A stretch of DNA of 64,000 bases. Source: Lingula anatina. Its lineage: Eukaryota; Animalia; Brachiopoda. Positions 1-64,000 of this stretch are shown in pieces. The position numbers and the translations under genes were made by a program. The stretch spans positions 16,554,001-16,618,000 of the forward strand of contig CM120641.1 of NCBI GenBank assembly GCA_051362555.1. The letters are read 5' to 3'. Within the stretch, counting starts at the first letter, position 1; each line of letters begins with the position of its first letter. The notes below the pieces were generated by a model. It saw only the letters and a list, made by a program, of their open reading frames with translations, was not told the origin of the DNA and searched no databases.

Positions 1-141
1 CGTCCGAAATTTTTAATTAACTTCAGTCATCATTTATTATTTACCTGTTGTTTTCATATGTCTGACTGCAGTTCCAGTTATTTGCAAATGAAAGAAATAT
101 TCAAGAATACAGCTATTTAGACCCCCACTAGCCACACCAGG

Positions 142-3100
142 ATGGTGGACATGGTGCCTCCCAGCAATGTGGAGTGGTGCTGGGACAGTGGGGAGGACTC
201 AGACGTGGATGAAGGGGTATAAATTTTCGGTACTTTTGTAGTATACCCCCCCACCCTGTAACTTTCTGTAACTTTCACTTTTCAAACAGTTTTTTACATT
301 TTCTTGTTCATCTATGTCAAAGCTGTTGAAATAAAATCTTTTTTAATTACCTGTGGACTTTTTATTGGTTTTAATCACGTTTAATCCAGCCCATTGAAAT
401 ACAATGTTAGAATCTTCAATTTACACCCGCAGTCAATAACTTGCCGCGTTTTCGTTGGCTAACTCTAAGGTAATTTTATGTGAACAAGTAGCTCATAATA
501 ATTTCATAGAGGAAGTCCAAGTATACAATGTATCAATCCTATGTTCACATAAAATAAGGTAGAGTTAGCCAACTAAAACGCGGCAAGTTATTGACTGCGG
601 GTGCATTGTAAATTTTCACGTTGTATTTCAAAGGGGTGGATTAAACGTGATTAAAACTAATAAAAAGACCACAGGTAATTACAAAAAAATTTTATTTCAA
701 CAGCTTTGACATAGGTGAAAAAGACAATTTAAAAAAATGTTTGAAAAATGAAAGTTTCAGGAAGTTACAGGGTGGGGGGGTATACTACAAAAGTACCAAA
801 TTTTCTGCTCCCAGCAGTTAACATTTACATTGACCTTTGTTTTCAGTATACACACGTGATTAGATATATGAATGTTTTTTTGTGACACTTGTTAAGTGTG
901 ATGCAACTAACTTTCTTTAAGCATGGAATTTTTATCGTATTTATATTTTTACATTTAACATTGTTATATTAAAAAACAATTTTATAAGCCCAGGGAATTC
1001 AATGCACATGCAGCTTGGTTGAATTGATAATCATTTTTGGCAGACTTGTTAATACCCTTTGTGTCATGTTATCAATACATGAATTTTTGTTGTGTGTTTG
1101 CAGGATGCAGGAGAGGTGAAGAAAATCATAGTTGGAATATGTGCAATGAAGAAAAAATCACACTCCAAACCAATGAGGGAAATTATTGAAAGATTGAAAA
1201 GATTTGAATACATAGAAATACTGATATTTGATGAGCAAGTTATTTTGAATGAGGCTGTGGAGAATTGGCCCCTTTGTGACTGTCTCATTTCTTTCTACTC
1301 CTCTGGCTTCCCACTGGACAAGGCAGTAGCCTATGAGAAACTACGCAAACCTTTTGTGTCCAATGATTTAAGCATGCAGTATGATATACAAGACAGGTAA
1401 TATACACTAAAATCAAAGTAAACGATGTGACGGTTTTGGTTGTTTCTGCTTGCATTTTATAAGTGAGTAAGGTTTTTCTGTGAGTTTGCTGCCATGGTGT
1501 CATACAAATTTGCATTTTGCAGAGCTGTTTAAGATGATGTATATATTATATCTCATGCTTGCATGGTGAATGAGATTTTAAAATCTTGTAGTCAGATAGA
1601 TTTCAACAAATTACCTCATGTTGAGGAAATTTTAAACTATTTAATATCTGTACTAACTGAAAGCATAATAGTAAAAACTTTTGTTCTATTAAGACTTCAT
1701 CAGTCACACTGATGTCATGAGACAGTGTACATAGAGACCACTCTGGCAAGAACTGCTCACTATAACATTGTCCCAGATGCTAGACAGGTTGTGCCTACCC
1801 CTGTCCCTGTTCCATGAAAGTCTCTGGGCCCAAATGTAAAGAGGCTCCTTTAACCCTCGCTTGAACCATGTCACAGTCCAAAAATGTCCATATTGTCCAA
1901 ACTGATGGAATGATTGTGTACCTCAACATCTGGAACAGTGTTGAAGTGAGCAGTTCTCACCACATTGTTTACTATACACTTTCTCTGGACAGTGTGACTG
2001 GAGTTCCAGGTGTAAGGATGAATGCTTTACAGGTATGCTTTCAGTTAATGTAGAAATTGGAAAGTTTTAAATTTCCTCACTGTGATTAACACTACTGCAC
2101 AGATCAATTTCCATTAGAAATTACATTATGCTATTATTCCAACAAAAAGATTTTTTTGTGTTGTATTTTGTTTTTATTTCAATTATATGATACCCTCTGT
2201 CACACTCCTAGCACCCTCTAAGATGGGTAATTTTTTTGTGTGATAATGATCAGTTTTTTTTCTTTTGCATCCATCCTTGAGTATATCCATACAAATTCCA
2301 GGTTTAAGATATTGGTATTTCTAACTATTTCACTACATTAGATACAAACAACTGCTTATTTGTTTTTAGGTTCCCTCACAGCTAACCATTTATTTGTTTG
2401 CTTTGATAATGATTATGCAATAATATGCAATTATATAATTTGGAGTTTTTACCAATTTTGTTTCCCAGTTTCATGATTTTAACAAACATGGAGAAACACG
2501 CAGTATTTATGAAATATTACCTTTTTTGTGGTGTTGAAAACTTTTCAGTAAGTCATTTAATACAAGATTAGTGAAGTTTTCTAGCTGGCTACAGTAAGTC
2601 ATGTAATATTAATCTCAGTGATTTTGCAGTAGCTGTTTAAATGCCACTCGGATTTGCTTTAATTCACATTATAATTTTGCTACCTGGTTTTGTTTATTTT
2701 TTCATAGTGTGGCCAATTTTATGTAAATTCTGCTGAGCTGCATTTTCCTTGGTTTACTCATACAGGGCTAGGAATTTTGACCAGCTCATTAGCCAGATGT
2801 ATATTTTAATGAAATTTTTAAAAAATTATCCTAGCAGCAAAAAGCTTGGAAGTTACTGGTAATGGATATATATATATAAAGAAACTATAAGCAGATTAGA
2901 TTATTGGCAAATATATGGCTAGTGAAAAAGCAAATTGATTCCAACCCCTGTAAAACAATGACATTATCTGATATTTCTGTTGCTTTCCTTACATGTTCTT
3001 TTCCATGCAGGCGGGCTGTGCATGAGATAATGTACAGAGCTGGCATACCAATGCTCCCCTATGCTGTCCTGGACAGAGATTCTGGGGACCCAACCAGTAA

Positions 3101-6100
3101 GTTGTTGTTTTGCTTTTCTCTTCTCCAGGCGAGCTGTACATGAACTTCTGTCCATAGAAGGTATCCCCCAGCCTAGATATGCTGTGCTGGACAGAGATTG
3201 TGGGGACCCAAAGAGTGAGTGTGGCTAGAAATGGGACATGGGATATATTATGTATTATATATGAGACAGCAGGGATATTAACAGGCTCACTAAAGCATGG
3301 CTATTGTTGCTGCCAGCTGGTTTGAATTTAATGAATAAACCAGTAGTCTAACCACATTGGTGTAAAACAACGTAAAAAGATTGATTATATCATTTAAATC
3401 TTTTCAGTAGTCTGCTTTTTTGAAAAACTTTTTGCGTTGTTTTCAGGAATCGTTACTAACTATTACAATAACAACAAGTAATATTTGAAATACTACTTGA
3501 AATTAGAAGGTTTTCTCTTGATTGTGTTTCCCTTTATCTGTCCTTAATCTGCCAACTTAATTGGTTTATGTTGGTGATGGTATTCCTAATTTATTGTTGA
3601 TCTATTTGATGTTGGTGTATAAACATATTGTGTTGAGAAGGATCCTGGCAGTATGTTAGGAGACACCCTTGCTACATGATAATATGAAAAAGAGAGAATG
3701 TTAGATTATTTTAAGTTAACAAAAAAGGTGAAGAAGATTGTTTTGAGGATATAAATTGGAAAAAAACTAGCAGCAAGTTGACTATCAGATTGAATACTTG
3801 ATAGTGCTCGTTACTGCTCATTGCTTTAAGCTATGGAGCTGTGGTTTGCTTTTGCTTGTGCAATTAAACTACTGTATTCATAATTGGATAAATTGGTTAA
3901 CAAAAAGTGATATAAATTCCAAATCCAATTCTTGGTTAAGCATGCCTATTGTTGGCTTATTAATATGCAATTTTCTACACTGATCAGAACAGCATAAAAT
4001 TAGACTAGATAACTGTGATGTTCCTTCTCTGGGCACAAATCTGATACTTTTCATATCAATAATCTGAGTTGTTATTCCAGAGTGCCTGTTGATAGAGGGG
4101 GATGACCAGATAGAGGTCAATGGGATTGTATTTCAAAAGCCATTTGTTGAGAAGCCTGTCTCTGCTGAGGACCACAATGTGTACATCTACTACCCCACCA
4201 GTGCAGGAGGGGGCAGCCAGAGGCTCTTCAGAAAGGTCAGTGGTTGATATCACACTGACTGAGTTTGGCCACTGTCTTTGATTAACTAAGTGATTTCATT
4301 TATTTAAGTTAAAACCTTAAGAGTGGTGTCTGTCATTTTAGCATGGTCAGCATAAAGTTGATGTAGATATGAGGAAATATTTTTAGATTGCTTATGTCTA
4401 ATTATCCAGGCACATCGTAGGGCCACAGTAGCTAACTTATACATTATTTAAAAAGGAAAATACATAATGATATCATGTATGTACTCCATAGATGCTTTAT
4501 GATAAAGACATTGAAAATGCTCTTTTGGTTTCTTTTCAGATTGGAAGTCGAAGTAGCGTTTATTCTCCTGTAAATAAAGTGCGTAAAACAGGCTCTTATA
4601 TCTATGAACAGTTTATGCCTACAGATGGAACAGACATCAAGGTATATAGAGCTTTATATAGATTCAGCACATATAAGAGTCACAGTGTTAAACAAAATGA
4701 TTGAAAAAAACTTCTAAATTGGATATCCCCTAGCATCGTTAATGGTTTGATATTAGAACATATAAATACATTTTTACCACAGACTATTATTGAATTAAAT
4801 CTGAAAACTGTTTTATGCTAAATTATGTTTGATTGCAGGAAGACAGTTTTCTTCCTATTCTCTGGTTGAGAAAATTGCTCTTTTTTGGCAACTGTAGACT
4901 TTGACCTTATTGTCCTAATGTTGATGAATAATCCCTGCAATTGGTTATCCCAGGTTTACACTCTTGGTCCAGACTATGCCCATGCAGAGGCCAGGAAGTC
5001 TCCAGCTTTAGATGGGAAAGTGGAGAGAGATAAAGATGGGAAGGAAGTCAGATATCCCATCTTACTGAGTGCCAAGGAGAAACTCATAGCTAGGAAAGTC
5101 TGTCTAGCATTTAAGGTAGAAGCTGCGGAGACTTGTTTTATCAAATTGATGTGTGTTTTTAAGGGATATCTCTAACAAATAAAAGATTTTAATATTGTAA
5201 AATCTTAGTGTTAAATGTGTGCATATGTGATAATTTTAAACAGATGTTGACTTCTCTTTGATTTCTTTCTTTGAAAAGTTGTTATGTATAATACTCATAT
5301 GCAGTGACACAAAACACATTTGCTGAACACGGGAATGAATAAAACCAATTGACCACACCTTTATGTAGAGAGGAATACATTTGTTTTCAGCAAATGGTTT
5401 GTGGGTTTGATCTCCTGAGAGCTAATGGGGAGTGCTATGTCTGTGATGTTAATGGGTTCAGCTTTGTGAAGACATCTATGAAATATTATGATGACTGTGC
5501 AAAAATTCTAGGGTAAGTAGAAAAATCATAAAGCATTTATATGATCAGATCAATTAAATGTATTTCAGGAAGTAGGCTCCAGTGAGCTTTCTGGCAACAA
5601 TGTAATAATTTTTTGTTTATTTTAATAAATGGTCTTAGTTAGTTTTTCAAAGAACATCTTGAAAGCATTAAATTTGGAAGTAGCTGGTCAGAAGATTATT
5701 TTAATTGACAGAATAATTCATCTGTTTTTCCAGCAATATGATAATCCGTCACTTTGCCCCACAGTTGTCTATTCCCATCTACTACCAGCCTGAGGATCCT
5801 CCCATTGTGCCCACTACATGTGGAACTATGTGAGTCAGTGGGAACAGATGACAAGTGTTTTACAGATTGGGTTTTACATAGTTTTCATTATAAAAGACCA
5901 TACTAAAAAAACATGAGAATTAGGGAAAATAAGTTTGATTTAATATTTAAAGGAACCCACCTCCCAATATCTTACTTATGTAAAATGCAAGTTTTTAAAA
6001 TGTGATTTTATATGGTAATTATCAGGATGGAGTTGAGATGTGTGATAGCTGTGATAAGACATGGAGACAGGACACCAAAGCAAAAGATGAAGATGGAGGC

Positions 6101-9100
6101 CAAACATAAGAGGTACATTGTATCTTTGTTTTAAGAATTTTTAGTATTGTTTTAACATATACATGTTTCAATTCATAAAGTGGAATTGAATCTCTTTCTC
6201 TTAAGATTCTACTCTTTTGCACTTCAAGGTTATATAATATTAAGTTTCTTAAATAGTTGCATTTGAACAGGTAAATCAGATTCAGTGATAAAGAATTTTA
6301 TCAGTTCTGTGTGACCAGTGGCAATAATAATGATATGTTTTTCAGGTTCTTTGACTTATTTGAGAAGTACGATGGATTTAAGACAGGACAGTTGAAACTG
6401 AAGCGTCCAAGGCAGCTACAAGAGATCTTGGACATTGCCAGGGCCCTGTTATTGGAGATAGAGGCCCACCCTGCCAACCCTGAAGTGGAGGAGAAAAAGT
6501 CCAAGTTAGAGCAACTGAAGGCTGTGCTGGAAATGTAAGAAATATATCTGAAGTGATTGTAGAAATATCAAAATTCAGCAAAAATGTTCAGACTTATATA
6601 GTACGTGTATATTGCTAGAGCTGACTGCTTTCAATGAAATATTCAATGTGGTAAGGCATAATGTGTCCATGCAAAAAAACTACGATGAAGAAGGTAGGAT
6701 AGCTTTAACAAAGTGCAGCCATTATTATATATCAATTATATTTTTCACTTTCCCTCAAACAGGTATGGCCATTTCTCAGGGATCAACAGGAAGGTCCAGC
6801 TCAAGTACCAGCCTCATGGGGCTCCTAAGAAGTCCTCAGATGAGGTGTCAGATGGAGAGCTCTCCAGTGAGTATAGCATAAGAACAGATTTAACATGATG
6901 AAGTGGCTTCCTTGGTTTTGTTCTGGCATACAGTGTATTCATGCAAATTGGAATTCCTGTGTTATTAATGTAGCATGAAAATTTGAAGGTCTTGACCAAA
7001 AGGGTGAGAACAAAATGCAAAAGTGCCATTGTGAATTGGATCATAATCTATCTTCCTTATTTTTCTTTACAATTAAAATATAATTGAAGAGAAAGGCAAC
7101 CTTTAAAAGGTTTATATCAGTTAAAAGCTGCATTAATTTTTAGCAAGTATTTTACATATGCACTGTATGATTTGAATGGAGAGATAAATGAACAAATATA
7201 TAAATAAATGGATGGAGTATTGGTAAGTTTAAAATGAGTTGAGATGCCTTTGCATGCACAGGCCATGCTGCAGACCCAGGTCCCTCTCTGGTGCTGATCC
7301 TGAAGTGGGGAGGAGAACTGACCCCAGCAGGGAAGATGCAGGCTGAGGAGCTGGGCAAGGCTTTCAGGTGCATGTATCCTGGTGGAGAAGGTAAGTCTGC
7401 ATGGGTTGATCTTAAAACAGCACTCTTTTTACCTGAATTGTTTTAAGATCAGATATTATGAAAATCACATTTTCCCTTGTCCTTTTTATGTACAGACACA
7501 GATGTGTCTGTTATGTACAGACACAGATGTGTCTGTACATATAGCCATCATCTGCGTCTGTCGTTGTCGTCGCCGTCGTCGCCGTCGCCGTGCACTTTTA
7601 CCGATAACACGATAAGTGGAAAACCATTTTACATTTTGACTTGAAACTTACAGAACTGATGAATATGCATAATACGCAGGTCAAGTTCGAAAATCAGCAT
7701 GATCGGGTCACTTTTAGGGAATTTATGCTGTTTTTTCACTTTTTTCAGCATATATGCAGCACCGATAACACGATAAGTGGAAAACCATTTTACCTTTTGA
7801 CTTGAAACTTACAGAACTGATGAATATTCATAATACGCAGGTCAAGTTCAAAAATCAGCATGATCGGGTCACTTGTAGGGAATTTTAGTGTTTTTTCACT
7901 TTTTTCAGCATATATGCAGCACCGATAACACGATAAGTGGAAAACCATTTTACCTTTTGTCTTGAAACTTACAGAACTGATGAATATTCATAATACGCAG
8001 GTCAAGTTTGAAAAACAGCATGATCGGGTCACTTTTAGGGAATTTATGCTGTTTTTTCACTATTTTCAATATAAATGCAACACTGATAACACAATATAAG
8101 AAAAACGGATTGGCCAATTGTAATTATACTCACAGGAGTGGTCAATCTTACTAAGACGCAGGTTGAGTTCAAAAATCAGCATAATCGGGCCATCATTTTA
8201 TACTGTTTTTACATTATACTGTTTTATGTCTCCTTGATCTAAAGGTTCAATACGATGCCGAGAGGAGAGCAATAAAGTGACAAACACAAGTATGATGTTC
8301 GAAACTTGGCCGATGCCGGCCGCTTTTATTGTGAATCCTTATACTAAAATGAATTAAATTTTGATGTTAAAATTAATTAATTGTGACAGTGCCAAAATAC
8401 GTAATTTTTTACGCCTGAAAAGACTATTTTATATATAATTCCCAAAGAACATAGTGCAGACGTTTTAATTTGTGGGGTTGCAAAGAGGCCATAACCTTGG
8501 GATCGCAGAGGCCAAGGAAAACCCCACAAAGGACAAAGGAGCCTGCTGATAAGGACAGAAAGTTTCCAGATGAGTAAGTAGTGCGTAATGAGTAGAGGTC
8601 GGAAATGTAAAGACACAAAACGTGCCGCTCACCTAGGCGAAGCTAGGCAGACGAAAATATGACAAAAATAAGGCATGAAAAGTTATGCCACTCAACCTGA
8701 AAACCAGGTCGGAAAAGTAAAGACACAAAACGTGCCACTCACTCTGACGAAGCAGAGCGGAATATAAAGACACAAAACGTGCCACTCACCTAGGCGTAGC
8801 TAGGCGGACAAAAATATTGCAAAAATAAGGCATGAAAAATTATGCCACTCAACCTGGAAACCAGGTCGGAAAAGTAAAGACACAAAACGTGCCACTCACT
8901 CTGACGAAGCAGAGCGGAATATAAAGACACAAAACGTGCCACTCACCTAGGCGTAGCTAGGCGGACAAAAATATTACAAAAATAAGGCATGAAAAAATAC
9001 GCCACTCAACCTGAAAACCAGGTCGGAAAAGTAAAGACACAAAACGTGCCACTCACTCTGACGAAGCAGAGCGGAATATAAAGACACAAAACGTGCCACT

Positions 9101-11298
9101 CACCTAGGCGTAGCTAGGCGGACAAAAATATTACAAAAATAAGGCATGAAAAAATATGCCACTCAACCTGAAAACCAGGTCGGAAAAGTAAAGACACAAA
9201 ACGTGCCACTCACTCTGACGGAGCAGAGCGGAATATAAAGACACAAAACGTGCCACTCACCTAGGCGTAGCTAGGCGGACAAAAATATTACAAAAATAAG
9301 GCATGAAAAATTATGCCACGTCGTTGCCGACTGGAGTAGGATAGAGGATAAAAGGAAGGAAAATTACCGGTGGTCCTGAAAAGGTCGGGACCTGACAAAA
9401 GGGGGAGATGCGCCTATGGGCCTGAAAAGGACATGTGATGAGGGTGACAATAGATATACAACAAGAAATCTCAAGGAAGTGATGTAGATATGGACTAAGA
9501 GCTATGGATAAAGGAAATTCTATGGGCCTGAAAAGGACACGTGTTGAAGGACAATTTAGGAAAGCGAAACGCGAAGCCGGGAGGCCTTCCTAATGATGGC
9601 GCCCCGTAGACTACGATAAAGTTTATACTGGCCCACATCCGAGAGATGCACCCCGTCTGGCTTGATGTGGAGCCGGTTAACTCTCCGCAGACCTACGTTC
9701 TTCCAAAAGGAAATGAATGGATTTCTTAGGGGCAAGTCTGCTAGGAGAATATTGAGCTGATCTACTTGGTCATTAAACGAAGGGTGAGGGGGACGTAGCC
9801 TGTGGTGAACTTGGTTCACCACCACATGTGAAACACCAAATACGTCGTGAAAACGACGGGCTAACTCCTCAATATCCTTACAGAGGTTTGAGGGAGAAAC
9901 GTTACGGTCGGACAGGTCATTAGAACCAATGATAAGAACGACCAGGTCGGGCCGTACCCGGCGAAGGATCCCCAAATCGTACTTGACCAGTTTAGGGACC
10001 GTGCGGCCGCCTATCCCGTGCCAGTGCACAGAATTGGGGAAACCAAAATCTTTCGCCGCCCGTACGTCCCGACCCTGGTCGAGAAATGAACGGAGTCTAT
10101 GAACAAATGAATGACCAATAACTAGAACTGCCATGGTGATCGTAAGTCTGTGAGTCAAAAACTAGCAAATTATATTGAAAAAGAGAAAAAAACTTACTTG
10201 TTAGCTGATCAAAATCGTACTGAGGCGAATTGAGCAGTGATCCGTTGATTGTTCTCTTGCGACTGTCGTGCGTGAGAGCAAAGTGAGAAAGAATACTATT
10301 GTACATTTCGTTAAACGCGACGGCGCGTACCTTGTGGAACACACCTGACCTAGTTCAACCTGATTGGGCAAAAATTAGTAACGAACCAAATACTCTGATT
10401 GGATAAGAAAGATTGGCCAATCACAGCCCATTGCCGATGCAGCACTAAATCCACGATTCTATGTGCAGCATTGAATCCGAGGCTCGTCAGTTCATGCAGC
10501 ACTCAATCCGAGGTTTGTACAAGTATGGCAAAATTACAATGCGAATCCCGTCGGAACTAGGTTACAATCCGTCGCCATAAAACAACGTTTGACTCAGCCG
10601 CCAAACTTCCCTTTTTCACATTTCCTCAGATTCAATTATTAGGCATGTTAACAGTCTCATTATTTAACTAATAAGATGCCTAAAAGTGTTTGTTTGATAT
10701 TTCCTGTATCTTTACAACATTGTTAGTTGATTATGTAAAAAACATGGTAAACTTGTTATCATGTATTGTGTAATAAAGTGTCAAAAATGGAAATAAACTC
10801 ATATCATTGCAATTTGTCATATTCAATCATCCACTATGTTCAGAATCTTAGATGGAGGAAATTGGACATTTAACACTGTTCTATTGATATTTTCCCCATC
10901 TCATCAATTTTATTAGTTCGTCATATAAAAATGGCAGTTAATTGTTAATTTTGTTTTATGTTAAAAAAGTGTTAAAAATGGAAATAAACCCAATTCAGAA
11001 AAGTGCTGTCTTGTTTACATTTTGGCATTTTCAAGGTGTGACTTTGAAGTTCCATGGGCCTGAAGACTTTTGCTAGTCACATTTTCTGAATATCTGTGAT
11101 ACAAATATTTTATAATTAAAAATTGATGGTCATTAAGCTGTTAAACATTATGTAATATTGCATCAAAATTTGAAGAAACCCCTATTTTGGGCACTGCTTC
11201 CATGATACCATTTAAGGAAAATCATGTCACTTACTGTTCTCAAACTTACAGGAAAGAAACATGGGACTAAAATACAGCTTCAGTAGGCAATGCAGTCT

Positions 11299-11342
<44 letters not shown>

Positions 11343-14300
11343 AGTTAAACAGTTTTTTGTGAAAATTTAATTTTTCACATATTGGCATTTTCAAGGTGTG
11401 ACTTTAAAGTTCCATGATACTGAAGACTTTTGCTTGTCACATTTTCTGAATGTCTATGTTACTAATATTTTATTAATAACATTTGATTGTCATTATGCTG
11501 TTAAACATTATGTAATGTTGCATCAAAATTTGAAGAAACCCCTATTTTGTGCACTGCTCCTATGATGACCATTTAAGGGAAATCATGTCACTTACTGTTC
11601 TCAAACTTACAGGAAAGAAACATGGGTCTAACATACAGCTTCAATAGGCAACGCAGTCTGTTTGGTAAAATTTTCTGGCAATTTAACAGTTTTTTGTGAA
11701 AATTTAATTTTTCACTTATTTGCATCTTTATTTCACTTTTCTCAGCATATATGCAGCACCGATAACACGATATGTGAAATACCATTTTACCTTTTGGCTT
11801 GAAACTTACAGAACTGATGAATATTCATAATACGCAGGTCAAGTTTGAAAAACAGCATGATAGAGCCACTTTTATGGAAGTTATGCTGTTTTTTCATTTT
11901 TTTAGCATATATACAACACTGATAATACAATATAAGAAAAACAGATAGGCAAATTGTCATTTTACTCACAAGAGTGGTCAATCTTACTAAAACATAGGTT
12001 GAGTATGAAAATCAGCATAATCGGTCCATTATTTTAGAAGTTATGCTTTTTTTTCACATTTCCTCAGATTCAATTCTTAGGCATGTTAATAGTCTCATTA
12101 TTGAACTAATAAGATACATAAAAGTGTTTGTTTGACATTTCCTGCATCTTTACAACATTGTCAGTTGATTATGTAAAAATGATGGTAAATTTGTTATCAT
12201 GTATTGTGTGATGAAGTGTCAAAACTGGAAATAAACTCATATCATTGCAATTTGTCATATTCAATCATCCACTATGTTCAGAATCTTAGATGGAGGAAAT
12301 TGGACATTTAACACTGTTCTATTGATATTTTCCCCATCTCATCAATTTTATTAGTTCGTCATATAAAAATGGCAGTTAATTGTTAATTTTGTTTTATGTT
12401 AAAAAAGTGTTAAAAATGGAAATAAACCCATTTCAGAAAAGTGCTGTCTTGTTTACATTTTGGCATTTTCAAGATGTGACTTTGAAGTTCCATGGTCCTG
12501 AAGACCTTTGCTAGTCACATTTTTCTGAATATCCATGATACTAATATTTTATTATTAAAAATTGATGGTCATTATGCTGTTAAACATTATGTAATATTGC
12601 ATCAAAATTTGAAGAAACCCCTATTTTGGGCACTGTTCCCATGATGATCATTTAAGGAAAATCATATCACTCACTGTTCTCAAACTTACAGGAAAGAAAC
12701 ATGGGACTAAAATATAGCTTCAGTAGGCAATGCAGTCTGTTTGGTAAATTTTTCTGGCAATTAAACAGTTTTTTGTGAAATTTTAATTATTCATTTATTG
12801 GCATTTTCAAGGTGTGACTTAGAACCTCCACGGGCTTGAAGACCTTTGCTAGTCACATTTTCTGAATATCCATGATACTAATATTTTATTATTAAAAATT
12901 GATGGTCATTATGCTGTTAAACATTATGTAATGTTGCATCAAAATAGAAGAAAACAATTTTTGGTGTTGCTGCCATGATGACCATTATGGGAAAATCATG
13001 TTACTTACGACTCAATCTTTCAAAAAAAGTTGGAAAAGCAGTCTAATTGGCTTCTTTTTCTGGAATTTATACATTTTAGTGAAATATTCATTATTATCTT
13101 TTTGGCATATTCATTGTGGGACTCAGAACTCCCATGGACATGAAGCCAAATGGTAATCAAATTTTCTACATGTCCTTGCTATTCATAGTCAATAATAAAA
13201 AATTGGTGATCATTATTCTATAAATTATTATGTAATGTTACATCAAAATTGACAAAAATATTTTTGTACTGCTTCTGCAAACATTATGGAAAGAAAACTG
13301 TGTTACTTATTATTATGTTTAACTTACAAGTATGATTTTTAGGATTGGCATGCAGTTCAAATTAGAAAGCCAGCTCAATTGGGTTATCATTTATTATTGA
13401 ATTTATGCAATTTTGTGTGAAATTTTCATTTTTCTCATTCTGGCTCTTTCTAATTGTAAATTTGAACTCTGATGGACCTGAAGCCTTATGCTTTTACTTT
13501 CGTCGTTGTTACCTGTTCTGCATAATTAAAATTTGATATTGACTGTGCAGTTAAACATAATGTACTATTGCATCAGAATTGGCAGTCTCCTATTTTTGTG
13601 CATTATTGTTTTGTGCTTTTCTTAAGCTGTGTCTTATGGGACAAATTTGTGTGGTCAGTCTGTAAATTCCCCTTGGGTATTCACTAGGCTAAGTTTAGTG
13701 CTATAAACTCATTTGCCTGATTAAGTGGCCATTAAATGAGATTTCATAAATCACACTTGTTGATATTTCCCTGTAAACTCCCAAAGGTTAAGCTCTCTGC
13801 TAGATAACAGTGTGCATAATAAGGAAGCACTGAATAGCAGCTTCATTAGATTATATTTTTGTTGTTTTCTTTTTAATTTCTTCTCCAACACTGGCATTTT
13901 TAAGATGTGACTTTCCCATCCACCTGAGGCTCTGCACAATTTCTGTATTTCCACGTAAGCAGTTGTATTGGTATTCATGTCTTTAAACACTAGTAATATT
14001 ATTTTATGCACTGTCATCATTTTTCTTATATTGGGACTTTCATCATGTGAATTTTAACTCTCATGGTCATGAAACTATAATCTTATTGAAGGGGTGGATT
14101 GAGACCATCTTCTGGGTCTCCTGGAAGACAGTTAGATTTTTTATATTGATGGGTATCTATTTTTTTCTTTTGGAAGACCATCAAAATGGAAGATGGATCA
14201 ATAAAGATACTTTAGAATACTGTCAAAAATATTTCTGGATCTGCTCCTGTTATTGACCATGTTACCTGTTGTGCATAATGAAAAATCAGTGTTGACTGAC

Positions 14301-17300
14301 TGCTATTATAAGCATTATTTATTGTTGCATCAAAATTGACAAAATGACCTCTTTTGCATCTTTTTTTTTCTGTTTTTTGTCTGTACATTTGACAGCTTTG
14401 CTGCCTTGTTTTTTTTCAAAAGTGAATCAGCATTAAAATATTTGTAATTTATAAAACCAAACCCTGTGTGGTACTAAAATCAGATAGTGCTAAAATTATT
14501 TATAAGTCCAAAAGTGAGGAGGTTCTCTGAGAATTTAGCACAGTATTGAGATGGCCTTTTAACTTTTGGAATTCAGGTGACTATGGTAACACCCCTGGCC
14601 TGGGCTTTCTTAGACTACACAGCACATTTAGACATGATCTAAAGATCTATGCGTCAGATGAAGGCAGAGTACAAATGACAGCAGCTGCTTTTACTAAGGT
14701 TTGTTGTAGTCATAGATTTTGAATGTGATCATCAGGATGAGGTCACATTACATGTGGGATCTGTCCTGTTATTTAGGTATTTAAATGTCTCAGGAACCAT
14801 GAAGAATCATAAAGCCTGTATGACCTTATCAATGAAAATGACAAAAGGTCCAAAAGATTATCAGTTGCAAAGACTTTAGAGTACAATGTGAAATAATTCT
14901 TTCAGGGACTTCTTGCCTTGGAGGGGGAGTTGGCCCCAGTACTGGTACAGATGGTGAAGAGTGCAGACACCAATGGTCTGCTGGATGAGGACAGAGAAGC
15001 AGCTAAATATCAAAACAAGTAAATTGAAGAGTGATATTTTTGAAAATAACCATAAAATATTAAATGGATTTAATAGCACAGATAGACATATTTAGAAATA
15101 GCCACTGCAGACTTTCAATGTGTTATTTGAGTCAAATCAAGGATCAAATGAATTTTATAATTTATGTTTCAAGTTTGAGATTAAATTGATGAAGTGCTTT
15201 TGTTAACTACAGGTTAATTTGTCACAATTATTGAGTCTGGAATCTAATGCTGTCTCAATGTACAGTTATAGTAGTTGAAGAACTGAACTGAACACATTAC
15301 TTTCAGAATCAAAGCCAAGCTAAAGCAGATTTTAAATGAAGACAAAGATTTTGAAGAAGAAGACATACAGCAAGTAAGTTTTTCAACCTCTGACAAAGAT
15401 TGTTTTATCACAGAATAATGTTTCAGAACACATTTTGAAGCCTCAGAATTTTGTGAAAAATCTTTATTTTTTCTGTGGAAAAAGATGGGATATGTTGTAT
15501 GTTTTGTACTTTTTAATTTTACCACAGTATGTGGTTCTTCAATTCATTATTAGTACCACCAGTGTATATGCTGGCGGTACTCATGGTTTTAGTCCCGACC
15601 CGTCTCGTACAGCTCCGCTGGCTCCTGCGGCTCCGCCGGCTCCGCAGTCGGGCGCTGGAAACAAGTCACCGTTAACGCTTCTCCTCCTAGACCGCCAGGA
15701 CCTGTGTCTCCATCTCTTGGATTTAGGTCATGTATAATCTCAACTTGAACACCCTGGTTTTTTTGTCTCTGTCTGTGCATTAGCCTGGGCGTGACACTTG
15801 TTGAAACGCACCCTTGTCAAAATTTTTGAAAATTCAAGGCTAAATATCTCCCAAACCAAAGGAATTATGGGAAAAATTACTACAGAAGTCTGACCGAAAG
15901 TCATATGTGGAGATTCCAAATATGCCCTTGGATTTGACTTTTGACCTTTTTCTATGTTAAATATTCCAAAATTAGCAGAGATATGCCCATAATTACTATT
16001 GAACTTGAATAGGAAGTCATATACTGGTAATCTAACTGTGACCTTGAAATTGACCTTTGACCTACTTTTCATGATGAACTGCACTTTGAAGTTTTCTGAT
16101 CTTTATATCTCCAAAACTGGCAGAGATACACCCATAGTTACTATTGAACTTGAGTAGGAAGTTATATAAAAGTAATCTTACTGTGACCTTTAAATTGACC
16201 TTTGACCTACTTTTCACCATGAACTGAACTTTGCAAATTTTCTAGCCCTTATATCTCCAAAACTGGCAAAGATACACCCATAGTTACTATTGAACTTTAA
16301 TAGGAAGTTATATACTGGTAACCTAACTGTGACCTTTAAATTGACCTTTGACCTACTTTTCACAATGAACTGAACTTTGCAAATTTTCCAGCCCTTATAT
16401 CTCCAAAACTGGCAGAGATACACCCATAATTACTGTTGAACTTGAATAGGAAGTCATACACTGGCATTCTTATTGTGACCTTGAAATTGACCTTTGACCT
16501 ACTTTTCAACATGAACTGAACTTTGCATGTTTCCTGGCCTTCATATCTCCAACATTGGCAAAGAAATGCCCATAGCTACTATTAATCTCATATAGGAAGT
16601 CATATACTGTGACCTTGAAATTGACCTTTGACCTACTTTTTTACCACAAACTGAACTCTGCATATTTTCTTGCCCTTCATATCTTCAAAACAAGCAGAGA
16701 TCTGCTCAGTGTTGTCCCTAGGTTTTCTCTTTTGTCAGCATACCGGCATATGCAATACTGATAATGCATTTCAAGGAAAACCAATAGGCCTATTGTCTAG
16801 AAAATCACAGGAATGATCAGTGTTAGGAAAATACAGGTCAATTTGAACATCTCCTTGACTGGACCATTTTAACTGTTATGTTTTTTCTATTTTTTTTTTT
16901 TTTTTTGCATATTTTGAGAACTCTTGTTTATTGCATTTTATAGAGCTTGTCAAGCTCAAGACTGGTGGTGGTGTCCAATTTTTTTTTTTTTTTTTTTTTG
17001 GGGGGGGGGGAGGGGGGGTCCATACAAATGCGCTTACTCCAGCTGGTGGTACAATATCCAGAGGCGGTATCGCCTCTCTGATCCTCTAGTTAAACCATTT
17101 AAAGTTATGTGAAAATTTGAAATTGATGATAACCTCATTGTTGTGCCAGTTATGTGAGGACAGCCAGTCCATCAGGACAGCTCTCATGTTTATCAAGAAC
17201 CCGCGGCAGATGTGTAAGAGGATCCATGCCCTCATCCAGAAACTGACGGGAAGGATAAAGCAGCTAAAGGCAGACCCTAGGACAAGAGGTGAACAAAAAT

Positions 17301-20300
17301 TATAGTAAAATCAGAGAAAAAAAAAAGATAAATGCTGCACCCTTTTTATGCTCTATTATTAAATTTAACCATGAACCATGTAATGACCATCAATCAATAA
17401 ATAAACTGAGCATCCTTTTGGTTCAGGGAAGACGTTATACCACAATGAGACTTGGGAGCTAATGCAGAGGAGGTGGGGCAAACTGGAGAGAGACTTCCAT
17501 CAGAGGAGTGGTTTGTTTGACATCAGCAAATTACCAGATATTTATGACTGTATTAAGTATGATCTCCAGCACAACCAGGAGGCACTGCAGTTTGATAACA
17601 CAGAGGAGCTGTACGTGTGTTCCAAGGCTATGGCTGACTTGATCATACCACAGGTAATGATTTTATTTCTCGGTTACTTATTAATACCACTGGTAATGAC
17701 TTCATCTTACCACAGGTAACAAGTTTTTTTTTGTTGATGACTAGATTATTCCAAAGGTAAGGATGTGATTTGTCAATAACTTTATCGCTCCACAGGTAAC
17801 ACTTTTTATGTCAGTAACTTGGTCTATATTTCACTCTTCTTATTTTCATCTCTAGGAAAAAGATGACAATAAGACAGGAATCTAAATTATGCTGTTAGTA
17901 CCCAAAAAAACATTACTTTCAAATTTTGTGTTTTTATAATTAATTAAGGGGAAAGTTTTTTTTTTAATGTTCAGGAGTATGGCCTTTCTAAAGAAGACAA
18001 GCTGTGCATTGGCACCAGTATCAGCAGTCCCCTCCTGAAGAAAATTTACTCTGATCTTCAGAGTAATCTCGAGGAAGATTTCACAAGGCTGGATTCAAGG
18101 TTAATAAACGATCAGCTTGATCTTTACTTAGAAAATTGCATATTGGTTTAATTTCCCATAATATGCTTAATATGATTTTTGCTTGCTTAGTAAAATAAAT
18201 CATTGTTGGTAATTTTTGAAAAAATCTCTAAATATATGTTAACACTAATCTCCTTATCAATATTCTTAGTTGATAGATATTTTGCTTTTACTTTTTGCTC
18301 CATTATACCTAGAACATTCTAGATAATGTACTGTGATATATTGTGTATATAGACATATGTGTATTGTCTTTAGTGTGTGTACTGTCATGTGTCATAGGGC
18401 CATGAACCACGACCACAGCTGTGGTGATTTCCAAAAGAAAAATATGCTGGTCAAATGTCATTAGAAACCTTTTGATATTTATTGTCAAAAATGATTTTTT
18501 GCTTATGTTTGTTATAACCCTTGCAATCTTTAACAGTTCACACAAAAGTTGCATCTTTGTCAGTGCTGTGTAGAGATTCCAAAAATTTATAAGTAGAATC
18601 TTAAACAAGGTGTCAAAGTTTATAAGTAGAATCTTAAACATGGTGTCAAAGTGAACAGTATTCCCATAGGACATTTAGACTGTTAACCCTTTGTTACTTG
18701 TCCTCATGTGTTCCTTACTTTGTATATGAACCTCTTGAAAGGTTAAACCCCACCACTTACAGAATTATTTTATGTTTTGTTTGTATGGAAAAATACATCT
18801 GTATATTTTCACACTTTGTGCATGGTAGTATATTTGATAGAATTGGCTACAACAAGGGACCTTTGACAAGAAAAGAGACTTCTGTCAACATATTTATATA
18901 GATTTGGGTTAAGACTTGCTTCTCTAATTTTTGGCTGACACTTCTCTTAGTTTTGATGTTTTTGTAGGTATTGCAAAGGAGTAGAGTCGCCCTACCTTCA
19001 TGTGCGAACACGCCTTTACTTCACAAGCGAAAGTCATATACATTCACTCGTCAATGTGCTTCGTTATGGTGGACTGATCGATGTAAGTTTGGGTTGTAGT
19101 GTAGCTGTATATAATCTAACTTGGGCCTCTGTTCTTCTCTTTGAGCATGACTGTAATTGTGATTGCCTTCTAGGTATTGCAAGGGGGTGTCCACGCCTTA
19201 CCGCCATGTTCGAACACGGCTGTACTTCACAAGTGAAAGTCACATCCACTCGCTCCTGAATGTAATTAGATATGGGGGACTTCTGGATGTAAGTGGAGAC
19301 GCATGGAGGAAATTGCTTTTACTACTTCCTAACAATGCACACAGTTTAACTCTTCTTAGGCTGCTTGTGTGAAACAGTTTGTATGTTTGTTTGTGTGACT
19401 TTCTTGATAACAAAATACTAAAATAAAACATTTCATAGTACGGTACTAATTAAAAATAGCATTAGAATTCTAACAATCTGGAAATTAAATTTTCAATTTT
19501 TTCTCTTGTTTCGGTGATCACCATGACCCTTGCCCGAGGCTTTTGTGGTGGATATGTGGATCACATTGCAGATTTATTTAATGACAAAAACATTTGTTTT
19601 GAAGATTCAAAGGTCATGGTGACTACTTCCATTGTCTCTTAAAGTGCATTTCAACACATATATAGAATGGGTTTACAGCGACACAGAAAGTGGTGGATCC
19701 AATATCTGTGTATGAAATGACAAAATGTTAAAAGATTTTCATCTTGCTATCTCACTATATCAGCTCTAAAATACTTAGGTCAGGCAAAAAAAAAAAAAAA
19801 AAAAAAAAAGGATCCACCACTCAATTAATATCCTGATTTAGTTGTTTTTTTTATTGTTGATGATTATGTGTTGTTTTGTCATCCTTTGTCTACCAAAAGA
19901 GATTTGAAATAGTTATGTATTGCCTTGTAACTGAGTCATTTTTTAAAACTGACATGCTTTATTCAGTGTGTAATGTGCATAAATAGCTAGCATCATGGCC
20001 TGGTATCTTGTTCATATTTTATTGTTCAGAATTTTGCATTGTTGTACATCTGCAGATGTTAGATTTAAGAAATAATATCAATAGAAATCAAGTATAGACT
20101 GTTTTTGTACTAACATTCCTGTCTCCACAGCTAACTGATGATTATAAAAGATGTTTTAGAGTAGGGGGTAGTGCAGCCCTTACCTTTGTTGTAATTTGTG
20201 ATCACTTCCCTTTCCTCTTCCCTCAGCGCACACACACTTCAGCGTGCCCCTCGTTTGTCAAATTTTTAAACAAGTTCACACACAACTTCCTAAATAGTGT

Positions 20301-23300
20301 GTTGCATTTGTGCACACCAAGCTACTGAAGAGAAAGGCCTTGGCAATTAACATTTTATTGCTGCCAACCCCCAACTCCCAGCCCCTTTGCCCTTTTTATG
20401 TCCTGAAAAAACACTTGTGTCTACCCAGAAAAGGCGGTGAGGATATGCATGACTCCTCAAAAACACTGAACTTTATGACATTCTTTTTCATTCTTAACGT
20501 ATCTGTTGTGAATTTTAAAAGATCAATAAGTATCTCAAAAATCAACCACTGTGATACCTGTCATTGAAATTTCACTTTATACAAATATATGGTGACATCT
20601 ACAGCAAAGAACATTTTTGATGTAAAAACTTTGAATTTTTGTCACATTCCTAAATTGCATTCAGTGCCAAGAATCATAGCATAGTGGATTATTTTTGAGA
20701 AATTCAATACAGAGCCAACCAACATAAGTGAATTAGTGAGTAATAGTTTGGCAATCACATTTATTTGATAGTTCAGTGTATCGGTTTTGCTTTTTCCAGG
20801 ATTTGACTGATGAGCAGTGGAAAAGAGCCATGGAGTACATAGGCAGTGTGTCGGAGCTTAATTATATGACACAGTTAGTGCTGATGCTATATGAAGATCC
20901 CAGCCAGGTAAGTACATGGGTTAAAATTAATTTTTTACCTTTTCAGGCAGCCTCTCCTGCCCCTCTCTAGTGAAAAAATTTCTTGTTATTTTGATTGTAT
21001 AATGTTATGCACTACTTCAAATTTGCTCCTGTTAAGTAGTCATTATACCACTAATGAAATATTTGAGTATCACCAACTTATATGTCCATGTCTGTGTGAT
21101 ATAACACAACGTAGAAAATGAGAATCGTATATGGCTCATAAAATGAACATGAATTAATTTTGCATTTGGAAGTTGACTTTAAAGAAGTCTGTACTTAAAG
21201 ATATGTGAAATGTTTTGAGCTATACAGCTTTTAAGAACATAAACATGCCATTGTGTAATGCACCATTACAAATGTTGTATACTGTGTACTCAAAGTTACA
21301 GAAACTTTCATGAAATACAATGTAATTTGCAACAACTTCTCTTCCAGGAACTTGGCTCTGACAAGAGGTTTCACGTGGAACTTCACTTCAGCCCTGGTGC
21401 CTATACCTGTAACATGGAGAAGGACAAGGACTTCCCTGTTGGCACTGGTTACAGACCCAAGGAGCAGAAGGTGCAGCACAGCTAGATTGGTTTGATTACT
21501 CTAGGCTATCACTATGTAATTGAGGCTTGAAGCAGTATTATCTGTGTCCATGTGGTGTAAAGATTAGTTGCTACTCTTAAAACACTTAGTTTTAGGATTT
21601 TTGTTATGTAAGGGTATGCATGGAATATAGAATTCTTAGGTCCTGGCTCAAATTGTAGCCCTTGGCATGGGAATTAGTCCTAGCATAAGGCAATACTTGA
21701 AGGTCAAGAGGCATGATGTAATGTTGTCGTTAACTTTTTCTGCTTCAAGGAAAGTGTCAAGGTCCATCCAGATGCTGTCCCTTCTAGACCTGATGTTTCT
21801 ACACATACTACCCCACAAGAGGCAGCCATCCCTGCTCAGACAAGCCAATCAGCTAAGGCGGATGGTGATTTCACTATGGAGGAGATCATGGAGCCACAGA
21901 GTGCCCCAGTTATTCTGGAGGTTTGGTTTAGTTTTATTCAATGAAAATTGAATGTTATTACCTATTTTCAAGTATCAGTATTGAGTTTTTTGCCCTAGAT
22001 ATAGGTATTTATCTTATATTTAACTTGTAAAAAAATTATTCTATATACAGATTAAAACTGGAAAATCTGAAGGTATAGGAAAATGATGATGATAATAATG
22101 ATAATTTGAAAAAATCTGGTGAAATGAAAATCAATTTTTCATTAAAAATGAAAAAAAGAATAATTTCAGCATTGTGTTTTAGAATGATACATTGGTTGAA
22201 GAAGAGGAGGGGAGAAGCACCCAGATCCCTGCCAGTGGTGTGACTTCCAGTGTGTCTAACTCACAGGTCCAGGCCTCTCCCAAGTCAACAGCTAAACCCA
22301 TTGATATTCAAAAGAAAAGGTTTAGAGTGATACCAAGATCAGGTGAAAATGATCTGTCAAACATAAACTTCAATTTAAATGTTAAAATTTTTAGTTTATC
22401 CCGAATAAAACAGGGGTTGGTTTACAATTGTCTCTCAATTAAATCAAAAACAAAATGCTTAAAACAGTATTACTATTAGGTGTATAGAAATTAATAAAAA
22501 AAATGTATGTTTGTGTTGATCAGTACATTGCTTGGCAACTACATTTGCACCATGTGGAATTTTTGATAAATGACAAACTCACTTTGCTCTCTTCATTGAT
22601 TTGTAATTTTTCTCCCAGATGACAGTTTGGTTGCTCCGTCCGTAGAGACAATAACAGAAGTGGAAGAGACAAAGATAAGAAGCCAGAACAGCAGCCCAGA
22701 TCCCACCAACCATTCTAAGAGTGCCGAGGATAAAACTACAAGTATGTACAGTGTATGAACATATTCAGTTTCATCCAGAACTGTAAAACAATGCTGAAGG
22801 GATTGTCGTATAACTAAAAGAGGGGAAGGGATATAAGTCATTTTTGAGATGCATTTGGTTTACTTAGCAAAAATATTCAGTCTTAGACTCATCATGACAG
22901 CTAACATTGTTACAATATGTAAAATATAGTTTTGGGAACTATAACCACATAATAATACCCATGTGGATTTTTCATGAAAAGAACACTATTTCTTGAATTC
23001 TATAAGTACATCTTAAACAGTTGAAAGCTGTATTGAACTTTTACATGTATGCTACTCTATACTACTGCTATCGTGTATTATGTATGGCTTGATATGAAGA
23101 CTATACTAACGGTTTTCAGTGGTTAAAACTTTGCACTTCTTATTTTTTTAACTGCTTAACAGAAGATGCTAACCCTACTTGTAAGTGCCTGACTAGAATA
23201 CTCCCACATTTTTGTATGAAGTGCCCTAATAAGTTTTTTATTATGATGATGTGTTGTATAAATTTTAGACAAACCAATATGTCATAAGAAAAAAGGCATG

Positions 23301-26300
23301 CTGAGGTGACTGCCCTCCATTTATTAAAAGAAATGTGATATACTCCTTAAAAACTAGAATATTTTTTCTCAGTGAGACCAGTTTTTAATTTCTAAAATCA
23401 CCCATTTTCCTAGCAGTAGATACAGAAACAAAAAACCATCTAAGAGAATGCATTGGTATTTATTTGTATTGGTTTTTATATAATTTTAAGATATAATTCA
23501 GTATATTAACAAATTTTAAATTGATTTGAAATGGTACGGCATGATGTCTTATACTGATTATCTCACTTTAGTGTTAGAATGATGCTTGAAGAGTATTTTT
23601 TATGTAGAATAGTGCATGTACTCAAAATCTCCTCAGTTGCTGCTTTAAAATAAGTTGAATACTAATTTTTATGTGATTGTAGGATTTTGCCCATGCTTGT
23701 TTGACTTAGAATTATAGTTCTTTTTCCCCTTATTTAAAGATGCATGTCTTTATTCTGTATGATACAAATTTGCTTTTAAATGTCAGCCGTCTATCAAATA
23801 TTAGATTATATTAACATTATAAGATTTGAGAATTAGCCAAGTTGGTGTGCTTTCAATTAAATTACTTATAGGGCCACTCTATGGGATTTTCCTGCCAAAA
23901 TGAAATTTACTGGGGTAAAGGGCAATTTTCTCCTACTCAAGAATTATTGCTTTGCCCATCCCTGCATTTGGATTTAATGTTTTATTATATTTATGATTTA
24001 ATACTTTAGCTTTAAATAACTGACCAGTCTAATTTACTACGTCTGCCGTCATGTACATTGCCTAGTTTTCACACAAGAAAATGGCCTAATGTTTTGTATT
24101 GCGCCTCTGTACTGTGTATAATACAGACATGAATATGATTGTGGGAGATTTTCAAACGGATGGAAAGAACCTCTACAAATTCATTTTGGTGGGAAAATCC
24201 CATGGAGTGGCCCTTTAATAAACACTTGGAGAGTTTCTCCATAGTCAGAAACTGCTCAAGCATGACCTGAAGTCCTTCACAGATAAAGAGTGCAATTGAA
24301 GATTTCTAGTGATTATAAATATGTGATATTTTGGAAATTATCATAGATCAATACTTCTACCTTTACCCTGGGCTTCCTCACAGTATGCTCTTGTAATAGA
24401 TAAAATATCAGCATTTCCCCGTTGGCATGCCACAGTTGTGGTTTTCCACAAAGATTGGCTAAACCCAGCGAGATACAAGACTGAAAGTTTTGGTAAGAAA
24501 AATGGTATTCATTGCCTTACCAAAATTTCTTTAAATGATCCACTTAATTCAGTGTTAGCTTTTTTTCATTGTTTTTATCATATATATCTCATCTGTATCA
24601 CATTTGTTGTTTTATATCTGCTTCACTTTCCTTGAATCTAGAATTTCCTTGTTTATAGCATGTTGACTTTTTGTGTGAATGGGTGTGGATAGGAACTAAC
24701 AGCTTTGCTTTAATTTTGTCTGTTTTCTGAGCACCTAACTTGCTGTGATGATTGAACATTGCTCCATTTTCATTTAGGTCCAAGTGATTGCATACCAGAC
24801 TACCATGTCTACCACACCATACATGCCATTCCAGTGCCAAAATATTATTCATTTGCTAGTCTGTTTAGCCAAATAGGCCATCATGATCAAAATACAATGG
24901 AAAAAGGTAGATACTGCAGTGGCCTAGACTGTAGTAATTTAATCGTAATATTTGTGAATTTTGAATTTCACCCATTTTGGTTTGCACATAACTGATAATA
25001 ACAATGATATTTTTTGTTAGTTTATTTCAATTTCACCTTGAATGATAAAAATTTTATTTCAAAAATAACATGTCACTTAGTAACCCATTTTGGTTCAATG
25101 GAATGCTTTAATTCGCAGATTGAATGCCATAAGAATGCGTGTTACAGACTGTAGTTCTACTTGAGTTTGGTATAAACATGTATGTACCTGTAGTGTAATA
25201 GTTTGCACCCAGTTTGTGATGCTGCATGATATGTTTGCAGTTGTTCAGTTGTGTCAGTGACCCAGTGTCTTGTGCCAGTGTGTAGTAGAGATAACAGCTG
25301 ACTCGCACTATGCTTGCACAGCTGTTGAGGCGGTACTCTTCTGAGCTCCGTGCAGTGGTGGTTGGGGATTTCTGGACATAATGGTTTATATTATTTTCTC
25401 TTTCTTAAAATCTGTTTACATTTCAGGTGGTGTTGTAAACCAAAACTGCTGGACTTGGTGCTTTTTGGGGATATTGATTTTATAATGTTTTTTAATAACA
25501 GACAAATAGATATATATTATATCAAAAAGACTGCATAAGGAACTGTCTCGGCTAATTTGAGTTCTTTTAAGGTTTAGTTATTGGCTAATCATAGTTTGAA
25601 ATGACAAGGAGATTTAAGTTGTATTGTTGAAAAAAATTACGGTTAAGTAAAAGTACAAGTGAATGAGTCGAAGACTAGAAATGGTACCCCATTTATGGAA
25701 TTCTATCTGTTTCAGAGCAGTTATTAAAAGTGTGGAGTTATTATACCCTCTTGAGCATTCTTCCTTTTGCATCTTCTCCCCCATACCAGCTTGTCTTCTC
25801 TTACCTCCACCCGGCTCTTATTGTTTTGCTACCACATGGGTATAAATGTACATACATGGTCCAGTTATGTTCAGTTTTGCATATTAATGGGTGAGAAGAC
25901 AGCTTGGTAAAGTGCAAAAGACTTCTGGCATGACAGTTGGTGGTACAAACTCTGCTGTTGATCAGTCCTTGTTGTGTCTCCTACGTAATGCTTTTTGGAG
26001 AAGAAGCTTTAAAACCAGTGTCCCTCTTTAACCTTGTTTACTAATGGAAAATCTGCTATGGATTGATATCCTGGAGTGAAAACTCTCAGTTGTCTTATGC
26101 TACAGAAACTAAAATTAAGCTCGGACCCATGGTGGACGGCCCCACCATATAGGTAACAGACCTTCATTAGTGAACCATACTGCCACCATTTGACTTTGTG
26201 CTTCATGTACTACAGATGTGTTTTAAAGAGAGGCTTTCATTCCAATGTTTTTCAAAGATTTCATTCTTGTCATTCATAATAGGAGGAAGTTTTAAATAAA

Positions 26301-27473
26301 ATGAAATGATGGATTAATGCAGTATGCCCTCATTTGGATGAAAAGTGTGAAATGATATGTCAGATTTACCCTTTAAAGTTTAACAAAAGAGTTCTGCTGT
26401 CTTGGACTGTGTTTGACTTGACTGAGTGTTTATAGGGGGCACTGCTTGGTGACGTGAAGATATTTTGCAGCCGTTGTCATAAGTTACTTGTTTTAGCAGA
26501 GGGTTGAAAATCACTTTTATCAAATACACCAATTATTATGAAAGTTAAGAAATTTTGAAAAAAAAAAAGAAGGGAGTTGGCAGTGTTATCAATGGGTCAG
26601 ATTGAGTGCTGGTTTGTAACAAATTCCAATATTTAATTTGCTCCCATTTATCATCCACAAATCATCACCACTATTTCTCGTGTTATTTTCATTTCAGCCA
26701 CCATCTCCCTGCCATGTGGCACAGGGTCAACTAACAGCAGTGCCCCGACCAGTCCCAGCCCAGGAGCTCCTAACAGCCCTCTCAAGTATAATGTCTACCA
26801 CACCATCCAGGGTCTGTCTGGACATCACAGGCACTCTTTTGCAGGGTTCCTAGGCAGGAAAAGAGGTAGATTGGGGAGTGGTGATTCTTTGGGTGAGTGC
26901 ATGTTGTATGTATGGACCTGTTGATCCTCCTCTCTCTTTCTTTGTAGTTTTGCCGTTGTGGTCACATCGTTAAATGTTTAAGTATCTTTTGTAGATTTAT
27001 CGTATTGTAAACCTAGTTTTGTCTTGATAATTTCATTTCTTGACCATTGTTTCATTTCAAAATTCAATTGACAAAATATCAGGAGGGCAATATCTTTTTC
27101 TTCCATCTGATAATATCTGAACGATTTGATTGGATTTTATATAAGTGGTACAAAATTATGTAGTTGAAGATAACTTTTTTCAAATTATTTAAGAAAAGTT
27201 GTATAATTTCAATGAATAAATAGATGGAGGGAGATTTCTTGGTTGAGGGTTGTAAAATTTACACGACAGTTCCTTAATATTTACATTTCTCATTATATGG
27301 GTGCTGTACCTTTTGCTTATTGCTGCTTGTGTTGTTGCTTTTTGCTGGTGGTGAAATCTTTTTCTCTTGGAGCAAGGTAAAAGATTATTTTTTAATATAA
27401 TTTGGATTTAGACAGCTGCCTTTTTGTCCTTTTTTTATCAGGAAGTTGATCAGATATATTATATTTTTTAATT

Positions 27474-27525
<52 letters not shown>

Positions 27526-30500
27526 TCCTAACTGGATTTAACATATTATTAAATACTGTGCATGAAAAAAGAATATAATGAATCAAATTATTTTTTTAGA
27601 ACCTTTTGACATAAAATTTGACCATTTGTACTTGAAAATGACACTGACCTCTTAATATGATAATGCTTCTGTTTTGATTATCGAAACACAGTTATGAAAA
27701 GTATACATATACCAATTTCAAAGTTATGATTTTTCTGTGTATGAATGTAAGTAAGGTCACTCACTGATAAAAATGATATTCATAATGTGTCAAATTAAAA
27801 CAAGTTTGCTGAAGTTTTCTACTCTGGCCTGATATAAAGAAACGAACTCCTTTTGATGAGCCAGTAGCATGTAGGCTACTTTGATAGGCTGAAAATGTAA
27901 TGAGTGTTTTTGTCATGATGCTGTAAAAGGTTTGCCTTGACCTTTTTTGATGTTTGAAAAGTGAACAATATAAGCATGGTAGCAATGCATGGCTTTAAAA
28001 GTGAAGATACTCATCCATTGGCTGACACAGGCAATGTTAGTATACTATCAACAAGGATGTAATCAAAAGAAGAATGAGGGCCTTGACTGATATATGTATT
28101 TCTGGGACCTAAGCAGTTGTCAGCTAAAGATCATCACTCTAGACTTGGGAGGTTTGTAGCTGTGTTTTGATGTGTGGATCTTGTTGATGAGATTTCATGG
28201 TGTCTTTGGTTTCTTTCCCACTCCAGGCTCATCGGGTAGTCTGTTTAGCACACGGTTAATTGGCAGTTCCTCCAGTACACCTAATTTGTATGATGAAGAG
28301 GGCAGGCAGATAGAGATGGGTATGTTGGTAAACATTTTGATTGACATAAGAAAAGGTCAATAAAGTTGTCATTATACCCATTTCCATGATTACTGTAATT
28401 ATAGCTTTTAACACTTGGCAGCAGAATGGAGTCACTTAGCAGGTGTGCAGAGCATATCACTTTTCAGAAATGTATCACTTCACTTATGTTAATGGTTCAC
28501 TTTGTTATTTGTTCTGTGGTCATTGGATTCAGAGTACTAAGGTCTTTGTAATTGTTGTAGTTGGTGAGCAAAAATGTTCATTAGCTTGGTAGCTGGATCA
28601 TAAATGAAAACTATCAAACACAAGCTGAAAAACCCTTGAATAGGGAGGGGGAGGGGGAGTCGATCTACCTGACATTATAAGAGGGTCCTGGCTGCTATAC
28701 CACCTAGCGTTAAGTGAGTAACAACATCTACTCAAATCAATCTGATGAAGGCCTACGTCCAGGTTGGCCATAAGCTGATGGTATGAAAGTTTTTTAGCTT
28801 GTGTTTGAAAATGTTCATTTTTGTTGTTATTGATGTTTTTCATTTCCATTTAATGTTGATGTTAAATGATAACTAGGACCATTTTGTTTGCTGTTGGCTT
28901 CCATGGTGATTTCCTGTGATGTTACCTTACCTTACCTTACACTTTCAAGGCATCAACAGAATTAATTTGTTTTGTCTCACATTAATAATCCCTGCTGTTA
29001 CCCTTATATATGTGTGTCCTTAAGTTTATCCAGTTTTGTAGCCATGTTGCTGATAAAGAAACCAATCAAGTCACTCTCTGAATTGAAATAACATTAAAAG
29101 CAGTAGTAATATTTTTTTATTCATATGTTCTGTAATCAGTTATTTGGAGTTTCTTGCAAGTTTTAAAATCATGATGTTTTCAAGTCCTATTATTAATACC
29201 ACAAAATATTTTTATTATATTTGGTTAACAAGTACTAACCTGTTGGACTGTTATTGTAAAATTATTCCTAGTAAGATTTTTAAGTGACAAATACTAATCA
29301 GTATGAATGCAAATAGGGATATACAGTTGAATTCGCTTCTAAAATTATAATAATAATAATTATTATTATAAGCTCTGTCTGTAAAATGAATTATGATTGA
29401 ATAATTGACTTAGATATACTTGCCAATTAAAGCCACTTGGGTATTTATTTAGGCATTTTGTTGGCCTTAATATAAAGTACTCCCTTTAACTTTTGATGCC
29501 AAAGTTAGCTAACAGGCAGCCTTATTTCAGATCACCTCGGCTTGTTAGATTTGATAAAATGTTCAGATTCATAGTGTCTGTGTCATTTTACTTGCAGAAT
29601 TGATGCTCCTTTAAGATACAAAGACCTTTGTTTAGCACTTTTTCCTTTAATCTGTCACCTATAAACAAAAATAAAATCATGTGATAGATGATTTATATGA
29701 TATAATGTATGATTGTAATGAAGTAAATAATTTGCTTTATATTTATGCCAATAGTCAGTTATCAGCTTGAACATAAGACCTATTCTATCCTATTAAGCAG
29801 TTGCATTGCTGAAAGAAAGCTCCTTGCTTCCCTGCAATTTTATTCCCTTGTAACATATGCACATTTATGGTTGTATATGCACCCCATGCTTTGTAAATGC
29901 AAATGTTGGCAACTGTTACTATGGGTGGTTATGTTTTAGCTTTGGCTTTGGGGCCCTGGCTTTGCAGGATCTCACCGCCTCCACAGTGTCTGCGGCTGTT
30001 ATATATATATCCATGGATTTTTAACTGTGGTTCAGTTACACGTAACCAAAACAATTCCAGTTTACTGGTGACATTGCCAACATTGGCCCAGCAGCAGCAT
30101 GATACCTGGCAATGTATGTTATGAATATAGAAGTCATAATGATGATGATTTCATGGGTTCTGTTTCACTGTAATCCCAGGTGTGGAGAGCTGTCCCAGGG
30201 TGCCAGAAATCCGCCCCCTAGAGACACTTCACAACTCCCTCACTCTGAAGCAGATGGAACACTTTCTACAGAAAATTACGGAGATGGTGTTTTACACCCC
30301 AAAATCGACACCCCCTCGTACCCCCAGAGGTGTACCCACTCCTGTAGGTGGAGCCAAGAAGAAGGGAATGCACTTACCAAGCTTAGGTAGGTAAATGGAA
30401 TGACTTATGTCCTGGAGAAGTCTTGGAATTTAAAATGTCTTTTATAATTTCTTTGAAGACTATGTGAAATTACTTCCATTACTTATAGTAAGAAAAAATT

Positions 30501-31089
30501 GGTAATGAAAACTTTTAGATAGGCAGTAGTTATAATATGTCTTGTGCCAGTGAATGCATTTATACTTGGGTGCCAGATTTTTTAAATCACAATCATTAAA
30601 ATGAATTATATTGAGATTACTTGAAGATGTTGACATTCTTGTCTTATGCTTATTGTTTTCTGTGCCATTGTTAGATTTGTAATTAGTCATATTTAGGAAA
30701 AGTACTAGTGTCATTTCACCTTCATTACAGGTTGTTCTTCCTCCAACTCCAGTGCTGGTCCATCCTCGCCTACATCTGGTTCTACTCCAGACGATATTCT
30801 CAACAAACTAAGACATTTAATAGACACTGCATCGAACAGGGACCAACACGAGAGTCAAACCACTGACCAGGAGAGCAGTAAAACCAGCACTCGCTGTAGT
30901 AGTCTGGCCAAATCACCAGGTGGTGGCAACAGCGATAAATCACCTGGTTTTAATTTCAGCGACAAGTCACCAGGGAGCAGCACTAATGACAGTCTAAATT
31001 TGGATAAGTCTTTGTGTGATTTAGACGCCACCTCAGCTGATGTAGAAGGTGCCACAGCTGATGTGGCAGATAAAATGAAGGTGTCTTGA
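142..31089 (+). CDS. PPIP5K: Inositol hexakisphosphate and diphosphoinositol-pentakisphosphate kinase (PPIP5K/VIP1), multi-exon
   Basis: Phase-consistent GT-AG exons: 142-216, 1104-1396, [3011-3096 or 3129-3214], 4081-4235, 4540-4641, 4954-5115, 5391-5512, 5734-5829, 6026-6112, 6346-6534, 6763-6866, 7262-7390, 14577-14698, 14906-15018, 15307-15373, 17150-17288, 17427-17653, 17975-18099, [18968-19082 or 19174-19288], 20800-20907, 21348-21470, 21750-21920, 22183-22342, 22619-22741, (optional 23163-23180, 24436-24492, 24778-24906), 26698-26865/26892, 28227-28319, 30180-30386, 30731-31089 (TGA). Motifs: [38 protein letters not shown] and [10 protein letters not shown] (ATP-grasp kinase); RHGDRTP and [13 protein letters not shown] (histidine acid phosphatase-like); PLETLHN (C-terminal). 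The start codon and tail exons are less certain. Confidence 0.96.
229..797. mobile_element. Foldback/MITE-type non-autonomous DNA transposon with long inverted arms and 8-bp TSD
   Basis: Arms ~229-486 and ~542-797 are reverse complements (GGTACTTTTGTAGTATACCCCC... / ...GGGGGTATACTACAAAAGTACC) around a ~55-nt spacer. AAATTTTC flanks both ends (221-228, 798-805). Confidence 0.9.
1672..1930 (-). mobile_element. Decayed Penelope-like retroelement 3' fragment (end of GIY-YIG endonuclease plus hammerhead remnant)
   Basis: The minus strand reads, with frameshifts, [48 protein letters not shown], resembling the Penelope C-terminus (KR..KEA.YI...LNRD.G..L..IW). It is followed by CTGATGAAGTC..GAACAAAA, a degenerate hammerhead core. 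Confidence 0.7.
3011..3096 (+). CDS. PPIP5K: PPIP5K alternative exon 3a (kinase domain)
   Basis: ttccatgcAG acceptor, GTAAGT donor, 86 nt, encodes [28 protein letters not shown]. Same phases as 3b. Confidence 0.82.
3129..3214 (+). CDS. PPIP5K: PPIP5K alternative exon 3b (kinase domain)
   Basis: Pyrimidine tract plus cAG acceptor, GTGAGT donor, 86 nt, encodes [28 protein letters not shown], which keeps the conserved PRY. Confidence 0.88.
7600..8200 (+). repeat. ~160-bp tandem core repeats (about 3.7 copies)
   Basis: CCGATAACACGATAAGTGG recurs at 7601, 7762, 7922 and (degenerate) 8083. Two further copies lie at ~11745-12050. Confidence 0.9.
8597..9332 (-). repeat. 157-bp higher-order tandem array (~4.6 copies) built of three double-hairpin sub-modules
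   Basis: TAGGCGGACAAAAATATT at 8801, 8958, 9115 and 9272 (period 157). Each period contains three GCCACTCA-[hairpin]-CGG modules with different stems. Confidence 0.93.
9556..10134 (-). CDS. SGNH/GDSL-family hydrolase (esterase), 192 aa, mobile-element encoded
   Basis: Intact ORF from caccATGg. Block I VLVIGHSF, block II HGIGGRT, block [12 protein letters not shown], block V DGVHLS; the catalytic S, G, N, D and H positions are all present. Confidence 0.9.
   Translation of the reverse strand: MAVLVIGHSFVHRLRSFLDQGRDVRAAKDFGFPNSVHWHGIGGRTVPKLVKYDLGILRRVRPDLVVLIIGSNDLSDRNVSPSNLCKDIEELARRFHDVFGVSHVVVNQVHHRLRPPHPSFNDQVDQLNILLADLPLRNPFISFWKNVGLRRVNRLHIKPDGVHLSDVGQYKLYRSLRGAIIRKASRLRVSLS
10355..10510 (-). 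promoter_or_regulatory. Putative Pol II promoter of the SGNH gene: CCAAT box cluster plus three 15-bp direct repeats
   Basis: GATTGG/CCAATC at 10362, 10397 and 10411-10422 (palindromic pair). TGCAGCAYTNAATCC at 10438, 10464 and 10495. A 50-nt GTAAGT..CAG intron (10197-10148) ends 13 nt before the ATG. Confidence 0.55.
10612..13500 (+). repeat. ~1.44-kb internal duplication and ~340-360-bp sub-repeats within the Helentron-type element
   Basis: TTTTCACATTTCCTCAGATTCAATT at 10613 and 12052. TTGGCATTTTCAAG.TGTGACTT near 11021, 11382, 12460 and 12798, and degenerate further on. Confidence 0.85.
11300..11340. repeat. poly(T) run, 41 nt
   Basis: Seen directly. The paralogous position (~12740) has ordinary sequence. 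Confidence 0.9.
15547..17091 (+). mobile_element. Non-autonomous Helentron-associated (HINE-like) element with 146-bp core repeats
   Basis: 5' GTACCACCAG (15553) with nearby inverted copy CTGGCGGTAC (15571), GC-rich microsatellite-like tract ~15610-15650, 146-bp repeats (ATATCTCCAAAACTGGCA at 16105, 16251, 16397, degenerate 16543) containing TGACCTTTGACCT, 3' subterminal IR CTGGTGGTAC (17043), hairpin AGAGGCG-gtat-CGCCTCT, end CTAGTT. Confidence 0.8.
17636..17822 (+). repeat. Degenerate ~40-bp minisatellite that repeats the exon/intron junction
   Basis: CCAMWG-GTAA units at 17648, 17687, 17710, 17751 and 17790, mostly preceded by a RACTT-like motif. Confidence 0.7.
18968..19082 (+). CDS. PPIP5K: PPIP5K alternative phosphatase-domain exon A
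   Basis: tttgtAG / GTAAGT, 115 nt, encodes [38 protein letters not shown]. Confidence 0.85.
19174..19288 (+). CDS. PPIP5K: PPIP5K alternative phosphatase-domain exon B
   Basis: ccttctAG / GTAAGT, 115 nt, encodes [38 protein letters not shown]. Confidence 0.88.
24778..24906 (+). CDS. PPIP5K: Putative PPIP5K cassette exon in the C-terminal tail
   Basis: catttAG / G-GTAGAT, 129 nt, phase 1-1, open frame. YHVYHTI...SFASLF is homologous to YNVYHTI...SFAGFL in exon 26698-26865. Confidence 0.6.
27476..27521. repeat. (AG)n microsatellite
   Basis: About 23 perfect AG units. Confidence 0.97.
28595..28823 (+). mobile_element. Truncated Penelope-like element (end of endonuclease plus pseudo-LTR with hammerhead remnant) with an inverted tail at its 5' end
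   Basis: Frameshifted [12 protein letters not shown](Y)KRVL at ~28635-28695, CTGATGAAGGCC..GGCCATAAGCT at 28742-28776, and inverted ends CAAACACAAGCT/AGCTTGTGTTTG. Homologous to 53253-53454. Confidence 0.65.
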
Positions 31090-34000
31090 AAACACTTCAT
31101 AATTGAGAATTGAATGAAAAGATGTCTGTTGCTCTGCTGTGTTAACAAAGAATGATCTCTTCTCAAATGATGTTATCTGTTAATGAAGAGTGGATATCAG
31201 CTGACAGCTGATTGTTTGTTCTAGACAAAACTAATGAATTATGAGTAAGAGTACTAATTTATTTGATGGCAACAGTGCCGGCAGTTCCATTAGTTAAGGT
31301 TCAAGTTGTCTGATCACTGAACATTTCAGATAATAACCCATGTGTCTATTATGAAAAAGAAAAAAAAAACTCCATTACTGGCATATGAGCTAGTATACGA
31401 ATTTTCATCTTGTTGAAAATGTGAATTCATCAGGAAGAGCAAAATCTGTCTGCATAGCCAACAAATAGATAGGAAAGGATTCAGTGTGGGCATTTAGAAG
31501 GGAGTAGCTGTATTTACATAGTCATTGATTTGTGAGAGATGTCTATTTCAGTAAGTGAAGTATGGCAAAGTAAATACAGTCTGACAGAATAGTCTACTTA
31601 TGTAAAGATATTGGAATAGCTTGCTGCAGGGAAAGGATACATTCTCTAAATAGTAGTGCTGTAACTTGAGTTTTGCAAACAGTTGAGCTGCTGCATTTTG
31701 GCTAATTCTGATATTGGGACTTCATCGAATTGTTTGGCTGGGGCACTGTCCTCGGAAATCATCAAAAATGAAAGTGGAGAGGCAATGTCCCACTCATAAT
31801 TGTGATACGTGTACCAAGTTAGTGTTGAAATGTAGTAGTTTTAACAGCCAGCATGATTAAATGGGAAGCATATAATTTAAAATCAGCCATTTCAAAAGTA
31901 TGCCATTATACAGTTGACTGCCAAAGATACTTTTTTACAAACCAGTGTTAATTTCAAGTTTGTTGACTCTTTATTTGTGCCACGTTTTCAATTTTGTTAC
32001 GTAGGATTTCCCAATATTTCCCCCAACTTCTTTTTTGCATTTATTTTTACTTACTAGTTTTGTTTCATCTAAGATGTTTTTTCCTGTGAATTGATTATTG
32101 AAAAGGTTTGTGTGCCTTTAAAGAGAGTGGATGTCCAAAACTGACACTATCATGAAGAATTCAACCTATGGGTTGCAATTTTTAAAATTATTTTTAATAG
32201 TCATTATAAGTTTATCACTCCATTTTGTTTGTTAAATATAATAATTTGTCAATGATTGTTCGAAAGTTTTTATACAGTACTTCATTTTATCTAATTTTTA
32301 CAAATACATTATTGCAGTTGAGTTTTGTAGGTAAATCTCTAATGTACCCTTATTTTCTGAATGACTACATAAATCGTGTTCAAGGGGAAACCAACGAACA
32401 AATATAACAATCATTTGAAGATTAGGTGATGGAATTCTTAGGGACATCTTCCTTTTGTTAGTATTGTCCAAATAAGTGAAGTGTTATCTAGTGTTCCAAA
32501 AACATTTAGTAACATGGTGCAATGTCAAAAGTTCACAGTAACCACACTTTATAGTAATTTGTCATCAGTATTTTCATTAAGTTGCACTGCCCTTTTATCA
32601 TCTTAGCACCATATTATGCTGAGTGACTTATTTCCAGTCTCAAGGTTTTTTTTTCTTGATGGGAACATTTGTAATCAGTTACCAAGCTATTCAGCACAAG
32701 AAATGTGTAACTGAATACAAGCATTTATGTAATTTCAAAAATTAGTTTATTTCAAATATGTACAATTGATTTACAGGTTCAGAGAAGCAAACAGTCAGAC
32801 TGTGGCACTTGTATCATGTTATCCCTGGTAGCCTCATGTTGTACATTCGGTGGTAACGAAGGACTGGCGAGTTCTCTATCCTGATGAAAACCTTTCATCT
32901 CAAACATTCTTAACTTATGGTATCATTGCTTTAATTGTGATCAGCCAGAATTTCAAGTTTCACATTTGGCAAGGAAAACGCTAAGTGCCATAACAATTGT
33001 TAAACAATAAAATCGGTTAATTCTAAGAAAACTTGTTATTGGGTCATTTTGTAATATGTGTTAATTTGTTAATTTTATCTTGAACTTATTTAACTTCCCC
33101 ATTAAGGTCAGTTTTGTTTACTAAGAAGTAATTAGGTAAAATAATTTCCAATAGGTAGCAAAAACATTTGATCAAAATAAACTGGCTTGGTGAGAGAAAT
33201 CATTCTGATCTTGAATGTATGCCACATATTATACACAATGCCATGTTTTATGATTAAAATTATGAAGTTTCACACAAACAATTCATTTGCATAAACGAAA
33301 CAAAAAAGTCAATAGACACAGCAGTATTGCCAAAAAGTTACACTAATGAAATCTATAATGTAGCCCGAATAATATAATTCATTCTAGAATATTTGAGAAA
33401 AAAAAGCTTAACACCCGAGTCAAACTGATGCTTCGTGAAATTAACTGGAAAACATAATTAGAAACCTTTAGAGTTAGTATTTGCATGCATAATATTTGTT
33501 TGCTGATTCAAAATATTAATCTTAATATGAATGGATTTGAGTAATGAATGGACTAGAGAGAACAGGATAACTTTATATTAATAAAAAAATACATACACCA
33601 TAAAATAAAAAAGTGTAAATTGCGAATGGTATACACTGAAAACATAAGAGATGATTTTTCCCCATTGTCAATTCAGAAGAAATGATAAATCAACAATGTA
33701 AACATTGTATCTTGTTTGTGAAAAAAAAAAGAAAAAAAATTGAACTTGTCCGGTCACAAGCACCACTTATTTTTTAAGTTTCCAATATCACAGGCTGCAG
33801 TGTGTTTAAACAAACAGAATGCGTCAATTTTGTGTACCTTATACTACAGTACTGTAAAATTTGTAGTCACAACATCTTTAAATTATTAAGTATCTGGCCA
33901 GCTTTAACTGCTAAATTATGTATAATATAACATTAAAACTGGATTACTATTATAAGCAGTATCAAAAAAGCTGTGAAAAGAGCTATCACCAAATAATGCT

Positions 34001-34218
34001 GCAAACAGTTTGAAATGGGAGAGTAAAAGCCTTCATATCATCCCCTTTTTAATTGCAAGCAGCCCTTAATATATATATATATAGATAAATTTGCAAAATA
34101 CTAAAATATGCAGTAACAGCTATATATAAAAAAATTAGAAATCTGGACCACAGGTATATACAATTTAGTTCTACAGGCTCCACGCCTGACCCGTGTGTTT
34201 TGGTAAGTAAAGCAGTAA

Positions 34219-34398
34219 TAACTAGAAAACACTCACAGAGCGCAAATCCCCACCATAATTGATTAACTCCTGGATCACCACCAAAATCTAATCGATTTTA
34301 AACCCATTTCTGGCCTCTTGAAAATTTCATCAAAATCCATTCATAATTTTTTGAGTTGGCCTGTTAACTTTCCAACTCTTAAGATTGGCAGAGGTAAT
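34219..34398 (-). mobile_element. Short HINE-like repeat in the probable NCX 3' UTR
   Basis: Starts AACTAGAAAA (the reverse of a ..CTAGTT end), contains AAATTTCATCAAAATCC and ends GGCAGAGGTAAT. Architecture resembles Helentron-associated elements; recognised by pattern only. Confidence 0.4.
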
Positions 34399-34707
34399 GC
34401 AATGAACCCTTAAAGTGAGATCCCTATACGTGGCTAAGGTAACAGTATTATATTACAAGTCTAAACTATTTTATCTGCCAATGAGGTTTGATTCAAGAGA
34501 TTTTCACAGCAAAAACAACACTTCACTGGCTTCACAACAACTTAAATTTAGCATAAGTTGCTATAGATCTGTCTATTGACACTATAATTGTTTTCTAATA
34601 TTATCTACTAGCTCATTACACTTACTGGCATATTTGTCTTATGGCCTTTTTATTTTAAAATTAATAATTTTGAATTAAAAGTCAAGTTATTTAATATTAA
34701 TCAATAA

Positions 34708-37700
34708 TTAAAGGTTCACTCTAATTACTTTAGTCGTTTGTAAGATGGACATTGTTATGTAGAAGAACCACAAGAAAATCAAAAAGATTCCACTGGCCAT
34801 TTTAGGGCCAGCAGGCCCGCCAAGTTCTCCATTACTGAAAAACTTCAAGAACCTCCTGATAAGAATTAGTCCAATACAGAGTGTGGCGCAAATTGTGTAG
34901 ATGATGACACTGAAGACAAGGTTCCCAGCTTGTACTTGAAATGACCCATTCTGAAATATAAAATACATCAATCATGCTGACTCTTATATTAAAGGTCCCT
35001 ATAGTTAATTTAAAGCAAAACAAAAAATCTTTTGCAGTTAAGAAATGAACAAATGTGTCAGACAACGATGACAATGACAGGGACAGTTGCAGGTAACAAG
35101 AATATACACAGACAATACAATTTATATTTCTATAAACAAATTGAAAACCATAAAATAGGATCTTACATTGGCTGTATGGTAGATTGCAGCAATTAACCAA
35201 GGAAGTCCCAATCCAAGGAAAACATTAACTGAGTTACTCCCAGTAACATTTCCTATAGCATTGTCTGCATGCTTTTCTTGGGCTGCTGCTTGTTTGCTGG
35301 CAAACAGATCTGGGAGACTAGTTCCCAAGGCAACGAAGGTGATGGCAACAATTTCTTCTGGCATGCTGCACAGACAACCAAAAATACTTGCCAAATCACT
35401 GACAATGATCGTGACAATTCCAATCATGGCTAAAGCCATGAAGAAGGCTAGGAATCCACCAGCTATACTCACTGGGGCTACTATTGCAAAGATAATCTGA
35501 AAGTAAAACATGAAATTCAGTATCAAAATTTGTACATGAATTATGACCAATAAGAACAGCTCTAGATACCCTTTTAACTGGCACCTTAACAACAAGATTT
35601 GAAATTTTATATCACCAATTTCAGCGCCATTGAAACCCCAAACATCACCCAATTTAAAAAAAAAATAATAAAAGATCAAAGATCAATCAAAGATACGCAC
35701 CTTAAACCCAAAAGACAAGAAATGCATTAAATAATCAAAAGATGTTGCATTTTCGATATCTCCTCCGTTGACATTCATGGCATTCTGGAATTGTTCTGCC
35801 CAGGTCTCTGTCTCTACACGCAGGGAATCAATGTTCAGGTTGGTCAGCTCTACCACTCTGCTCACCATACCATTGAATTCTGAAGGAAAGAAGTAGAGTG
35901 AGACGTTAAAGGTAAATAATTGGGATATTTTTCCAAAAATATTGAGCTAAATGAATATCAGATGCTTTCAACTTACCATCGTCGTTGACAAGAGTGATAA
36001 TGGTTTTCTTGATCCTTCCTAGCTGTGCTCCTCCAGTAGGGTCAAATAATTCCACCTTAAAGCTTTCATCTTTTTCCATTTCCTAAAAAATAAGGGGCGA
36101 TTTAAAAGCATACTCCTTTTGTTTTACGAAGGGTGTCATCTTTGTATTATGGCTGCAGTGTGTTTATTTGTTTTTTTATTCAAACCTATGGAATCATTTT
36201 GTAGATTCTCAGGGCATTAAGTTTTTGTTTTTCACATGATAGTTACTGTACCTAGGAAAATAGTAAATATTCAAAGAACAACCTATATTCAGTATCATGA
36301 AAGTCAGAATAAGGAATGTTCTTGAAACAAATTTAAACTTATAAGGTGAGAAGAAAAATTCTATCCCTGGTCAGTAATACAGTACAGGGGATGCAGTAAA
36401 TGTAATCATAAATCAGTAACAACTTTCACTGAGACCATGGAAACATAGCTAAGATCGCAATACCTGGTCATCATATACAGTAATTTCCAGCATCTTGGTC
36501 ACTTCCCCATGCTCAAATGTGAGAATTCCTTCACCTCCTTCGAAATCTTTCCCGCTCTTGGCATCCATGTCTTCTGTCCTCCAGGTGATGTTGACCTTTC
36601 CGTCTGCTCCATGAATTCGCTGGACAGGGATCATAGCCTTCCCAGCACTCTCCTTGAACAGGAAGCTGGGTTTTGCAAACTGAATGGTACCAGGCTCTGA
36701 AATAAATTTATCAGAAGGCAATTTAATAGAATAAGCAAAGTTATTATAATTGTAGAAATAATTGTAAGGAAAATATATCCAGCTGAGATATTTTTTAATG
36801 GCTACATATAAAACTGAGCAATATTTGGCTCTTAAAGCATATTTTAATTTAAAATTTATTTTTTAATTTTTCTTTTTTCTTTTAACTTTGTGGATAATTG
36901 AAGAGCTGATGGCTTCATTAATATTGGCATAGTTCAAACCCTTTTTCTTTGCTCTAATATGACACTACCTTGGATAACACTATCACTTGTAAATCACATG
37001 TAAATAAGTGAAATACAGATCAGGCTATCAAGCTGTAATTCACAATAGAGGTGTGATAAGCAGTGCAGAAAGATCCCTTTTCTTCTGAATGTGAACAATG
37101 TACAGTTGGCAAAAACAATGTTGCTACATAGATTTTGATCATATGCCAAGCTAAGGGAATTTGGGAAGGTTTGAATACATTCATCATGTCCAATGTGTAA
37201 AGGATATCAAAAACAACAATCAATTTTCCCCAGAACCTTTGAAACAGAGATGAGCTTAGGAAAATTGGGACGACTGAAGTACACTTATGTATGTGTAAAT
37301 GATATCAAAGATGAGGATTAATTTTTCAAACAGCTTTTGATGGATTGCCATGTTTACCAAATTTGGGAAGATTAAAGCACACATATTCATATGTGCGAAG
37401 AACAACTAGCACAGATAACTAACAATTGCCAAATAGATTTGGATGAATTACCAAGCTAAGTATATCATCCTATATGTCTGTTGGTTTGGAGAAAAACACT
37501 TATAAACTGACAATTGATTACTTTAACACCCATTATCGATAGTTTTAATCTTCCAGGAATAAAGCCCTGTGCAACAGTATAGCAAATCAGGGGCGGATTT
37601 AGGGCGTCTTCTGGGTCTTCCGGAAGACGGTCAGATTTTCAAGTTTACATTGGTGGGTATCTAATTTTTTCTGTCGGAAGACGGTCAAAAATGAAGAACG

Positions 37701-40700
37701 GATCAACAAAGATAATTTGGAAGACTGTCAGGAAATAACTCTGCATCCGTCCCTGCAAATGATGTCATTTTTTTTGTCTCAGAATTTTCTCTTTTGATTC
37801 ATAAAACCCTAGGAGTGCAACTATTTTCAAATTAGTATTATGCAACTATGGAAAAGGAATGCAAGACAGTATTTCATATTTAAACTCAAAAGATAGAGCA
37901 ACTTGCAAATATGTCATCAAAATGCAAAATCATGCTTGACTTCACAGGTTGTCTGCTTCCTGCATACTCATCCATTTGCAATATCACTTGACTGTCACTC
38001 CATAACTGACCTCTTAATTCATTTAATTTTCAACAAGAGAACCTTTTCCTCATTCAGTACTCCCTAGAATTACTTCTGTTAATTGTTTGAATAAATTAAG
38101 CTGACAATGCATATATTTCTCACTATATGTGAGACTGTGTTCAGATCAATTTAAAGGTACCTGATCACATGCAATAAAACATGTCTCTTCCCGTGTCCAG
38201 ATAACCCATCTGGAATACTATTCAAGGTTCAATAAGCATGCAATTGCGTGTGTTCCTTAAACTGTATCCAGCAAAACTGCATGGATATCCTATAGGGCAT
38301 GTTATTTTAACCATGCCTGGCAAAACACAAGTGGGATATTTTCCACGAATAATTCAGAATACTTTGAAGAAACATAAAACAGAAGCGTACCTATAGCAAC
38401 ACCAGGAGATACAGCTATGTATTCATCCTATGATGCTGAGAATTTTTTCAAACATACTCAAACAGTCAGTGTCATCAATGCATTCATCAAATTCTATCAA
38501 TTATATACATTTTTTTTCAAAATCCTAATTCATTAACTCACCATCATCATTAATAATAGTCACTTGGTTAATGGATTTTTTCCCAATGACTGCATTTTGG
38601 TCTGCGTCAAGAGAAAGTCTCACAAAGAAAGTTTCATCTGGTTCCCACTCATTATCATCAATGATTTCTATGTCAATGTATTTGGACGTCTCATTGGGTT
38701 CAAATACCATGGAAGTTTTGACGGGGATGTAATCTTTAGTAGCCTCTGCTGTGCCATCAATGGTTTCAACCCTGAAAAAGTGTAGAAAAAAAAGCTAAAA
38801 AAAAAAAAAAAAACATCAACTGATATACAAACTTACATGGCTACTAAAAGCAAAATAAAGAAAAATGCTTTACTCATAAGAAATTGCAAGGAAAACTAAT
38901 GATTTCTGATGAAAAATTAGAGGGAAATTGAGATAGTCTAGGCTTGAATTTCAATTTATATAAAGGCACATTAGAAAACCTTCTTTTCAGCACCCCCAAG
39001 TGCACTACCGTCATGAATGACAAACAGTTGATCAACAGGCACCCATTTCCTTAGACTTCCTTAGGTAAAAATTAGAGGCTAGAGAGCAGACAAGTCCCTG
39101 CCATTTAACAAGATTGTCTGCGAGAATATGAAACTCCAGGTAAAATTAGGAAAAAACCGGCAGAAAATTGTATTTTCTTAGAACTACAGAGTATTTAAAT
39201 GCCAGAAGAATTGATCATGTATATGTTTGCACCTGATGGCAACCCTCTGGCAAGAATCTCACAGATGATAATTTGGCTATATATTATTCAGTGTACAAAG
39301 AAGGATTTACAGTTTTTTTTTTTATCTTATGACATCTCTTTAAATATTTATAAAATCAATAACTTAAAACAATACTTTGTCCTATGTACATGAAAACTAT
39401 TTTTGCATTGACATCACAGGATTAAGCTCCTGAATATAAAATACTCATTAAACCATTCCATTCATTTCAGTCACAAAATAATTATTAATGAAAATATTTA
39501 GAAATCATAACACTTGTCAATTTTATCTATACTCTGACTTCATGAATGAGAATAGGCATTACTTCTCATTGTATTATTGGTATATATATATATATGCAAT
39601 GGAGAACGTTAATTAGTTTGTAAGATCAATACCTGGGGAAGGGCATCAACTGACAGCCCTAATGTTGTTGGTTACCAGACAATTCAGAATGCCGAGATGG
39701 TTAATCAATTATTCACAAGACTGCCAACGAACCCAGCCACTCATTGGAAAGAAATTACTATGGTTATGATACTTCCAAATTTAATTCTTAATCACCACAG
39801 TTTCTGGCATACAATTCCACACTCTTCTTACCACCACTTGCCACTTCTGATGAATTTTTAACATTGTGTTATTTTTCTTCTGAATTACATAGGTGAACTG
39901 CAGTATAGAAGACAATACAGGAATCTACGGGTTCCTCAAGCACCTATGAACACATGTTATTAGCATTCCATTTTCTATCATAGCATTTCCTGACTATTAA
40001 ATGACAAAAAAGAAGTAAGCCCCCAGGGAGAGTAATTATTTTTTCAACATTTTTCATTTGAGAATACTTTGTAAGGGAAAAAAACTATTTCTTGCAGGCA
40101 TAGCACCAGAGATGGGAATTATTTGTTTTTGTTTACTGACATGAAACGTATAATCTCTTTGCACCTGAGACAATCATTTGACTGAATAAGCTACACTTCT
40201 ATCTCATTAGGGAATGAAGGCAATGGCCAGGAAAATAATCCTCATAGGGTCAAAAGCATCTCTCTATCTCTCTCAGCTGTGGTTGCACTATTTCATCCCT
40301 TTCTACAAAGAATTATTTTTTTGTGTTTAACTAGTTAGAGTTGCACTGACATGAATGCCAGAGAAATAGCTGATCATTTGGCTGGCGTATCTTTTAGTTG
40401 ACATGGCAAATAATACACAGAGGATAAGAAGCATACCTCTTATCTGTTCACATGTTTTATCTTATTCCTATCTAAAATGAAAAAAAAAATCCACATATCT
40501 CATTTTAATTATACACCCTATATAAGTGCCTTAGCTATTTGAACAAAACTAATTTTCACAAAAATCATTATAGCATTATATCATTATAGCAACTATGCTC
40601 AGCAGTGTCTCATAACTAATTACTGTAAATAAACACATGTACAGTCATATATTTCATGATAAGCACTGTTTACCTCATCCAATCTACTTTCCAAAATTAT

Positions 40701-41640
40701 AACATGGGCAGATTTAAATCACTGGGTGACTGGGCAGGAGTGCAGATAACAACTCAAGATCTTTTTCCATGGGAATCATCCAAGATAGCCCAAAAATCAA
40801 GTGGTATTCAGAACAGAATGAGGTCAGAAATAATGGCAGTCTATAAATTAGAATATATATTTTTCTAGTTTTTTTTTTTCTTTAGTTCTGCAGAATTACA
40901 TTTTAAGCAAGACAGTACATATTTGCCATGCTTTGCGTGTGACTTTTGAATAGCTCTCTGAGGCTGTATTCCCAGAGCTTTTAGATCGATCTATCCCCGC
41001 GGGGAGTCTCACTACATTACTGTCAAATAATCCGGCTTAAATGTCCGTCCCGCCTACTACAAGCTGTAAGGGGGTAATTAACTTTCGTGTCCTCTCGGCT
41101 GACAGCTATTTAGCGTGAATGCCCAGGGAGTTAGGTCGATCTAAAGTAGATCGATCTAATCTCTGGAAATGGGGTCTGAGATGACATTCTAGTGCATGGA
41201 GCTTCAGCCTTATTGCTAAAAGGTTAGCTCTACCTTATGCAGATTTGGGTATCTTTCCTAGTCTTTTTGATGCCACGCAGCGCAGATAGCCTAGATTTAG
41301 ATTATCTTGGATAATTCTAATTACAGTGTGCCAGTACCCATGTGCTAATTCCATTAGTGACTTGTTTTAAAAACAACCAACAAGAGATACTAGCTGAGAC
41401 AACAACTGATCTATACAGTTAAAATTCTCTGCATGTGTCCGTGTGGGATAATACATACCACATGACCAGTACTGGCACATGCTTGGCAACAACCACACTC
41501 AGGTAAATGTTTGGAAAGCACCTGTTTAAACTTGGACCAGTATACTCCAGAAAAAAATCCAACACATGGCTTAACAGCTGAATAAGTTGAATTATTAGTA
41601 AGACACTACTACTTGTCATAAATCCAAATTTACAAACAAA

Positions 41641-41683
<43 letters not shown>

Positions 41684-44600
41684 ATCCTCCTTTTATGTAA
41701 TGCAAAAGATAATGCAATTAAATTTTCAAGGATATAAGGTTGTATTCCCTAACAAATAATGCTCATTCTCCCTAGACGTATAAATGCTTGCCTTATGCAC
41801 ATATGGTCCCTAAATGAAGAAAAAAATTCTGCATAAAATATTGGTGCCACGGGATATTTTTTCAGACAAATGAATTCTGCAAAAAAATACACAGATACAC
41901 ATTAAAAGATATGAATATTCCATCTGTGAGTGCTTACTAGAAACATATCCCATTACCTGATTAATAGTAACTTCCACCATGATGATCCATTGATAACAAA
42001 ATCTATCAACACCAAATTGTGATCCCTAATTTCCTTTTTCAATAAACTACTGCAAAAAGATAATGTCTTGGAGTAATTTTCTCTAGAGAACTAATTGATC
42101 TTTATTCTACAACTGTCTTTGAAGTTTTCACCAAATACTTGAATGAATTTCACTAATATCAATGCATTCATTTTTTTTTATGTTGGGTCCCATTGTTATC
42201 CAGCATTGCTTAAAATTAAACACACATCTACAGAGTGTCTATACAACAAAGCCCAAAATGGATTTGATTATACTCTGCTAGATCCGTTTCCCTCTCAAAC
42301 ACGCAAGAGAAGATGTGATCAATGCTAGAGAAAAAACTCCACAAATAGCAACTGCATCCTATTAAACAAGACTGATAAATTGCATTCTGATGAATTTTGG
42401 GGATCAAATTTATAGCCAAATGCAGCAGCCAAAAGAACTACTGCACAGACATGCACATCAACTGTTCTAAGTGCGTTACAAAAGTACAAAAATACTATTT
42501 GCAACATTCATTTAAGTATCAAATTGCAATAAACAGACATACTAGTATGACTATCTATGACTGGTTATCTCATGCATCCCAGACCAAGATTACCAGAGAT
42601 GAGAGAACAGTAAAACATTTTTCAGGATAAAGCATACTATCCCATCACTTTGTAGCCATAGTAATAATCAATAATATACATTAGAATGGTAAAAATAACC
42701 ATCAAAAAGTGTGGGTGGATTCAAAAGCCCAATTCAGGAATCATCTTTTCTGAAGAAGCAGACATGTAGCCCACATTTACGTTTAGCTGACATGAAAGGA
42801 CTGGATCAATAAATGTTCCTGTTTCTAAAATGATTGCTATCTCAATTCCACAATATTGTAATAGTACATGTAGTGGTTGTTGTTTTTTTTTTTTTTTTTT
42901 TTTTTGCATACTAGCAAGCATTTTAGACATCATTTTCACCTTATGCTTATCCCTGGTCTATACCAGTGACAGATCTAGTATTTAGCAAAGGAGGAGAGAA
43001 GGGGCACATGGATTAATTTTTTTTACCTCGTTTCGTTTTGTATTTTTGTATGACATAAAAAATGGAGTATAGAAATAAGATGGGAAAGAGTCTTCTCTTG
43101 CAATTAGTAAAAATACCGTCATAAAATTATCAAGGCATTAAATCTACATGAAGCACAATTTATATGAGAACTCACTCGGGTTCAGTAATATCTAATGTAG
43201 CAAAAATAGTATATATTGAATGAAATATCAGGAATGGGGACTAAACAAGTTATTCCACTGTAATAATCTCAATACATGTGGCTAATTGAGCAAAGACTCA
43301 TAGACTTTCTCTTAAGCTGGATCAATCAAATAGTTCACTCAGTGGATACATGAGATATTTTCATCAAAGGGCATAACTGCATATCAACTGGAATTTTTTC
43401 TACATTTGATTTTTACTCTCTGCGTGCATGTGTGTACGCATGTGCAGATCTGCGAAAATGAATAATTAAGTACTTAAAAGTTAAGCATAAAAATCTTGAA
43501 AACATCACAGTGAAGAGACAAAGAGCTGTAAACATAAAATATACTTAGGAAAGGGGCGAGACAATACTAAGTATGGCAATAAAAACAGGCCATAAACCCT
43601 CATGGCTCCCTCCCATGACAATGGACAAGTGCACAGTCAAATCAATGTTAATTTTTAATCCACACTTGTGTGATCTACCATATCCACGCAATAATTAGAG
43701 AGGTGCAGGTCAAATTTAAAATAAAGGAAAATAAGACAGTTTCTGCAACATTAAATATAATTTTATGTTCATGTCCTTACATGGTTTGAATGGCCATGAT
43801 AATAATGGAATGATAGTACACTAGCTAAGGCACATTCTACTCAAGATTTAAGTAAAAAATTTCCTCAAATCATATCTAGTATGCACTTTTTAGAGAAAAT
43901 TGAGTTGTACTGAATATAAATTTCATAATATATACTGGCGCATATGGAGTAAATGTTTTGAAAACAATGCAGCACAGTTAGACTGTTAATGGAAATGAAC
44001 GTGCATTTTGGGCTCAAGAAACTAATCATAATTTCTATTATAAAAGGAAATGGAAGGCTAAGTAATCCCATTTGAACAACCCTGACCCGATCGCAGACTG
44101 GAACCATCAAGGCACATCTCTGCAGAGATGGATTTTTTTTTTTTTGCACTAAGTAGAAGTCTACCGATTGGTCGATCTATCACTTGAAACAATGAGAGTT
44201 CCTGCCTTGTCAGAAGTTTCTAAGTAGTTCTATGACAAAGTATGACAAACAAGTGGCATTGTTCACCTCAACATGAGTACATCCCATGTGGGCCTGATAT
44301 TGTTTCTATGTTGTCAAGTAGAATCCATGAACAGTTTCAGAGATAAAAAAATTCTTTCAGGGATAAGGCTCTAATCTTTTGGATCAAAATGAAGCAAGAT
44401 TTTCCATTTTCATTATTTGGTCTGTTATAAGTATGTTTTGTTCAAAACATTTAAACTTCAAAAAACCATTAAACAAGGAAGCTTAAAATTATATCAACAT
44501 ATGCATGGTTTACTTACAATGAAAGATAAGAATAAAAAAATGACCTGCAAAAAAAAAACGGCTGCATTTGGTGCTTGAATGAATAAGTTGAAACTGTACA

Positions 44601-46831
44601 TTAAGGGAGAAGAATTGAGGGTGTGATCAAAATCTGTCTAGTTAAGTGGAGTATTTTGCACCAACACTGGCCCTCTATGCCATGTTTTTATAATCTTGAA
44701 CAGAATTTTCTTAAACATAACCACAGTGAATGACAAAGAATAATAGACAATTGGTTGCCAAAATATTTGTAAAAGAAACAATGTCATTACAACTACAAAT
44801 ATCACGTAATACAGCCACAGAATACTTTCCTTTTCAATATGCAATCTATCTCTTATATTTGCTGCATTTCACTACAGGCCTATTCATCAAAATAATTGAG
44901 TATCTGTCAGCATGGAATAGGCACTCCCTGAACCCTTGTATCAAATACCACATTAATTTGCATCAGAAATTGATGAAAACCATTAATTTCTCAGGCACGG
45001 AATAATCAACCATTCTTCTGATGTTAACTGTTGCATTGTTTAGACCATACATCAACTGTATGTCCCTAATAAACATGCATGTGATGAAGAACTCAAACAC
45101 AAAATGTGCATGTTGTCAATGTAATTCAGTTCCAAAGTAATGACCCTAAATAAATGCTATGTATGGCTTTTTTTGTATCTTCCAGACTCAATGTCCCGTC
45201 TCATGGACGCACACATATCAAAACAACCAATGGGGAAACATTATGAAAGAGCAGCAGAATTAGTCTGCTGGAAGTAAATTAGTAAAGCAGCTTAATGGTT
45301 TCATTCTCTGGTGGTGGGAATCAATGTGACGGCTGCTATTATCATTATTCCAGTAACAGGTCTCTGGTAATGGTGTGTACTGGGACCACTGAGAGTGATT
45401 ATATAACTGATTTCAGCTGAAAATTAGAAAGTGCACCCAGAAATCAATATATTCACAGGCTGATCCATGTCTCCTTTTTTCCAAAGAGAAGATTCAGCTC
45501 TCATTTCTTATAAAAAAAGGGGGGGGGGGGGGGGGGGGGGGGGCATTAACCACATACTTACAATGGATAATAACAGACAGTCAAGAACCAAATGAAAATA
45601 TGTAAAATGTCATTGGTTTATACATACTAAAAAGAATAATGCAAATATAAGATGAAATATCCAAAACAACTCTCCCACTTAAAATAGGAGTGAGTCTTAA
45701 TTCCATTAATGCTTAAGTGCACCTCTAAAAGCAAAGAGGACAAATTATTGATGAAAGATACATCATTAAAATTACTTTTGATTTGATGATGCTTTAAAAA
45801 CTTCTTTATGCTTGACTTCACATTTTCCGTTCATATTTTTATGTCATCACTGGCCATTTAAATATTCCCAAGTCCCAAGTATTGATGAAATTAAATGAAA
45901 CAACTAAGAAAAGTTCAAATGTTTTACACATAGCACATTTAACCTATGATGCAAACTCTTAAGTCACAAGACTTGATATGTTTTCCCACAAAATGTTTGC
46001 TCCTTTGAACTATTAATCCCAGGCACCACAATAAGTGGCAAAAGAAAAGCACAATAATCACCTGAAGATCACTTTTGAGTCCAATTTCCCACTTCGTCTG
46101 ATGCCAATCCTCACACGCTTTTCGTTCTCCAGTACAGCACACGAGGTGGCGGTGAATTCAATGACGGCCCTAGTACCCTTCTCACTGAGGTCAGTCAGGC
46201 TCCCCTGGGATGCCAGTCGATCTTTTTCTGGCTCATGGTGCTTGGCTGCCTCATAGATCTATTTAATACATGCTTTTATTAGTTATGCACTGTAAGTGTA
46301 ACAATACTTTGTAATATTCTGCAAACTGCATCTTACAATACAATGATGTTCAAATTATTACTAATTTTCAAACTTTAACAAGAAAAATATGCATGATTTT
46401 AGGTGTTCAAACTGCTCCCAAAGTCTGCTATATATATATTTAACATCTGCAATACAATGAATCATCATGTTTTTTAAGGTTTAGTCCAGATACATGCAGA
46501 TAAAAAATAGTTTGTGTGCAAAGTTTAAGTGTATTGTACCGGATTCATATATTGTTTTTGTATATGTACCACTAAGTTATGTTTATTCTCACAGTTGTTC
46601 ATATCTTAAGCATTAACCAACAGAATGTTAACTGAAATTTTCTTATCATGTGCCTGCATGATAAGAAAACTTCAGATATTGATTTGTTACTGATTCACAA
46701 AAAGTGTGAAGTTATTTGAATTTTCTTATCATGTGCCTGCATTTAGGAAGCTTGTTTTTTTTTTTTTTATTCCCATGATTAGTTATATTATATGCATGTA
46801 AAATAAACACCCATATCAAATTGTCAAACAA

Positions 46832-46874
<43 letters not shown>

Positions 46875-49800
46875 ATAGCACTCATGAACATACATCCTGC
46901 AGATCTTTCTTCATAGTGGGCACCAACTTGTTTCCTCCGGTCAATCCACGGGTGGCGTTTATACGATACCAAGCTCGATTATGAGGCACATTTTCTTGAT
47001 ATTTTAGAGCTGCCAACTTCGCCATTTCCTCCTCAGACAAGTCGGGGTGCTTACCAATTTCCTGAAAGAAGAGTATATAAAAAGAAATATTGATAGAAAG
47101 CAAATGTTGGTTTGGCATGTAGAGGGCAATGGCACAGTTTTAGTTAACCACAACTTATTTTTCTGTTTAGCCACATATTATCATTGTATTATTCACATTC
47201 TAACTTATTGCCAAGCCATGACACCAATCTTGTAAGTAAGCAATCTTTTAAAGGTCAATAGTATGCTTTGCCATTGTGGTACTGTATGACATCCAATGCA
47301 TGAAAAGAGCATTTTATATAATATATATTATTATATATAATATATATTATATAATATATAATAATATATATTATATAATAATACAGAAAAATAGGGTGCA
47401 TACCATACAACACAAAATATAATACAATATAATACAAACGTTCCTATATGGATTCTTATTACAGCATAACACATTAAAATTTTTTGTGCCAAATAAAAAA
47501 AGAAAGTTATTTGTAGCCAGGAGTTTTTTACCTTCAGAAATTCTGCCAGGGCTTCCTTATCCACATCTCCATCCTCCAAAGAATGGTGTTCTTTCTCATC
47601 TGTAAAAAATACAAGGTTCTCGTTTAACCTTTGGCAATGAAAATAATCACATTAAAAGCAACGTTGACGTACTGATACTATTTAGGTTAGGTAATGCAAT
47701 ATATTTTTTCAACAAATCCATTATCAGTATTCACTTTAAACACAAGTTAAAGAACACACAAAGGAGTTAAGGAAAACTGAACAAAACCGGTGAAAGTTTT
47801 GTTGAACATTCTCACTGGACAGTAAGTGACAAATTAATGTGTAAATTGTAAGAATATAAGCAACAAAATGCACATGTGGAGGACCTCTTTAGATGAAAGT
47901 ACATAGGGAAATGTATGCACCTGTGATTCTGTATTCTGTATAGAACTATATGTTTTAACATAAAAGTACACATGTTCAGGGGTATTGGCATTTGCAAATT
48001 ATCTTTTGGGGTTTTAAGCTTTGTGCTGAAGCACTAAAATTTGTACTTATTTGCTTGTGTGCTAATACTAATTATTTGATTGTCTTACATAAAATGAAAG
48101 AGAAAATTGTGGATTTTGACATCTTATTAACCAGCAGACCAATCACCAAATACAAATTCACAGAGACAAGCAGTGTCCACTGAATAGCTTTTCAAGCCCA
48201 AAGAATATAGCTCTATAAGAGAAATACAAACACCAGGTGGACCAAGACAACAGATAAATGTATTCAGACGTAGGCGTAGACAGAGGAAACATACATACTA
48301 GTACCTACAGAGATCGTAAAAAACACACTTTATCAGATTTTCTCATGGAGGATAATCATCTAACCCAGTCACAGCAACTGACTAATGGGTAAAGCAAAAT
48401 CCAATTTCCCCACACCACAACATATCCACAAGATACGTATACTTTAAGAATCTATGGGATGACTTTGAAGTTAAACCAATGGCATTCCTTCTATACGTTA
48501 CAGCAAGAAGTACTATAGATCACCTTCCTAATGCTTGGGGACTGGGATGGGATTCTAGTCTGTCTACTGACCCTGTCCATCTTGTTAGACAATACTTTGG
48601 CACCCATGATAAACTACAGGTGCATTAGTGTCATTATTTTCAAACGGCTCAGGGATGCAGGCATACATGTAACTGTATAGTGATTCTTACCAATATGTCA
48701 TAGAAGGGACATGAAAGGAATTTAGAGGACCATCTGTCATCTTATCCACTCAACTGCCGAGACACTTTCACTGATTCATAAAAACGCATGACTGTATTCA
48801 ATATGTTGAGGGTGTATGCTTATCTAGACTTTAAATAACATCAATGCAATATCATGTTGATATGCATTTTGAGAAATAAGGCCTAAAAAAATGTCATTTA
48901 CAAAGCCATATAAGTTTTTAAAGTGTACTATATTCAGCTTACTGTCATATATTACTGGGTTGAAAACAGGGCGTATATCATACATCATGGCTGTATAGGT
49001 GTAATGACGGGGAATAGTCAGGAACATCTTTCATGCAAACTATCCATCAACTATTTATTGAGAGATCAAAATGGCCCTTTTCCGGTCTTAATAATTTAGA
49101 AGTACACACTGAGAGAGGAGACAACAGTGCATAGGTTCACTGGAGATATTCAAGTCTTCAAAATGAATGGTTGAAATTAATAAGAAATTCACAAACTAGA
49201 AAGGTTTTCCTTGAATAAAAAATATATAACAAGATGTTCATTCACTTGACAAAATTACGTGTGAATCTGTACATGCATGAGTGTGCATGCTGTGTTTGTG
49301 ATTTGCGTTACCAGGATGAAGTGCCTCAGGTTTAAAGACCAAAGTTATAAATACACTCTATAAAACTGAGCAGTTCTCAATTCTGATATTGGAATGAATA
49401 CAGTTTCCTGTTTTGATAAAAAATGATACATTGTACCAAAGTCCTCATGTCAACATATTTGTCTAAATGCAATTATTCTGACAGAAAATCTATTTCACAA
49501 TCAGGAAATTTTGACGTTTTACACCCAAGTCTCAAATCCCCCTGATAATTGTGCATGTACTTATGCAAAGTGGTAAGTAACATGTAAAAAGATCAATTAT
49601 TAACACCTCTTAAGTCAACAAAATCATAAAGTACGCCTAGTTACTGTAAATAAGAGATAGGAGGCAAATGATCGAAAAGCATTGTTTAACTTCATTATGC
49701 AGAGGTGTACATGAATAGGGCGTATACTGTTTGGTGTATTAGGTGTTCTGTGTTAATGCTGTTTTAGTTTGATATTGTAAATAGTGACTTAATGCCTTTC

Positions 49801-52800
49801 TAAATAATACTGTAATTGATGCATCAATTAATCAATACCTAGACAGCAACTTCAGTTACGTACTAGTGTTTTAACAGTTACTGTAGCTATGGAGACTGTA
49901 ACTTATCCTATAGATGGCGTATTAAACAATCGTGTACATTTGTCTAATATGTCATTAAAGCTTCCCTGTGGTAATTTGAAAAACGTGTATGTTTGGAAAA
50001 ACATATATCACAGTGTTTTGTTTATATGTCCCTGTTCACTGTTTACCCTACCTTGTTTCCTTTATCACTTTTGGTGCGAGAGGTGGGTACCTACTCCAAA
50101 ATATTTTTCTGTAAGTTTGGATAACACAAGTGTTCCACTGATAAGTAATGTAAGCTAGTAGTACAGATAGAAGTGCATGTCCATCTTGTATAGGGTGTTA
50201 CTGATGATTCAAAGAGACAAAACTTTGTGCAAAATTATCTATCCTTCAATATAAATCATAAATACTAACCTGCAGACTTTCATGTGTGTTAAGTAAACAC
50301 AACAACTACAAGAACACTAAGAAAGAAACCATCACGTGAAATATCCACTTTCTTTTGATGATCTAGTTTGGTGTCTTCTTTTTTTCAGAAATACAAGTAT
50401 TGTGTGTTAGATTGTGCTTGAAATGATGTGTAAAAGTAACAGAGATGGTCAAATTTGAGACTTACATCTGTTTAAAATGGTCAATCCAAAGTAGCTTACC
50501 TCTATTAAAGACATACTTAACGCCTTTTTTTAATTTACGAAGACCTGAAGAACACAACATAAAGTGATATAGTGAAAGAGGTCCACATCCGTGTTATATA
50601 CAGAAAATATGTATCTTAATTTCCTTCAAGTAAGTGATTTATATATGTGCCAATAAAGAAAAGAATGCTATATGAAGGAACTAAAAGAAAACCAGAACAT
50701 TTGTTATATATATATATACACCCAGAAGTACGCCATCTAGTAAAGCCATGCCTTGTCCCGTTATATAACAGAAGTTTAACTCTCTATTTCTCTGCATTGA
50801 TTTTTCCATCAGATCAGTATCAGTGCAGGTCAATGTCTGGCTCAGCAGCCCTGAACACAGGGTAATATTTTCCACAGCCAATTGAACACTGCACTTTTGT
50901 CCGTCAAGATTAGGATGAAAGGCATTCTTTTTATAAGACTGCAGTATAAGCTGATGCTGTTACGCTCTAGCACACTGAAAAATATCTGATAATATTTTCT
51001 ATGCATGCATTATTATTCCCCCTAGCCATCCAACAGCCTCATAATTATACCTCTGAGAAGGTTGGCATTTTATGACACGGTTTAACAGTTGGCCATGCAA
51101 ACATGATACCATGCAATTAAACGTATTTCAGTTTTTACGCCTTAACTATGTTCTGGTTGCAGTTTTGGTCAGTACTAGCATGTTGGAAAAATAATTATTA
51201 TATATTTTCCCATTAATATTCATTCAATATAGGCTCACTTTAACATTTGAAATTTTATCAAATTTCTGAAACTTTTATTAGAAAATAAAATTTTAAATCA
51301 AAATATATTTTATTCAAACATATGGGTAATGGAAGTGCAAAAATATTGGTTAAGTTCCAGATGTTGTTTTGTTATGAAAATAAAGGGTTCATTTTTCTGA
51401 ATAGCCATATCAAAGATGTGTAATGTGAGAGTGAGCCTAGGTTTATGGTTTTATTATTTCAATTTGTTAGTACTCCATTCAAATTAATTCATGCAGGTCA
51501 TTCTGTCTGTTTGTTACAATCAGATGCATGTATGAGTGGTTATATAGGGTAAGACACTACAAAGGGATGGAAGAAAAGCATAAAGTTTGACACAAGAAGC
51601 TATTCAGTGTTATGGAAAAGACTGTTTTATCAATCTAACATGAATCATGATGCACCTCATAATTTCTGAATTCTACAGTACAGGACAGGTATGGTATGTT
51701 TGGAATGTTACCATCTACTATCACTATTCATTCAAGAAGGAATATCCCAGTACTTTATACTGTAAAAATACACAGGTATATAGTGAGCTATTAATATGTA
51801 TATTTCCCTTGGATTTAGGGACAGGGTATTAATTTTTTATCATTAAAATAATAAAATATATTTCAATCATGAGGTAATGTTAAGTACAGTATATGTAACA
51901 TTCCTTAATGCTCATTATTATTATTTTTTGTGAGTTAAGGAAAGATCTCCCTGAACTTCAGCATCTTGTGGACAATCACGTCATCAAGAATGCTGTCTGA
52001 TGAACTTAAAGAACTTAGAGTAAACAATATCTGATTAACAGCTCTGAAATTCAGGGAAGGAAAACGGAGTGTTTAATGGGGAAAAAAGAAAGTGCTATAG
52101 GAGAATGGGAGATGTTTCTTTCTACCAGTTTCTATGCAGAGCATCACTTAAGAGCAGTGCCTTTAAAATATACATCAAATACAACTGTACAACACACAGC
52201 CATGTCATTTGGGAATTTCAAAATGTGTGATTTACAGTGAAACAACACAAACCAATACAGCTTGATACAAATCTCAAATGACATGCCTGAATATAATATC
52301 ATGCGTTTTCAAACATTCACAAATTAAAACAAAATTTCATCTGAAATGCAACTCTGATACTGACATTGACAAGCATGAACAACATACAAATTTAACATTT
52401 GAATTTCACACAAGCAAATCAGCTCAATACTTAAAAAATGTGCATCTTTAAACAGAAACTATATATCTAACATAAAACCTGTGACAAGACCAGTGTTCAA
52501 CCACCTGCTCTTATGCAATTACAAATTAAAATGAATGTGCCATCATCAACATCAAAACATGATATTTTGATGCAAAGTATATTCAGACAGATACAACAGG
52601 TACATTCAGACTTGCTTTCAACCATTGGGTGCTGATCAAGAAAATATTATCACAATGCTGAAGTAGCTTATTTCAAGTATGAAATATTGAATTTCAGTAA
52701 GTGCCATGATCTTCATACTGACTGTGTAACACTGCTGCAGTAAAGAAATTGTCACTTTACCAATTAAATAATTGACCAGAGAATGGACTAGAATTGATGT

Positions 52801-55213
52801 TTCATGAGTGGCAACTGGGCAATATCAACAATTGCAATTGGCATCTTGCCAAGACTCACTATGTGTCCGGCATGAAATAAAAGAAACTGACCATGCTATT
52901 CATGATGGTTGGGGCTTTCAGCAGAAATGGCTCTTCATTGTATCGTCTGGAAGGAAATCAGAGAAAACCAAGGCTGTGTGTAGGGCCTGACATCACATGA
53001 GACTGGAAAATGTGCGAGATTTGGTAGAGGTGGAGTTCAAGAATAAGTGTGAAATCTCACCTTACTTTAAGATGAAGGAGAAACTTAATCTTGGGTGATC
53101 CTCATCTGACCAATTTCAAATTTAATTCACTATTAAAACCAAGGACCTGATCTCAGAGATTGATTAGCCTTGTCATATTTCAACCATTAGATATGAAACT
53201 AAATACTATTAAAAACAAATTGCTCAAAGCTAAATATACAACAGCAAATTGTGATCATATATAGTAATTATAAAACACAAGCCGAAATATTTTCATACTA
53301 TTAGCTTACGGCCAACCTGGACCACCTAGTGGTCAGTGAGTAACAACATCTACTCATATCAGTGTGACAAAGGCCTACTAGTACATCTAGATTGGCCATA
53401 AGCTAATGGCATGAAAATATTTCAGCTTGTGTTTTATAATTATCATATTTGATCCAACTACATGTGCCAAGCTAACGTTGATTTTTGCTCATTTACTAGA
53501 GCAATTGTAATGTTTGAGACTATAAGGGCAAGGAACTGACTGTCCATTTTTATTAAATCAAACCGTCAGCTGCCTTATTTATATTATTTTGATTTATATT
53601 TTATCTCTTATTTGAGTGTTTGTTTTGTCAGAATGATTCAACATTTTGTTCCAACTTGTATTATGCATGGGAGGGAGAATGAGCAAATACTGTCATTTGT
53701 GCACAATACAAATTGGCACAGCTGTACTCTTGATCAAATTTCAAGATTGTGAGCATCTCTTATCTAGCTTAAGAGTACAGAAATTCATTTTTGTAATACT
53801 TGGTCATTACTTACTGCATACTTTGATTAAATAAAAAAAGGTATACTGAATCACATCATCATTCAATGGACAAATATTAATTGAGGTCAAGAGGCACAAG
53901 CATTAGATATTTTTCACATGCCAACTTTATGAGGTTTACCACAAAAAGCAAGCCAGAGCATGGAGTCAGGTCAAGAAATGAGGTGAGGTAATAAATATCA
54001 AGATTGCCAGTAAAAGTGTCACATCACTTAGCAAGGTGGGTGGAGGAGATAATACTATTACTGGGCGGATACAAGTTTGTCCTTTAAAAAGGAGCAGCGG
54101 ATGGTGTGTCACTCAGTCAAATATGAAGCATTGCACACTACAAGGAACAGTTTAACTCATTTACTAGTATTTACCCACTTCCGTAGCAAATGTGAGGGAA
54201 CAATAATTCATTAGTCCATAGCAATTTTTTCATGAATTTAAAAAAAAAATTGCGAAGAAAAATGACTACATTAGATATACGGTCAAAGCAAGTGCTGATG
54301 CAAAGTCACTCAAGTTTTCGATCAAACAGAAGTTTCATACTATACATGTACAGTACTCATGCAATAAAACTTTTATGCATTTTATGTCATTGCAAAATTT
54401 GGAAGATATCAAACATGTTCTAATCTAATATAGCTATGAAATTTCAAAATAAATAAATAAATAAATAAATACTATTAACTTGGTGCAAAATCTTTTTACA
54501 GTTAAAAACTCACCAAATCCCAGTTCTATCTTGTTGTCATCCACTTGTTTCTTGGTACAGAAGTCCTTGTCAGCGATATAAGCTACGATAACCAATATGG
54601 GGAAGAAGAGGAAGGTGATGACGGCCTCCCAAAGGTCCACAACATTTGGGGTGATTCCAACAAGTATGATGATCAACCAGACGTAGGCAAATATACTGGT
54701 AAATGATGTTATGGCAAACACCTTGACACTTTTGATCTGTCGGACCTCAGGTGATGGAATAGCCATAATACAAACAGCGATAATACATAAAAGATTGAAA
54801 GCAGCAGATCCCACAATTGTACTCGGTCCTAAAGCTTCCGCTTCAAATCTGTTCTTTATGATACCATATACAGACAGCAGGATCTCAGGTGCACTGGAGC
54901 CCAGGGCCATGAGAGTGAGATTAGCAACTGTATCGTTCCAAACTCGGACTTCAATTTCTTCATAATCATTTTCATCACCTGTGTTCTGTTTTGCTACTTT
55001 GATTTTTCTTGTTTTGCTCGTAATTTTTTCAATAGCACACATAAAATAGTCTGCTATGATGGACACTCCAAGGAAGCACCAAAGAAGTCCAAGTAAGTAG
55101 ATAAATGCACGGAATCCTATGCTCCATGTTGATTCATTAGTGAGGGGCAATATTAGTCCATAATCATAACACTTGTACACAGTGTAATCAGGGCAGGTTG
55201 TATTGTTACTCAT
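34708..55213 (-). CDS. SLC8A: Sodium/calcium exchanger (SLC8/NCX/Calx family), 10 coding exons, ~817 aa
   Basis: Exons (minus): 55213-54514, 47599-47532, 47061-46894, 46258-46062, 38771-38542, 36696-36464, 36082-35977, 35879-35701, 35496-35167, 34950-34708; total 2454 nt, in frame. Alpha-1 ANLTLMALGSSAPE, two Calx-beta domains (IIDDNEWEPDETF; YDDQEMEKDESF), alpha-2 ALGTSLPD...GNVTGSNSVN. Confidence 0.95.
37588..37755. mobile_element. 168-bp MITE
   Basis: Termini CAGGGGCGGAT / ATCCGTCCCTG, internal repeated GGAAGACGGTCA, CAAAT on both flanks. Confidence 0.75.
40962..41176. mobile_element. Probable MITE with imperfect TIRs
   Basis: TTCCCAGAG..TTAGATCGATCTA at the left end and TAGATCGATCTAA.CTCTGGAAA at the right end. 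CpG-rich interior. Confidence 0.6.
41638..41685. repeat. (TAAA)n microsatellite
   Basis: About 11 units. Similar tracts at ~46830-46876 and ~54447-54471. Confidence 0.92.
45519..45543. repeat. poly(G) run, 25 nt
   Basis: Seen directly. Confidence 0.9.
53253..53454 (+). mobile_element. Palindromic Penelope pseudo-LTR derivative (same family as 28595-28823)
   Basis: ~60-bp inverted arms around the core ACCACCTAG..GTGAGTAACAACATCTACTCA, which is shared with 28698-28735. Confidence 0.65.
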
Positions 55214-58200
55214 GCTGATGGTGGTTCTTAGGAGTTTGCCAACTCCTGCAAATTCTGTTATAAATACCTCTTACTAGGAATTGACTGCAATCAATACACT
55301 GCTGTTATATACCTGAAATATATTATTAAAAGTATAGATTTACAAGAAAAGTACACAATTTCTTTGGCATATAAACTTGAAAATTAAAATTTACTTAAAA
55401 TTAAAAACTAAGTCTAACATATCCCTTACTAGTACTTATAGTTTTCCACGAAATGTGCACAGAAAACGTTTCCAACATTGTCTACATCCCCCTAACATCA
55501 TATATTATTAAAATACATTGTCCTAAATAAAAGCTGGATACAGGTACCACCACATTGCCAAGGGGCTGAACAACACAACTTCTTGTGGGATCATTATGTA
55601 AGAAACACCCACCTTTTTTTAGCTGTCAACATATATTTTCAGTCTTAATTTCTTAGCTTGAACTTTGAACACTTGATATCAGACAAAATGCTTTGTCTAT
55701 ATATTCAGATAATCATTTCGATGATCCTTCACTAACCAGCTTAGTCCATTGTAGTTTCCAAATTATCAAGAATTTATCATTGCTCAACAAACACTGATAA
55801 TAGATAACTGACAAGCATTTCCTTACCTGTACATTGATGGTTGTTACCTGTATTTGCCTTTCTTTTAAATAATCCAAAATTCATCACAAAATATACATAA
55901 TCTATCAGTATTAGATAAACACACTCTTTGATGAGTTAGACTAGCAGTGCTGACAAGAGAAGGAAAGACGTCTCAGAGTGTATCATATCTCAGTAAACAC
56001 AAAGCAAAACAAAATCACTACTTAAGAAGAAATGCATGTACATTTCACCTTATATAATAGCGGGTAGGGTGTGGCATCTTTTTAGATCAATTTTAAGTAC
56101 AGCTTTCACAAGTATGGCACCACCCAAAACAAGCCTTCTATTATGTGACATGCTTACAACCCTTGGACTGGAGTGCATCAAAAATGTAAAATTGGAGTCT
56201 TATTATCTAAACAACTACACCAATGATTCATACATAAAATTCCTTGACCTAACTCATGTGAAAGTGAAGTTTCAATATTGTCACTTACTGCAAACGAAAT
56301 GATTCCTTAAATTCTGGCCATGAAAATATCAAAAACTTACTATCTCAACTTCATCCCCGCTTCACCTGTAACTAATGGACACCTGCTGATCAATCAGCTC
56401 CCCAAAATGAATGGCTACCTGTCCAAACAGATTACCTAACACCAACTTTTCTATTATGTAATAGTGTATTGAAGCTGGAGCTGCTCATGAAGGCATCATA
56501 ATGGGCTGATGCATCCTCCAGCAACCAAAAATTCACTCAAGGCTGCAAAGATGACTTTATTTCTTTTCAAACACAAGTCCACGGGAGTGGGGTGGTAGGT
56601 GATGTTAAAATACTGGTACCCTCCCTCTTTGGGTGGAAGAGGCCCTTATCCCTCTGAATAAAAATTTGATCCACTATGGTTGTATGCTATTTCTCATGTT
56701 GGGACAACAAGGATTTTTAAAGGTCGACTTTTTCAGAAAAAAGCACCATTGACTGAAATAAATCCAAAATCACAGGAGAAATGAACAGAGAAAGCTGTAT
56801 ATGCGTGAATTTGCAGTGGATACATATTAGACAGAGAAATACCTGTATATATCTAATAGGGTTGTCAATTACATGAGGAATGGCCAGGTAAATTGAGGAC
56901 TGAATGGTTATCATACATTTGTAACAACTTTCAACTATTACACATAAATGTAGTCTATGACAGTAAGCATAGTTGTCTGGCCACAAATCTACATTAACTG
57001 ACCTGGGGTAGCAGTAGTGGTAGACCCATAATCCCATAAAAGCCTTCAGGCACAAACCATAGCAATCACCACAACAGGGTAAATATTGTATGATCATAGG
57101 GTGTTAACTGCAAAGCTACTTTCCGTATTATTGGATTGAATTGAGAGCAGAAATGTAGCACTGGCAATAAGAAAAATGAATAAATAATGGCATAATGATA
57201 CGGAAGTATAATGATACCCATTACGCTACCAGCACTTAACATTTGTTTTCTTAACCTTGAGACCTACACTGTATGTGTGCTTTCTTAACATAAAAGCAAA
57301 TATATGAAGGATCATTGAGTAAAACTTAACAAAATCCAGATAAAAAAATATGAAAGGGATAAGATGCGTGCAATACTACACACTTCACAATCTATCAAAA
57401 AAAAAAACCCATAGGCAATAGATGGTACTTCACTTGATACTCATATGCATTTACTTCTAAGTTACCTCTAAATACTTCTAAACTTTTGTCAAATATGCAT
57501 TATTTTAAAGATAAAAAAAATGACAACTTTCTACCTTATCATATTTTGGTACTTAATTCTCTGCTAAGTAATACTTACAAATATACAACTAATGTACAGC
57601 TATAAAAAAGCTTTCAACAGCAAGGTTATCTTGTCAGCAAACGAGTTTGATCAGATCCACCTTAAAATAGTGCCTCCAATGCCCACATGATGTAAATCCG
57701 CATACCAAGGGTGTGAGCATGTTCACTTCCTAGCATCCCAAATCAAACTCCCACCCACTATGTCCTACATACATCCAGGCAGGCAGACAGCTATGTGTGC
57801 CTGAATCCACTGGCAGTGACTCACTGTAACCAATCCATGACCTTTCAAAATTGCATTATACATGGTCTTGGCATGCATAGAATTTCAATACAGTTAAATT
57901 GGGTCTTTACGTGTATGGATAATCAGGTTTAAGGTTTTAATGAATTAGTTGATGTCATCAGCCTTAACTTGTAGGAGTTATACCTGCCCACCTTGAAGCA
58001 CCCCGAGTTTTAGATTCTGCTGAAAACTCACCTAAATTACATGGATTATCATGATTACATGGATTACCAGGAGAGTTTTCCAACAGACCCAGAGACCTGT
58101 GATTATCTTCAGAGGAAAGTTTATTGAATTTGAGACAGTAAAAATCACTTCTACCAAATGTTCAGGTCTTCAACAACTACAACCAACCACCACCTTATGG

Positions 58201-59364
58201 CATACAAACATGAAAATATTGTAAACTAAACCAAACCAATGGGTTGTTGGCTTATCATAAAGTTTTCCACTGCAAATCCATAAAATCTGATAGCATACAG
58301 CACTTCTTTATGGTCTTCTTTGCTTTTTATACATCTTATCTTTGTTACACATAAAATTTCAGAGTTAACAGATACACTAGTAACTAAATCATTCTATTGT
58401 GTGAATGTACGTTAAGTCTTTCCTACCAGTAAACAACAACAAAAAAGTAAATAAGATATAATCTGCATTCTTAACCTACCTGCCAAATGCACATCTTTTT
58501 AAAGATAGAACACAAATATGCTCATGCAATTTAAAACAAATAAACTGTCACACCGGGCCTGTCACACCCTGCTTTGTGGGAAGATAAATGATACTGATAT
58601 ATGCCTTTGAGATTATTCCTATTCATATCTGAGGTTAACAGAGCATGACCAGTCGCGACTGTATGCTAGTGAAAGTACCTTATGCCTGTCTGTCCCAAAT
58701 TGGCTCTAAACTGGGCATATCTTAATTAGTACAGGCATATGAGACTTCAGATATCTACATGTAGATTAATCTGGCGTTTGCTAAACATGACAAGATTGAT
58801 AATCAAGTCATGGTTTATTGCAATTCCAAGTAAAATATGAATTGATATACATCTTACATGACAGAGGCACATTCATATCCTTTTGTTATTAGGCATAGAA
58901 GAATGTCCATGTGACAGTAACATATGGACATTCCTCTGGGCATGATCAGGTACTGGTAGTATTCTATAATACAGGTGCTACTTCCATAAGCCAATTGTCA
59001 TAGACAAGTATTTCCCATAAAAAACAGGTCACTTGAATTGAAGTTCCATATGGAGCCATTTCCAAACAATTCATCATTCAGATACATTTCCTTGTCAGCA
59101 TAACAGGTCAGAGCACTTGCTTACATACACCACTATTAAATTACACTAATTTGTTTACTTTTTTAAAAAATGTGGTATATACAAAAAAATGACAGAAAAT
59201 GTCAATTTACCTCAAAATCCTGATACCGTTCAAAATGTTCTACCACATCTCGGATACACTCTAGTCTCCCAGGTGCTTTACAATAAAATTATTGAACCAA
59301 ATTGCAGTTCCATTATTGTTTGGCGGTTGCTAATGTTGAAAGTTTACTGAATAAACATGCAATA

Positions 59365-59380
59365 TGGCCACTAGGTGGCT
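59365..59380 (+). promoter_or_regulatory. CTCF consensus motif
   Basis: TGGCCACTAGGTGGCT matches the CCASYAGRKGGC core. It lies between the SNU13 poly(A) signal (59503-59498, minus) and the NCX upstream region. Confidence 0.4.
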
Positions 59381-59830
59381 AACACAAGACAAACCTCAAT
59401 CACAAGTCTTAAGAAAACAAAGTGGATGGATGTGTTGGGCTCAACTATCACAATATCAACATAACACTCAAATTCACAGATGATAGAATTTTCAAAATTT
59501 ATTTTCTTCATAAAAGTTTTCAGAGGTTACACTCCTCTTGGCCATTAAAATGTCTGGATATATATATATCTAAATATCATAACATGTCAAAGTTACCATA
59601 ATTACCAATCTACATACAACTGAACTTGGATGTTTACATCCAACAAAGGTTAACACTGTTCGTAATGATGCATTTCTTTCAGTGAGGCCCTTAGAAATCA
59701 ACATCCTTTGTGAAAAAAGAAAAAAAAAATTCCTGAGAATTCGGAAACATCGCAGGTATAGCTAATCCATATAAAACTAAATGCAGTACTTATAAACTTT
59801 CAAAGTTTTAACTGCTGATATTCATACAAA

Positions 59831-61662
59831 TTAAATCAAAAGTTTCTCAATTGCCTGCTGAGTAGCTGTGATCTGTGGCTTCAACTGAGATCCTTCATTG
59901 ACTGTGATAGCACAGGCGATCACTGGGCGGGATACTCCACATGCTCTGCCAAGTGCTGAAAAGACAAAAGTTGTCACAACAATTGTATACCAAATTGATA
60001 AAGGGATAATAACTCTTCGTATGAGATCTATATTTCACAATAAAAACATCGTATAATATATTCTGTTTTACCACAAAAACGGCAGTTATGGCTATTACTC
60101 TGATATCTGAGCTGGTCTTCAGACCACGTGACCTCCATTGATGGAACTTTTTAGAAAAAAAAAACAGGGACTAACTTTGAATATAAAAATGGATTCATTA
60201 ACCATTGGTATGTATGGGAAAATTGCTGTTTCATTCAGAAAAATTCATTTTTGGGGCCAAAATGAAGAGTTATCCCTTTAACCCTTTATCCCCCTTACCA
60301 ATTACTGCACAATGTAATAAAAGTAACTTTCATTTCATTAACAGCCCAGGGAAAATAATTTGAAAAAATTATCACTTTTAGAATGAATAATTAGCAAATA
60401 TTTTCAATATGGAAGGACTTAAGTATGTTATTTCATAAACTTAACACTAAACAGCACATTTGACAGGTCTTTATATTCTTCATAATAATCCAAGATTTAT
60501 ATCAAGCAATACACTGGGATGTTGTTTTTTTTTTTACCTTGCTTGGACCTTACGAACACATAAGGAACATTCTTGTCCTCACACAGCAATGGTAGGTGCA
60601 TGAGGATCTCCAGTGGCTCAGCATCAGCAGCCATAACAATGAACTCTGCAATCCCTCTATTCAAGGTCTTGGTGGCTACACATCAAAAGTATGGTTCATT
60701 AACTACAGATTTCCTGATATTTATAAATATCTCAGAATATGTGATTTTTAGTCAAACTTCCTCTGTGAATAATTAATATTAATATGATATTCAACGTATT
60801 GCCAGGTTCCGCAAGCCAAATATATTCAATTAATGTTCATAGTAACAATATGACTTTAAAAGATTGAAACGAGGAAAACAAAATATTTTTATACACCCAT
60901 CATTATCATATATAGCTCTTGTACTAAACAATTCAGTTTTTTAATTAACAAAACTCTTTTCAAAATGAAAATTCCAAAAGGGAAAAATATTCAATATGAA
61001 AACTAACCTTCATTAGCCCCCTTCTTAAGCTGCTTGTATGAACATGCCTGTTGTACTATATCAAGGATCTTTACAGTAAGCTGGGGGTCAGCAAGTGGAT
61101 AGGCCTTGGGGTTTACTTCACCGTCAGTCTAAGAGTAAGAGGAAACTATGACATACTGACTGAAAAACAAGCTCCTGAACTTATGACAGTCTGATATTAT
61201 GCAATCATTTCAGCTCTTTTCCACATTTTTCAGTATTGAAGCAAAGCTGTGTTTTGCCATCAACTGAGCCAATCTTAATGATGACTTCAAAATGTTCAAG
61301 ACAAAGTCTTCGGTGATAGTGAATACAGATCAATGGTCACATTTCAAGGCTTTAATTTTTAGTCATGTTCGTGTGGTATTCTGAAAAGCCAATTTCAATT
61401 AAAAACAGAACTGCGATTTAAAGTTCCAGTGAAAAATTCTGATCAAAACTTTGATTGAATGGATGGGAAGTTCATAAAAATTTAATTCCTTTCTAAAGAG
61501 ACTTAACTGAATCTTTAATACTGTGGTATTTCCACCATAGCAATGAAACTTTCAAAGATCAACAACATAGTAACAAAGTGCTTCAGTATTTTAATGATAA
61601 ACAGAGTGACATCTCCTATACTTTCACAGCTGGAGAATTCTACTATATCTTTCACTTACCAT
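59831..61662 (-). CDS. SNU13: U4/U6.U5 and box C/D snoRNP 15.5-kDa protein (NHP2-like 1), 128 aa
   Basis: Exons (minus): 61662-61660 (ATG only), 61128-61008, 60675-60538, 59955-59831; 387 nt. Protein [15 protein letters not shown]...[16 protein letters not shown]...[32 protein letters not shown]...IEKLLI. Confidence 0.97.
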
Positions 61663-62490
61663 TTTCGTAAATAGTGTTTTCAAATATTTAAGTAAGGTGG
61701 AATATTTGATCCTCTCGGCGTGTATATCGCTTCACGGAGGACAAAACACACGTGCTTCTGTAGAGTGGTCTCGCTTTCAAGTCATGCAAATAGTAAAGCG
61801 TGTGTAAACTTTTAGTATCTCATTGTGTTTGGTCAAAAATATGAACAGTTAGTTTTGTTAAAATAATAATTAAAATAATATGTCAAAATAAAAAAATTAT
61901 TCGCAATAGCAGGAATAAATTTAAACTTCTTGACTGCATGTATATTGTTATTATGCGTGTGTGCTTCTTGCTATTTTTGCATGCGTATGAGAGATATCGT
62001 TGAAAGGTCAAGGTTAACTGTGAAAGGAGGAAGATACAAGCAGACGATTCGTGATAGTGCGATTTACTATTTTGTTTATTAACGCTTTTTTTCATTCTGC
62101 CAACTAAAAATCTCGTGACGAAAATTAGTTCATGTAGCATATTTAACACCTATGTAGGTCAATTTTTTTTTTACTTTGATTCATTACGTTTTAAATTGAA
62201 TAATTTTGTAAGGATTTAGCCCAAGGTGAGAAGCAATTTGTTTGAGAAAAATCATGACAGATAGTGAATACCTTGGGCGGCAGTAGATTTAGTGTAAAAT
62301 ATATCAATGCTGATAATAATCAATGTACCATGGGCACATGAAACCTTTTAATTGATTTGTTGTAAAATTATGAAAAGTAAGCGCTCCAGTAAAGGATAAA
62401 TTAACTTTCATTAACTCTTTGGAGTATCCAGCTTGTGCGGTTTTTTTTTTTTATTTTATTTAAGCGTACTACAATTTATTACAGTTTCCA
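61663..62490. promoter_or_regulatory. Probable bidirectional promoter between SNU13 and DMC1
   Basis: The two ATGs are divergent and ~840 bp apart. Local CpG enrichment at ~61700-62150 and a CACGTG E-box at ~61749. Confidence 0.6.
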
Positions 62491-62499
62491 GATACTAAA

Positions 62500-63895
62500 A
62501 TGGCAGACCAAGTTGTAGTTGAAGAACTGGATGAGGAGGCAGAAGAAGATGTAAGGTTATCTGGTTTCAAAACCTACCAGGGTAAAAAAAAATTCAAAAA
62601 ATGAATAATAGGTTGGTTTTGCAGTGTGGGAAGGTAATCTGTGTACATGTATGTTTTGGATTTTCAAATCCTTATTGTACTTTAGATTAAGAACAGATAA
62701 TGCAAATATGTAATTGCACACTTTTTCTAAATCATTAAGACAATTTTGAAAGTGCATTAATAGATTACTTGGTGATGTTATTATCTTTCCTATTTTAGGA
62801 ATCATTTTTTCAAGACATAGATCTCCTCCAGAACCATGGAATTGTAAGCAAAAAAGTTGCATTAATATGTCAGAATGTTTTGAATTCTTGTATTTTAATA
62901 GCAAGGGCTTATACTGGTACCTTATGGTACTTCTTATTATTGGTATTTACATCTTACTCTTTTCACTACCTTTTGATTTATTGATCCTTTAATGGATTTT
63001 CAGAATGTTGCAGATATAAAGAAGTTGAAACAAGCTGGAATTTGTACAGTTAAGGTATATACATGTGTATGGACTTGGAGTTGATGAATAACTATAAACT
63101 TACAAGAAGAGATATTTGTCGTATTAATTTTAGAAAATACTAGAAAAATTATATTATGTTTAATTAATGGCTTAAAATAAAGTCTAAGGTCTTGTTAACT
63201 TCTCAATTTATTTGAACTGTTTGTAACATAATATCCTAGCTATTACCAAATGTGCACATATAAGTACTTTGTGATAATTGTGAAACTTTGATGCTATCCT
63301 TTTAGGGAATTCACATGACAACAAGAAGGAAAATGTGTACAATTAAAGGAATTTCAGAAGCCAAGATGGAGAAAATTAAAGAGGCTGCTGCAAAGATTTG
63401 TGTACTAAGTTTTCACATTCTGATTCTAAGTCTGTTCCTTTTTTCCTAAAATGGTTTACATAATGCAAGAATATAAAGGAGATATTTCCAAATTATATTT
63501 TAACACATACAGGTGTACAAATTGAGTTAACAGATGGGAAATGTTGGCTGTTACAATTTCGCTTGTATGCCTTTAAGATAACAACATGCTTTCTTTCTTC
63601 AGGAATCGGGTTTTCTCACAGCTTTAGAATATTCAGAGAAAAGAAAGGAGTGCTTTAGGATAAGTACAGGGAGTCAAGAATTAGAGTAAGTCCCTTGGTT
63701 GTGTTTACAAACAAATCAGCAAGGCTTTAAATAACCTGTGTGGATGATTTAGAATGAAGGTATTTTTATAAGACAATCTTTGCTGTTTCTGGTTTTCCAG
63801 CAAACTTCTTGGAGGAGGGGTAGAAAGCATGGCAATCACAGAAGCATTTGGAGAGTTTAGGACTGGAAAAACACAAATTTCTCACACACTTTGTG
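62500..63895 (+). CDS. DMC1: Meiotic recombinase DMC1, 5' part (continues beyond the window)
   Basis: Exons 62500-62550, 62799-62843, 63004-63054, 63306-63401, 63603-63685, 63801-63895. [51 protein letters not shown] (Walker A). ESMAITEAF and NVADIKKLK fit DMC1 rather than RAD51. Confidence 0.96.
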
Positions 63896-64000
63896 GTAGG
63901 TCTGACCACCATCATGAGCCTTAAGCTTACAAAAGATCAAATAAGTGTGGGATTAACTTGGCTGGACAATTATTAACTTGTTAAGTTTTAAAATGAAATT

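Follow-up and report, generated by a model that had tools for sequence, protein, structure and literature searches.

The stretch of DNA analyzed here (the window, 64,000 nucleotides) comes from the brachiopod, or lamp shell, Lingula anatina. The peptide encoded by exon 2 in the window matches RefSeq Lingula anatina PPIP5K at 99% over 97 amino acids, the next ordinary matches standing at 70 to 75%, and the RefSeq Lingula PPIP5K protein spans positions 142 to 31086. The gene encodes an enzyme of inositol-pyrophosphate signaling with both domains that mark the PPIP5K/Vip1 family, an N-terminal ATP-grasp kinase (PF18086) and a histidine acid phosphatase domain (PF00328). The kinase domain aligns with human PPIP5K2 (PDB 3t54) at an E value of 1e-173, and the presence of the phosphatase domain as well resembles the bifunctional kinase-pyrophosphatases PPIP5K, Vip1, and Asp1 (S. 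pombe Asp1, PDB 8e1h). Along the path of RefSeq isoform X1 there are 28 introns of 138 to 7186 nt, as estimated from match offsets. The longest intron of the gene, of 7.2 kb (7393 to 14575), contains tandem repeat units and an apparent repetitive-element insertion, as judged by eye. At position 1254 the window has G (Ala76), yet most reads of all eight RNA runs have C (Pro76), and RefSeq isoform X6 carries Ala where the other seven proteins carry Pro; this difference is likely allelic.

Exons 3a and 3b and their use in RNA

The kinase domain contains two adjoining homologous exons, here called 3a and 3b, between constitutive exons 2 and 4. The features of this region are as follows.

1103 to 1396, + strand: exon 2, constitutive, N-terminal part of the kinase, ending inside the Arg123 codon (sequence frames and junction reads)
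3011 to 3096, + strand: exon 3a, the minor, more derived copy, with MLPY and Leu at 138 (RefSeq P0123 and P0122; four reads of 3096>4081 in RNA runs X2 and X7)
3097 to 3128, + strand: 32-nt spacer, consisting of the 3a donor GTAAGT, followed directly by an adenine-free U/C-rich tract and the AG of the 3b acceptor (sequence)
3129 to 3214, + strand: exon 3b, the major, ancestral-like copy, with QPRY and Pro138, equivalent to human Pro149 and Asp1 Pro138 (53 reads of 1396>3129 and 54 reads of 3214>4081)
4081 to 4235, + strand: exon 4, constitutive, downstream of 3a/3b (sequence frames and junction reads)

Exons 3a and 3b are each 86 nt long and in the same phase, share 62 of 86 nucleotides and 18 of 28 amino acids, and match each other by tblastn at E=1.3e-10; the same search found no third copy in the window. 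Their splice flanks are CATGCAG and GTAAGT for 3a and CTCCAG and GTGAGT for 3b, in line with the initial annotation of two homologous 86-nt exons with identical phases and good splice sites. The spacer, too, is as that annotation had quoted it, 32 nt long with adenines only at 3099 and 3100, in the 3a donor, and at 3127, in the terminal AG. Both exons complete the codon of Arg123, a phosphate-binding residue, as AGG, and the reading frame runs from exon 2 into exon 4 through either one by itself. Inclusion of both exons, skipping of both, or retention of the spacer each leads to a frameshift and a stop, as had been predicted for the joining of the two. The pair has the traits by which mutually exclusive exons are recognized in PMC5740500: adjoining exons that are homologous, close in length, alike in frame, and free of stops. 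An uncollapsed allele or an assembly artifact was ruled out, because 24 of the 86 bases and the flanks differ between the copies, and both donors are spliced in reads. The 3' halves of the two exons are nearly identical (3060 to 3093 versus 3178 to 3211, two mismatches in 34 nt), with a P value of 0.002 on all sites and of 0.05 on amino-acid-identical codons alone after allowing for the scan; this near-identity possibly reflects gene conversion or, alternatively, a splicing element common to both.

The 3a/3b event is already annotated computationally in RefSeq with both isoforms. Six of the eight proteins in the RefSeq Lingula cluster use 3b, two (P0123 and P0122) use 3a, and none uses both. 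RNA reads were taken from eight of the nine runs carrying the same species label (run X6 was left out), at 6 to 30% of each run's reads, and listing of a splice joint required three reads in one run. The joint from exon 2 to 3b, 1396>3129, was supported by 6, 3, 3, 14, 22, 2, 3, and 0 reads in the eight runs (sum, 53), and that from 3b to exon 4, 3214>4081, by 9, 0, 1, 10, 19, 8, 5, and 2 reads (sum, 54). Four reads supported the joint from 3a to exon 4, 3096>4081, namely three in run X2 (three start places; longest short side, 61 nt) and one in run X7 (46 nt), and each run in the remaining group fell under the listing threshold for this joint. These are not misplaced 3b reads, because short sides of 61 and 46 nt reach the divergent middle of 3a. 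Exon 3b is thus the dominant form in the eight runs and 3a a minor one, at about 7% (4 of 58 listed downstream joints; 95% interval, 2 to 17%). Three read-supported variants were found in 3b, all of them synonymous. Use of 3a appeared to vary by sample (3 of 13 in run X2 versus 0 of 28 in X1 and X3 combined; P value, 0.027), but sample-specific use was not relied on, since this contrast was chosen after the data had been seen.

The initial annotation had proposed either/or use of the two exons and had named four joints by which it could be checked. Three of these (1396>3129, 3096>4081, and 3214>4081) are present in the reads; the fourth, 1396>3011, was not listed in any of the eight runs, for which three reads in one run were needed, so that the complete 2-3a-4 message rests on the RefSeq models together with the downstream joint. 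The either/or claim itself is borne out by the RefSeq isoforms and by junction reads from both donors to exon 4. In the terms of PMC5740500, reads bridge the upstream exon to 3b (53 reads) and 3a to the downstream exon (four reads, two of the eight runs), while a joint uniting the two exons, 3096>3129, was not listed in any of the eight runs, a result of little power with just four reads from the 3a donor. Such joining shifts the frame anyway, and decay of the frameshifted messages would hide these joints in any case.

Collectively, we read 3a and 3b as tandem-duplicated alternative exons of PPIP5K, with 3b the main and 3a the minor form, and we put the probability of this reading at about 0.8. 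Their use is likely kept exclusive by a 32-nt spacer too short to accommodate U1 and U2 simultaneously, with the frameshift as a predicted backstop.

Position 138, constraint on 3a, and the spread of the pair

Exon 3b keeps the PRY motif (QPRY), and 3a has LPY instead (MLPY), as initially annotated. The residue that differs, Pro in 3b and Leu in 3a at position 138, corresponds to human Pro149 and aligns with index 109 of the Asp1 chain, which is Asp1 Pro138 (the numbering offset was verified on Arg123, Val195, Lys197, and His204). In fission yeast Asp1, Pro138 makes a van der Waals contact with adenine N6 (PMC9765450), and human P149 is described as the start of the second ATP-grasp sheet (PMC4063336). 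The initial annotation's claim that this proline lies near the ATP site is therefore supported by the Asp1 contact and by the alignment of 3b Pro138 with it. Of 150 representative homologues, 135 aligned across the segment and 15 were dropped. Position 138 is Pro in 121 of the 135 and Leu in two; position 139 is Arg in 84 and Pro in 14, and position 130 is Leu in 131 and Met in two. Two annelid proteins read QPRY, like 3b, which indicates that 3b is ancestral-like and 3a derived.

The proline swap in 3a may alter enzyme activity. Human PPIP5K2 is reported to have an ATP Km of 20 to 40 uM and to be insensitive to physiological ATP/ADP changes (PMC3564036), and with so low a Km a small shift would be silent and only a very large one would matter. 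The two forms may differ meaningfully in ATP affinity, as had been proposed, but the low Km of the human enzyme weakens this idea. For the 3a kinase domain, an AlphaFold model made from one sequence had a mean pLDDT of 35 and was discarded.

The check on conservation of both exons, which the initial annotation had also put forward, came out negative: no 3a-like segment was found among the 135 aligned representatives, among the invertebrate matches, or in the annotated isoform sets of nine other species. These nine sets, from the nemertean Lineus, Ciona, six insects, and one further source, are protein annotations of 9 to 28 proteins each, with clusters not always complete, and contain no substitution-type variant in the catalytic core. 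Lingula was the only brachiopod identified among the named matches, and a word-based search with the 3a region, which returned the Lingula cluster alone from two candidates, is uninformative on conservation. Unlike the ancient duplicated exons conserved across phyla in PMC9741552, the segment has a single version in the annotated isoforms of the nine other species, and the 3a/3b pair is apparently lineage-restricted. In the isoforms of Nasonia, Aphidius, Lineus, and the P0289 cluster, small optional insertions recur just after the exon 3 segment, which suggests a splice-variable loop. A Drosophila counterpart of the exon pair was looked for and not found in the literature on the fly gene name, nor did the insect isoform sets examined contain one.

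It is possible, though on balance unlikely, that 3a is a decaying duplicate, spliced at a low and unregulated level and yielding an inconsequential kinase with weak or no activity. Its use at only about 7%, its loss of a proline kept in most homologues, and its absence from the isoform sets of other animals are all in keeping with such decay. Yet the frame, length, and both splice sites of 3a are intact although dS between the copies is near 0.9 (dN/dS, 0.24/0.91), and 3a is included in RefSeq models and retains YAVLDRD and GIP. Its acceptor has an AG-free zone of 80 nt and a branch-like site at -20 that matches five of seven positions of the branch-point consensus TACTAAC. The age of the duplication bears on both sides: when 3a was simulated as neutral, the probability that it would change at no more than 10 residues, gain no stop, and keep its splice sites fell from 0.35 to 0.003 over 0.15 to 0.45 substitutions per site, so that neutral decay is compatible with a young duplication (0.35 at 0.15) and unlikely from 0.3 substitutions per site upward (P value, at most 0.04). 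These values weakly suggest that the 3a protein is under constraint.

The spacer and the choice between exons

For the reading of 3a and 3b as exclusive alternatives, the position of the 3b branch point is central. Between 10 and 60 nt upstream of the 3b acceptor, adenines occur only in the 3a donor (3099 and 3100) and in exon 3a itself, and the best candidates match the consensus poorly.

3093 to 3100, + strand: best predicted branch adenines for the 3b acceptor, A3100 (-29, in the 3a donor) and A3093 (-36, in exon 3a), each matching four of seven positions of TACTAAC

The steric argument of the initial annotation thus stands as far as the adenines go, all of which lie at or before the 3a donor apart from the terminal AG; its placement of the branch point is a prediction, and the branch base may be other than an adenine. 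Donor-to-branch distances below a limit of roughly 50 nt give rise to steric interference (PMC5740500, PMC7969005), and any branch point satisfies this limit here because the entire spacer is 32 nt. In alpha-tropomyosin exons 2/3 (cited in PMC4165533), OGDH exons 4a/4b (PMC7969005), and 57 human clusters (9%) that are candidates for steric interference (PMC5740500), such distances likewise bar joint assembly of U1 and U2. The branch point in known steric cases, however, lies 25 to 46 nt downstream of the donor, whereas the candidate branch of the Lingula kinase pair overlaps or precedes it. The C. elegans exons egl-15 5B/5A and let-2 9/10, with spacers of 14 and 30 nt that PMC4165533 reports as never seen excised, are like the Lingula pair in being adjoining alternatives whose spacer is below minimal intron size, so that they cannot be joined. 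They belong to different genes and another phylum, and in the five C. elegans short-spacer clusters described there the exons are 3n in length, whereas Lingula 3a and 3b are 3n+2; in Lingula a frameshift therefore backs up the steric block.

We propose that the 3b branch point would fall within the 3a donor or the closing bases of exon 3a. Binding of U1 at that donor would then block 3b, and U2 on the branch site would block 3a, the two competing for the same bases, while nonsense-mediated decay would clear stray messages with both exons or neither. In this scheme the duplication would be lineage-restricted, with 3b having kept the ancestral QPRY. At the hinge that links the two ATP-grasp lobes, exon 3a would have exchanged the proline that contacts adenine, giving a kinase with altered, probably weaker, nucleotide handling.

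That exclusivity is only apparent, with 3a and 3b joinable, the frameshifted message destroyed, and the short spacer incidental, is improbable. Joining of 86 and 86 nt does give a frameshift and an early stop, and joining reads are reported for 83 of 377 frameshifting human clusters (PMC5740500), but a 32-nt intron would lie far under the minimum of 138 nt among the gene's 28 other introns and under the donor-to-branch limit, and the comparably short C. elegans spacers have never been seen excised. Control of the choice by an RNA hairpin merits very little credence. In the lowest-energy fold, the pyrimidine tract of 3b base-pairs with exon 3a at its 3' end and the loop contains the 3a donor, but this fold is not significant (z = -1.09; 25 of 200 shuffles fold as well).

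A second exon pair and the meaning of both

All 29 exon peptides were scanned against the window, which revealed one further clear duplicated exon and one weak match (E value, 0.026). The clear case is an either/or pair in the phosphatase domain that is new in this analysis.

18968 to 19082, + strand: copy a, 115 nt, phosphatase domain (RefSeq models: P0127, isoform X2)
19083 to 19173, + strand: 91-nt spacer; best branch-like site ATCTAAC, A19119, five of seven, intron base 37 (sequence)
19174 to 19288, + strand: copy b, 115 nt, phosphatase domain (used by seven of eight RefSeq proteins)

The copies share 87 of 115 nucleotides and differ in residue at 6 of 38 codons, and with a dN/dS of 0.11/1.76 their purifying signal is stronger than that of 3a/3b. 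Both copies keep two residues that fall in this segment, the counterparts of the catalytic histidine and of human Arg837, a deafness site (PMC5891075). With its 91-nt spacer and candidate branch at intron base 37, the pair fits the layout of alpha-tropomyosin and OGDH. No counterpart was found in the isoform sets of nine other animals (protein annotations). Copy a has Leu before HVRTR, where most homologues have Arg. An optional insert of 50 residues, starting with KGLLDLEGELTPILVQMVK, in the catalytic core of Lineus P0305 (near position 539) looks like a copy of the phosphatase exon that follows it and is absent in 4 of the 15 other isoforms.

Splice variants of human PPIP5K2 are described as affecting a disordered region (PMC5891075), whereas the substitution-type exons of Lingula sit inside catalytic domains, an arrangement seen in Lingula alone among ten isoform sets. 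Literature on PPIP5K or Lingula with mutually exclusive exons, and on PPIP5K exon duplication, contained nothing on the 3a/3b event by title or abstract opening. PPIP5K is not mentioned in the main text of PMC5740500 or PMC9741552; their supplements could list the event, as could the MetazExp database, which mentions Lingula (PMC8728262).

The splicing mechanism, steric exclusion with a frameshift, is well known, and 3a/3b is a real, familiar kind of either/or splicing. Because the mechanism is familiar, the isoforms are in RefSeq, 3a is rare, and the event is apparently lineage-restricted, the general impact would be limited unless the kinetics differ greatly. The pair is nevertheless a compact test case for a branch point overlapping a competing donor, and 3a is a natural, directly assayable replacement of an ATP-pocket proline that hardly varies in this well-studied signaling kinase. 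Together, the kinase and phosphatase pairs suggest that splicing controls each half of a bifunctional enzyme. A bolder view, which we consider very doubtful, is that both opposing active sites are splice-switchable, yielding up to four enzymes that differ in their balance of making versus breaking InsP8, and that 3a raises the ATP Km. If true, the proline-less 3a would make an ATP sensor of a kinase that is normally insulated from energy status, in certain tissues or when oxygen is low.

Follow-up and report, generated by a model that had tools for sequence, protein, structure and literature searches.

A covarying double-hairpin array behind an SGNH hydrolase gene in a putative Ngaro-like retrotransposon derivative of Lingula anatina

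The insert and its host locus

The window analysed here is a stretch of 64,000 nucleotides of the Lingula anatina genome, rich in tandem repeats. It includes two exons of a PPIP5K gene and, antisense in the intron between them, an insert whose parts lie in the order promoter block, splice donor, SGNH ORF, hairpin array and polyA signal:

7243..14719, plus strand: two consecutive PPIP5K phosphatase-domain exons and their intron, which holds the insert in antisense
7600..8225, resuming at 10612-13000, no strand assigned: host 161-bp tandem repeat/dispersed repeat, interrupted by the insert
8226..10611, minus strand: the whole insert, 2,386 bp, a probable non-autonomous derivative of a Ngaro-like retrotransposon
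10208..10611, minus strand: 5' block, a promoter-like region and most of the first exon (CCAAT boxes, rise in RNA depth)
10192..10200, minus strand: splice donor CAA/GTAAGT, left by 14 X13 reads at 10198
9556..10134, minus strand: intact SGNH hydrolase ORF, 192 aa (Pfam Lipase_GDSL_2)
9333..9555, minus strand: pyrimidine-rich spacer with three acceptor-like CTTTTCAG/G repeats, recognized by sequence
8597..9332, minus strand: hairpin array, 13 modules and one GNRA variant, with a 157-nt period of three modules
8226..8596, minus strand: 3' block, recognized by its stem, AATAAA, hairpin and ACAT end

The two exons match positions 52-83 (at 7243-7443) and 82-114 (at 14531-14719) of the His_Phos_2 model, and a PPIP5K2_N match lies at 1092-1400. 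The insert is flanked by an A-run on both sides, with no longer target duplication. Reads and contigs of the unoccupied host repeat, which leave at 10612 (beyond which read depth is very high), fix its 5' end; its 3' end is placed, provisionally, by comparison with the uninterrupted host repeat. No terminal repeats, inverted or direct, were found within this copy. An internal complementary region was looked for there and not supported: when the insert ends are joined, their complement matches nothing significantly within the insert, and 277 of 300 shuffles do equally well.

The 5' block carries four CCAAT/ATTGG boxes (at 10421, 10416, 10402 and 10367), and at 10208 other copies diverge into different sequence, in DNA (X1, X9) as well as in RNA (X12, X13). 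The 3' block has a stem closed by 11 bp at about 8469-8530; past its AATAAA (8325-8330) comes a 5-bp hairpin, and the block ends in ACAT ahead of the A-run. Its fold z is only -2.1. DNA contigs of X1 and X3 join the donor to SGNH, and SGNH through the spacer to the first module, without a branch. In X9 a single contig runs from the 5' block directly into the array, with SGNH missing.

The S, G, N and D-x-x-H motifs are all present in the SGNH ORF, which has a pI of 11.0 and matches Pfam Lipase_GDSL_2 with E 4e-11. Its AlphaFold model (pLDDT 92) matches SGNH folds in the PDB, among them that of the ZfL2-1 ORF1 esterase, 4C1B, which also gives a profile match (E 2.6e-7). No SGNH relatives were found in viral contigs.

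Design and pairing of the array

The original prediction described, on the minus strand, 13 full double-hairpin modules and one variant first module, with three versions of stem 1, two of stem 2 and a GUCG-GCAA-CGAC hairpin, and all of these are found where it placed them. The module can be written C-[CG-N5-loop-N5'-UG]-AGU-[GGCAY-loop-RUGYC]-U-rich. Tandem-repeat analysis gives 4.6 copies of the 157-nt period with 97% matches, the periods being 96-97% alike. Only three module types are independent; the 13 modules repeat these in tandem, and their number reflects a recent tandem amplification. Two details of the prediction need amending. The versions of stem 1 stand, but the stem is 7 bp long rather than 5 bp and the junction is AGU rather than UGAGU, because CG pairs with UG (as C-G and G.U); in an alternative register, seen by eye, the invariant C before stem 1 pairs with the G of AGU and the A is bulged. 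The C-UNCG-Y loop sequences are likewise as described but do not make canonical UNCG tetraloops: they are 6-nt loops flanked by C and C, or C and U, in place of the C-G closing pair.

All 96 of 96 stem cells are paired; five of 12 pairs have changed on both sides and none is broken. Five double-changed pairs were also reached in 39 of 500 shuffles, and the shuffle scores of 0/500 are inflated by the relatedness of the modules. Copies of the same type differ by 12 distinct substitutions, two of them in stems (paired positions make up 72 of 157; P=0.037), and both of these yield G.U pairs. That structure is kept on the strand of the SGNH sense, as had been claimed, is supported by folding and by pairing: the folding z is -7.37 for the minus strand and -4.01 for the plus strand, and the named structure, worth about -44.9 kcal/mol per period on the minus strand, loses 5-6 of its 36 pairs on the plus strand and comes to -24 to -28 kcal/mol there. 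A weaker point is stem 2 in types A and B, whose pair probability is only 0.27-0.54 without a span limit, against 0.75-0.78 at a 60-nt span.

Comparison with other copies of the array, which the prediction had proposed, turns up further variants that keep pairing if they are phased as we infer. One is a U-A to C-G change at 9225/9216, each side of which is seen in 4/4 reads in X15 and is present in X1 contigs too; another is a CCUCG/CGGGG stem (X3, X9), put together from a change at 9272 and a loose end at 9266 whose phasing is likewise presumed. That the original prediction could not match the array to hammerhead, HDV, twister, IRE or K-turn consensus agrees with an Rfam search of 7400-12000: its 13 matches to E 10 include none within 8597-9332 and none at gathering score. 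The same search in six relatives gave no matches to E 0.1.

Transcription and splicing

The RNA evidence comes from raw polyA-selected reads of the same species. Transcription of the minus strand, on which the original prediction depended, is evident: polyA RNA covers the array with the first mate on + in 27-41 reads versus 1-3 (X12) and in 31-44 versus 0 (X13). RNA covering SGNH appears in just one study (X12, X13), and SGNH depth is near zero in X15 and X18. RNA depth over the 5' block climbs from about 10390 toward 10250. In X13, 14 reads splice from 10198 onto a sequence that reads, by eye, M-P-P-K-R-S-R-S; the last exon base of the donor completes the ATG of this gag-like exon, which is missing from the window. 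(Gag starts in related elements are MPPVKR and MPPKKR.) The exit at 10198 is not among the DNA loose ends listed. At the donor, X13 has both spliced RNA (14 reads) and RNA that retains the intron (depth about 6), and none of the RNA junctions listed splices onto the acceptor-like repeats of the spacer.

Transcripts run through the array. Twenty (X12) and 24 (X13) reads span the period junction, 19 (X12) and 12 (X13) pass from the last module into the 3' block, and read ends do not pile up within the array. Reads with the last-period variant number 20-24 (X12) and 24-27 (X13), matching the SGNH depth of 19-40 and 16-29 and thus leaving little room for a gag mRNA that also carries the array.

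Two readings offered by the original prediction are not supported by these observations. Rather than a free-standing new class of RNA, the array is a cis part of a Ngaro-like retrotransposon derivative, with polyA RNA running through it; and that same RNA, together with the lack of an Rfam match, speaks against a processing or self-cleaving array. Spliced-leader RNA genes were rejected (no separate units, and RNA passes through), as were an Sm-site RNA (AUUUUUG is in one linker type only) and a host intronic RNA (the array is on the strand opposite to PPIP5K).

Related elements

Relatives have the order promoter-SGNH-gag-RT-RNase H-tyrosine recombinase (YR), with the methylase absent. An SGNH ORF lies upstream of a gag-like ORF in seven of 13 loci examined, and upstream of RT/YR in L005, L006 and L147. 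L147 has an RVT_1 match with E 2.6e-15 and a YR with 34% identity to that of L006 (E 6e-35), which itself matches Phage_integrase at E 7e-5, below cut-off. In L147, YR starts at 610, behind an RNase H frame that stops at 592 and in which Pfam has no match to E 0.01. The L147 assembly is circular, its tail joined to the promoter, which fits a B/A junction. (L147 is the sole good match among six loci from the prokaryote collection; L148 was used in one model search, and the remaining four were set aside.) The ends of L005/L006, compared by eye, consist of AATAAA, a 5-bp hairpin and ACAT with an A-run, as in the window insert. This order of parts, together with the splice onto a gag-like exon missing here, suggests that the window copy is a deletion derivative of an esterase-first, Ngaro-like retrotransposon.

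None of 26 related loci scanned has a long tandem hairpin array after SGNH comparable to that of the window, so high multiplicity is not required. What relatives do carry, once each, is a hairpin resembling stem 1 (CG-N5-loop-N5'-UG-NGU), found in the SGNH-gag spacer, 250-420 nt past SGNH, in seven of 22 related loci; antisense controls gave 0, and 3-6 of 300 shuffles matched per matching locus. The pattern was loosened following a weak match (E 0.35), and its seven matches amount to one inherited site; RNAalifold, unprompted, draws the C-G (9/9) and G.U (8/9) base pairs of this hairpin, which was found in neither of two tails tested. A 5-bp hairpin resembling stem 2 (GACAC/GUGUC, GGUCC/GGACC, GGUAC/GUACC) is in the SGNH-gag spacer of seven of 22 loci. 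The pattern AGU plus stem 2 occurs at 120 loci, with one match each in the 80 listed.

Covarying arrays of another make lie behind YR: five modules in L147, with 98% of cells paired and five of 10 pairs double-changed, and five in L006, with 95.6% of cells paired and four of nine pairs double-changed. Module sequence differs between lineages. An Infernal model of the window modules, as had been proposed, matched just the window's own modules: nothing was significant in 27 other loci with filters on (best E 0.78) or in 13 of those with filters off (best E 0.098), and a model of the L147 tail matched L147 alone. When the four non-coding parts of the insert were aligned locally with 11 regions of relatives, no convincing match emerged (for the best of these 44 comparisons, 2 of 100 shuffles were as good), and the C-RGU-G triloop hairpin of relatives is absent from the insert.

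A landing pad on unspliced RNA?

The reading that we favour, while giving it somewhat less than an even chance, is that the array is a multivalent site for a protein of the element, probably Gag, and marks unspliced RNA. The protein would land on the array and so single out unspliced RNA to be assembled into particles and reverse transcribed; it would read the C-G/G.U base of stem 1, AGU, GGCA and the U-rich linkers and ignore the sequence of the stems, which would hence be free to covary. That module sequence is specific to the lineage would be expected of an element-encoded partner rather than of a conserved host one. We think it somewhat more likely than not that in the master element gag lies downstream of the array, with SGNH and array in an intron cut from the gag mRNA, and for the placement of the array we lean modestly to the intron over the 3' tail. 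In favour of this reading stand the structure kept on the sense strand, the further pairing variants of other copies, the stranded polyA RNA, the splice onto a gag-like exon, the match of array and SGNH depth in RNA, the unbranched contigs of X1 and X3 and the stem-like hairpins of relatives. Against it, the independent module types number only three and 39 of 500 shuffles equal their double changes; the X9 contig lacks SGNH; the window model finds nothing significant in other loci; SGNH-covering RNA comes from a single study; the covarying arrays of L006 and L147 sit behind the recombinase and not in an intron; and AATAAA and the end of the element come right after the window array. The broader proposal is a doubtful one: that of an amplified packaging signal of tyrosine-recombinase retrotransposons, in a widespread esterase-first Ngaro lineage with SGNH and a conserved double hairpin in an intron that has to be spliced out to make the gag start codon, where only genome-length RNA carries the putative Gag-binding array and each lineage rewrites the module together with its Gag.

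An unlikely alternative, for which the tail position of those other arrays speaks, is that the window array belongs to a 3' terminal block, as theirs do, and that reverse transcriptase or Gag would recognize it to prime synthesis and join ends, gag-RT-YR having been lost between SGNH and array. The AATAAA and element end within 370 nt of the window array fit it, as do the X9 contig that omits SGNH, an exact-copy DNA depth of the 5' block about 3x that of SGNH in X1, X3 and X9, and the solo AB repeats known for Ngaro from the part of PMC8547959 available. Yet the relatives' tail modules are single bulged hairpins, unlike the window modules; the RNA depth of the array is not above that of SGNH; in X1, sister subfamilies bring overall SGNH depth up to about 700-1000 and can explain the array depth; and contig depth is not copy number.

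Slightly less probable again, we judge, is that the array tunes RNA processing through host factors, either with GUGAGU as a false 5' splice site that draws U1 snRNP or with the repeats promoting export of RNA that keeps its intron, and thereby, at the same low probability, sets the ratio of gag-spliced, SGNH and full-length RNA. The RSV NRS and the MPMV CTE are precedents. UAG/GUGAG(U/C) is found in five of 13 modules and AGA/GUGAGU in four of 13, the donor shows spliced and intron-retaining RNA together, and AATAAA lies downstream. Against it, +1 G has become U along with its stem partner in four of 13 modules, so that pairing is kept and GU is not; bases -3 to +3 are buried in stem 1; no splice from module sites is among the RNA junctions listed; and the motifs vary between lineages, unlike the site of a conserved host factor. 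The likeness of the periods, the abundance of tandem repeats in the window and the single stem-1-like hairpin of relatives, with no comparable long tandem array there, would suit a minisatellite that expanded neutrally, by slippage or unequal exchange, from one selected ancestral unit, its multiplicity without function. We consider this a little more improbable still: no pair was broken as the three types diverged, ahead of the spread of the 157-nt period; changes since then either spare the stems or yield G.U; template-switch repair of palindromes would not be expected to give strand-specific G.U pairs, and arrays arose independently in two other lineages.

Two last proposals seem to us very improbable. 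Self-cleaving or nuclease-processing sites that release module-sized RNAs would account for junction bases that are invariant between covarying stems, but the array is without an Rfam match down to E 10, polyA-selected RNA covers SGNH upstream of it, reads cross the period junction, and read ends do not pile up within the array. Action of the hairpins on single-stranded DNA intermediates, as recombinase or replication sites for example, has in its favour that DIRS-1 cDNA is single-stranded, according to the accessible part of PMC7192593; against it, first-strand cDNA would be the plus strand, on which the pairs noted above are lost from each period, and with DNA energies the period folds weakly (-16.2 versus -13.4 kcal/mol).

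Even for DIRS-1, the best-studied element of its order, the primer of reverse transcription is not known, according to that part of PMC7192593, and a literature search for DIRS with 'packaging signal' found nothing. The array offers a 50-nt motif, backed by covariation, that is directly testable for binding of Gag, RT or SGNH. The expression plan supported by RNA (SGNH first, within an intron, and gag by way of splicing) is unlike the published layout with the hydrolase after YR, and if the array were a neutral expansion, the esterase-first architecture would still be new.

Comparison with known elements

The gag, RT/RNase H and tyrosine recombinase ORFs of Ngaro elements are missing from the window copy and present in its relatives, and the copy is therefore filed as a Ngaro derivative and not a member. 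Split direct repeats (A1-ORFs-B1-A2-B2) were not found within it; there is a second exit from the 5' block in DNA, and L147 assembles as a circle, but a complete set of such repeats was not seen. As in Ngaro, and in contrast with DIRS-like and PAT-like elements, no methyltransferase domain follows RNase H in L147; the inverted terminal repeats and internal complementary region of DIRS-1-like elements were looked for in the window insert and not found.

Hydrolase-bearing Ngaro elements (DIRS order) are known, for example Xenopus DIRS-53_XT and DIRS-54_XT (PMC9210276, in the portion available). As far as that portion describes them, the likeness extends to the SGNH ORF, to the relatives' gag, RT/RNase H and tyrosine recombinase without a methylase, to insertion at a short A-run and to the L147 circle. 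In the amphibian type the SGNH ORF comes after YR, whereas here it is first, preceding gag and inside an intron; the Lingula anatina gag ATG is apparently formed by the splice, and the window copy is without gag, RT, YR and split direct repeats. Our literature searches turned up no description of hairpin arrays in such elements.

The esterase of the non-LTR element ZfL2-1 forms one domain of ORF1p; it was reported to bind phospholipids and to leave oligo-(A) RNA unbound (PMC3905857, in the part available), which argues against SGNH itself as the reader of the array. It is, on that account, another retrotransposon-borne SGNH fold with a basic surface, but the window SGNH is a stand-alone ORF.

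The five-module arrays of L147 and L005/L006 belong to the same kind of element. Like that of the window, they lie on the sense strand and combine a core that does not vary with stems that covary freely. They differ in being single bulged hairpins with unrelated spacers and other cores, placed after YR, and the models do not cross-match.

We know of no virus particle for this class of retrotransposon. Retroviral psi lies past the major splice donor and is built from a number of short hairpins whose G-rich linkers are exposed. The window array would resemble it in its short hairpins, in exposed G-rich linkers and in a place behind a splice donor, which may restrict it to unspliced RNA; it differs in being amplified to 13 tandem modules.

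The insert and its setting

A high-copy host repeat is interrupted by an insert that lies on the minus strand in a single intron of a plus-strand PPIP5K gene. Where the repeat is empty, its reads and contigs diverge from the window sequence at 10612 and so fix the 5' limit; the 3' end probably lies at 8226, as judged from sequence. The features, in minus-strand order, are:

10611 to 8226, minus: insert, 2,386 bp, flanked on either side by an A-run
5' block with four CCAAT boxes, then exon 1, minus
10198/10197, minus: splice donor CAA|GTAAGT
SGNH ORF, minus: intact, 192 aa
SGNH-to-array spacer, minus: 223 nt
9332 to 8597, minus: array
3' block, minus: 371 nt, with AATAAA

The insert has no terminal repeats, and there is no second copy within the window. 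Since gag, reverse transcriptase (RT), tyrosine recombinase (YR) and split repeats are absent from the window copy, it is filed as a derivative. At least half of the insert's words are present in nine DNA runs from three studies, and diverged sister subfamilies also occur in DNA reads. Within the promoter block, at 10438-10518, a 24-nt direct repeat occurs three times in diverged form. Tandem repeats of the host, of 161 bp and 146 bp, lie within dispersed repeats at 7600-8189, 10612-13000 and 15961-16701, the first of them being abundant in RNA runs.

Structure and variation of the array

The array of double-hairpin modules is confirmed as 13 modules led by a variant one, with a period of 157 nt (4.6 copies, 97% matches). 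Each module reads C-[CG-N5-loop-N5'-UG]-AGU-[GGCAY-loop-RUGYC], after which comes a U-rich linker. The pairing of stem 1 is as the original prediction had it, but extends over 7 bp rather than 5, and the loops are UNCG-like without being canonical UNCG tetraloops.

In this structure 96/96 cells pair and no pair is broken: of the 12 pairs, 5 vary at both positions and 3 at one position, switching to or from G.U. Because the 13 copies collapse to three independent types, and 39/500 shuffles match the five double changes, that count is not significant by itself. Among same-type copies, 2 of 12 distinct changes lie within stems (P=0.037), and each of the two yields G.U; folding z is -7.37 for the minus strand versus -4.01 for the plus strand, on which 5-6 of the 36 pairs per period are lost. 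Other genomic copies carry changes that, presumably in phase, keep pairs: U-A to C-G at 9225/9216 (4/4 reads per position in the RNA run X15, and contigs of the DNA run X1), and a CCUCG/CGGGG stem (a change at 9272 with a loose end at 9266, in DNA runs X3 and X9). These same-type substitutions, the minus-strand fold bias and the pair-keeping variants elsewhere support selection on the structure, and the interpretation first placed on the array is borne out in part. Rfam has no match inside the array.

Related elements

A first search found 23 SGNH relatives, mostly stand-alone proteins of ~190 aa whose clusters have as many as 141 members, and a profile search 483 representatives at E < 1e-30. 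One relative, P0082, is a 2,341-aa protein with six stretches of the insert-type SGNH family and a weak OSK-domain match. From 286 metagenome-contig candidates 26 related loci were taken. One more good locus, L147, is on a contig filed in a bacterial MAG, its gene content being that of a eukaryotic retroelement; the whole contig is probably mis-binned host DNA. It holds a whole, circularly permuted element in the order promoter, donor-like site, SGNH, spacer, gag-like ORF, RT (RVT_1, E 2.6e-15), RNase H-like frame, YR, tail; a methylase would not fit into this layout. Loci L005 and L006 keep SGNH, RT and YR but have lost gag by deletion. In 7 of the 13 loci examined, a basic gag-like start (MPPVKR, MPPKKR, MSSKKR, MSTKRK) lies 495-782 nt 3' of SGNH. 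When L025 (600-620) is compared by eye with L001 (7875-7995), a short GC-AG intron 5' of the SGNH start is seen to have been precisely lost, which shows passage through spliced RNA.

The GC donor CAG|GCAAGT recurs in several related loci. The 11-mer AAGTTTGGCGG is common to L147 (2230-2240) and the window (10598-10608), at or near the presumed element 5' end, and the L005 copy has a 24-nt imperfect inverted repeat (83%), one arm at its 5' end and the other at its 3' end (1767-1790 / 6069-6092). A long irregular hairpin (UGAGUG...CACUC) is conserved in the SGNH-gag spacer of L001 (8800-8875) and 8 other loci, stopping in some just before a donor-like AAG|GUA; Rfam has no match to it in the three loci scanned.

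Transcription and splicing

Four RNA runs were examined: X12 and X13 (one study), X15 and X18. Stranded polyA reads of X12 and X13 extend over exon 1, SGNH and a single collapsed period of the array, nearly all of them having the first mate on plus. Array depth with the first mate on plus versus minus is 27-41 versus 1-3 (X12) and 31-44 versus 0 (X13); first mate on plus denotes minus-strand RNA in most stranded libraries, and the array is transcribed on the minus strand, as had been anticipated. In X15 and X18, SGNH depth is near zero and the few array reads are more diverged.

At the donor, 14 X13 reads exit onto an exon reading, by eye, M-P-P-K-R-S-R-S, the intron-retaining depth being ~6. 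This gag-like exon was not found in the window, and the exit is absent among the DNA loose ends listed. Its ATG is apparently divided by the intron (A|TG, donor 10198, X13 reads), so that gag could be translated from spliced RNA only. A second exit from the 5' block, at 10208, is seen in other copies in DNA and RNA; its target, absent from the window, resembles, by eye, the 3' and 5' ends of the insert joined and reverse-complemented (ICR-like), and could alternatively be a B repeat or deletion join.

Intron or tail

We somewhat favor an array within the SGNH-gag intron over one in the element tail. Unbranched contigs (X1, X3) link donor to SGNH and SGNH to array, and RNA depth in the last period equals SGNH depth, which leaves little room for an array-bearing gag mRNA. 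A stem-1-like hairpin occurs in the SGNH-gag spacer of 7/22 relatives (antisense 0; 3-6/300 shuffles per matching locus), by a pattern loosened after a weak match and with matches that represent one inherited site; RNAalifold recovers its C-G and G.U base pairs. A stem-2-like 5-bp hairpin is likewise present in 7/22 relatives, and repeated hairpins lie directly 3' of SGNH in L147. On the side of the tail, L147 and L006 each have five covarying modules behind YR, AATAAA and the element end come after the window array, the 5' block is joined to the array in one X9 contig, and in DNA the exact-copy depth over the 5' block is ~3x that over SGNH, although contig depth is no copy number and sister subfamilies can account for much of the depth. 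In L147 a 14-bp long-range pairing (1590-1603 x 2221-2236, probability 0.6-0.8) is predicted to enclose the whole tail domain, five modules included, near the presumed end junction.

What the array may do

Invariant exposed bases on covarying stems, repetition and turnover between lineages give the array the look of a binding site, whose bases an element-encoded protein would contact. Our tentative first choice is a multivalent Gag site: Gag would pick out array-bearing RNA to be assembled into particles and reverse-transcribed. If intronic, the array would be carried by unspliced RNA only, and might then be likened to retroviral psi, which is also present on unspliced RNA only. SGNH itself is very basic (pI 11.0), but is a less likely reader, since the related ZfL2-1 esterase is reported to bind lipids but no oligo-(A) RNA (PMC3905857).

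Compared with a Gag site, a signal in the tail that serves RT or end joining is distinctly less probable, and control by host factors over splicing, polyadenylation or export slightly less so again; neutral amplification ranks just below these. Self-cleavage is very improbable: 20 (X12) and 24 (X13) reads span the period junction and read ends do not pile up within the array in these runs, which argues against efficient cleavage. We give an ssDNA site the same slight chance.

Comparison with known systems

Neither hairpin arrays nor an esterase-first layout is described in the portions covered of PMC9210276, PMC7192593, PMC6681497, PMC8547959, PMC3783388 and PMC3905857; Repbase and the Goodwin/Poulter reviews may already note the layout. 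Among the Ngaro papers listed as mentioning hairpins, each has one or two such mentions. No literature was found joining DIRS retrotransposons with a packaging signal, and Ngaro is unmentioned in the packaging literature among the matches listed. Within an esterase-first Ngaro-like element, then, the array forms a transcribed cis component with structure, and its proposed role is testable. The gene content of the relatives (SGNH, gag-like, RT, RNase H-like and YR, no methylase) fits Ngaro, which is described as having no methylase (PMC9210276); in the amphibian Ngaro elements of the same source the hydrolase is placed after YR, whereas in the elements studied here it comes first.
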